From: Amoeboaphelidium protococcarum X5
Lineage: Eukaryota > Fungi > Aphelidiomycota
DNA length: 64,000 nt
Direction of reading: 5' to 3'
NCBI GenBank assembly: GCA_023515725.1
Contig: JALDTO010000266.1
Location: forward strand, 831,070-895,069
In this document: piece after piece, positions 1 to 64,000 of the stretch
How the letters are laid out: each line of letters starts with the position of its first letter
How positions within the stretch are numbered: the first letter of the stretch is position 1
Program-made: the position numbers and the translations under genes
The notes under the pieces: generated by a model
What the model was told of the DNA's origin: nothing
Databases searched by the model: none
The model's input: the letters and a program-made list of their open reading frames with translations, nothing else

Positions 1-1071
1 AATTGCAAACAGATAGATATAAACTTACTCAGAGATGACCAGCCCCTAAAAGTAGTCCCACAAGGCAAACCAGCCCTGATTCGACTTACCAGCTCTGTTC
101 CGCTTGATGTAGAAGTCCATCGTTGCGTAGTAGGCAGTCTGCAAGAAGGAGATCTCGATCGTGGTACGTCTATAAAAAGACTTTCCATTAGACCAGGGAA
201 CCATCTTCTTTACTTCGCCGGCTGCAATCTGCTCCTTTGGCAATCTTTCAGGTATGGCCTCCCGAAGGATGTCAAAGTCTTCCAGATTGTCAGGGGTGAC
301 AGAGTGCCAGACACGGGAGAAGCGACGAGTGCCACCCATCGTCTTCAGCTTAGCCTACCACCTGTCTGTTGCTTCTTTCCTCACCCTTTTATCGACTTCC
401 CTATTGTCGATGTATTACGCCGGACCACACTTCATGGCTTTAAGGAAGTTGTCAGCACGACTGGATTTACCAGCCTTCTACTGAATTTCCTTATTGCCCA
501 GTGCAGCCAAGCGCAACTCAACCATAGGTATACCGAATCCTGGACGAGGAGATCGAAGCTCGCCAGTCGGAAACACCGGAGCACGAGGCATCAGCGGTGC
601 AATAACCTGACACAGAGCAGAGGCAGGAGCGGCATCAGTCTCAGGGCCAGAGGGACCAGCGGCAGACGGAACAGCTACAGCAAGCGGGGCAGAGACAGCA
701 GAGCCAGAACCAGAGCCAGTGTTGCCTTGTGTAACCACTGTCGCCTCAGATTGCTGGCTTTTCACTTCATCTACTCTCGAGGCCGGCTCTCCCGTCACTG
801 ACACAGAGTTCAGCACTTGTCTAGGAGGCAGAGAAGTAGAGAAGGTACTAGGACAATGCTACATCTTCTGTACTTGTGGTGTTTCGGGTGAGGTGGAAGT
901 GAAGATGAGGGGGGATGGTGGAGGTGGAGCAAATCGAAACGCCCAACAAGCAGCTGAAGTGTAGCGCATTCTGACCACAGTGGTGGCACCCAACAGAGTA
1001 GTAGAAGTAGTAGAAGTAGTTTCAGCATTAGATGCTTCACTAAAATCGCACAGTTCTCCAGCAATATACAT
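1..1071 (-). CDS. Hypothetical protein with Pro/Thr/Ala-rich N-terminal half; 3' end runs off the window
   Basis: ORF-track pieces 859-1260, 478-816 and 46-339 share one frame and are interrupted only by TAG/TAA. Likely ATG at 1071 (MYIAGELC). No family recognised. Confidence 0.45.
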
Positions 1072-2262
1072 TTTACTTTCGTTAATGTGTAGAGCCAGGA
1101 GGATAAGAAGTAAGTGCGGGGTCGAATATGCGTTTTGTTCGATTGTTTGTTTGTTTGTTTCCACTTTACAATGGTCATATGATATTCTCTGAAACGGAGT
1201 GCGTTTCTGTTTCACATTGTCTGAAACGCGCGTTTCATCTATCGGACTCCTCCTTTGCAACAGTTTACTACGCGCGTTCCATGCATTCTTCTCCTTAGCA
1301 ACTGCGTTGAACGCGGGACATGCCGCAGTGAACCCACATTCGCTGAGCGATAGGAGTACTAGTTATACTGCATTTACGTCAAAAATTGTTATTTTCATTT
1401 TTATTGGCAGGTAGAAGCATCTAAATACAATCAGTGTGTGGCCCGACACGAATGGCCATCTAAGCGCGTTTGGTTTTGATTCTTCATTTACTGCTCTGGC
1501 CGACAATCATATGATGTAAAAGCTCCAATGAAGGAATCTTAGTTTCACTGATTGAATGTGATTGCTCTGTTGCTTGCGTCATGGTGAATGAAATAAAATG
1601 GGGGAGAAATGTAAGAATATAAAACGGATAATCTAAATGTGACGGAGACTTTGTGTTTTATTCATAGGAGACCGCCTTTCAAAACTGGTGATTTATCACT
1701 ATTAGAGGGGCCACTCAAAGTGGTGCCTGTCATAGTGACCCTTAATAGAGCATGGATATCGAAAGAGAGATAAAGAGACTGATTACTAATTATTTGAAAA
1801 ATAGGCTAGACCTCACTTCTTGATATTGGCAAAATCTTCATCTACTTTACGGTTACTTCAAAGTTAATGTTAATATTGTTCAAGTTGGATGCTCCTGAAA
1901 ACTTACAAGAACGTTGTATCGATAAAAATATAACAGAGAGAACGACGAGAGATAAATATTAGACCAGCCTCAGGAACGGCATTGACGCGTTAGAGTCATG
2001 ATGGCCAAGGGGGAAACGTAAATGACACTCCTATAATTCTCGACTCAAAGAGGATGTAGTCTATGAATTTGACTAATGATGAATTATTAATGAAACTCAC
2101 CCCTAATCTCTCAGTAAGTTCGTTCGTTCCAGGCTGAACCACAAACCTTTTGCTTTCATACGAATATCATTCTCGTTTCTTTTTTCAATTCAAGACGCGA
2201 AAAGGCTCGATTTTATTTACATACACCAAAGCAACAGCACTTTATCCGGTATTTATAATATT

Positions 2263-3990
2263 ATTAGCAAAAAGAAGCAGATATTATGCCGTAACTTTTT
2301 GAAAGATGGTCGCTGTAAGTTTGGTATCAGGTGCGATTATTTACATGCTTTGAAAGAGCCGCCTATGCAATAAACTGTCCAGTAATAATAACCTGAAGTG
2401 GTGGTGGCGGCGGTGAAAGAGAGGCGAATGTCTGCACTCCTGCCATAGATGCTCGCATCACAGTCCCTATTCAAGAGTTTTCTGATATTAGAGGACTAGG
2501 CAATCACAGCGGTCAAGTAAATCTTAATGCGGAAGAAGAGTCTGAATAAACTGCTCTTGGCTGAGGATGACTGGATATCATCGCTGCAGCAGTTTACTGA
2601 TCTTCTACCGGAGCATTATAGTTCATAGTCTCCAGATGAGCCACTTACATCTTCATACATTCAGACACTATCCGCTGTACTCGATCGCTTTCTTAACTTA
2701 AATGAGCAGGAGTCTCCGAATGATTATCTTCTGGATGCTTTTGCGTGCCTCCTACCACTTATCACTCGTCTCATTGAAGTTGAATAGAATCAGCTGGTAT
2801 AAGGTACACCAAAAGGCACAGCAGCAGCAACATCGTCTTCAATCACTAATAAGAAGGCTGCCGTGTCTAGAAGTGGATCACCTGAGAGCGATCAACCTGT
2901 GAATAATGGTTATGTCATTGTCGTTCCTCTAAAGATTAATATTGCCACTGTACTGAAATATGCTGAACAGGCAGCATCGCCTTCATAAAAAGCCCATGTC
3001 CAAAGTGTGGTCAAGTAAGGCAAAGACATGACTTATTGCTCTTTTGCGTCCAAGATGGAGGGAATTCAATTTTTGCATCTTATTCGAGGTGAGCGCAAAG
3101 GCACAGATGCTCATTGGAAAGTGCCTCATATGAATAGAACTTCTGTGAATAATAGCGTGTACCAGAACATATTTGAATTCAGACCATTAGCTTCTGATGT
3201 GGATGGTCTTTTGAATTGTGAACACACTCCCGCTGACCTTTTGGAGTTTTATCGCCGCATGAAAGTGGACCACTTGTTCATAGACAGGGGATATAAATAC
3301 TTTATGGTGTCTATGAACAATGATTTGCTTGCTAAAAGTATCATGGAACAATCAGAGGATAATGGTATCTTTTATATTGGCAATATTGGATATCGGACTA
3401 TAGTTTGCAAGTAGCAGGGCTCTGTCAGCAATAGATATCTGGAAGCTCAACCTGATCATCTATCTCAAGCAGCGCTGGCATTAAGTATTCAGAGCGATGA
3501 TTAGAAAAGCTTGGTATCAGGGGGTAGTGTTAATGGATATTCAACTTCTTCAAGGCTCAACAAGAGTTCAACGCCCTCACTCTAAAAAGATGTGCCGTAT
3601 TTTTAAGATCGACGGCACGATGATGACGGCGATGATGAAGATTAGAAGTCGAATCCGTTGAAAAGCCTTTACGATAGAGTATCTCTACACTGCGAGGATA
3701 GCTTGGTTGAGCCTGCTCATTTCGAGTATTTAATTGTGGTGATGTAGCGTCTGCTAAGTCAAGGCTTTGTTCAACCCAAGAGAGTTACTGTGGCCCCATA
3801 TTTATAGAAATGTGACTGCTATACTTAGGCTGGTTGTTCATTATTCAAAGAGTTTGTTGCATTTGCAGTTGAGAGAGGTATAGTCACTATTGGAGGTGCT
3901 CAAGCAGATGCCTGGATTCAACTTTCACCTCGTTATATTGATTATCTGCCTGCATCACCATCTGTGCTTCGGTATTTAAGGGAAACTTGA
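2263..3990 (+). CDS. CCCH zinc-finger protein with a C-terminal winged-helix-like motif; start uncertain
   Basis: Frame open with TAR=Gln to TGA 3988-3990. C-x8-C-x5-C-x3-H finger CRNFLKDGRCKFGIRCDYLH at about 2287-2346. The C-terminal YTQAGCSLFKEFVAFAVERGIVTIGGAQADAWIQL resembles a motif seen in fungal NYN-associated proteins. Confidence 0.6.
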
Positions 3991-4083
3991 TGATTGATAT
4001 TTGATAAGAGTATAATATGATTTCTATAAAGTATAAAATCATCATCTTGATAACTGTCATTTTGGATTACTCATTCTTTTAAT

Positions 4084-7000
4084 TCAACCTTGTGCAAATA
4101 TGGATGGATGATATTCGGGCACATCAAACAGCAAAGGTCTTTGATATAATGACTGCTACTTTTGGTCTTTTAATGGAGAAGGTTTCTTCTATAATGCCGT
4201 AGAACCTTAATCACTGCCACCGTTCTAATCTTCGGACAAGTCAACCTATTGGAGAATCTTGAAGGCTCCAGTGCCGACATTCATATGCACACCCATGATA
4301 ATACGCTCAGATACTCCCTCAATGTGGTCAACTTTAGAGTAGGTGGACGCGTCAAAGAGGTGATCCGTGGTCTTCTCAAATGAGGCCAACATGAGAACGC
4401 TATCTTTCATCTTGGCAATACCAAATCGCGTTATGCCCAATACTTCACCCTTGAATGTCATGATATCAGCCAGAATCATCACATGCCTAGAATCAATGGT
4501 CATACCATGACTACTCATAGTATACTGAATCTGGTCGATGATGGATTATCTGGCAGCTTCAATACCCAACACCTACTCAACTTCAGCAATGTGATTACTG
4601 GTCGACTCTAGCCCAACGACACCATCAGTAGTCATCACCTGTCGCAAACCATAACCTTCAGCTAAAAGTTCATAATGACCGCTCTTGCCTTGTTGTTCAT
4701 TGATCACAGCTCTATTCACAGTGGGGATTCCGCAAATGATAACATCGGTGATCAGTCTCTTTACTCTCTACAGTTCATAGAATGCCGAGTCAGCCTTCTT
4801 AGCATCATGCACCAGGATTCGGATAGCCTGATTCTTCTTTGACATTTAGATATCTGATGCACCAACTTTGAGCTTTGGAGCCTTGGCTATAGCTGTACAT
4901 ATTGAACTCTCATCAATCTCAAGTTGCAACTGGCGTATAGCTTCCCAGTCAACCTTGAGATCTAGATAACAAGCAGAACCTGATATCACTTCCTACACAT
5001 ACTCAACAACTTGGCCCAACTTGGTCGCCTCAATTCTTCCCTTGACAATTCTAGCCACAGTCTGATTGTCATCCTTAACAAGTTTAGCTGTGATGATCGG
5101 AGTCTTGATGAGCTTCGAGGCATTGATAATCTCCTTAATACGCGGTACACCTAAAGTGATGCTCATAGACGCGACACCGGCAAAGTGAAAAGTTTTCAGA
5201 GTCATCTACGTACCTGGCTCACCAATAGATTGAGCCGCAAGAGCTCCTACAGCAGATCCGGGTTCAATCTTGGACTTGTAATACTTTCGCCGGCAAACGT
5301 TGACGAAGTTCTCCAAAATCTTTTGAGTGACTTTAAAGCCAGGAGTCGATACCTTAGGAGCCACTTTTTCTTACACAAAAGCCACTACACTGTCGCCATA
5401 CTGCTGGGGGCAATGCTATAGGAACTCTCCATCCATGACCAACTGCTTAACCACGTCACATACTTGATCTGGCAAAAGTAGCAGATCATCATCTTGCGCT
5501 CTATGTAGATTCATACAAGCCAAGAAGTTCTTATTAAAATCTACAGGCAGGTCATTGCCTTCCATAGACGTGGGATCCAGTTTATCATTTCCGTACTCAA
5601 ACTGTATCATTGATCCCACACTACTTCTCACACTGTAGTCATAGCTCACGGATAAATCTTCCAATGCCTTCATCAGTCTACGCTGCATGTATCCAGTCTC
5701 GGCCGTGTCAAATACATGCAAACCATTGGCCAAGCCGAAATTCAGAGTAGATGGCACAGTCAGATCGTACACTTTCATACCAGGCTGAGCAGGCATCTTG
5801 ACAATTTCCACAATCTCATCCAACACAACATCATTCTAGAAGGCGTAATTACAATGTTAAAGAGAACACTGTATTGACTTCAGTTACTTATCCTTTTCAG
5901 GAATTAGCAAGGTAAGATTATCTTTGAGCACCTGAGCCCAGTAAGCAGAAAATACAACGCGATGTTGAGGAAGGACATTATCAACCTCATTAGACTCCCA
6001 ATAAGCAACTTATATGCTTCCAAAAGCACCCAAGCGACTACATAGCATCGCAATACCTTCAGACAGACGCAGAGATACAGCACCGGAATCAAGACTGTAT
6101 TCAGATACTGATCCATTTCCAGTAAAGTAACCATTGAGAAGACCGACAACAAACTCCATTGGGGCAGTAAAAGCAACATCAGGCACAAACTTTTAACCAG
6201 CATCAGATCCAATCAACTGCTTCATAAACCTGGCGAGAACCATAGAACGGCCGCAAACACATTAGCGTATTCTACCCTTAAGACTCTTTGCGGTTGTATG
6301 CTCCCAATGTATGTTCAACTTATCAAACCAGCTTTGAACGAAATTCTGCACATTCTTGTCATTGATGAGAATGCTGATTCGCCCAGGCTAAATGTCACAC
6401 TCACCTTGAGCCAAATACAATCCAATAAACACTCCATTCTCATAATCCAATTGAAATTAGTCAGGAACGCGTCCATGCTCATCAAAACCGTTAGCATAAA
6501 CATCTTCAGGTAGATAATCCCTCATATCAATATACTGAACAGTGACAGAAGGCTCAGCCAACTACATAGTCACTGGCATTTAATCTCCAATGACAATCTA
6601 TGAAGTCAACTTCTCCTCAAACTTTCTGGTGATCTTGTCATAAATCAATAACGACTTGGATTCAACAACAGTCACAGAACGACCACCTTTAGTCTTGACT
6701 TCATACAGGACCTCACCTGGATCATGACGCGTTACAGCAGTGACTTAAGCCCACGATACATATCCATTAGAATCAGTGGTTGGTATATACACCTGATTAC
6801 TCACAGCGGCATCATTACCAATTCTTAACAACTCTGTATCATATTCCTACTAAAGAGTAACATGACTACCATTCATAGACAACAAAGAATCAATCCAATC
6901 TCCAATGAGGACATGCTTCGACTTTCCATCATCAATGATAACCAATGCCGTGTCTCCAGTGACACTCTTCACAGAAGTATCCACCAAACCTTCACGTCCA

Positions 7001-9558
7001 GACGCTGCGTGGAAGAAGAATTCTGTAGGAGACATTCCAGTATAGAAGGAGTTCTTCACAAAGCCCTTTGACGCCGGGTCTCTGGAGCGACGTTTAAAGT
7101 GTGGCAGAGTACGCTCATCAAAACCATCAGCTATTCTACTACCATTGATAATCTGCTGTCCGACACATGCCGTCATTTGACACACATTAATTTTGGAACC
7201 TTTAGAGCCACACACAGCCATGATTAGGGGAGAATTGTGCTTGTTCAACTCTTACAGACAGATCTAACCAAGATCATCACGAATCTTACTCAACTTACCA
7301 GACATTTACGCCTCCAGAGTCTGATCTTCATTACAACCAGCCTGACACTACAGAGTTCCCTGTTTATATTGCTCAATGTAGCCATCACATTCCTGATAGC
7401 CAGCCTTGATCACCTCATCACGCCTCTGCCACAGACGTTCGCCAGGTGCCACGTCCTCCAGTCCGATAGAGAAGCCCCGGTTCTGCATGAATCGAGCACA
7501 CAACTTTGCCAGTCGATTCATAAAATATCCTGCAACTTCGGGTCCATAATCTTTCAGGGCCACATACAGAATCGAGTCTTTGTTACCATCACCAACTATA
7601 CTCTTGTCAATAACACCCGACAGGACTTCACTATTATGCACAGCCACCCAACCATCATTTGGGCACTTGTAAACAGAAATATCTGGATTTTTGACAAAAG
7701 ACTTATTCTTACACTCCAAGTTTATGAATACTTGGCTTTATTTATTGGGACGCATCAGAATGTTGAACACCTATTTCCCCGTATATAACACTTAAGGCTT
7801 CAATATCACAGGATCAGGAAGATCTATACGTTCATTGGCATCAAACATAGAGCAACAGATTTAAACAAATTCTTCCTTAGTATAGAACGAATCCTTCTTG
7901 GTAATCAGATAAGCTCCAGTAATAAAATCCTACGTGGCCGCAATAAGAGGCTATCCATTTCGAGGTGTGACAAGATTATTCTTCGATCCCATAAGAACAA
8001 CAGCCTCTGCTTTAGCCTCCTCCGTCTATGGGACGTGCAAGTTCATCTCATCACCGTCAAAATCCGCGTTGAAGGGGGTACATACACACTCATTAAAGCG
8101 GAAGGTCTTCCATGGCTTGACAATGGCATAGAATGACATGATACTAAGCTTGTGCAAAGATGGCTACCGATTGAACAGCACCACATCACCATCCATCAAA
8201 TGCCGTTCCACCTCATCACCAATCTTCAACTCCCGGGCCAACTGTGAGCGATCAACAACAAATTTCAAGAATCGCTTCGGTTTACCTAGTTATTACATGA
8301 AATTGGCACCAGGATGTTTATCAGGCCCATTGATTACGCATTATCTCAGTCTCTAAATGTTAAACTCCGTAACAACCTCAGTATATGTTAGAGTTTTAGC
8401 CACCAAATCAGGCACAGCGACCTGATCAATGCGCAGATTCGGATCCGGACTGATCACCGTTCTGGCTGAGAAATCCACACGTTTACCACTTAGATTACCT
8501 CTAAATCTACCCTGCTTACCTTTCAGACGCTAACAGACACCTCTGATCCATTTTGTAGTCTGTGTTGCATTGGCAAGGTTAGGCAGCTCAGAGTTGACCA
8601 ACTGTGCCAGTGTAAGCTGCAATAACTCCCAATCTTCAGATACGCGTAGACTAGTATCACCATCCTGCAGTGACTTCAATATCATCTGATTAAGCATAAT
8701 GGCCTCAGCCAACTTCACAGTGATATCATCTTCATTACTTCCAGCGTCGCCCTTGTCCATTGCAACAGAGGGACGAATACACACTGGAGGCACAGGGATG
8801 GTGGTCCATAAAAAAGTCTCTGGGCGACCGCTGTCCACATTCAGACCAAGGAGTTCACAATCCTCTGAGGAGATGCGGGTGAATAGATCAAACACCTTGA
8901 GAGGAGTAAGATCATCCTATGCTTTCTGCAGATGCGCTTTAAACTCTAGAGATTCCTAACATAGCTTGTTAAACTTTTGATGGAATTAATTCTTTGCCAG
9001 CTCAAACTCGGCAGACTTGGACTTTGATTTGTACTTCTCATGCACTAGACGCAGAACGCCAGCCTTCTTCACCGTACCATTCAAGTCTCCACAGTACGGA
9101 CAGGTATGTACCTTCTTACACGCGCTGGTTATCGCTTTAATGATGGCCATTTTCTACGGATTATCCAAGCTAGGATTCCTCAACTTTCTTAAGTAAGCGC
9201 GTCTATCATCAACCTCCAATAATACTTTAGAGCAATTTTTACAGATTTGCTGCAGAATCTATTGAGTTGCCTTAAAGAATCCAGCATGGAACACTGGCAA
9301 CGCAAGACGAATGAATCCCCAATGACCAGCACACTCTGCAAGTTTCAGACCACACGTCTCACAAGTGGCGTCTTTGCCAGACACGCCCATCTTTGGATCC
9401 AAGATACCACCACGCGCAGGCGTTCTATTGACCGGATTGTAAAAATCGCGATTATAAATCTCCAACTCCGACTATGCTTATACCTCATTCGCATTCAGAA
9501 TACCAAATTCAATAGTTTTCACTCTCTTCTTTTAATTATCCACTACTAATTCCTTCAT
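4084..9558 (-). CDS. RPC1: RNA polymerase III largest subunit, intein-containing precursor (1824 aa, no introns)
   Basis: Starts [21 protein letters not shown]. Contains the Zn-binding [46 protein letters not shown], catalytic [39 protein letters not shown] and [23 protein letters not shown]. No CTD. Single frame with TAR=Gln, TGA at 4084-4086. Confidence 0.96.
5707..6966 (-). mobile_element. Intein (420 aa) with LAGLIDADG homing-endonuclease domain, inserted in the RPC1 bridge helix
   Basis: In-frame insertion splits DTSVK|[12 protein letters not shown]-terminus [11 protein letters not shown]. Block-B region [30 protein letters not shown]-like motifs [11 protein letters not shown] and [11 protein letters not shown]. 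Blocks [10 protein letters not shown]...[23 protein letters not shown], then +1 Thr. Confidence 0.94.
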
Positions 9559-9799
9559 ATTAACTAAAGCAAAGTATGCAAAAAAGTAAAAATTATATGC
9601 TGTGATACTGTGCTTTAAAGAGTAACAAGTGATAAGAACGCGAAAAGAGGAAAAAGAGATCACTTTTACTCGAACAAAGTTTTCTCGCTATAAAGCGACG
9701 CTGTAAAAGATTTTTTCGGAATCCCTCTCGCTAACTGCTTTTCTCTCGCCTTTTAGTAATAAATACAGTTCTTAGTGATAGATTATCTTATCGGATACC

Positions 9800-10243
9800 A
9801 TGAGCGCTTAGAGTTAGAAAGAAGATTAGGAAAGAGTTTATTATTTAGTTCCTTCAGTGGTTGAAGATGCTGCTGCTGCAGTTGCTGAGGAGGAGGACGA
9901 TGATGAGGATGATGGCCCACATGACGTCAAGGAGGATATTGAACGTGAATGCATGGAGACTAAAGAGTGTGCGCCTATCAAGTAAAAATTTGACGTTTGC
10001 ACAGAGCGAGTCAACTCCAATCCAGATTCAGAAGAGGATTGCGTTGAGGTAATGACTATTATAATTTCGACCTTTGTTGATTACAACTTATGCGCTCTAT
10101 CTTAATTGTAGGAGTTTTTCGATCTAATGCACTGCGTCCACAAATGTGTAAGTTCTGGGTGTTTGTTTATCGTATTATGTCTTACATTTATGGAATTATT
10201 ATTCGTGTAGGCTCCAGAAAAGTACTTTCATCATTTAAAATGA
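9800..10243 (+). CDS. QCR6: Cytochrome bc1 complex hinge subunit (introns 10049-10111 and 10148-10210)
   Basis: Acidic N-terminus, then DVKEDIERECMETKECAPIKQKFDVCTERV...EDCVE|EFFDLMHCVHKC|APEKYFHHLK*. Both introns are GT-AG. Confidence 0.9.
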
Positions 10244-10851
10244 CCATAATCATGTGGTAAATATATATTAAATTTGACTCTTGATCTTTATTGTATTGAC
10301 GCTTGCTTTTTGTATTCAGAGTTTAGCGCTAATTTTCAGTGCTACGTCCTGGTAATTTTAACGCGACCAAAAACAGGTTACTTTAAAATGAAATTCATCT
10401 TGGTGAGATAGGTTTTAAATGCCTTTTGGCTTACGGGCTGAATTCATAATATTGTATTGACTGAAGAACTATTTACTGTCATGTCGTTCTACCATGCCCT
10501 TTCTCAATTTCTCTCAAATAAGTCACGTCTACATCATTGATTAAAAGACGTGACATTATTCGTTCAAGATTTAATTTTGTAGATAAATAACAATCTCTAC
10601 CAGGGGTCCTGACTCGGTCGCGGGGGCGGAACGGACCGGGTCAGAATTATCGAGCGACGGAAAAATTTCTAACTTCAAACACTCCCATATATGACATTAA
10701 TCTGCATATGGGCGCTGTTAACAGCCCTATATGTCTGTCTTCACTCCCAAACTTGTAAGGATGTAAGTCTCGAAAGTGAGCAAAGGTGAAAATGTAAAAA
10801 AATCATATAGTATTAAAACACAGTCTTTCTCATATTGTTGATGGCCATGAA

Positions 10852-13130
10852 TCAAAGAGACCAGTGTGGCGATTTGATGCTCTTCATCAACTTATCAAGA
10901 GACCACAAATTGGAAGATCTTTTGATTTCAAGCAACCTGACAGCTTCCTATTCACAGGAGGCTACATTCTCATTGACCATGCGCTTTATCTCATCGATAA
11001 TCACCCTGCGGCGATTGAAAAATTTGGATTCAGTTTAATCTTTACGCCATTTCGTTCCGAACGTAGCTTCCAAATCTTACACTGGAGGGCCGCCAGCAAT
11101 ACCACTAGTCCATTCCTACCATAGAGTACTCACTGTAACAACTGACCTATTCATCTTGTAGTCCAAAACCTCCGCGTCATCTTCTTCCGCGATATTACCT
11201 CCACTCGGTGCGGGCTGGCCAGCAGAGCTATTACCTTGATCAACACTCAAGCGGATTGCAGTTCTGCCCTGGAGTACGTCGGATATAGTATTCTGTGATT
11301 AAATTAGGCTGTTGTTCAGGCTCTGCAGCATAGCACTCTGACTATTCAGTTAAGATTTTAGTTCCTCGAAATTGCTTTGGGTAACTCTCTGCGATTCGGG
11401 CGCCAGACGATCAAGCAGTTCACTTCCAGATAACTCTGCATCCCGGCATGCGGCCTTGACTTGCTGAGAAAATTATTGGAAATAATTGGTTTAGAAAACT
11501 GACTCGTTCCAGAGGCTTAAATCAGGATAGGACCCCATCAATAACGCAGCATCCTGTAGAAAAACTATTCTAAGATGAAGCATCGTCTTAATGAACAGCT
11601 TCGTGGTCAAAGTCTGATTGCTATCTTCCAAGAGATGCAGGTAAGAGTTCAGCTGAGGATAAACCTCCATCTATAGTTCTTGAGAAGGTGTGATAGAGGC
11701 GCGATGTATGACGTACAAAGACTTTCGACTAAAGCCAGCCAATTTAACCAAATTGTCCCATTGGACAGACATATAACATCTGGATAGAGCATCAGACGAC
11801 CATCTACCCTACGCAGCTAATCGTCCATAATCTATCTCCTGTGCTTACGCGGAGTTGACGGCACATTTACGAGTAAGATGAGTTACTTTCGATGCACTAA
11901 TACCAGAGAGAGAAATTACCTTCTTCATCGTGTCTCTATGAGCATTGTAAGACAATTCAGAATCTGGCTGTCTAAATGACGATGGGAATAATTTATGCTA
12001 GAACCACTCCTCCGGAATAGACAAATCTGGAAACAGACATTGAGACACGTTGAACCGATAAAACAGATATACGGCCAAACTACTAACCGGGCAAATATTT
12101 ACATTACTGGCTCTTGTCATTTACGCGTATTCCTATCTATTGACATAATTAGTCTTGCCGTTACTGATGAGTAGACTCAATGCAACTACTTTGCGCCCAC
12201 CGCTGCCATTGTTTTCGACCATTGTCAAATCCGCAAACTCGAATGCTCGAACACTCTGTCCTCTCAACATTCCAAAGTGCGACAGCAGAATCATCGATCT
12301 CATTCTTAGAGCCGGCCCAAACTAGAACTACTAATAAAAAAGAACATCAACCAGCTATTGCAGCTAGGCGTCATTGGTGTAACCATCCGCTACAGTTCCA
12401 ATAGCTCTATCTTTAAACTCTCTGCGGTTTTTTCATTTTCCTGCCGCTTTAGATACTTGAGGTAGGATTTTACAGCGGACCCACGTGGATGAGGAAAGTT
12501 GTTCGCGTTCAGATTCTTTTAATGCTGCCATAGATGCACCAAAGCACTGACTGCATTTTGAACAGTCTTCAGACCAACTCTAGATCTGGTTTGGTTAGCT
12601 CTAAAATCTCCTCTATTGACAACCTCCGTGTGAATGAAAGCAAGCAACTTTTACTCTGATACTAATTAACGAGTCATATCAGGGAAAGTCTACTAATTGC
12701 ACCACAGCAAGTACTACTGCATGGGACCTTTATAAGTTTTCAGCGTGCTACGCGACACATCGTTCTATACAGCCCTCATTACCTCATTAAATATCTATTC
12801 CGCAGATGGCGTGCTAATACTCGTATTCACCAATTAGTCCATCTCTCTAAGATTACCGTCATTCACGCTTTATACTGCAGCTTACGATTATAATTGCTAC
12901 AGAATCTAAACAACATCCACAGGGAGACTCTATTGCGCTTCAGAGGCGGTATTACCTATATTCTCCTCATCTTCACTATTATCAGAGTCATCATTAGATG
13001 ATAACAATTCAGATAAATTACTGCTTGCGTGGTCAGAATTACTGATACTCGGCTCCAGTCTACGACGTTTAATTATGCAAGGCATTTTCAGTGTTAAGTG
13101 AATAAAAGGAAAAGAAGGAGAAAGGGACAT
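10852..13130 (-). mobile_element. Crypton (CryptonF-type) DNA transposon ORF: tyrosine recombinase/NDC10-II plus GCR1_C domain; one frameshift at about 12428-12433
   Basis: Motifs LWQHQ..NNFPHPRG, DRAIGTVADGY, SHFGMLRGQS, NGKTN, CPVSSLAVYLFYRF, KVTHLTRK, GRWSSDALSRCY and LRIVFLQDAA. C-terminal YKMNRSVVTVSTLWQEWTSGIAGGPPVQDLEATFGTKWRK...FFNRRRVIIDEI is GCR1_C-like. Element ends are not defined. Confidence 0.88.
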
Positions 13131-13676
13131 ACGATACAGTTTACAGTAGATAAAGCGACGGACACTAAATGGATGTAAATGTTGTAGTACTAAATTCTTA
13201 GAGTCAAACTAAATTCTAGATTCCCTTCATCGTTGATTTCAACTATATAAAGAGTCGTTGATTATCAAGGTGTGTTAAGAGCAAACACTGCATATAACAT
13301 GCAATCAAGGTAGGAAAGCAAGCTGAGCGAAACAAGTATTTATCCGTAGATAATCGTTGTTTATCTGGATAAATTACGGAGACCTGAGTCTTACTCGCTT
13401 TGTTTGTTCAGTGTGATTGGGTCCGATCGGTCTTGGGACTCGCCCAGCAAACTCGCGACTCGTCCTTGGTTTATTTTTATTTATCCGAATTGTTCGGCAA
13501 AATCTGAATTGATCTTGGAGCTATTACCCCTTCAAATCGCGCAACGAAGTAGTTTGAGGAAGTGGCGCAGTTACAATTAAGGATGCACGCCTCACGTTTC
13601 CGATTGTGTAGAATCTTCTTTTAAAAAAGTTCAAATCACTCAGTCCATCTTATCTTGATTATCTATATTCTTAGAG

Positions 13677-14471
13677 ATGCTGGTGTATTTTTTAATCTTC
13701 ACGTGTTTATACTTAACTTTAAGCTATGCGATCCTTGTGGAGCTGATCTCATACAAGATGACGGCGCGTGAGACGTTTGAGGAGGGAAAATAAGCGTGGA
13801 AGGAAGGTAGAACATCAGAGTGGATGATGAGCGTCGGATCCCTCGCGTGTCGACCATGTCTGGGCACCATGAGATACGTAGGAATTCCTCTGTTTCATCC
13901 AGCCGTTGCTGTGCATTTTGAAAATGATTAATCTACCGCTGAAGGAGAGCCGCAAATATAGTAGTCTTAGTCATCGAACGAATTCGTGATTGATTACAAC
14001 TATGTCTTGCTTGGTTGGTCAGTAACTTCTGCTAATCGACAGTGGAGAACTGAGACTTACGCCAAGTGTGATAGCAGCAAGTCAAGAGAGGACATCAACT
14101 ACTTTATATAAGAGTATGAGAAGTACTTGGATTACGGAACTTTGCGCAACAATTGCCAGCATGGCGCCCTTCATTTGCTCGCATTTCTCTGCGACGATCG
14201 CTGGACCGTAGGAAATTTGAAGATTTTTCTGCAAGAGCTCGTTGCTGGCAATGAAAAGTAGATTTTAGATATCTCTCTTGATCCAGATACTGGAAGTTTG
14301 AAAGATGCTTTGCCAAAGAAGATGACTCGTCTTCCATAATTCTTGTATAATTGTTGGAAACCTGCTAGATTGATGCTACCTAAAAAGCCTGGTTTGCTTC
14401 GTCGACGAAAGTTGCTGAAAGCTTTGGGCTACGCGTAAGATCCTAATGGACCAACAATATAACACAATTGA
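13677..14471 (+). CDS. Secreted protein with a permuted papain-like (PPPDE/LRAT-type) His...Asn-Cys signature (264 aa)
   Basis: Signal peptide MLVYFLIFTCLYLTLSYA, motifs LFHPAVAV and DYGTLRNNCQHGA. Open with TAR=Gln to TGA 14469-14471. Confidence 0.6.
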
Positions 14472-14557
14472 AAGTGAAGGTAAAAGTGTGCACTAATATT
14501 TAATTTATTTCCATTTCATCACTTCTTCATTTAATTTTATTGTGGTGGTAAACTAAC

Positions 14558-15532
14558 TCATTTCTTGTTGTTCTTCTTGCCGCAGTCAGCTGATGGAGGT
14601 GTCAAAGGGCATTGCTGCAGAGGCGTAGTTTCAGGACATCTGCCAGCTAAACAATTGGCAATTCTGGCTTATGGAGGAATATTCGATCTGCACTCATCAA
14701 CACTCTGACAGTCAGCGCTATCTTTATTGAAATTACCGCACATGCCAGAGGTGGTGGAAGCAAAATCAGTAGACATATCAATCTTGAAGGTCAAAAACGG
14801 AGTATTATTAACCGAAGAACTGGACACGGTAATAACGGCAAAATCGTTGGCCTTAATCACTGCACTAGTACTGCCTGGAGCCATTTCAATGACAAGACGA
14901 CCATCAGTACCAAACTTGGACAGCGTCAAAGGACCATTAAGCGAAGGTGCAATCGTGACAAACTAATCCAAAAATTGTACGTTTATAGTCTTAGTGCATG
15001 GTAAAGACATGCCGCAATTTCCTTGCTAGCCTTGAACCTATAAGAACGGACTCTTGAAGTACTAGACGGTATCTGCAGGAGTGTCAAGCAGATTTTGAGG
15101 AATTGTAAACTAATAGCCGACTCCATCGAAGGTTGTCACGCGAGGACTACCTACATCAATAGAGCACGTAGCAGTCTTGCCACTATCTCCAGGCTTAGCA
15201 AATTTCAGTCTCTCATTTTTAGGCTTGGCACAAGGAGTAGTATACTTCAAGGAGGATTTTGCAAAGTCTTTACCAGGACTAGTGATGACCAACTCCTGAG
15301 GCTAGTTAAAGTTTTGAGAACTAAAGGTCAGAGAGCAGTTGGCAAAAGTAAGATCATCGCTGGATACATTGACGACGAAATTCTCTGTATCAGGTGCCTT
15401 GCTCAGAGTAACCGGGACAACCAGGCCGACGCTTTGCAGAGCACCATCAAATTTGGCCTTCTTCGCCCCAAATAGGACTCTTTGAGCAGAAGCCATGGTA
15501 GCAGCAACACAGATAAAGGCAGCGACACGCAT
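14558..15532 (-). CDS. Secreted VWD (von Willebrand factor type D) domain protein, short paralog without stalk or GPI signal (324 aa)
   Basis: Signal peptide MRVAAFICVAATMASA, ATCSIDVGSPRVTTFDGVGY and TTSGMCGNFNKD. Confidence 0.8.
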
Positions 15533-16269
15533 TTTCAGTTTAAGAATATCAGATAATAGTAATATCAGAAGTTATGAAATTTTTATTTCGAAAGAAAAGA
15601 GCGGAGATAAGCAAGTTTCACCTTTTATTCGGTTCACACCAATCTGTCGATCAACCAATCCCAAGTGTCCAGAGTAGAAATGTAACCTAGCGGATTGGCC
15701 TCGAGGATATCCAATAGAATTCCGTCAGTGGTTCTCATTGGGTGTGTATATACCCGATATCGCGTGCTTCTGAAAGATGCGTAGAGAGAGAGCAATAAAC
15801 AATACAGTACTACATGATAGTGTGATGACTCATGTGAAACAGCATTTGTTTGTTTGCTGATTATAGGCAAAGTTGTTTCAAGCGAGAAGAGAGAATTTCA
15901 CGCGTCTCACTATAGCCCCTGGCCCTCAAATTATATTCTAGCTATCCAGTATGATAATTAATTTACTGAAAAATTATCGGTCAGCGTCACGCCTAAGACA
16001 ACCTGCTATTGCTTACAATGCTATACTCTTTGAACAACTTCGAGCATTGATTCCCGTTTAAATTTCAAGGCTCCGAGCCTTCAGCTACGTGTCCCATTGT
16101 GAGGCTCTCATTTTCAGTAAATTTTTATTGAAGGACCGTTTGATTGCTACCACCAATTGGACAATATAAATTAAACTTGAAAGTAAGCAAAAGAATGTTT
16201 TAAGTTAATATATATATTTCTGTATTACATTCACTTTAAAACTTTGAACAAATCAACATCTTATCGTCA

Positions 16270-17290
16270 TCACAACATCATCAGCATCAGAGCAGGGATG
16301 GCAGCGAATAACGCGCTGATTGCCACATTAGATGTGCCACTGCCCATGATTGCATCCTAAATATCGGACAGATCAATATCAGCAACACACTTCTTTACAT
16401 CCTTGATAGGAGTAAAATTACCATAATTGAAACCGGCATCCTTTGCCACCTCAACAGCTTTCGGATTCTCAGTGACCTTCTACTCACAAGTTGCGTACTC
16501 GCGAGCATCATCGGCAGGAACTCCAACAACAGCCTTCTGAGTGTCACAGATACTGTGCATACTTTGACTGTAAGCCTAGACGTACATAGAGGCCTGAAGA
16601 GGATTGGTAGCATCCAAACACCACTCAAAGAAGATCTTTACTTCCAGCTTACAAGACAACTTGATGTCCAACAAAGCCTGACATGGAGCATTGTTCAAGC
16701 TTGGAGGTGGCGCAGGCACTGGAGTTGGAGCACTTGGTGGCACACTGTAGGTTGGTGTCTCAGTGCTGACTCCAGCAACGGTGGACACGCCAGACCCAAC
16801 TGAAGTTACGCTGTTAACAACGAGAGTAGATGATACGACTTAAGTCTTCGATACAGACGGAGTCTAGTAAGCAGGAGTATTACCGCCAGCAGGAGGAGAG
16901 GATTGATAAGCAGGTGGATTGACTACAGTAGAAGTTGATCCCCCTGCAGGGGATGAGCTTACGACGGCTGTGCCACTAACAGCTGGAGAAGACTTGTAAG
17001 CTGGTGGATTTACAGCACCGGATGTAGTAGTTACAGCAGTGCCAATGACGGAAGTGGAAGTCTTCTGAGTCGACACCAAAGGTGCGGTAGTAGTAGTAGA
17101 TCCCAGTGAACCATTAGTTTTGGTAGTGATAGTGGTGGAGGTAGATTCCACAGTAGCAGCACTGACAGGCACTGTGGTAGTGCTGGTCTTCACAGTCAGA
17201 GAAGTAGTGGTAGTAGCCTTATTGGTAGTAGTGGTGGATTCAATGGTAGCAGCACTGACAGGAACAGTGGTAGTAGTCGGTACCTTAGTG

Positions 17291-17321
<31 letters not shown>

Positions 17322-18282
17322 TGGTGGTGGTAAAAGCACAAGATGCAGGCTGAGATGGTACTTGGCACTGTTCCAGCGTCTAAGCCTAAGGACAACGACC
17401 GGCAGCACAGTTCATAATTCTCTCAGATGGGGGAACCACCGCGCTACATTGATCGACAGACTAACAGTCCGTGCGGTCCTTATTGTAATTACCACACATA
17501 CCAGAGACAGTCTTTTCAAACGCAGAGTTCAGCGTGATAAAGTTGTTCAGGTAAGCAACGTTGTTCACTGCACCCCACTAGACAGAAATCATTGCCACAC
17601 CGTTGATATTAAACAGCAGCTGATTGTCCTATACAGTAGCCGTGATTCTATCCTTATTTCCATAAGGAGTATAGGTGGTTGTAACCTTTCCCCCAGAGAA
17701 AGACGTGGTAACAAGGATGAACTAATCCAGAAAGCGGATACCCAGAGATTTGGTACAGGTGAGAGCCATGCCACAGTAACCTTGTTGGCCTTGCACAGTC
17801 AAGTATGGACTTTTAACGTAGTACACCGTGTCAGCAGGAGTGTCAAGCAGATTTCTTGGGATTGTGAAACTGTAGTTGACACCATCGAACGTCAGGACGT
17901 GAGGATCACCAGTGACACTACAAGTAGCTGCGCGATCGATACCGTTTACAACCTTCAGCGCTACCTCCTAAGGCTTACTGCAGGGAGTGGTGTACACCAG
18001 CTTGGCCTCCTTGACCATTTTTCCGGGGGCAGAGATTTGCAAATTCTGAGGCTTGTTCCAATTCTAACGCGTAAACACCAGCTTGCATTGCGCAATAGTG
18101 ATCTCATTACTACCAAAGACCACCTCAAAGTTATCATTATCAGGAGCCTTGTCCAATGACACGGGCACAGTCTGACCAAGACTGCTCATGGTGCCATCAA
18201 ATTTAGTGAACTAATCGCCAAATTTTACCTGCTAGGCATTGACCAAGACGGAAGCAATGCAGATTAAGGACGCAAGAAGCAT
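16270..18282 (-). CDS. Secreted VWD-domain protein with Thr/Ser-rich mucin-like stalk, Cys-rich C-domain and GPI-type tail (670 aa)
   Basis: MLLASLICIASVLVNA, ATCSVTGDPHVLTFDG, SGMCGNYNKD, poly-Thr tract and hydrophobic end SALFAAIPALMLMML*. Confidence 0.85.
16797..17290. repeat. About 0.5-kb segment nearly identical to about 20256-20750 (stalk-coding region of two VWD paralogs)
   Basis: ORF-track peptides 16864-17193 and 20323-20652 are identical. Only one nucleotide difference was seen by eye (agctgg vs agccgg). Confidence 0.9.
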
Positions 18283-18419
18283 TGTTATATCTATTTAGTA
18301 AGTGGATCTATAAAGTCAGAGAATTTGATAGAGAGAAATTAATTGAGAAGAAGAAGAAGAGAGGGTGTAAAATATCAACATTAAATAAGTAGTTGGCCAA
18401 GATCGTCTTGCAGAGTGGT

Positions 18420-18540
18420 ATAAATTGCTCGATAGCCAATCCCCCGTCTGTGGCCATCTTGGCAATACGCGGATTGGTTTAAGCGAGATCCGATTTCAGT
18501 TGATTGGATCTTGGCGAAGTTGCATACCAATCCCAATGTG
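18420..18540. promoter_or_regulatory. CCAAT-box cluster upstream of a VWD gene, conserved at about 21880-22000
   Basis: Several CCAAT(C)/GATTGG sites lie in a colinear non-coding block shared by both paralogs. CCAAT sites also occur at about 15637-15742, upstream of the short paralog. Confidence 0.55.
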
Positions 18541-19749
18541 ACAATATAAAAGTTAATAATAGCACAGCTAGATATGAATTTGATAACGATGAAAGTAAAT
18601 CTGCGCGAGTGGTGCTCGCTGCGACACGCTCCGAAAACCATGTTTAAAGAGAATGGCGCAGACCAGTGCTATGTTGACTTCTGATTAATGAATGTTCTTA
18701 TTAACTTGTTTCATCTATCAGTTTGATATTATCACTATCTTATTCGACGCTATTATTAAAACGTGTTTATAAGCTGTGTATGAGAATAGAAATTGAGAAC
18801 TTCGCAGTACTATGAACACACAATCTAAGTGGACATACAGTCCTAGATGAAAGAAACAGTTTTCAGAACCTCTTTACTTCACCCAAGTATTTCAGTTCTT
18901 TCATGAAAACTTCTCTCAGTGGAAAGATGGGCTTCTTAATGGTCTCATATTGTTCAGCATGATTTCCACAAACCGTGGCGCGTTTCAGTTATGCAACAAC
19001 TATGCTTGTCGAGCAATTAAACGCGAATTTACAGTTCGATTGACGAACAATTCTGCGCAATGACAATGAAAGAGTGATAGGAGCATCGTAAAAGAGCTGA
19101 CGTCTGTATAAATGTGCGTCGAAAATGATTGATTCGGTGAAGGCCACGTTATAGACGAGCACATGTAAAAAATAGCAGAGTTGTTTAGAGAGAAAATCCG
19201 CTGAACTAGGATGTAATTTTTCATCGAGAAATGGATCACTATTAAGTGAGCTTGACCCGTTTAATTCTCCATCCAAATATAAGCAAGAGTGAGTAATTCC
19301 AACGCGTATGTTTTAAAAAACATACCCAAGTGGATATTTGAGTAATTTAAAGATGTTTCATCAGGTATTTCACTGTTTCGCGTAAGATGTGCAGTACATA
19401 TCTGGCTAATACACTCAACCAAAACGTAACTTGGCTCTAAATTCGAGATAATCTAGTGTACCCGCACCACTAACTATTCATTGAAAAATAGCTAGATTGT
19501 GCAGAGGTTTTCATGAAATTAGATATGAACGATGTGCTGTGTAATTGGGGCACAGTTAAGTTTTAAAACACGTCAGCTATCATACCATTCTTTAATATCT
19601 TTTTAATCAAGCACCGGCCGTTACTTACAAAGCTCACATTATAGGTCTTCTCGATACACTGGCAAATTGAGATCAAAACTTGAAAATACTACATGTATTG
19701 AATTTATATATTTTTGAGGATTCATTTTAAAATTGATCATCATATTTCA

Positions 19750-21750
19750 TCACAACATCACCAGCATTAAAGCAGGGATGGCAGCGAACAACGCGCTGAT
19801 TGCCACGTTAGAAGCGCCACTGCCCATTATAGCATCCTAGATATCAGACAGATTAATATCAGCAATGCACTTCTTCACATCCTTGATAGGAGTGAAATTG
19901 CCGTAGTTGATACCAGCATCCTTTGCCACCTCGACTGCTTTCGGATTCTCAATGATCTTCTGCTTACAAGTAGCATAATTGCGGACCTCATCCACAGGCA
20001 CTACGGTAACAGCCTTCTGAGTCTCACAGATACTGTGCATACTTTCGCCATAAGCCTTGACATACATAGATGCCTGAAGAGGATTCGTAGCATCCAAACA
20101 CCACTCAAAGAAGATTTTGACATCAAGCTTACAAGATACCTTGACGTCCAACAGAGCTTGACATGGAGCATTGTCCAGGCTTGGAGGTGGCGCAGGCACT
20201 GGAGTTGGAGCACTTGGTGGCACACTGTGGGTTGGAGTCTCGGTGCTGATTCCTACAACTGAAGTTACGCTGTTAACAACGAGAGTAGATGATACGACTT
20301 AAGTCTTCGATACAGACGGAGTCTAGTAAGCAGGAGTATTACCGCCAGCAGGAGGAGAGGATTGATAAGCAGGTGGATTGACTACAGTAGAAGTTGATCC
20401 CCCTGCAGGGGATGAGCTTACGACGGCTGTGCCACTAACAGCCGGAGAAGACTTGTAAGCTGGTGGATTTACAGCACCGGATGTAGTAGTTACAGCAGTG
20501 CCAATGACGGAAGTGGAAGTCTTCTGAGTCGACACCAAAGGTGCGGTAGTAGTAGTAGATCCCAGTGAACCATTAGTTTTGGTAGTGATAGTGGTGGAGG
20601 TAGATTCCACAGTAGCAGCACTGACAGGCACTGTGGTAGTGCTGGTCTTCACAGTCAGAGAAGTAGTGGTAGTAGCCTTATTGGTAGTAGTGGTGGATTC
20701 AATGGTAGCAGCACTGACAGGAACAGTGGTAGTAGTCGGTACCTTAGTGGTAGTGGTAGTAGTAGTAGTAGTGGTAGTGGTAGTGGTAGTGGTGGTGGTA
20801 ACAGCGCAAGATGCAGACTGAGTTGGTACTTTACACTACTGCAAGACAATAGCCTAAGGACAACGACCAGCAGCACAGTTGGTGATTCTCTCAGCTGGAG
20901 GAACCAATGCGCCACACTGCTCAATAGACATACAATCCTTACCATCCTTGTTAAAGTTACCACACATACCAGATATGGTCTTTTCAAAAGCAGAATTCAA
21001 CGTAATGAAGTTGTTCAGGTAAGCGATGTTGTTAATGGCACCCCACTTGACAGAGATCATTGCCACACCGTTGATGTTGAACAGCAGCTGATTATCCTTT
21101 ACAGTAGCTGTAATTCTGTCTTTGTTACCATAAGGAGTGTAAGTAGTCGTAGCCTTTCCTTAGGAGTAAGAAGTGGTGACCAGGATGAACTAATCCAAAA
21201 ACCGAATACCCAAAGACTTGGTACAAGTAGCAGCCATACCACAATCACCCTGTTGACCTTGCACAGTAAGATACGGACTTCTCATGTAGTACACAGTGTC
21301 GCTAGGAGTATCCAGCAGATTTTTCGGAATGGTGAAGACGTACTTTGCACCATCGAAAGATAGTACGTGAGGATCACCAGTGACACTACAAGTCGCTGCA
21401 TCATTATTACCATTAACAACCTTCAGTGAAACATTTTGAGGCTTTCCGCAGGGAGTAGTGTAGACCAGCGTGCCCTGCTTAGCCATCTTCTCGGGAGCAG
21501 AGATGTGCAGATTCTGCGGCTTATTCCAATTTTAACGCGTAAACACCAGCTTGCACTGAGCTATAGTAACATCTTCACTACCAAACTGCACTTCAAAGTC
21601 ATCAGTATCAGGGGCCTTGTCCAGCGACACGGGAATAATCTGACCAAGACCACCAATAGTACCGTCAAATTTAGTTTGCTCATCGCCAAATTTGACCTTC
21701 TAGGCATTGACCAAAACGGAAGCGATACAGATTAAGGACGCGAGAAGCAT
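19750..21750 (-). CDS. Secreted VWD-domain mucin-like GPI-type protein, tandem paralog (666 aa)
   Basis: Same architecture as 16270-18282: ATCSVTGDPHVLSFDG, ISGMCGNFNKD, near-identical stalk and hydrophobic tail. Confidence 0.85.
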
Positions 21751-22255
21751 TATTGTTGTTATCCAGATGGATCTATAAAGACAGACAATAAGACAGAGAG
21801 AATTATTATAATTATTTGTGGAGAGATGAAGAGAAAGTCGGTTGTAAAAAGTGTAAGGCCAAGATTGTCTGAGTGATATTAAATTGCCCGATAGCCAATC
21901 CCCCGGATTGTGACCATCTTGGCGGTACGCGGATTGGTCCCGCGAGATTCGACTTCAGTGGATTGGGTCTTGGCGACGTTGCACACCAATCCAATGTAGC
22001 TTGATATTAAACTTAAGTTTAGCTATAAATGTACTGTCGGATTAGAATATAAAATAATCTCACATTTGTAAATAAGGCTGATAGCACAATGCTAAAAACT
22101 ATCTTTGATTTTCACAGTTGCACTCATAACAGCGAAGGACAATATTTGATTGTAAAACATATTACATAGTCTAAATGGTGCATAAAAAATCTTTAAGATG
22201 TAGACATGACTGTTCTATATATATATTTCCATCGGCTTTATAACTCTCAGCATTT

Positions 22256-24859
22256 TCATCTTGACTGATTTATCTATATCAACTTGTCCATCGCCGTTTA
22301 GAGCAGCTCCTTCTTGCGTTAAAGCATCAGGTGCTTCCTGACTTGAGGATTCTCATTTGCGAATTTTTGAATTTCATCGCGACTCTTGGAATAGTATAAC
22401 TTGGAGTCAATCTCACGAGGCACTTGATAGAGAAGCTCATTCAACAACTCCACCCAGATGAACATTGTAGCAGTCTGAGCCATCTTGTCAGCGATCATGA
22501 ACAGATACGGCTCGGGACATTCTATCTTTAAACGCGAATCTTTAACTGCACTGAATCCAGCACACTGAGATGGAACAAACCACCCAGAGCGGAGTTGATA
22601 CAATCTACCTTCAACTTGATTAATCTACTTTTACAATGAGAGAGCTTCCACAGCTATTTGTCTCAATTTTGGGGATATTGATGATGATTTGCCAGTTGAC
22701 GGAGACTCTTTTCCATTATCGGTGACATCAGATGTCACCTGCTACATGGCCGATTTCAAAACTCTACCACCAACGGCATTCTTGATTTTTATCAAATCAG
22801 CTCTAGCAGACTACAATTTCAGTTCCAGAGCTGCTATTGATCGCCTCAATCCTTCATCCCACTCAGATTCTGTGTAGTCTGTCTCATACTTGTACGGCTT
22901 TATAGTGTTCTCTACTTGCTCCACAGAGGTATGGAATTTGAACTTAATCACAGTCTAGATCGTATCTTTTATAACATTAACAGCATCCTAATGATAGATA
23001 AATGGCTCAGTGGCAACGACAGCGTCCAATTAAGTCAAAATCTTATCCACGACACACTGAGTAGAATCTTTGCCAATCTTGCTCTTACTCAGATTACTGT
23101 GCGCTCTATCCAAACTATGCTTATTGTATGAACTACGAACATCATCATCATCTTTCCCACCAGATAATCCTGAAGTGTCTTGATAATATTACTACTGCAA
23201 TATATCAACCAGTTTCTAATCCAATACTTGCATAATCTCTAGCCGTATTTGAGATCGACCATAATCATTCATAATCTTTCGAAATGAAGATTTAAATTTA
23301 TCAATCACCTCAGTGGTATACGCCTCAGGGGATAACTATCTATCATCATACTACACCTTGAAATTATAGGAAGCCTCCTCCAATTCATGACCAACATTAT
23401 TCATCACACTGCCGAGTGACTTGGCCATACTCTGCTCCAGCGTGCCAATTAACTTTCTTCTCAGTAATTCAATTCCCACCTGAGTGTTTACCTTATTCAA
23501 CAAAGAGCGATTGGATTTCAACCATTATGATTCCACCGAAGAATGAATCTTCTTGCACATTACGCCATAATATCCTAAATTCAACGGATAATCTTGATTC
23601 TGGATGAGATTCACTAACTTTTACGGTTCAATAAGATCTATTTTGGTCAGGACACCAATAGTCCTTTCACCATCTGGATCCACTTTACGACTCTCATTCA
23701 GTGCTTCACTGTTGGCCAAGTCCACATCGCTGGCTGACACGGCGAGGATGATATTCGGCTCCTTCAAATACTTTCTACACAACTCTACAATTTTCTACTT
23801 TAACTCATCAGGCTGATTTCTGTTATTCACAGCAATATACCCAGGCAAATCTATCAGTGTAAGATCAGGTACATTAGGGGAGTATATGCGAAGATCAATC
23901 GGATCATCAGATACACAATCCTACTCTGGTACCGACATGTTAAGATCAGCGATTATACTCTGCACTCTCTTAAAGTCAGTAATACGCTTCAGGCCTTATC
24001 GTGGAAACTCGGCATATTCTTCACCTCCACCATTAGAATTCGATTTAAGATTAGTCGAATTATCACTACCATTAGAGATAGAAGCAGACGGTGAAGTATT
24101 GATTAGAGTGATCTCAATAGGACGGCGAGTCACCATATTGACACCTTTAGGAAGGAACTCATTACCAACAATCGCTTCAAGCAGCGAGCTTTTACCAGAA
24201 CTCTATGAGCCAATAACTACAATAGACGGCAATTGGAATCTATCAACATGGTCCACAGAGACCAATATATTCTTCACCTCTAGCAATCGCCTGGTCAGCA
24301 TTAGAAATCCCCCTTGTTATGCTATTCCAATCCTCTAATCATTATCATCATCATCTCTATTGCCGCGATTTCCCTCACTAGACGACTCATCTGGAGAAAA
24401 TTATACATTATTATTAATATCGTTATTATGATCATCTAAGTACGAATGAGAAAGTGCATACAAAATATGATTACCAGTCTTTAGGGAGGCTTACTGCGCC
24501 TATCTACCACCACCACCACCACTACTACTCCTGTCTGAGCGTGATTATGGAAATAAAACGCTCAAATCCAAATCTTTAAACATTCCATTCTGAGGTAATT
24601 GAATACCTTTGATATAATCACCCAGAGACTGAAGTCTATCATTACCCCAAGTGGACAGCTTATCACTGTAATAGGACACAGTGGCAACAGTTGCACCTGC
24701 AGCACCCAGTATAGAGCGAGAGGCAAACTTGGACAGGGCCAGAAAGTTCCGCGGAGTAATAAAAGTCCTCCTCTACTACCATCTTGATGATAATGACTTA
24801 CTTTATAATGACGTTCTGTATCCATACAGCAAAATGGTGGAAACTGGACGCACAATCAT
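22256..24859 (-). CDS. MGM1: Mitochondrial dynamin-like GTPase Mgm1/OPA1 (867 aa)
   Basis: Basic presequence and hydrophobic segment, [40 protein letters not shown] (Q encoded by TAG), [23 protein letters not shown], and C-terminal [20 protein letters not shown]...ENPQVRKHL. Confidence 0.92.
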
Positions 24860-25259
24860 TATAATTAGGAGGTATGCGTGTTGATGATTGAGAGCGAGTA
24901 AGTGAGTGTGATATATAAAAACTGGAACTGAAGAAAGAACGTGGCCCCTGTCAGTCGCTCTTTTGTTCGCTCTCGCCGTTCTGAAATGAATGAATCAATC
25001 AGTGCAGGCTCGATGTCAATCCAGTCTGGCGCAATTCTTTTTAAACGCGCTCGCGTGTAAAGTCTCTTCTTTCTCATTCGATTCGAGCAGAAATTATATT
25101 CGGTGGAAGTCTGATTAAGGCGATGCTGCTCGTTAACGTTTGCAGTATGGCTATGCAAGTACATTTTGATGAGCTCTGGAGGTTAATTTGTTGAATGGTG
25201 TATTTGTATGATATGCTAAGTCATCCTTGTTGGGCCTTGTCTTAATCGGAGACTGAGAG

Positions 25260-26600
25260 AGCGTGTCGTGAATGAAGGTCCCTTTGAAGCCTGGTAACTA
25301 CTGGGTGTCTCTTGTTGAACAAGGTTCTTTTTAAAACAAAGTCCGTAAGTTTTTCATTTCAAGAGCTGGAATAATGGACAGCATCCAATTAGTAATTGTA
25401 TAGCTCGCAGCGTGACCATGAAATTGCGCTGTTTATGTACCCAAGCTGTGGCTGAAAGTTCATGCTGTTCTACTACTATAAAAAGATCTTCTGGACAATC
25501 TAATTGCAGGCACGGATGAAGAGCTCAATTTGCTGAAGCAGTCAATCTTTAACAATCATTACTTGAGATTCCTTGGAAGCACGGTGGACTTTTTGCACGG
25601 CTAAACGGAATGGGCCGTTGAGAAGTAGTATCCTTAGCTGGATATCCATTTGATAAGCTGTTTTTCAAGGAGTTTGCACAAGGTTTTCGACGCCGTAATA
25701 GATCTCCAATCTCGTCCAGATTTATGGATATTCATGAAGAAATTGTTGGGGTCGCTGAGAAGATATAGTCCAGAAGTAGATAAGATTTTTAAAATCTTTA
25801 TAAGGAAGTCTGGCAAGATTATGAAATTGCCGCCAATAATCATTTGTCCTCTAATTTGATGGTCGTATTGAAACGCGTCGTGGTGCACTTCCTCCACTCT
25901 CATGCTTCTGTCTTATGGTCTCACTGTTCTATCTGGGTAATTTACTGTTGCAAAAGGTTTTTCAAACTAAAGTGTACCTAAAGCAGCACCCTGCTGATGC
26001 TAATATTTGCACAGATGAGTGTTGAAGGTAACGTTGCAGTCACTTTAGTTTGACTAGCTTTTGAGACGGATGTCAGCATATACTGCGAATGTTACTGGAA
26101 GTCCATCATATTGGTTCGCAGTGTTTACCAGAAGATGATAGTGCGAATTTCCGTCGCCGTTTAGCTACCGGGAATTTCTCTAATGAGCTTAAATATAAGC
26201 TTCAGAGGTCCATATCAAAGACAGTGAAAGATCTGGTAAGTTGCGTATGTTTGTTCAGGTGGTACACGTAGGTTGCAGGTGACTATGAACACGCTTGGGG
26301 TAGACAGGTGCGTGGGAGAGTTAGGATACTTGAGTATGTCAATGAGTTCCTGAAGCAGTATCCTGGTCACGTTCCATTTGACCCTGCACCACGCAATGCG
26401 GATTAAGTGTGGACGTAGGATGAGCAAGTATCACTGCTGGGTAGACTGTATAACGGTCAAGATCCTAGACAGATTGCTCTGGATATTGGTCGTAGTCCTC
26501 AATTCTTATGCTAATATAATTCCGTAATTGTAGTTGATATATGGACAGGTGGTTGGTTTGAAGTCCCCATCTGATGATGGACAAATCAAAGGATGATGGG
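25260..26600 (+). pseudogene. Degenerate coding-like region containing a Myb/HTH-like motif
   Basis: Protein-like stretches switch frames and are cut by several TGAs. The segment RNADQVWTQDEQVSLLGRLYNGQDPRQIALDIGRSP (about 26392-26500) resembles an HTH/Myb repeat. Boundaries are approximate. Confidence 0.3.
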
Positions 26601-27084
26601 AACCGAATCGTCGATCTCGAGATGGACAGAAGCATTCTCCTGATCACTGCAGTCAATCAGTATTAAGAGTACGGTAGAAGTGCTAGGATAATGATCTCTC
26701 TCTCTCTCAAGTAGACGATTGCTATGCTTCTAAATGCATACAATTAGAACTAGGCTAATGGCCCTGATATCATCTGTTTGACTTTAAAAGCCCACTTCCT
26801 AAACGTCACTGCTAGGCTGAATTTTGATGGAGAAGAGGATATAGTACACTATGAACTAACTGCCTGTATAAATCGCTGAATTATCACCTTGATTCCAAAG
26901 TAATAAATGAACCTAATCCTGATGAATAAAAATATTGTAAAAGAGAAAGCTTTATAGGGACACGACACATCTATTCTCTGGCAAACACTGGCTCAATCTC
27001 ACTTTAACAATCACCACTTTACGGCGAAAGTAGTAACAACAATAACAACTATAAATAATAATAAGAGACTTCACCCAACTAATC

Positions 27085-28656
27085 TCAAAGACCAAGCCCA
27101 AGCATAATGCCATAGCCAACAGTGACAGTTATTAGGAGGACAACCACACTTATAGGGATACCAACCTTGAGAAAGTCTTTAGTCTTTACAAACGGCCGAC
27201 CATCGACACTCTCAATTGAAATGGCGGTGATGTTGGGGAAACCAGAGATGGGCAATCCCATGGCACCGCTACACATTATAGCACAGCCAAAGACTAGTAG
27301 ATTAGCGTGATCTCCAGGTAGAGTCTTACCAACTGCTTACACAAGAGGCAGAAGAATCAGAGCACTCACTGTATGCGAGATAAATGTGGCCACCACAAGC
27401 ACGAACGCTGAAAAGGCAATCAACACCACAAGCAAGTCGTGATCAACCATAGTCTCCGAGATGGACGTGCCAATAACCTTTAGTAGGCTGGTGTTCTCCA
27501 CCACACTTCCCAGAGACATGCCCCCCATGGCCAGCATAATGACAGACCACAGAAATGTATTGAAATCGTGTTAATTCAAGATTCCTGAACCGAAAAAGAG
27601 CACCATAGGAATGATGGCAATCACACCACTGTTTCCAATATACGAATTCAAAGTACTTTCCAGACACCATAGAGCAATAGTACTCAGCGATACGCCAAGA
27701 ATAAAGTAATGCTTCTTCGTGAGTGGCTCCATCGCAGAATTGATCGGCTCAACCAGTGGTGTAGACTTATGAGGCTGATATGTCAATAACAACATGGACC
27801 AGCACGTGAACAGAGACAATAACGATATTGGAATGGACACACAGAGCCATTTGAACCAAGACACGGGAGGATCCATGTAGTAGAGAGCGATTGCATTCTA
27901 CGGACTACTGATAGGCGTTGTCAATCCTCCGATATTGGCACTGAGCGCTATACCCATCACCAGGCTGACGGCAAAGGTATTACCAGAATCCAGAGACTTC
28001 AGCACAGGCTCCATGATAGAGAAACACAAAACTGGAGCAGCCACGTTGGAAATCCACATGCTCATGAACCAGGAGACGAACATAATGGCCAGCAGTACGG
28101 CCCAGCTCTTTGTACCAGCTCTACTCAAGATAAATACAGCCAAGCGCTTAGCCAAGCCATACTTGGACATGGCAGAGGCAATAGTAAAACCTCCGAGCAA
28201 GAGCATAATCACCGGGGCCCACATCTTGCTAAACACGAATTTCGCAGCTTCATTGGCAGTCATGGCCACAGTTATCCATCCTTACTAATCCTACTCCAAC
28301 ACTTATTTAACAGGCACTCTGAGCACAACAAGGAGAAACGGCACACACATTGACGTGACATACAATGGCAAAGCTTCACTGGCCCACATCAAGGACGCAA
28401 AAATCAGCACAGCAAAGCACCTATTCTTTGACCCCTCCCCGAATATGTCAACTGATAAAAGCACAGCCAACACTATAGTATTTATAAGGAGAAATACAAC
28501 TTTTCTAGATACGTTAAACTTTGTATTAGTGTTTAGTTTAGCATCAGCATTATTGAGCACCTCTGTGGACTCTTGCTGATCAAGAGGCACATATCCAAAG
28601 AAATTGGGACGCTTACCACCCACAATATTATTCTACTAAGAGTCTTCGATATCCAT
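27085..28656 (-). CDS. SLC13/DASS-family low-affinity phosphate transporter (Pho87/90/91-like) without SPX domain (about 523 aa)
   Basis: FASLMWASEALPLYVTSM, IMLLLGGFTIASAMSKY, SMWISNVAAPVLCFS, ALSANIGG..TPISSPQN, TFISHTVSALILLP and CSGAMGLPISGFPN. Confidence 0.9.
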
Positions 28657-29413
28657 CTAAAGCATGCACTAACACAATACAAACAGCAGATACCTAAATA
28701 GGGAATTACTATTAATCAGTGAGGCACTATCCAAATAAATAAAAAACAATGCCAGTCAGTCAGTCGGGTGTGCTCAGAAACAGAAACAAAATCCACAAGC
28801 GAATGAAGTGAGCAAAGTATAAATTGAAGCAAAATTTTTTCACTTTTGAGCGATGGTGGTGAGAAAATGAAAATATGACCAACGTGTGTGATGGAATAGG
28901 GGCGAGTCATCAATCATCAGAATCGGAGGTCAATTCGCGTCTGCTCCAATCACACTGGTTCCTTCGCTTCTGAAGACTATTGTGAATCTTGCCTTGTTGT
29001 TTGTACAGTCTGCCTTCACGTCAGCTGGTTTCATACTGATACTCAGACGCGACAATTACAAGTTGCCATTATTGATTTACTGAATTGTAGGCCGGATGCG
29101 TTAATTCTTATAATGCACTGTGAGATTTACATCAGTCATATCAACGTTTCACATGATGTCCAGTTTCGGTAAGTCTGCTGATTTTTCGATATTTTAGATG
29201 TTAAAACTCGTTTCACATCAATTTACAGAGCTGATAAGCTTTTACAGAGTGAATTGATTTAGAAGAGAAAGTGATTTAATAGGATTTGTGCCATGTATAG
29301 TACCTGACTACAGTAAAAGAATTAAATTGAAACTTTAAAAAATATTAACCAAGTTGCATCTTATATTTCAATTCAAAAGTTCACACATCAGTTACAGTAA
29401 GAGCCACTATCAA

Positions 29414-29653
29414 TCACTGCCCAACCTTCTTCAACTTGACATCATACTGCTTAGCGTCATTACCAGAAGCAGAGTTCTTTGGCTAGATGTTAGGTGCAGA
29501 TCCGTCGTAGTCAACTGGTCTGCTACCAGAGCGCAACTTGACTTGAGCAAAAGCAGGAGTCTCAGTGCTTTCCTGAGCCTTGGTAGGCACATTAGGTGCT
29601 GATCCGTCATAATCAACAGGTCTGTTTCCGCTACTCTTTAATTGCTTAGACAT
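29414..29653 (-). CDS. 79-aa repeat microprotein with WH2/actobindin-like KL[KR] motifs
   Basis: MSKQLKSSGNRPVDYDGSAPNVPTKAQESTETPAFAQVKLRSGSRPVDYDGSAPNIQPKNSASGNDAKQYDVKLKKVGQ*. The internal duplication differs at synonymous positions. Confidence 0.65.
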
Positions 29654-29962
29654 TTTAGTTTTGTTGATAGAAACAGTGAAAAGTTATTCTTTAACAAAGT
29701 AAATTAACTAATGATGTATCTAAACTCTGTGAATAAAGAAGTGAAAGAGATGAGGATGATGTGATATGGGCAAGTTCAAATTTAGACATGTTTGATCTTC
29801 CATGATATATGAGGTGGCGTTATAAGTATTTGTTGCCAGGCAGGCAGGCTAGCGCGCGATCAATCAAAAGCTTAACAAAATCATCAAGTTTTCTATGCAA
29901 ATACAACTACTATATCGCGAAACTTTGTATACATATTTATTATCACGGTGACTAATAATTAA

Positions 29963-30418
29963 TCATTCCTCCATGTCACCAGAGAGATCTGCTTCCTCAG
30001 ATTCCAAGAATGGATTCTCAATCTGCTGGTAATTGGCAAGAGGCAGAACGAGTAGAACATTTCTACATACCACACTTTCCAGTGCGCGAGTAGAATCATC
30101 CGATTACCGCCACTATGCCTCGCTCAGTGCAATATTAACCAGAGAGTCAAAGCCCACGAGCACGCCTTCAATATCGATATCGCCCTGACACTTGACCAAT
30201 ACTCGTCTCCCCAAATACCTTTTAAAGTCCAGTGCATTCTTCTTCTCGTTGGGAGCAGAGATTTTGGCCGAGCTGGCATCAATTTTGTGTCCAGGAGCCT
30301 ACGGTTTACCGCCACCACTATTACTCCCTCCTCTACCGCCTCTGTTGTACGGCCTCCCTCTATATCCACCTCTTCCGCGACCACCTCTTGTATTCTACGC
30401 AGTTTATTATTAATCCAT
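29963..30418 (-). CDS. LSM7: Sm-like protein (LSm7-like) with RGG-rich N-terminus (151 aa)
   Basis: KKNALDFKRYLGRRVLVKCQGDIDIEGVLVGFDSLVNIAL...RALESVVCR...IENPF matches the LSm7 pattern. Confidence 0.7.
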
Positions 30419-30558
30419 CACTGCTTTACTCTTTCGATTATTGCTACAGTACGTTCTCCGTTTAAAGACTGAGAGCGTCGCGTGTAAAATCTTCTCTTCT
30501 TCTTGATCGGATCGAGTGGCGATAGAGAGCGAGAAAGAGAGTGAAAAATTTAAAGAAA

Positions 30559-33500
30559 ATGGCTCTTAATAATCTGAATATCTAGGAGTTGTAGCATTTG
30601 AATACAGACAATAAATAGGTGATATGTGCAGTTTATGCTGAGTAGTCGTATTATATTGCCGTGGCTTGTGATGGATCCATTGATATCATGCAATTGGGTG
30701 TTAGTGGATCGGGTGGACGTGTAATCGCCAGTGTCTAGTTGGCAGATGATAACGCGTCTCTAATCTGTATGGAGTATCTCATGGATTCTGATGCGATTTT
30801 CTTGGCTTTTAATACCGGTGAACTAATCCACATCCTGCTGCTGTAAGATGAGAATGGTGATTGTGGTCTTGAGCAGGTTGGCGTAGTCGATGATGGCATA
30901 ACTTGTGCCAAGTGGAGTCCTACACAGGACAATCTGGTCATCACCACGTTATCTGAATCGATGATGCTATTTAATTCTAATTATGAGCTTCTATCTGATG
31001 CATTATTATGTGATTTAAATGATCAAGATGCTAGTGGCTAATTCGTCAATGTCGGATGGGGTAGTGCGTAAACTCAGTTTAAAAACAAGTAAGCTGCGCT
31101 GTAGTAAAAGTAACAAAATTTTGATGGTCTGGCTGCAAATGATAGTAAACAGACTGTAATCAGCTGGAGACAAGATGGCGAGTTTTTCCTCATTTCTTCT
31201 ATTATCTAAATTGCTGGCAGTAGTAATGTCAATGATAGTAATAATGATGATCGTGGACTTGGGCAGTAGAAGAAGCGCATTTTCCGCGTTTTCAATCGCA
31301 ATGGAGATCTGTAAGCGTCGAGTGAGCGTAATGCTGGTAGATTGACGCACGCAATTGATTGGAAGCCTAGTGGATCGCAGATTGCCGCGGCTAGTGATGA
31401 TGAGCGCATTCTTCTGTTTGAACGTAACGGTCTGCTGCACAGAGAATTCAGTTTGGTTGCGCCTGGTAGACTATGTGGTATTACACTGCTAGACGGAATG
31501 GAGTTTCACGTTGATGAACTATGTTGGAGTCCGGATTCATCTATTCTTGCTATACGTCAAGTATCTAAATGTAGATAGTATGGGTACGTTGAGTTGTGGA
31601 CGTGTGCGAATTATCAGTGGTAGCGAAAGTTGATTCTCTCCGATGAACATGTTGATATTACATCATTCTCGTGGTTGAGTGAGCTGAATGGCACAGCATT
31701 GTACACTTCTGCTAGTGGTGGTCTTTCAATGATCAAGATTTAGAGCTAGATTTGCACCAACGCGTAGATATCAGTTAAGAATCCAATGCCAATCCTGGTT
31801 GTTGATGGAACTACTTTGCACTACACGCCGTTGAAATTCGCAAACGTTCCACCACCAATGTCGCTGCACTAGATCGCTTTAAAATCTTAGATATAGTCGG
31901 TTAGATTGAGCAATTCTGAAGTGGAGAATTAATTTACAGTTTTGACAGTGGATAAATATCTGCGTGTTTTCAATGCTTACGATCGCTCTATGCCAGTAAT
32001 GTAGAATGTGTACTCGTTATCTCAGATAGATGGTGTAGTGTATGATGCTATTTAGTTGAGTGAAAGTCATGTTTGTGTCTTGGTTCAGCAAGCACAAGGT
32101 ATCAAGGTGATTCTATTGCGCTTAATTAGTGACGATTTAAGTGTTCAGACTATCAAGGAATGGTCATTTTAAAGTGTGAGAATGATAAACTTTTAAAGAG
32201 CTGGTTAAGTTTTATTGGGAATCTAGAATACTTCATCTTAGCCGGATTAGTATCTGCTTGTAATTTCTGATGGTTCTTCTGCGTCAATTGATCTTCCGTC
32301 TGATCAAATTGTATTTGCATACACTGTGAACAATAATCATAATGATTAATTGTGGGTCTGGTTGTCTGCAAAGAACTAGCTTTATATTGGTGAATAGACA
32401 CTAAAAGGCGTCACTTCTATGGCAATGCATAAAGATTATCTTCTGTATACAACAAGTAGCCATGACTTGAAATTTGTAAGTCTGCATTAAGATTTGCGCG
32501 CATGGACTGCCGAAAGTCAACATGACAAGTAGACGTTTGATGAGAATGTTAGACGTTTGGAGCGTGGTGCATTAATAGCCTCTATTAATCCTGTTGGAAT
32601 AGAAGTTGTATTACAATTACCGAGAGGTAACTTGGAAACTGTTTATCCGCGTGCTCTTGTATTGTCTCAGATTAGAGAAGATCTTTTGCATGGTAGGTAT
32701 TAACAAGCTGTTGTTTAGTGTCGCAAGCACAGGATTGACATGAACATAATCTGTGATTACAACTTTGATTAGTTTGTTGAGAATGTCGATTAATTTGTCA
32801 GTCAGGTGAACAATGTGGAGCATCTGAATCTATTTTTGAGTAATCTCAGGAATGAAGATGTGACTCAGACGCTGTATCGCGGTGCCTTATCTGATAAGGA
32901 CTCAAGTATCGCTGTGAAGAGTCAATCCACTTAGGACAAAGTTAATGCAGTATCTGCTCTTATCAGAACAGCGGTTGAGTAGTTGGACGCAGAGAAGTTC
33001 TTCCAAGTTATTCTCACATCGTTCGTGGTCCAGAATCCTCCTGATATCGACAGTGCTCTCATTGAAATCTAAAAGATGGTCCACAATGATCAATTGTAAC
33101 TCGCTGAAGACTCTATCAAGTACGTGGCGTTATTTGTGAACATTAACGAGCTATATGATTGCGCACTGGGTCTCTATGATTTTGATCTGACGGTGCTTGT
33201 GGCTGAATAGTCCAACAAGGATCCGAAAGAGTATTTGTAGTTTTTAAAGGAATTGTAATCTCTTGACACGCCATATAGATGGTATAAAGTCGATTTGTAT
33301 TTGAAGCGTTATCTGAAAGCTTTGGGACATTTGGTTGCAGCAGGAGAAGAACACCATCCAGAGTTGCTTGAATACATTCAGAAAAAGAGTTTATATGTTG
33401 AGGCTTTGTAGTTGATATCACAGGATAATACTCGATAGCTTTTGTAATAAGTGTACGGATTGCAAGGAGATTATCTGCGATCTAAGCGTTAATATCAGGA

Positions 33501-34524
33501 TGCGGCAGATGCTTATAAAAATGCAGGCGACCTTGATGGGTTTGTCGATTGCTGCAAGGATGGCTTGCTCTGGTAAGAGTTGTTGGTTCATTTGCTGCAG
33601 GCTGAAGTTGACGCGTTAATGTTATAAGAAATTGGGCATGATTTAGCTGAGGAACTGAAAGATAGGAGCAGACACGAGGAAGCTGCAAAGGTTTATTTAG
33701 ATTTCTGCTCTGACACCAATAGTGCAGTCTTATAGTATTTAGCGGCGCATAAATGGTTCGATGCCATGGTTTTGTGCGGATAAAATAAACTGGACGATAT
33801 GATGGATACTCAGGTGGTGAACAGTGTAAAATCTGCCTTCCGTATAAAGTAGGAAGAGTTTGGTGAGATCAGATTAAACTTTGATCGCCATTTGACCAGA
33901 TTATCAGTGGTTCGTTAGTAGAAATTGGACACTCTGAGACTGATGGACGAGCAGATGATGGACGAACTAGCTGATGACGTGGGAGACATTGATCTATTCT
34001 CTGATATTGCCACCACAATGACCGGCACATGGAACACTGCAAGTAGACGCAGCACCAAGTCGTCTGTGCACTCCAACATCACCAGGATGACCAAGTGCAC
34101 CAGTCGCAAGAAGGAAGAGAGAAAGAAGGTGAGCGGCAAAGAAGGTGGCGCTTATGAAGAAGAGTATCTGGTGATGCAGATCCGACAGCTGATGGAGAAA
34201 GTTGACAATGATCGGTTAAATGTAGGATCCCTCAGGCGCGCTCTGTGTACATTGAATATGCCCGATAAGGCTGAAATTCTGAATAATCGTTATGAAGAAC
34301 TGGCGCGTCATCTTGGTGAAAATTACAGAAGAGTCTTTGATTATAAAGGAGTCGCCCTTAACGTGTTGCCAAAGTTGTACAAGGCCAAGATTGTGAAAAG
34401 TATTGAAGATTAGGAGGAAAGTGCAGATGTGCAGCAGTTACTCTAGACGCTATACACTGCTCCTGCAAAGCCTTAGCTAAGCGCAGGATTTCCTCTCAGT
34501 CGCGCTAATCCAAAGACTATATGA
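30559..34524 (+). CDS. ELP1: Elongator complex subunit 1 (IKI3 family, about 1321 aa)
   Basis: VNVGWGSAQTQFK, ISWRQDGEFF, WKPSGSQIA, FERNGLLHREF, LQLPRGNLETVYPRALVL, SNKDPKEYL and RKKEERKKVSGKEGGAYEEEYL. Confidence 0.92.
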
Positions 34525-34715
34525 TTGACCGATGCCGTGATTGATCAGTAAAGTACTCCACATTCAAAGGGTAGACAATCATTATATTAATGTTATGAGT
34601 AATCCAAGGTGGTGATAATATTAAATTGAATAAGAACTTATTTTATTTTTTACGTATCTTGAGTTTTCAATCACTCATACAGGCAGGCAGAGGGAGCAGT
34701 GAACAGGCAGCACAC

Positions 34716-34962
34716 TCAACGCTACTTCACAAATCCAATATCATTTGAGCGCTCGCGGAAGCACTGACGGCACAGCATAAGTCCGTATTTACGAATGAGA
34801 CCAGCACGGTGAGTGCAGATGCGGCTACACGAATAATAATGATAAATCATTAAATCAAGAGATCATCATGTTCTAAATTAGTCAAAATGTATGTGCTTAC
34901 CATTCGCGAGATCCTTTTCCATATTTACGTGGGCGGCTAAACCAAACTGTTTCGTGTGACAT
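34716..34962 (-). CDS. RPS29: 40S ribosomal protein uS14/S29 (intron 34825-34900)
   Basis: [21 protein letters not shown]|[35 protein letters not shown]. Confidence 0.95.
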
Positions 34963-35646
34963 TTTGCTTCTATAACAATTATATATACTCTCTTCAAGTA
35001 ACAGCAGATTGAGTACTACTGAATTCGACCTGTAAGAAAGATTTCAACTGTGGATTAATCCGCGCTAAGGTTCGCTAAGGTTGTGATTGATCAAGTTCTG
35101 TTGCAGTACGCGCTCAGTGAAAAATGATAAAAACGCGCATTGAAAGAAATTGGGCATATCACGAATTTAGTGAACATTTTTAAACTGTCAAAACATATCA
35201 TTGAAATAAGTCAAAAAATTGATTGCTATGTATTCTTTGAATTGAAATTAAGCAAGCTCGCTATGATTAGTATGATACGATGACAGAACGTAGCATTGAT
35301 AAGGTTTATCAAAAAGCCACCAAGCGGTGGTTACCACTGGAACTCTTAAAATACTTTTTTACCTATGAGCAAGTGAGCGATTAAGAATCAGATTTTTAAA
35401 TTAAACCAAAGTTATTTAAATCAGAAAAACCATTTGAATTATCACTGAAATTAAATGAATCTCAATAGGAAATCCTTCGTTTCAATTCTGATACAAATCG
35501 TCATTTTGTTCCTTTCTTTCTCTCCCCTTTAAAAAAGTAAAGAGTTACAAACGCTTACCGACCGACTCCTTAATTGCTTGCTACTTTAATTGGCGTAATA
35601 ATCCACTTTGATCTTCTCCATAACATTCGTTGCTTAGATAGACAAC

Positions 35647-36085
35647 ATGATAAATTAATAGTAATAGAATCAGTCTCGGCAAAATTAAGAGTAGTAACAT
35701 TAATAATAAGAGTCTGCCATGAATACTAGGAATAGATAGTTTTAGAGTAAGAATTTTAATGACGTTTGCATATTATAAACAATGACCAAGTGATGTGATT
35801 CTGATCATATGTGTAGGCCAAGTGAATATGAATCCATCTGTAGATTCAATACCGACCCCCAGTAGATTTATGATGGAGAATGGACTGTACAATTTCACAC
35901 CGGGGTTGCTCACTCGATATGCTGCTGCCGAGGTGAATCCTTTTGAGTAGAGTTTCAATTACACTTAGTCGTCTGGCGGACCTGTGGCTCACCCACAACA
36001 TTAGTAGAATTAATAGTTACTGTCTCCTAATTAGTCTTAGTCTGCGGCTATTAATTATTAATCATCCCAACAGTAATATCCGCTA

Positions 36086-36120
<35 letters not shown>

Positions 36121-36721
36121 CTAAAAGGCTGGTTCTTCCGCATAATCGCTACAATAGCATATTTCTAATCAGCATCACGCTGCACCTCCTAACGCGACTG
36201 TATAGAATATCTAGTCTTAAGAAGGTATTAACAATAATGCGCCTAATACTAGATCTTAGTCTCTGTAAGATTCCAATACTGAACGCAGTTATAGTCAGGA
36301 TGCTTAGCGACACAACACTCGCCATTCATCAGTGAATTCTGAATAATTCGCCCAGTCTTCTAATGAATCTGCTGACGGTGATGGTCGCGCAAGCCAATCT
36401 TTATCTGCGACTCCGAAAACTAAGAAGCGCAAGAGGAACAAGGCTATCACAGATGAATCTAAACGGTCTGAATTTCTGGAGCGGAATCGATTGGCTGCGT
36501 ATAAATGCAGATAGCGGAAGAAGTAGTGGGTCAATGAGTTGGAGGAGCGGTGCGACGCTGCCATGGCTGAGAATGAGCAGTTGAGATAGATGATATAATC
36601 TCTGAATGATGAACTCGGCCGTCTCAAGCAAAAACTATATTAGCATAAAGATTGTACTTGTGGTATTGTGAAGAAGTATGAAGCTGGTCAGTATTCGTAA
36701 TTGTTAATGGATCAGAAATGA
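35647..36721 (+). CDS. ATF2/Atf1-type bZIP transcription factor, Gln-rich (intron 35747-35816)
   Basis: IPTPSRFM and EVNPFEQSF motifs, and the bZIP KRSEFLERNRLAAYKCRQRKKQWVNELEERC...LYQHKDC. Confidence 0.88.
36086..36118 (+). repeat. (TAG)11 microsatellite encoding in-frame poly-Gln
   Basis: Eleven consecutive TAG codons lie in the bZIP reading frame, between conserved motifs. Confidence 0.85.
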
Positions 36722-36839
36722 TTGATTGACTAGTCTTAATTTGTGATTGATTGTGTGTGTGATTGTATTTTTATATAAATTGGTATAATGAGATTTATTG
36801 TAATCTTTAGATTCGACCATATACATCAGACATTTATGA

Positions 36840-37842
36840 TCACTAGTGTTTGAACAATTGCTGTGCTTGCTTCAGCATTTACACAGCTCTGGTTAGGCGT
36901 TCATATATTACAGCAGTGTCAGTATTCTTACGCAGAGTGAACACTATTGATTTTCCCTTCTCCAATTGACGCAGTTGAATTATGCCCAGCGAAGTCTCCA
37001 CAGTAATTATAGGACTCGTCAACGCGCATGCTTGTCCTACACATTCGGATAATTAATTTTGCTATCGTTCCAAGTTAATAAAATGGATAAAATCAATGTA
37101 TTACCAGCATCGAGCAATTTCCTGTTGATGTTATCAAAGTTAGCCTTGATGGTGAGCTCATCGGTGACGGAGCCATACTATACGACCCTATCCTCTGCTT
37201 TATTAATCAACGCGACACTGTTGATCGCCTTTTCTTCTGAAACTACACGCGCCCGCTGTCGGCAATATTTATTGACACTGAAACTGGGACATATTTGAAC
37301 ACCTACCGAGTTCAAGTATGGAAGTTGTAATCTAAGATACAAGTTCTTCCTATATACTCTAGCCAAATGTACTGAACAGAGATACATTAACAGCAGATTT
37401 AATGTCAGCGATTGAGAATTGATTCACAAACATATTTATGACGTGTTATGCACAAAGCCGTGAGATTGTTTCACCATCTTGAACATCGTGCACCGTCGCA
37501 CAAATCACTCCACTCTAAGGGCTCACTGATAATGCAATAGCAACTACAACAAGATTTAGATCATTTACGGAGTCTATCTAGACACAGAAGTATTTAGATA
37601 GAAATCTACCTTGAGTGAATTCGATATAAGTGACGGGCAAAGTTGTGGCATTCTGACACAGTTCCATAAGCGCAGTCAATAAAGATCCCATCATACGAGG
37701 CTACAAGCAGAATATTTTTCTCAAATAATTTAGAGACTTGTATAATCATTTTACTTACCTGCTGTATAACTTGCCTAGAACCATAATGTTTTTAAGCTAA
37801 CACTATGCCTGACGGCGATATAACCAAATAATCCAGAAGCAT
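36840..37842 (-). CDS. Hypothetical longin-like domain protein (about 4 short introns)
   Basis: Spliced model MLLDYLVISPSGIVLAQKHY...|PRMMGSLLTALMELCQNATTLPVTYIEFTQ|VAIALSVSPQSGVICATVHDVQDGE...LFKHQ* using GT...TGTAG introns. The fold call is by pattern only. Confidence 0.5.
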
Positions 37843-37988
37843 TATTCTCACGTTTCTATTCTTGATGAGTTGAGAAAAGAACTGTATCAACTACTACTCA
37901 AAGATGGAAAAGAAGACGATATAGAATGCCAAACACGCTCAAGATAAACAAATACTAATAATTTATACACGATAAGTCTCACAGTAAA

Positions 37989-39615
37989 TCAATTTAAAGT
38001 CTTGAATCTTTCATCAAAGAGAAAAGTCACCAATTCGGCAGACTTGCGCAAGTATTCTGCATTGGTCACTCCAGCATTAAGAGGAAAGAGATTGGGAGCC
38101 ATCACAATGGCGAGCTTCTTGCTACTCATACGGTTCGCGTCACTAGATTTCAGCACTTCACACATTAAATCGATTATCCACAACAAGACCTACTTATCAG
38201 CTTTTGCTTTATCTTGCATGAGCTAATCCCGTAGTTATGTAGTATTACCCGTCAAAACCTGTTCAACTGCCAAATCAATGGGACGTTCTGGAAGTTCACG
38301 AACAAAAATCTTGATCAAATTGGAGACGCTCTCAGCGGTCAAATCATTCAATGCCGAATGCTAATCAAAGTGACTACGCGCAACCATCATCTTTTCTTCA
38401 TCAATCTATTTGCGGAAAATTTCCTCAGTGGTGAAGCCATTACAATCCTTCAATAAGTTTCTCAATTTTACGAGAGCTTTAGGTACAGTGTACTTTCTAT
38501 CAGAGAATATACCATGCTCAACCTTCTCCATTTTAGAGTCCGATAATGATGCGCCGAAATTGGACCATTCAGAGGTGATATTCACAGTAATGAACCACTT
38601 GTTTCCTCCCTCAACGTCCAACTAGATTACTTCACTCACAATAATAGGTCGCTTTACGGCTATTGTAAAGTTGAATTCCACCTTTTCTTTAGACTTCAGT
38701 TTGACCAGTTACTAGTCCACTTTCAGAGAGACTGCAGGGTGAGTGTCCGGCATCTTTACAGCAAGCTTACACTATTTGCCTTGTACAAGACTTACGGTAA
38801 TGGTATCTGTGCATTACTCACCCAACTTTAGTGCTCTTCCCTTCAGTCCAAAATCTAGATTGCATTTGTTCAATTGAACATCAGCAGGCAGACTTTTCAG
38901 ACTGTCAGTGAATGATGCAAAAGACGAGCGCCCTTTAGTCGGGGATGAGGATGCACTCCTTTCCGATAAGGAATCTTGAACAGCCTTCTGAAATCCAAGA
39001 CATTTAGACGGGGGAAGTGCAACCAGAAACTTGTTCATTTGATCCAAATCTTTGGGTGCTATAATATTCTTCAGAGCTCGCCTCAGAAGATCGACGTAAT
39101 CCTTATCAGGAAGTCCAGAGGGAAGTTGATAGTTGAGATAATCTTCTTGCTACACAGAGTCTGAACGAGTATCAACTGATAATGCACTTCCACCAATAGC
39201 TGCAGATCCGACAGTTGAGACAGACTTGACGAGATTACCCTTTGATACGGGAGACAGCATCGAACTACCACCAGCAGTATTAATTTACAGATTAGACAAG
39301 TTTCCACCACCCAAGGCCCCAGTCTTGCGAGTATCTCTCTACAAAGTTGCAGTACTCTAATTCTTATTCCCGCCTCTAAGCAGACTAGAAAACTATCCTT
39401 TCAATGTTTCATTAGGAGACATGTTCTAGGCAGTCTCTGCCGGGTCATGCGTAGGAGCCAATGGAAACAGATCCAACAGTTCAGATAAAGTCAAACCATT
39501 CAAACTTTCAATACTCTCATCGACAATGCTCACTTTAATCGGACTACACGACAAGGCGTTTTTAATATGACTTTAAATAAGAAGAAGGATAAAAATGAAG
39601 ATACCTTTAAATCAT
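37989..39615 (-). CDS. RhoGAP-domain protein (probable short intron at about 39544-39604)
   Basis: VPKALVKL..LKDCNGFTTEEIFRK (Arg finger), VSNLIKIFVRELPE and NRMSSKKLAIVMAPNLF. Confidence 0.85.
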
Positions 39616-40031
39616 TGCAAACTGGGCCAGTTATAAAACAAGTCACTTTTGAAACTGAAACTCAATCGCGAATCAAAGAACAGATAGAACGCTGAGAACG
39701 ATCACCATCCCAGAGTCGGCTAAAGAGGCTTCTATCGTTTCACAATTAATTAATAAGCAAAGTGCATAAAATCTCTCAATTCAGTTTCAGAACTAGCTAG
39801 CTCTACAGTACGTTTCAGAAATTCACGTCATGAGATTAAAGATGCTCTTAAACGAGACACTGATAAGCCATCACAGTGTCTCTGAAGTAACCTTAGCGTA
39901 CTTGGTCATGCAAAGAGGAAAAATTCTTGCAAACTCAAGTCAAAGAGAGATTCGTAGCGAGAGATTAGCGAAAGAAAGAGAGAACTTTTCCGTTTTCATC
40001 ATCATCGGAAAGACGATCGGCCACTCATTCA

Positions 40032-40052
40032 CTCTCTCTCTCTCTCTCTCTC
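40032..40052. repeat. (CT)n tract in the pyrimidine-rich RPB1 leader
   Basis: ctctctctc... followed by TTCTCATTCC-type repeats just upstream of ATG 40165. Confidence 0.7.
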
Positions 40053-40164
40053 ATTTCATTTCTCATTCCTTTTCTCATTCCTTTTTTCCTTCTTAGCTTA
40101 TTTCTCCCTTTTTATTAATTATCCTCTCATACATTCATCTCGGGAACCCCACATAATTTACACC

Positions 40165-43100
40165 ATGGATAATTCTTCTGCTCCTCAGAGAAGAGTGAAG
40201 CAACTCCAGTTTGGATTGTTATCTCCAGAAGAGATCAAAGCTTGGTCTGTTTGTCGAGTCGATTTCCCAGAGACTTATGAAAATGGGCGGCCAAAGCTTG
40301 GTGGATTATTGGATCCTCGTATGGGAACTGTTGATAGAAATTTGAAATGCCTGACCTGTCAGGAGAGTATGAACGATTGCGTGGGCCACTTTGGACATGT
40401 TGAATTGCAGAGAGCGGTATTCCATATTGGATTTATGGCTAGAATCAAAAAGATTTTAGAGTGCGTCTGTCATTCATGTGCCAAGCTGAAAGTGGACACT
40501 GTAAGCCTGTTCCCTTTTACCGTTTTCGCTACTACCGCTATCCACTTTTATTTATCTATCTATATGTGTGTGTAGGACAATCCTCGATTTCTGCAGACTC
40601 AGTTCATCAAGGATCCGTCCAAGCGTCTCCGGGCTGTGTGGGAGCTCTGTAAAGGGAAGCAGATGTGCGAGGGGAGTGTGATCGAGGCGAGCGGGCAGAA
40701 AGCGGCGACGGCCGATGATTCACAAAATGTTTCTTCGTCGTCGCAGAAACGATCCGGTTGTGGCGCAGTGTAGCCATCGTACAAGAAGGAAGGCCTGAAG
40801 TTTGTGGCCACTTTCAAGTAGCAGTAGCAGTTTGAGGAGTCCGCTGAGCCAAATAAGGACATATTTAATGGGCATAAAGTTTATAATATATTCAAGCGTA
40901 TATCTGACGATGACTGTCGAAGGCTGGGTCTAGATCCCGAGTGGGCGCGTCCAGATTGGATGCTGATTTCAGTGCTTCCTGTACCACCTCCGCCCGTGAG
41001 GCCTTCTATACAGGTTGATGGAGCCAGCCGAGGTGAGGATGATTTGACTTATAAGTTGGCGGATATTATTAAGGCTAATTAGAACTTGAAGAATCATGTT
41101 GATGACAGTCCTGCCCATATTATCGCCGAGTATGAGGCTCTACTTCAGTATCACGTTGTCACCTATATGAACAATGATGTATCTGGCATTCCTTAGGCAA
41201 CGCAAAAGAGTGGCCGTCCTATTAAGTCGATTCGAGCTCGTCTTAAGGGTAAAGAAGGTCGGTTGAGAGGAAATCTTATGGGTAAGAGAGTTGACTTCTC
41301 GGCCAGAACTGTCATCACTGGTGATCCGAATATATCGCTTGATGAAGTTGGAGTTCCACGCACGATTGCTAAGACGCTGACGTTCCCAGAGATTGTGACT
41401 CCGTTTAATTTTTAGTAATTATAAGAGGCTGTGGATAATGGTCCGAATGAGCATCCCGGTGCCAGATATGTGATTCGACAGAATGGTGATAGAATAGATT
41501 TGTCTAGAGCTGGTGCGATTGAACTTTAACTGAATGTAGGTGATAAAGTTGAACGACACATCAGAGATGGTGATATTGTGCTGTTTAACAGACAGCCGTC
41601 TTTACATAAGATGAGTATGATGGGTCATAGAGTTCGTGTTATGCCTTATTCAACATTCAGATTGAATCTGTCAGTTACTAGTCCATATAATGCCGACTTT
41701 GATGGTGATGAGATGAATCTTCATGTTCCTCAGTCATATGAGACTAAGGCTGAGTTGTCTGAAATATGTATGGTGCCTCGCTAGATTGTGTCTCCTTAAG
41801 CCAATCGTCCTGTCATGGGTATCGTGCAGGATACATTGTGTGGTGTACGTAAATTTACCAAGCGTGATAGTTTCCTTACAAAAGAGATGGTGATGTCTCT
41901 ATGTATGTGGGTTCGCGATTGGGATGGTCAGCTGCCTCAGCCAGCCATTATAAAGCCTGTGCCTCTATGGACAGGAAAGTAGATTTTCAGTCTCATCATT
42001 CCACCAGGAACTAATATGATTGGTTATCACTCTTAGCATCCAGATAATGAGTCTAGTGACATTTCTCCTGGCGACACCAAAGTGGTTATTTACGATGGTG
42101 AACTGGTCTGCGGTATCATTTGTAAAAAGACTGTTGGTACATCCTAGAATTCTCTCATTCACGTCATTTGGAAAGAGCATGGACCTGAGAAGACTCGCAA
42201 TTTCTTTGATGGATGTCAGGCAGTTGTGAATAATTGGCTGTTTAGTTATGGATTTAGTATCGGGATTGGAGACACGATTGCCGATGCTCAGACTATGCAA
42301 GTAGTTGCCACTACTATCTCTAATGCAAAGAATAAGGTGACTGAGTATATTTCCTAAGCTCACCGTAATGTACTGCAGCCATCGCCTGGTATGACAATAC
42401 AAGAGTCTTTCGAGAGTAGAGTTAATTAAGAGTTGAACAGAGCCCGTGATATCGCCGGTGCTAGTGCTCAAAAGTCTCTGAATGATGCCAATAATGTAAA
42501 GTAGATGGTGGTGGCCGGTAGTAAAGGTTCTTTTATTAATATTTCATAGATGACTGCGTGTGTCGGTCAGCAGAATGTTGAAGGTAGAAGAATCCCGTTC
42601 GGTTTCAAGTACCGAACGCTTCCACATTTCACCAAAGATGACCAAAGTCCTGAGAGTCGTGGTTTTGTGGAGAATTCTTATCTCCGAGGACTGACTCCCT
42701 CTGAGCTATTCTTTCATGCAATGGGTGGTCGAGAAGGATTGATTGATACTGCGGTTAAAACGGCCGAGACCGGTTATATCCAGAGGCGATTGGTGAAAGC
42801 TCTCGAGGATGTTTCTGTTGGTTATGACTGCTCGGTTAGAAATGCACTTGGTCAAGTTTTGTAGTTTGCCTATGGCGAGGACGGAATGGACGGAACTAGT
42901 ATGGAGCGATAGACTCTTGATTCTCTGAGACTTAATGAAGATAAATTTAAGATGAAATACAAGATCGATGTCTCTGACTCAAAGTATTAATTATCCCCAA
43001 AGACGGTGAAGCCAGAAATTCTGTAGGAAATGGTATAAACTCCGGAAATTTAACTTTTATTAGATGAAGAGTTTGAACAATTGTCTAGGGACCGCGCCTT

Positions 43101-45543
43101 GCTGCGTGATCATATATTCCGTAAGGGAGATAATTAGTGGCCACTTCCTGTGAACATTAGCCGTCTGATTTGGAATGCGCAATGCATATTTAAAGTGAAG
43201 AAGAATGAGAGATCCGATCTTAGGCCCGCAGATATCGTTAGATCTGTTTAAGAGCTCGCTAGCAAAATCAATATTATTAATACTCAGGACAAATGCACCG
43301 CAGAGCTTAAAGAGAATGCTTCTCTCTTATTTAGAATTCTGCTGAGATCTGTGCTGGCCACCAAGCGTATTCTACAAGAGTTCCATCTGACCAAGGCGGC
43401 TTTTAGTTGGATTTTGGGTGAAATTGAATCCAAATTTCATTAGTCTATGGTGGCACCCAATGAGATGGTTGGTACTATTGCTGCCTAATCTATTGGTGAA
43501 CCCGCAACTTAGATGACTTTGAATACTTTCCATTACGCCGGTGTGTCTAGTAAGAATGTCACGCTTGGTGTGCCGCGATTGAAGGAAATCATAAATGTTG
43601 CCAGGAATAACAAGACACCATCTACTACCATCTATCTAAAAGGTGATTATGCCAAATTGCCTTAGAAAGCCAAGGAAGTGTAGGCGGCTATCGAGTATAC
43701 TACTTTGCGGAAGGTGGCTGATAGAACAGAGATTTGGTATGATCCGGATATTGAGAACACTAGGATCGTGGAGGATGAAGACACAGTATTGGCTTATTAC
43801 TCACTGATGGTCGATGAAGACTTTAGTCGATACTCGCCGTGGGTGCTCAGAATTGTCTTGGACCGCAGAATGATGCTGGACAAGGAGACTAAGCCGCAGT
43901 TGATTGTGAGTAGATTGAAAGAGGAATTTTAGAATGATTTGGATATTTGCTCCTCGGATGAGAACGCTCCTGTACCAGTGATTAGAATTAGAATTTTGAG
44001 AAATGAGGAGGATGTGGACCAGGATGCTTTGGATGAAGAAGATACTATTCTTAGAAAGTTGGAGGCTCACATTTTGAATTAGATTCCATTGCGTGGTATA
44101 GAGGGAATTAATAGAGTGTTCATGGTTGAGAAGAAGAATGTGGCTCTAAATGATTAAGGTGATTATGAGCAGTTTAGTGAGTGGGTGTTAGAGACTGATG
44201 GTATCAACTTGAAGAATGTGATGACTGTTGATAATGTGGACGCCGGTCGTACATACTCCAATAATATTGTTGAGATCACAGAGACTCTTGGTATTGAGGC
44301 TGGTCGTGCTGCTCTGCTGAAAGAGTTGAGAAATGTCATTGAATTTGATGGTTCTTACGTCAACTATCGCCACCTGTCCATGTTATGTGATGTGATGACA
44401 AAGCATGGAATACTCATGGCCATCACTAGACACGGAATTAATCGTGCCGAGACTAGTGCTCTCGCTCGATCTAGCTTTGAGGAAACTGTGGAGATTCTGA
44501 TGGAAGCTGCGGCGTGTGCAGAATTGGATTAGTGTCAAGGTGTGGCGGAGAATATCATTATGGGACAAGTTGCTCCTTTGGGCACTGGAAATTTCAAGGT
44601 GATGTTGGATGAGAAGTCTCTGAACGCTATGGCTATGAAAGCGGGTATACGCGCTCGTGATAAGTATGGCTCTGCAACGCCTGGTGCGTTTACTCCATAC
44701 GTTAATCCGGAGAAGACACCTTTCTATCCTAGCGGCGCTAATGGTTTTGCTAATGGTGGTGGTGATGCCATGTTCTCTCCTATCATCAGTGCTGGTGCGT
44801 ACATGAATGGCGGATTCTCTCCGGTGCCGATTGGTGCTTCTGCAGCTAGCCCGGCGTTTATGGGTGGTGCTGGTGCTTAAAGTCCATTTGTACCTAAGAG
44901 TCCTCAGTATTCACCGACTTCTCCCGGATATAGTCCAACAAGTCCTGGCTATAGTCCAACAAGTCCTGGCTATAGTCCGACTAGTCCTGGCTATAGTCCG
45001 ACTAGTCCATCTTATTCTCCAACATCCCCTGGCTATAGTCCTACTTCACCTGGATACAGTCCCACGAGTCCGAGCTATAGTCCGACTAGTCCGAGTTATT
45101 CACCTACTAGTCCGAGTTACTCCCCGACAAGTCCTAGCTATTCACCAACCAGTCCTAGTTATAGTCCCACAAGTCCTGCGTACAGTCCAACCAGTCCATC
45201 ATATTCACCAACTAGTCCTGCTTATAGCCCCACTAGTCCATCCTACTCGCCTACTAGTCCTGCGTACAGTCCGACGAGTCCGAGTTACAGTCCAACTAGT
45301 CCCAAGTATTCACCGACTAGTCCGAGTTATAGCCCTACTAGTCCAAGTTATAGTCCAACGTCGCCCAAGTACTCACCAACAAGTCCACAGTATTCACCGA
45401 CAAGTCCTCAATACTCACCTACTAGTCCGTAGTATTCACCTACTAGTCCTCAGTATGCTGCAACTTCTCCTGCTTATCAAGGAAGTTCTGCTACTGCTGC
45501 CAAGTAGAAGAGTAGTGCAAATGGCAGTAACGAAACCAAGTGA
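40165..45543 (+). CDS. RPB1: RNA polymerase II largest subunit (intron 40501-40575)
   Basis: [34 protein letters not shown], uninterrupted [36 protein letters not shown] heptads and TGA at 45541-45543. Confidence 0.98.
44908..45453 (+). repeat. RPB1 CTD: 26 YSPTSPx heptads
   Basis: 21-nt periodicity. Position 7 reads G,G,G,G,S,G,G,S,S,S,S,S,A,S,A,S,A,S,K,S,S,K,Q,Q,Q,Q. Confidence 0.95.
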
Positions 45544-45729
45544 TGCGTTCGTGGCATGGTGTTGATTTATCGATTGATTGTTTGGTGTTTGGTTGTATCA
45601 AGTCAAGGATACTGACACGGAAAATGAGACGCGAAAAGGTTGATAATTATGGAAGTGGAAAGTAAGATGAATTGAGCAACATTTTAAAAAAGTACAAAAT
45701 AAATAAAGTTAAACAGACTTTTATAATCA

Positions 45730-47760
<2,031 letters not shown>

Positions 47761-47927
47761 TATAAAGAGTTTATTGTTGAAGAGATGATTTATTATACAA
47801 ACTTATACAAAGGATACACTTAAAAATGCAAAACTGTCTTTGATGGAGAAAACAATGGTAGAACTCCAAAAATTATTAAAGAGATGCGATTGAAACAAAA
47901 ATATCGTAAATATTCAACAAAAATCTA

Positions 47928-48664
47928 TCAATTGTTATTGTTGTTGTTGGTGGCCGTGTCGTCAGTTTAGGAATTCTAGCGATGGAACTGCATCGGGTCT
48001 TGAGGCGGCATCGCTGGATAATAAGTCGGGAATGACTAGGAGTAATCCACCATACCAGCATTGTATCCTAGAAATGGAACGCCTTGATCAAATGGCCCAG
48101 ACCTGATAGGACTGCTGATACTCATTGCATAAGGCTACATCGTCTGGTGGTAGCTTTATTGATATGGCTGTGATGCCGAGTGCTGCATTGGCCATAATTG
48201 CGAGTTGTTGAACGAGAAACCGCTTCCAATCTGATTGTTACCAACCACAGATCGACTTGGCGAGTGTGTTGATCCACTTGCGCGCGATGATCCAGTCATT
48301 GGAGCATACTCACCATCTTCGCCACTCTCGAATGCTTGCTGCAGCTGTATGCCAGTCTTGGCCTCATGCGGTGCTGGGAATTGCGTGTACTTTGCCAGGA
48401 CTGTGTTCATGTCGCTTGATGCGAACTGATACAGCTTGTTGTTTGGAGCGAACATCATCAGTCCGACATCACATCCACACAGTACACTCAGTTCATAGCA
48501 CTTTTTCATTAAACCAAATTTTCTCTTCGAGAAGGTGACCTACAATAATTATAATATTCATAGTAATAGTAAACCAGGTAAAGTTAAAGTGATGGAAGAG
48601 AGATTCATACCTGGCGAGTTCGTTCATTTTCAATCTGCTTTATCTCAATCTTACGACGGCCCAT
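47928..48664 (-). CDS. MEF2-type MADS-box transcription factor (intron 48540-48610)
   Basis: MGRRKIEIKQIENERTRQ|VTFSKRKFGLMKKCYELSVLCGCDVGLMMFAPNNKLYQFASSDMNTVLAKYTQFPAPHE. Confidence 0.92.
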
Positions 48665-48884
48665 CTTGTTCTGTTATACTTTCTATCAATGTTGTAGTAA
48701 ACGATGTTTAGGTATTAAAGAGATTATTTTGGTGCACCTTCTAATAATAAATGTGAATTGTGCTAAAAGAGGATACCGAACTGGTCCCTCACTCTATATT
48801 TCTAAAATAGCACAGTCAAGCTTGTTGCTATGGAAACGGAAATCTATTGAACTAGATGCTGATCTCGTTGCAACTCATATTAAC

Positions 48885-50849
48885 TCAAGCCAGCACATCC
48901 TCTTCATCTATTACCAAATTATCCTGAGGCTGCTTATAAGCTTTGGACTTTCTTAGATCAGGATTCAGAATCTTCTTTCGGACTCGGATAGATTTCGGAG
49001 TGACTTCTATAATCTCATCTTCTTGAATGTATGACAGAATCTATTCAAGAGGCATCACGCGCGGTGGAGTCAACTTTACGAATTCATCTTTTGACACGGC
49101 GCGAACATTGGTCAACTTGGGAGCTTTAGTAACATTAACTTCCATATCATTATCCTTGGAGCACTCACCGACAATCATGCCTTGGAAGACTTTATCTCCC
49201 GGCTTCACGAACAATGTACCTCTAGCCTCGATAGCTTGAACTGCCGCCACAGTCACGGTTCCTTGAGCGGTTGCTACCAGAGAACCTCTTCTGCTCTTGT
49301 CCACCTAGCCTTTAAATGGCGTATACCCAGTAAATATGTGATTAAGAACTCCCTGACCACTAGTCTCATTCTTGAACTCTGCGGCATAGCCAAGCAGACC
49401 ACGCGAGGGAATCTCAAAAGTCAATTTAACGCGATCCCCAAGTTCAACGTAACCTTTCATCTCACCTTTACGCTTCTGTAACTTTTAAATCACCGAGCCG
49501 GACATAGAAGTAGGTACCTCCAGAACTGCTTCTTCCATAGGCTCCATCAGCTATTTGCTCTTATCTTTCTTCAAGATCACTTTCGGTGGTGAGACAGATA
49601 GTTCATAACCTTCTCTACGCATCGTCTCTATCAGAATACCAAGATGCAATTCTCCTCTTCCACGAACCTCAAAAGAATCTTTGGACGCAGCCTCAATTAT
49701 CTTCATTGCCACATTAGTCTCTGCCTCCTTCAGCAGTCTTTCGCGGATCATTGAAGACGTCAGCTTAGATCCGTCTTCACCTTGCAGTGGGCTATCATTG
49801 ACTGAAAAGGTCATGGATACAGTAGGAGGATCAATCGGGACAGACTTGATAATTTCATTGACATCAGGATTACAGATGGTATGATTTACACTAGAGCCAG
49901 CAATACCGGCGATCGAAATAATATCTCCAGCACCGGCAGCTTCAACAGACACTCGATCTAATCCAAACCGAGTGAACATTTTAATGACGCGTCCCTCTGA
50001 GGCCACGTTCCCATTATCATCCAAGGACTTGATCTTGTCATTAACTCCAATAATGCCAGACTGTATACGCCCAAGATAACACTTGCCAACGAAAGGATCA
50101 CTTTCCAGTTAGGTAACCAACATTTTGAATGGCTAATCTTGATCGCACTTTGGACTTGGCACATGTTTGATAATCAGGTCCAACAAGTCTCCAGTCCCTT
50201 TGCCAGCTGAAGCTTCAACCGATTCAAACTGGTTGACTGCCCAGCCTTACTTGGCACTAGCATATATTGTCGGGTAGTCCAATTGATCATCGGAAGCATT
50301 CAATGTAATAAACAGATCCAGAACTTCGTCTTCAACCTGAGCCAATCTAGCTGTCGGTCTATCCACTTTATTAATGACAACCAAAGGCTTCAGTCCACGC
50401 GATAAAGCTTTCTGCAACACAAATCTGGTCTACGTCATCGGGCCTTCAGTGGCATCCACCACCAGAGCGACACCATCAACCATGGACAGGACGCGTTCCA
50501 CCTCACCGCCGAAATCCGCGTGGCCCGGAGTATCTACCAGATTGAGCTTATGGTCTTTCCAGAAGATGGATGCAGCCTTAGACAATATCGTGATACCACG
50601 TTCTCTCTCCAGCGCGTTATGATCCATGACGCGTTGCCCGTCCGTGTTCAAGTTGGTCTTGCTCTCCTTCAACAGACAGTCAATCAAACTCGTTTTTCCA
50701 TGATCGACATGGGCAATGACGGCGAAATTGCGAATCTTATCAGTAGGATATATATTAGGGCTAGTCCTTGGAGCATTTGACTATGCTACAACCTACTGCG
50801 CCTACGCACTAAATCTCCTCACACCGATTCTAGATCCAAATCGATACAT
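48885..50849 (-). CDS. typA: TypA/BipA translational GTPase, probably mitochondrial (654 aa)
   Basis: Arg-rich presequence, [74 protein letters not shown] and KLTNVRA. Confidence 0.92.
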
Positions 50850-50964
50850 TGTTACTCTGATAATTTTTCAAGCGCGATTAAGACAATTACTGTAAAAAGA
50901 TGAACGTAAAAGCTTGGTGTTAAACTTGGAAATAGTTTACAACACAACAATGTTATAATAAGGC

Positions 50965-51765
50965 TCATAAATTGCCAAATATATCATCAATCTCATTCGC
51001 AGATGATGACGATGTCTATACTTTTACATCAGTTTTATCCAATTTGATCTTCTTGGGAGGCGATTTAACTTCATTTTAATCAAAAAAGGATGGAGTTTGC
51101 ATTTCATTTACGCCATTCAATTACTAAGCCACTATATTTAACGCAGTGGAATGACATGGTGAAGTGAGTACTTAAGTTGGTTAGTCATCCACTTTGCGCC
51201 ATTCTACCACCTTCTATACTCTTTGAGATTTTGATTCATGATCCACCTGAGATTCTTAACGATTACTTGAATTTACTGACGAATTTGGCGCGCAAGACCC
51301 AAAAACTTCCTATATCAACAGTTACTGTACGGATGCATCCATTGCAGAATCCTGATGCAACAGCACTTTCATATGCGTATTCAGTTCAGTCCACAGCCGA
51401 GCACAAATTCCACTGACCAGCACTGCAAAAGGTAAAAATATGCCACTATGGAGCAAATGACGATTGATGGCAACGAATGCCTTCTCCACTACTCTCTTGG
51501 CCTCAATAATATCTAGAGGATCAGTACTATCACATCTTTATACTGTCCGTAATACGTGTTGCAACTTCCTGTAATACTCTGTTCTTCGATGTTGATTCTA
51601 ATTCAATTTCAGTATCTATCTCAGTGCATGCACTTCATCTACAACGCGTTACTTCTCTTACCAATTAAGCTCATTTGATATATGATTATTAGAAGCTAAT
51701 TTCTATTACAACTCATCACCATTAATTTCTGATTAATATCGCATATTCGCTTTTTATTGTATCAT
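50965..51765 (-). CDS. RMP1: RNase MRP subunit Rmp1/NEPRO-like (266 aa)
   Basis: DEVHALRQILKLNQNQHRRTEYYRKLQHV, FLPFAVLVSGICARLW and C-terminal EIDDIFGNL*. Absent from the ORF track. Confidence 0.7.
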
Positions 51766-51872
51766 CCTAAATCAATTTACAAATTCGAATAATACTAGGA
51801 TAAAAAAGAGATGTACTAATATTTTAAAATTTATTAATCAAATTCTAAAGTCATTCAATAAATAACAGGAAT

Positions 51873-52394
51873 TCAAAGAAGAGTCGCGTACAACAGAAAG
51901 AGGACCAGGGCGACTGAATTCATCTGCAGCACGTTAACAGGTTGAGGTGCATCTGAGCTTTGATCGTCGATCTTATTAGCCTCGCCACCTGCTACGCGAA
52001 AACTAGTCTTCTCGCCTCCTTTTGCAGATCCACATGTAAATTTGACATCACATTCATTGTACTGGCACAACTCTACACTTGCGGATGAACCAGGATTATC
52101 TCTGCACTTGGAATAACACTCACTCTTCTCACCGAAACACTGATACGTCTACACCGGGAATAGAGAGTCGGCAGCATTCTACACTGTGGCCATCTGTTTG
52201 TTCACACACTCACAGGACCACTTCATGGTTGCCACATTACACTCATTGAATTTCGTGTTCTGTTCACCACCACAGACGGAAGTGCAGTAGCCTTTCTGTG
52301 ATGCACACACGGTTTGCTTGTACTGACTCTACTCAGATCTCACAGAGTATGCAGACACGCTGGATATCAATAATACTATGAAATACTTGAACAT
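51873..52394 (-). CDS. Small secreted Cys-rich protein with GPI-type tail (173 aa)
   Basis: Signal MFKYFIVLLISSVSA, 12 Cys (C..Q...C...C...NEC..TMKWSCEC...C...C...C...C...C...CG) and hydrophobic end VALVLFLLYATLL*. Confidence 0.75.
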
Positions 52395-52752
52395 TGTCAT
52401 TTTCGATATATAATAGATTACTTAATGGTAGAAAGAAGATTATATTGATACCAACAAGATAAAAGTAGATCACAAAATGGAAAGGACGTTCTATATAAGG
52501 TATCAGAAATGCCATAAATAGTATCAGCAATGATCGCTTGTTTTATCTTTTAAACAATCTGAACGCGAAACGCGTCCAATCAAATCAAACGGATGGAGCA
52601 TCCATTCAATCACCACTTTGTTGTGTTGAAACAATAACAATTCTCTATCAGCATAACATGATTTTTAAGCTCTCACTCTTTTACTTTCATTTCAATCATC
52701 TGTCTATTTAAGTAGACTTTAATTTTTAAAACTATTCGTCAATTGCGCAGAA

Positions 52753-53070
52753 ATGAGCTAAGTGCTGGCTGTTATTGTAACCTTAATCGTTGCTTCAGTT
52801 GTCATGTTTGAGTTGTTCAGTATAGAGCCTACTTTACATACAAACCGTGTTGCATTGTATAAAAGAAGTCTGGTAACTGCAAGAATAGACAATAATGTAA
52901 CCTCGTTAGTAGATGAGCAATTCGCTGCAAATAGTTCCACTAACATGTCAGAGTAGTATCCTCGTTAATCTGAATTCATCTACAAGGCTAATAAAAAGGC
53001 AAGGCGCGTCAATCTAAGTAGGCTCAAAAAGCATAGAAAGCGAAGTACTTAATAACTCGTGTAAAATTGA
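52753..53070 (+). CDS. Small hypothetical protein with hydrophobic N-terminus and basic C-terminus (105 aa)
   Basis: MSQVLAVIVTLIVASVVMF...LYKR...KANKKARRVNLSRLKKHRKRS. Open with TAR=Gln to TGA. Confidence 0.4.
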
Positions 53071-53276
53071 TTTTAAAAGGTAGTGCAAGTCTTTAATATT
53101 ACAAGTATATTTACATTTGTTTCAACTCTTTGCTAAGAGAAAAGCGAGTGATTGACTGAAACACGTCAACTCAACTTTACTCAACAGTGACACGGTGTTA
53201 GAGATGAAAATCAAGATTTTATGTAAAAACTTCTCACTAACTAGAAATGCATCCTCATAGTTTATATCATTCGTGA

Positions 53277-54215
53277 TCATATTAGATAAATCACACCTAT
53301 CAGTCGAGGCAGTAGTATATCATCATGTCTTCGTAGCACCACGACTTGGGAAGTAGCACCGCTCAGCGGTTCAGAACACGATTGTATGGCTTTATAATTT
53401 CTAGTGACAGGTCCCTCAACTACATCATAATCTTTAAACAATAGTGGAGGAACTCCTATCTCTGCCCGCTTCTTATCATTGAAAATACAGATATGTTACT
53501 TGATCAATAACTTCCACGGAGCCCCATATACGTGAAAATAGTCCAAATTGTCAACTTTGGACCAATCAAATATCAAAACAGCTTGTCCTCCTGACTCATA
53601 CTTGCTTACATGCTGATATACATGTTCCAAATTATATGAGCAGTATATTCCATCACCTAGCTCGTTAGGATTTTCAAATTACGATGGTTAATACTAGAAA
53701 TAATGCCCTACCAATTTAGCGAGCAGTGTTGAGTTGACAACGCCATGAAAAATCACTTTTGATGACTAGGATTTATCCTTCATTTGTTGGATAATGGTCG
53801 CAATCTGTTTCAAATCTTGTGGGCATCGGACCGCGTGAATTATTTTCTCGGCTCGATCTCCACGAGCACCACGAAATAACTCTCCCACTTTGATAGCCTT
53901 TATCTCAGATGACACAGCGTCAGGCACGAATCTAGAAGCAAGATGATTTCCATGGATTCCTCTTTCAATAGCCATCTACAGAAGGTGATCATTTTCGTCG
54001 CGTCCTTCTGGGATCATCACCTCCACCATATCTTCTGCAAAAGTCAGTGCCACATCAGCAGACACGCGAAAGTTCTCCTGAAATAGACTTTAGAGTCTTT
54101 CCTTTCTTTATTTGTATTATTATTATGATTCCATATACAAAGAAGTATTAGGAATGGGAGTTATTAGAGCACCATCACTAGGCTCTTTCAATTCAGCACG
54201 CTTTGATTGGTTCAT
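53277..54215 (-). CDS. ADP-ribosyltransferase-fold (DUF3990-like) protein (312 aa)
   Basis: VIFHG...PNELGDGIYCS...AVLIFDW...PWKLLIK...DYDVVEGPV...SQVV follows the LYHG/FGxGFY/YDxxxGP/Q pattern. Confidence 0.6.
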
Positions 54216-54362
54216 TTTGAAGTTGATACAATTCAAACTGAAACAGTGATTGGCCTAAAGACGCGTAAAGAATTTTGGTGAGTTCGAAGTACTTCAAGAG
54301 TGCCGTAAATTGATTTAAAAAGTACAGTAAGTCATTTCAATAAAATTATATATATTTTAAAT

Positions 54363-55760
54363 TCAGTTCAAAACTTGGCCTTTATTCTCTACGTGTGTCA
54401 TATGATATTGACCACTTACATCAGAACCAACTGTTGAAGCTAATTTTATCTAAGTGTCGCGGTATACACGCAATTGCTTCTAATTTTCAATCTAAGGCGC
54501 CTTCACAAACAGACTTGGCAAGTTGAATATAAATTCTATACCATAAACTGGACCCATTTTATTTACGCCGAAGAAATTGATAGTGTGCAGCAATTATCGA
54601 CTGTCAGTGTCCCAAACTTTGACATAGCCATCCAGATCAGAGGTGAAAAGTAACTGCGACTGATCAAACTATGGAGCACATTAAAATTACATACCTGACA
54701 CAGCACTCTTATGACTGGACAAGACAAAGTTGCTAGTCTATTCGGCAACACTATTCACCGAGAAATGTTAAACAGTCTAATTCAATGTAGTACTTGCCGC
54801 TGCTTTGCCATTTTACTACGGCAGCAAAGATAACGCGTAAACACAGCCAGACAACGATCCGGCGAAAAGCATAGACTCCGCAGCATCTAAAATTACGCGT
54901 TTAATTGGCTCTTGATAGACAATTGTTAGCAAGCATTGCGCACTGATTGAGGATTTCTGTGATTGCTATTCATTTTCTTAATGCTATGGTGAAATGGTCC
55001 ACACTTTCACAGTGTTATCATCGGAGCAGGTGGCGAACAGATCGTGTTGCATGCTAACATACACTGAATTAACTCGGGCGGTATGGTCTTTCAATGAACA
55101 TACAGGATAAAATTTTTCGCGCATGCTGAGTTGCCCATCAAAGGAATCGCCACCGTTCAAGCTTCCATCAGAATGAATTAAATCATGAACAGCAAGTAAA
55201 TTCCACAAGTGAACAACAGAATCACCGTGTCCACCACAAGAGATTAGAATATCGCCATTAAGACCAGCGAGATCTAAACTAGTCACGGCCCCAAAATGAG
55301 CCTTCACATTCTTTAGCATAACACCACTCTACATATTCCATACAATAATCAAGCCATTAGTTGTGCCGGCAATAAGCAGATCTGATAAGAAAGGATTTCC
55401 ATGTAAATTTTGATCAATTTTTAAATTTGACGAGCATATCATTGCAGATATCAAACCAATCGAGTTGGACTTCTATGACGGAGGAGCGTAATAAGTTTTA
55501 TCAACCGGATTTCCCTTGGAATAATTGTACTGGTACATCAATGGCGCGTCATTGGCAGCGATGAATAATCTGTTGCCAGTGGCCACTGAGCATACGGCTT
55601 GTAGATCAGAGGCGCTAGATGACGCCGACTTGTTGCCAAACTACGGCAGCTTATACGTGCCAACAGGATTTTATTAAAGTAACTATTTTCCAAGGTTTTT
55701 GTAAACGGATACACCATCTTTATGGGTAACTAGCAAAGCTTAATGATCTTGAAGTGTCAT
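54363..55760 (-). CDS. IPI3: WD40 protein, Ipi3/WDR18-like (rixosome; 465 aa)
   Basis: LIAGTTNGLIIVWNMQSGVMLKNVKAHFGAVTSL, DSVVHLWNL, DHTARVNSV..ATCSDDNTVKVW and LDAAESMLFAGS. Confidence 0.75.
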
Positions 55761-56274
55761 ATTTGCAACTTTTTCCAAGTATCTTTATACTGTAAAATGT
55801 GGGAAAAGAAGATCGGCCGCGTTTCATGGCCCATTTCGAATATTTGGCTCAAATGGCTCAAGCGGAAATCAACTGTGTAACGCAGTTTGTGAATTCAAAG
55901 TGGCAAAGAAAATTATTAAACTTCCATACCGGCACAACTACCAGAGTAAAAGGACGTGAAGATTAATTAACATACAGCAAATTTAATTTTTATAAACGAG
56001 GACCATAGTCATGGCATACAAATAATATAATCAATGTGTGAGGATCGTAAAATTATGCCAATTCAGCAAAGCAAGTCTTCAATCGCGCGTACATCTTATT
56101 TTACGGCTTGTTCGCAGCACCATAAAGAACACAACACCTGAAATGTGCTGTTGACCCCGAAAAAGATTAACGCCGTACTATAAAAGAGCATAATCTTTTG
56201 AGATATTGAACAGAATTATAAACTGTAGCAAGATGAAATAATGTCCGAGAAAGTTGTTTTACTTATATTATCAA

Positions 56275-57441
56275 TCAGGCACCTTTGATGTAAACATCCG
56301 TGTCTTGGCTAGCCCAAACTTCCTATTGGTTAGAATCAATCTTGACGCGATAAGCATTTCCCTCATCCCATTGTTTCAACACTGTTCCAGGCATGTAACC
56401 TTAGCTCAACTTTGCCAGCACCTTTTGACCAACTTTGAAACGGAGAGGACGCGCTTGACACGCCATCAGACCATCAATCAGTTGCTTGCGATCCAAATTA
56501 CGTCCGATGAAAATGAAACGCCCCTCGCGCTTATCATTGCCCCAAGGAGTCGTAAAGCCGCCACCAAACAACATATGGACACCTTGAAAAGCATAACGTT
56601 CTTCCATGCCCTTGATCGGGAAAATTCCCTTGTAACGGAACAAGTCCGTTCCCTTTTCACGCATCAAGATTGAGATAAATTTACCCAGTAGATTGATATC
56701 AAGTTCAACATCAAACGTATGCCCCACAGAAGTTACAGATAAATCGTGCTGATGTTCCGACTCGGACAGAAACTGAGGATCCATCTCTAGAACCTTCTCG
56801 ATGGAAAAGGCATCAAGGTGAAGCAATTTCTTTGGATCAACACGAGATTGCTGACATTCAATCAGTGTTGCAGTCTTGTTAATAGATGCGAGCTTAGATT
56901 TGACAAGAGCAAGTTCTTCCTCTGAGACAAGATCAGTTTTGTTGAGCAGCAAAACATCCGCAAACGCGACTTGTTCAACTGATTCGTTCTCAACATTCTC
57001 AGGCTTGACTTCATCCAAATGAAGCAAGATGTGCTTAGCATCAACAACAGTGAGGATGGAGTCCAATGAATAGTTTCTAGCAATAAAGTCATCGACAAAG
57101 AATGTCTGAGCAACAGGAGCAGGATCAGCCAATCCAGTTGTTTCAATCATGACCATATCCATCTTTTGGTTGTTCTTAATCAGGCGAGTCAAAATTTATA
57201 TCAAGTCGCCACGAACCGTGCAGCAAATACAACCATTGTTCAGTTCAATAATGTCTTCCTCAGAATCAAACTTGCCGCCACGTTTGGAGAGTAATGCATC
57301 GTCAATACCAACTTCACCAAACTCATTTTCAATGACAGCAATCTTGACGCCATGTTAATCTGTCAAGATATGGTTCAGCAGCGTTGTCTTGCCCGCTCCG
57401 AGGAAACCAGTGATGATTGTAACAGGTATCTTGTTGGTCAT
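56275..57441 (-). CDS. COG0523/CobW metal-chaperone GTPase with an extra C-terminal SH3-like module (388 aa)
   Basis: [50 protein letters not shown], the CobW_C domain, and a tail LRFKVGQKV...[15 protein letters not shown]...VWASQDTD. Confidence 0.93.
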
Positions 57442-58285
57442 ACTTTATTCGTCAGATCTAACCAAGAGAGAAGGAGAGTGCTTCATAGAACTAGATTTAT
57501 ACCCCCATTCATTGTTTCCAATCACGTCATTGCCATTAATCAATGTTGTTCCTCAGTCACGTCATTATACAGGTACAATCACGCAGCGCAAGATTGATTG
57601 ACACCGATTTGTTCCTGCTGCTCCAGTCGGCAGTCGGATTTTTGCATATCCTATCTATCAGCGACATGCATGTAGTTATACCTCTACCTCAGTACCAATT
57701 TTTCCCACGCCTTTATGAATGAAATTAAAATTCCAACCTTATACGTCAAATGCCCACAATGTTTGATCTTAGTTGATTAAATTCAGAGAGAGATACAACC
57801 AACACCATATTTCAATGCAAGGTCAGGATAGAGTCCTACAGTTGGGCAGATATCTTGATTAATAACGGATCCACCAATATAATTTAAGACATTTTCAACA
57901 ACACGATAAGACGCGAAACATCAAGTTATGTATTACAGATGCTTCACAACAAAGAACGATTACATTTCACAGGTTGGTATAGATTTCGAAATTTTCCGAT
58001 TAAAATGCGGATAGATACCGGTATAATGTCGACATGGCTAAACGAGATATGCTCAAAAAATAATCCCATCAGCGCAAATCTGTATAATCCAGTTCACGCG
58101 TCTAGTTAGGTCCAGACAGCTCGGTAGTGATGTGTAGCTTACTACCAATAGTACTAGCATATAAATGCTTCACAATGACTCGCGTTTTTCGTTATACAGC
58201 GAGTCTTCGCGTTCCGATCGTCTCTTTCCCTTCAGAACTTCACGTCGTCAAATCGGTCTATGTAATACTCTCTCCCCATCTTGCA

Positions 58286-60691
58286 ATGTCCGGCTTTATT
58301 AAGTTGTTACAACTACCAACTACTTCAGTATATGAATATTTAAGGCCTGTTGATTTACTGCAATTGTGTTTGAGCTGCAAAGACTGTAAGGATGTCGTCG
58401 TACACTAAAAATTAATGGTTACAGACGCGTACTTGAAGTATTATGGTCCTCTGCTGACTGCGGCTCGCATTAAGGAGCATGCCTACCTGCAGTTGAAGTC
58501 CAAAGAAGATTCTTACTTCTTTTATGAGACGAGTAAGAGATATTCTGCCTTGTTTCTCCTGATGGCAGATAATGATCGAGATGACGACGACACACTTTTT
58601 CATGAGTGGATCCTCGCTGTGGAACACTTTTACAGTATTACTGATTGTTAAAGAGAAATGATTGACTCTGATGACGACGATGATGAGGAATTACCATATG
58701 GATATAACGTACTCAGATGGAAGATAAAGTTTGAATCTGAAGAAGTTCTGACATCATCTTAGTTGGATTTGATTACCATAATGTTTCAACAATATCGGAG
58801 CTATTTTACGTCACCAGTTTAGTAACGCACGTCACCTCACGTCTCTCTGTATGGATATTATCACGATGCTTTGAGACAATATTGGTTGGATGCTATGATT
58901 TCTGTCATAAACTTACAATGCGATGTAGTCTTTGATGAGAAATACGAAGTTGAATATTTTCGCACGATGGAGAGCTCTGAAGAGATTTGTGAAGATCCTG
59001 TTGATTTCGTGTTTACACTGTGTCTCTACTTTGGCTTTGGGAGCTGCGATTATGTCAGGGAGTAACTAGAACGTCGGCTGGAGATTGCTCCCAGTTTTAG
59101 TGCTCTATTAGCGTACTTCAATCTACTGGATCTATAATATCTAAACTATAATCTTGATTTAGAGGCCTATTTAAAGTCATTTGTATTAAATATTCTGAAT
59201 AACCATGAGTGCACTAATATGTAGTCCTTATCTCTCGAGTTGTTCAGAATCAATTCAAGTAAAATGCTTATTAGTTGTAATTTAACTTAACTACTGGAGC
59301 GTAAACTGTCGGTCAAGTGGGTCTTGAAGTAGATAGCAGCTGTCAAAGTTGTGCACAGTGTTGACTTTGGATGGCTTGTCCTATCTTTAATGAACTTATA
59401 TAAATCTGCTGGCTCCGGTGCGCGTTTATGTTAAAAGATTTCCCTATCTAAATTGAGTAAGGGCCGCGTAGATGAAGCCTTTAATATGCTGGTTGCAATT
59501 CTATCATCCAAGTAATGTTCAGAACTCAAATGGGATGAGGAGAGAATGTCAGAACACGCCGATTCGACTTTGGTAGAAGTTTTAGTTAAGCTGCTGAATT
59601 GCTAGATTATTGTTATTAATCCTGACTTCTTTCCATTTGCAAAGATATTCTACTCATTTAGAAAGGTATTGGTTGGCCATAGATAGCGATTGATACTGCT
59701 GGCTTTGATCCAATTCAGTCGCGCTCATCGTTTGAAAATGTTCTAATGCAGTTCCTATCACGCTGGAATAAAAGAGATAGTACAAAGTTTGGGCGGCGCG
59801 CTAGAGTTTGCATCAATCTTCCTTTAACTGGATGCTGGCAGTCTGTCTAAGCTGAGCGAATGCATATATACTGATGTGATCAATCACTTCTTTCCTAGCT
59901 ATGACTAATAACTTCTGGATAAAATCTCAGTCCATATGATTGAACAGTACTGCAGAGTATAGAGTATGGACCTCAAAATCCTTGCCTTCTACTTCAAGGA
60001 ATTTTTGGAACATTCATTCTATTCGGAGGTGGCAATGTTGAAACTCCGTCAAGTTTTGAGCCACGATTAGCTGAAAGTCTTCTGTAGTGAATTTGATGAG
60101 GACTAGATTGCTGCTTTACATCTAGGTGATCAGTTCTAAGAGCCTTGGATCATTGAAGTTGAAAGAATATCTAAACAAGTTTGCTTGTCGGACACTACTC
60201 CTCTCTTCCACTGCTGGCTTTATTGTAATACACTCTGCCTTTGCATACAGATCATGTCTCAACTTGTCAATTTACTAGCTCTGCCACAAAGTCCTTTATA
60301 CTAGTACTTAAGGCCTGTAGATTTTCTGCAGTTGTCCAAGTGTAATAAGGAATGTCAAGACGCTATCGTGAACCAAAAGTACAAGGTCAGGGGCGCGTAT
60401 TTTCGTTATTATGGCCCTCTCCTGACTGTATATCGTATAAAATTTCATAAATATCTGTAGCTGCAGTCTGAAGAAGATTATGTATTTTTCTTTCATGAAC
60501 AGATAAAGTCATATCATGCGTTGCTAACTGTTGTGTCGCCGATTATGTGTTTCGTGACGCGGGATCTAATTTCACCTGGACTAAGGCTGTTAGATGGTTT
60601 TATTGTGCGATTGCCGAACAGTGCAAGATTTCTCGGCATTTCAATTCATGGTCTGAGGTATATTCACTAAACAAGGAGAAGGCGAAGTTGA
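58286..60691 (+). CDS. Lineage-specific protein with F-box-like N-terminus (copy A), reading in frame into the start of copy B
   Basis: MSGFIKLLQLPTTSVYEYLRPVDLLQLCLSCK. No TGA in frame from 58286 until 60689-60691. The copy A homology unit ends at about 60178. Confidence 0.65.
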
Positions 60692-62136
60692 GCTCTGGTG
60701 AAGTCCTTGCCTCCTCTCAGATCGATTTTCTATGTATTCTCTATCGGGCATTTGTGAAACGGAAGTAGTAAGTTTCAGATCCAAAGAGGAAGCCGTGTCG
60801 CGTGTCCAAATACGGCTACTATCACGATGCCGTAAAGAATTTTCAGTTGGATGCCATGGTTAAGATTATCAATACTGAATTTGACGTCTTGATTGAGGAA
60901 GTAAACATCATCAACTCAGATAGGTTGCGCTAGGGCCGTTCTGCAACGATTAGTGGTAAGGCTGATGCTTTCTCTCAGCTGCGTCAATATTTTTAGCTTG
61001 GAAGTTGTGATGATGTCAGAGAGGTATTGTAAAAGTCTTTAGAGAGTTGACCCGACTTTGAGACGCTGTATGCGTACTTGAATGTCATGACGCTCTTACA
61101 GTAGTATAATCACTCAACGGTACAAAAGCATCTTGACGAATATGTGGTTCGTATTGTGGATAATCCGCTAAATGTAGTGCTATAATAGTATTCTGTGGGA
61201 TTTTCCAAGCATACTCGCGACAAATATCTAATCTCTACGCAAATGTAATCTTTACTGAAACTTTATTTATCTTATTACTGGGTAAAACAAAAGATTAAAG
61301 ATGTCAAAGTGGTACAGTGCGTCGAAACTGGCTGGGCTATTTTATCTATTTTCAAAACGATTGACCCTGCTCAAAGTGAGAGTACTTACTAGAAGTTGGT
61401 GTATGGAAAGCTATGCAGATGTCGCACTGATGAAGCCATGTATCTGATTCTTGCTGCGTATTGTTACGACGTTGAGAATCCCTTTCAATGGAAGGAGTAG
61501 GAGATGTCTCCGATTGCGATCAAGACTTTAGTTAGAGTCCTGGAGTAACTATTGGATATCAAGTTTGTGGTAAGAGAGAGTAAATTTTTTCAGCTCGGCT
61601 GTATTTTTAAATCTTTCAAGGAATCTCTGGTAGGTCATTAACAGCATCTTATGCGCGTATCAATGCTGAAGTTCAGTCAGGTAGGTCATGTGGATATCGA
61701 TAGCTGCTGTTATAGTCATGATTATATGCAATGGATTATTGGATGTCTTGATGGCCCTATTGAATGGGCACATGTGTTACTTAATAGTGATGCCAATTAT
61801 ATAGCTCGACTCAAAGGATGTATAATAGTCATTGGTCTTTTTCCTGATTTAGATCACTTGAGCTAATCCATGCTGGACCAGGTCTCTGTTCATCTGGTTA
61901 ATCTGTTCTGCGGAAATGAGAAGCTTGATTTTCATAATTTCGCCTGCTACTTCTAGCACCTACGAGAAATGAGTCTTTATGCTGAGGAGGCGGTGCTTAA
62001 GCTTAAGCAAATTGGTAGTGATTAAGAGTTAATTATTATCTGCAAGATGGTCCCGGACCACGAAGATATCGTCGTTATGAACTTTGGCTCTCAGTTTCGA
62101 CCAGGCTGGATCAATGAATGTCAGAATATCTAATGA
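60254..62136 (+). pseudogene. Copy B of the F-box-like family, with a frameshift at about 60540 and a premature TGA at 61048-61050
   Basis: MSQLVNLLALPQSPLYQYLRPVDFLQL..YYGPLL. Colinear with copy A (YGYYHDA, GSCD.VRE, WINE). Ends at TGA 62134-62136. Confidence 0.75.
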
Positions 62137-63000
62137 AGTTGTATTCCCGCAGAATATCATCTAAATCGTGGATTTATATAATGCTAATGGTGATAAGTTC
62201 TCGTATATACCTTAATACATTGAAAAAGCTATCGCCAATGCTGTCGTAAAAGTCGTTTTGAAGGAGCCTGCAACAAGCACGTCTAGATTCTGATTCTTTG
62301 AAGGCTTACCAGTGTCTATACTGGAAAATAACGCTGTAATAAGACTGTATATCAAAATCTGGCCGACTGCTATGCTAGCCTCAGAAGTTTAAGAGTTTGT
62401 GAAATTCAGAATTGGCACTTGGCTTTTTCCAGCACATTTAATGGCATGATACTCTGCCCGAGAAGCAAGTATCATTAATTTAGATGTTCTTCACTGAAGC
62501 CAAGTATGCTCGAGCAGATGTGCTGGTCTGTGAGGTTGAACGCCTGATTAAGGAGTTTTATGGATGTAAGATGGAAGCTCTGTTGGGTGATTTATGAAGG
62601 AAGAAGCGTAATGTTCTAACTTGAACAATACTATCATTATAAACTTTGATCCTATTTGTGTCTACTTTTCAAAGCTCAACATTCTTTTTACGCCTCACTG
62701 CTAGTCGATCGCGTTGGACGGCAATTTGTAACTTGACTTGTTTCAGCCTCTTAAGATGACAAATTAGCTGTTGACATACACATCCGACCGAAATATACGC
62801 TGAATATGATGTGACTGTAATTCTGCCATTCAGTGTAAATTTGCATGATAATTCCCTTACTGACTGTTATTATCTTATGCAACAGATAGCTTTGTCGAGT
62901 CATTGACGCGTCCCTCCGTCAAATAAGGCGCGTCCTCTCCTTTTGATGAAAACTGATGAACAGTCAAACTCAGCTGCAGACTGTCTTATCACATATAATC

Positions 63001-63225
63001 ATGTCAGATTTTATAAACCTGTTACAACTTCCGACTATTCATTTGCAATAGTGCTTAAGGTCTGTAGTTCTTTTACAACTTTGTTTGAGTATAGTAAGAA
63101 ATGGTAATGCGGAGAATAAATGTTCAAATGATCCTGTATTGATCAAACTACGATATGTAATATAATTAGGATCAAGGCTCTTATACAATTCCGTGCATGT
63201 GTCTCTTTTCCTCACAGTACTGTGA
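63001..63225 (+). pseudogene. Truncated 5' remnant (copy C) of the F-box-like family
   Basis: MSDFINLLQLPTIHLQQCLRSVVLLQLCLS, after which homology is lost. Confidence 0.6.
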
Positions 63226-63491
63226 ACATCAGCTTCTCCGCCTACAAAGTACATGTTCATATCTTTATAAACACCATTACAATCTCGCCACCACTTTTAG
63301 AGACGAGCGCATATTCTATCCACCAGATATCATTGACAGCTAAACATAAGTCCCATATTATTTCCTCTAGCCAATAAGTCTGCACAGAATTTGGGACGCG
63401 CTCCAAACAAAATATCTCCGTTAAAGTTCAAGCAGGCGAGACTTTTCTCTTCGCATAGCATTGCTTTACAGTATTCGCAACTGCTGACGTT

Positions 63492-64000
63492 ATGCTAACT
63501 CTGACAGATTTACTAGTTCTGCCTACAGTTCCTGTATATAGATATCTAATGCCGGTGGATTTACTGCAGTTGTATTAATGCAATCGCTAATGTTAGAGCG
63601 TAATTTAGACTTAGAAGGCTCAAGTAGAGAGACATACCTCAAGTATTATGGACCTCTACTAGCTGCCCATCGCATAAAGTCTCATCCGTATCTCAATTTA
63701 AAGACTGCTGAAGATCACTTATTCTTCTTCCATGAAGATATGAAGTTTAATGAGATTTTGGTATCTTCTGTTAACAAAGTCTTATGTCTCCAACAGTGAG
63801 AATGAAGTGGACGAGTGGAAGAAGGCATTGTGTAAGTATTGTGAATTAGACTTTGGTTATGAGGCTCCCAGGTAGTTGTACTTTAAGCAAATGTCAGATT
63901 TATACATGCGGCAATAGGAGGATTTATAGGTGGAGTCTGGGGAACTGTTTGCCTATTCATAGGATGATTTTCTGCTTACGCTATGTTTCACCTATTGTAT
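63492..64000 (+). pseudogene. Copy D of the F-box-like family, disrupted and running off the window
   Basis: MLTLTDLLVLPTVPVYRYLMPVDLLQL, a frameshift in the GAGAGA run at about 63627-63632 before TYLKYYGPLL, and TGA at 63797-63799. Confidence 0.7.

Follow-up and report, generated by a model that had tools for sequence, protein, structure and literature searches.

Both an Asp end and the lack of a block-B His, the most highly conserved residue of inteins, have been recorded before, each in rare cases (PMC4031507). Inteins that begin with Ser carry motif NX: its His, specific to this group, follows an Arg or Lys whose partner is a Glu further upstream (Pasch et al. 2023, PMC10189870). The NX His was essential in the three Ser1 inteins tested, and the block-B His, which is absolutely conserved among 58 Ser1 inteins, was dispensable in PolB16 (PMC10189870). 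Large side chains at position -1 can compensate for an absent block-B His (PMC6333167). Virus-to-eukaryote traffic of inteins, the largest polymerase subunit included, is documented in Gallot-Lavallee et al. 2023 (PMC10710043), where the Anaeramoeba cluster 9 inteins are described as having atypical C-terminal residues and as shared with Nucleocytoviricota.

The intein considered here interrupts the gene for the largest subunit of RNA polymerase III (RPC1) of Amoeboaphelidium protococcarum X5, in a 64,000-nucleotide stretch of contig JALDTO010000266.1 that we call the window. We think it likely to be a virus-derived, immobile, splicing-competent intein of class-1 type with Ser and Thr nucleophiles, which homed from giant-virus RPB1 and is released by cyclisation of its terminal Asp. 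Our literature search, which covered few subscription papers, returned no report of this intein in the lineage and nothing on the biochemistry of the viral family described below.

The RPC1 insert and its genomic copies

The RPC1 gene lies on the minus strand of the window (4084-9558) as a single open frame under genetic code 6 that begins at an inferred start, the ATG at 9558, and ends with the TGA at 4084-4086; it specifies a precursor of 1824 amino acids, or 1404 after splicing. Code 6 is required by 14 in-frame TAA or TAG codons within the insert, which make up 14 of its 25 Gln codons; when the two genomic copies of RPC1 are compared, the sense codon opposite a TAA or TAG is CAA or CAG in 20 of 23 cases, as expected if these triplets are read as Gln. 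The best PDB matches of the C-extein are yeast and human RPC1. The insert itself (minus strand, 6966 to 5707; precursor residues 865-1284) comprises 1260 nt, or 420 in-frame codons, with Hint and LAGLIDADG domains; it splits the protein between DTSVK and TAETGY, and removing it restores the conserved host protein. Thr+1 (ACG, 5704-5706), the C-extein nucleophile, aligns with position 879 of yeast Rpc1 and with Thr831 of yeast Rpb1, a bridge-helix residue. The upstream flank (6967-6981, minus strand) reads DTSVK in both RPC1 copies and DTAVK in the organism's own RPB1 and RPA1 and in most viral hosts.

An earlier note on this DNA had read the insert as an intein, and every element that it quoted is present: the 420 codons, Ser1, the block B and block F motifs, the H-V-F-D end and Thr+1. 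Searched as stop-free pieces, the insert matches the Pfam profiles Intein_splicing and LAGLIDADG_3 weakly, both under the curated cut-off, and it shares 44% full-length identity with a viral intein (1e-136), so that chance is no explanation; viral relatives served for remote protein comparisons. Ser at position 1 (AGT, 6964-6966; the N-terminal nucleophile by sequence and conservation, with Lys at -1), Thr at +1 and Asp at F4 are as in class-1 inteins, and membership of class 2 or class 3 is ruled out, as Ser1 is present and F4 is Asp401, not Cys. Blocks A, B, F and G of the Hint fold can all be aligned, the fold itself having been modelled on a relative. Alignment also bears out the absences reported earlier: the block-B His is replaced by Lys104, with V-E-S-K instead of T-x-x-H at positions 7-10 of the block (6655-6666; alignment and family counts), and in block G (5707-5718; His417-Val-Phe419-Asp420, the last codon being GAC) neither the penultimate His nor the terminal Asn is found, both copies ending in Phe-Asp. 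By these comparisons the insert is a real intein, of class-1 type, with predicted Ser1/Thr+1 oxyester chemistry, and what is unusual about its aligned residues is that the block-B His, the penultimate His and the terminal Asn are lost together.

The assembly (23.6 Mb, 346 contigs) contains two RPC1 genes with 93% DNA identity. Both carry the 420-aa intein, 86% identical between them, with the same junction codons and the same terminal GAC, and neither the assembly nor the public contigs of four runs contain an intein-free RPC1. Two escapes that the earlier note had allowed for are thereby rejected: the terminal codon is not a miscalled AAC, GAC being present in both copies and Asp in nearly all relatives (see below), and the assembly has no second, intein-free gene that would make this one dispensable. 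Comparing the copies gives dN/dS values of 0.09 for the N-terminal splicing part (Fisher p 2e-11), 0 for the C-terminal splicing part (0 replacement and 5 silent changes; p 5e-4) and 0.28 for the endonuclease part (p 2e-8). The dS of the intein (0.33) is close to the 0.25-0.28 of the exteins, which indicates that the intein was inherited from before the split of the two copies. Purifying selection on the splicing parts, the presence of the intein in both copies and the lack of an empty allele together make it very probable that the RPC1 intein splices, as had been claimed.

That the insert is instead removed as RNA, or is an artefact of assembly or sequencing, we regard as extremely improbable. 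Sliding it by one base does give a GT start, but the slid insert then ends in CA, not AG; moreover, its 420 codons are open and under purifying selection in two copies, the same ends recur in hundreds of viral genes, and no joint that skips it occurs in the public contigs from four runs. Contigs of one run from another study cross both junctions, but the type of that run is unrecorded, and they are hence not RNA evidence.

The LAGLIDADG endonuclease domain (approximately 5842-6453, minus strand) is probably inactive, judging from the Pfam match and a comparison of catalytic sites. Where a mobile maxi-intein has an acid in both motifs, Gln187 (6406-6408) and Asn284 (6115-6117) are found, and the other RPC1 copy also has Gln at the first acid and a disrupted second motif, whereas relatives of at least 460 aa retain the first acid (E/D) in 204 of 210 cases and the second (D/E) in 199 of 210, or about 95%. 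With these acids gone and host TAA/TAG Gln codons acquired, the best reading is that the RPC1 intein is now immobile. The RPB1 and RPA1 genes of the same genome are empty at the equivalent site; this intein-free RPB1, with CTD heptads, is in the same window (40165-45540, plus strand). Compared with the nearest virus, the insertion-site DNA of RPB1 and that of RPC1 both match at 44 of 60 positions, and such equal likeness does not account for the occupancy of RPC1 over RPB1.

We also observed a canonical intein (Cys1...His-Asn/Cys) at GEMERD/C in both copies of RPC2 (G000 C192:~529100-530400, loci L039 and L044; C221:~44080-45370, loci L040 and L042), so that two Pol III subunits carry inteins in one organism. 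A broken extra RPC2 3' end (G000 C192:~533774-534100, L043) consists of an N-terminal intein part, a deletion with a frame change and then C-extein sequence. Elsewhere in the window, two plus-strand frames (17110-18156 and 20569-21426) have identical first 40 residues and so reveal a local duplication, with minus-strand genes at ~16273-18315 and ~19753-21954.

Relatives in giant-virus RPB1 genes

A 48-aa piece of the intein led to 31 viral loci, many in giant-virus MAGs, all 31 of which have the same intein at DTA[VIC]K/T of an RPB1-like gene. After protein and metagenome searches, with relatives drawn from IMG/VR and GVMAG contigs, the family stands at 307 or more distinct same-site sequences, the two host copies included. 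The set of 307 was delimited using Ser1 and Asp401, which makes the counts of these two residues in it circular; in sets delimited by extein motifs alone, Ser1 is found in 119 of 119 and 88 of 88 relatives. One row, L021, was left out of the tree, the 307-sequence counts and the second-allele counts, and was kept in the set of 119, in the host-identity sets and in the alignment behind the family profile used below.

Among these 307 sequences, gathered by similarity to Asp-ended queries with the best matches sampled, the C-terminal residue is Asp in 304 and Asn in 3, and never anything else. The penultimate residue is usually Arg (233), at times Val (43) and His in only 3; the RPC1 copy has Phe. 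Position 104, or B10, is occupied by Lys (267), Gln (17), His (15), Asn (3), Glu (3) or Asp (2); at position -4, Gln occurs 226 times and His 47 times. His81 and Thr407 are invariant (307 each), and Arg80 (306), Glu45 (306) and Asn409 (300) are nearly so. The chemistry that had been taken as peculiar to the RPC1 gene is instead the rule across a large giant-virus family.

We read the hosts of these inteins as viral and RPB1-like: none of the proteins exceeds 66% identity to cellular RPB1 or 56% to RPC1 (238 with enough flank and a second set of 73), and CTD repeats are absent from all 238 of the first set. A search of phages yielded no family members. Giant-virus-type RPB1 genes with the same intein also turn up in bacteria-labelled bins (L128-L136, P0123), which are probably mis-binned viral contigs; as candidate prokaryotic members, nine genome-bin matches were rejected, all having viral-type RPB1 flanks and looking mis-binned. 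In a quick, midpoint-rooted tree the two host copies nest among the viral sequences, next to P0136, a metagenome contig with 44% identity, with weak support for this nearest viral relative (SH-aLRT 86). By site, by signature and by its nesting in that quick midpoint-rooted tree, the RPC1 intein belongs to the giant-virus RPB1 bridge-helix family.

These relationships suggest that, before the two subgenomes diverged, the intein would have homed from giant-virus RPB1 into the corresponding bridge-helix position of nuclear RPC1, and that its endonuclease acids would then have been lost and host TAA/TAG Gln codons gained, leaving it immobile. The opposite direction, an old eukaryotic element passed from hosts to viruses, could draw on the fact that the searches under-sample spliced eukaryotic genes and list best matches. 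We nevertheless consider it improbable, given that no cellular host appears among the roughly 300 relatives listed (host copies aside), that the endonuclease motifs are mostly intact in viruses and dead in the RPC1 copy, and that RPA1 and RPB1 of the same genome are empty at the site. A search of the genome for an NCLDV capsid gene was blank, as was the control search.

The same viral RPB1 proteins (for example L029, L032 and P0078) often carry two further inteins in the trigger-loop region, and these provide a comparison within single proteins. The TLN/TFH site is three residues away from the canonical TQM/TLN allele. Inteins at TLN/TFH begin with Ser and end in Asp in 112 of 113 cases (Asn in 1); 101 have the R/K-H motif, 83 of the 88 scored have Lys at B10, and the penultimate His is absent. 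Those at TQM/TLN end in His-Asn in 87 of 87, with the block-B His kept in the examples inspected. By similarity, the TLN/TFH group (1.7e-24) is nearer to the bridge-helix intein than the TQM/TLN group (1.8e-15), so the Asp-ended signature may have arisen once; the two alleles are not independent evidence of co-evolution.

Active-site residues and the proposed splicing route

The best solved relatives of the family profile are the Ser1 inteins PI-PkoII and TFIIB. In the profile alignment, T-R-H-D falls on their R-H (structures 2cw7 and 5o9i), and Lys104 falls on their block-B His. The statement in the earlier note that there is no catalytic His therefore does not stand: Arg80-His81 (6724-6729, minus strand) supplies a candidate, His81 being the putative motif-NX His near Ser1, a proximity read from the alignment. 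Glu45 (6832-6834) is the likely partner of the Arg (PMC10189870). Of the features of the motif-NX subgroup, the Arg/Lys-His before block B and the earlier-strand Glu are present by alignment (Arg80, His81, Glu45), and the retained block-B His is not. In block F (5740-5766), the Asp is kept, as had been noted (Asp401), but the His has not been replaced by Asn: Leu408-Asn409-Phe410 falls on the E-N-F of PI-PkoII and TFIIB, which places Leu408 at the His position (F13) and makes Asn409 the ordinary Asn of H-N-F, as in the organism's own RPC2 intein. Going by this alignment, the missing block-F His is common to PI-PkoII and TFIIB, both working Ser1 inteins. A model of the viral mini-intein L029 (183 aa; pLDDT 89.8) shows a Hint fold for this relative and superposes on PI-PkoII with Z 23.0 and an rmsd of 1.6 Å over 166 aligned residues. 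In fold, too, the best solved relatives of this model are PI-PkoII and TFIIB.

From sequence, site, conservation, selection and family, which are all demonstrated, we infer the chemistry as well as the direction of transfer. In the first step, an N-O shift at Ser1 would be activated by His81, held by Arg80 and Glu45, together with Asp401. Position B10 normally faces the N-terminal, not the C-terminal, junction, and there Lys104, with the bulky Lys at -1, would replace the block-B His. The N-extein would next be transferred to Thr+1. In the third step, proceeding with neither a penultimate nor a block-F His, the carboxyl of Asp420 would attack its own backbone carbonyl to give an aspartic anhydride, which would be hydrolysed; invariant Thr407, near-invariant Asn409, Thr403 and Asp82 are candidate helpers by conservation and alignment. 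A final O-N shift would restore the bridge helix.

A route independent of the NX His, with catalysis by Lys104 or by the His at -4, is quite improbable. Lys is the majority B10 residue at two alleles, and a Lys makes up for the absent block-B His in Tko CDC21-1 (PMC4031507), but it is His81 that is invariant, whereas 13% of relatives differ at Lys104 and only 15% have His417. The assistance from the His at -4 that had been suggested is rejected on this variability, Gln being far commoner there. The block-B Lys, the other helper suggested for Asp cyclisation, may still contribute, but five other residues occur at B10 and this position normally lies towards the opposite, N-terminal junction.

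The main rival to Asp cyclisation, although unlikely, accepts that the RPC1 intein splices and has the C-terminal bond cut by Ser1, Asp401 or an activated water, with Asp420 acting as a base or positioning residue. The Carboxydothermus RNR intein reportedly continued to undergo C-terminal cleavage with Ala replacing its Asp, which counts for such release by another nucleophile. So does the loss of every His that assists the third step, and a review allows other mechanisms for inteins that end in Asp or Gln (PMC4031507). Only Asn ever replaces the Asp, however, in the three bridge-helix members and the one at the second allele counted above, as a cyclising side chain predicts. The three (P0184, P0235 and P0252) form one nested clade that still lacks the block-B and penultimate His; their Asn is an apparent reversion from Asp, and the nesting indicates that Asp occupies the Asn slot. 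This restriction to Asp and Asn favours cyclisation, which thus appears the likeliest release step, in agreement with the earlier proposal.

Comparison with described inteins

Interest attaches chiefly to the family, less to the single RPC1 gene. Absence of the block-B and penultimate His together with an Asp end is the norm across hundreds of natural inteins of an essential enzyme, and these natural variants make both the release of an Asp-ended intein and the role of the NX His as the sole conserved His open to experiment. The family brings its own controls: members with His at B10, members that end in Asn, mini-inteins (183-255 aa) and, within the same proteins, a canonical allele that ends in His-Asn. 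There is also a demand in protein ligation for inteins that have no Cys at their two junctions. The nuclear copy, trapped now that its endonuclease is dead and it has taken on the deviant code of its host, adds a further probable virus-to-eukaryote transfer, here across paralogues, from RPB1 of a virus to a Pol III gene.

We tentatively suggest, as a possibility that we hold somewhat short of even, that the more than 400 inteins at two giant-virus RPB1 sites, with the nuclear copy, constitute an uncharacterised subclass whose combination of Ser1/Thr+1 oxyesters, a lone NX His, Lys at the block-B His position and an anhydride release step is undescribed. Several described inteins resemble it in part. 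The Carboxydothermus hydrogenoformans RNR intein (attributed to Amitai et al. 2004) is said to have a natural C-terminal Asp and thioester chemistry. Likened by description, it has the terminal Asp in common with the RPC1 intein and differs in its host, a bacterial RNR. The Tko CDC21-1 intein (PMC4031507), in which Lys58 compensates, is likewise naturally devoid of a block-B His, and its structures are among the high-ranking matches when the L029 model is searched by fold; unlike the RPC1 intein it has Cys1 and an Asn end. [quoted passage not shown]

Closest are the same-site inteins of giant-virus RPB1, which share the insertion site, the catalytic signature and up to 44% full-length identity, and differ from the RPC1 copy in their standard code, mostly intact endonuclease motifs and usual penultimate Arg. 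Among the published cysteine-independent class-1 inteins with motif NX (PolB16 OarG, PI-PkoII/TkoII Pol-2 and Methanocaldococcus TFIIB; PMC10189870), the likeness extends to Ser1, Thr+1, Arg-His, the upstream Glu, the F4 Asp and the Hint fold and, in PI-PkoII and TFIIB, to the lack of a block-F His; from all of these the RPC1 intein family is set apart by having Lys where they have the block-B His, by the absence of a penultimate His and by an Asp end.
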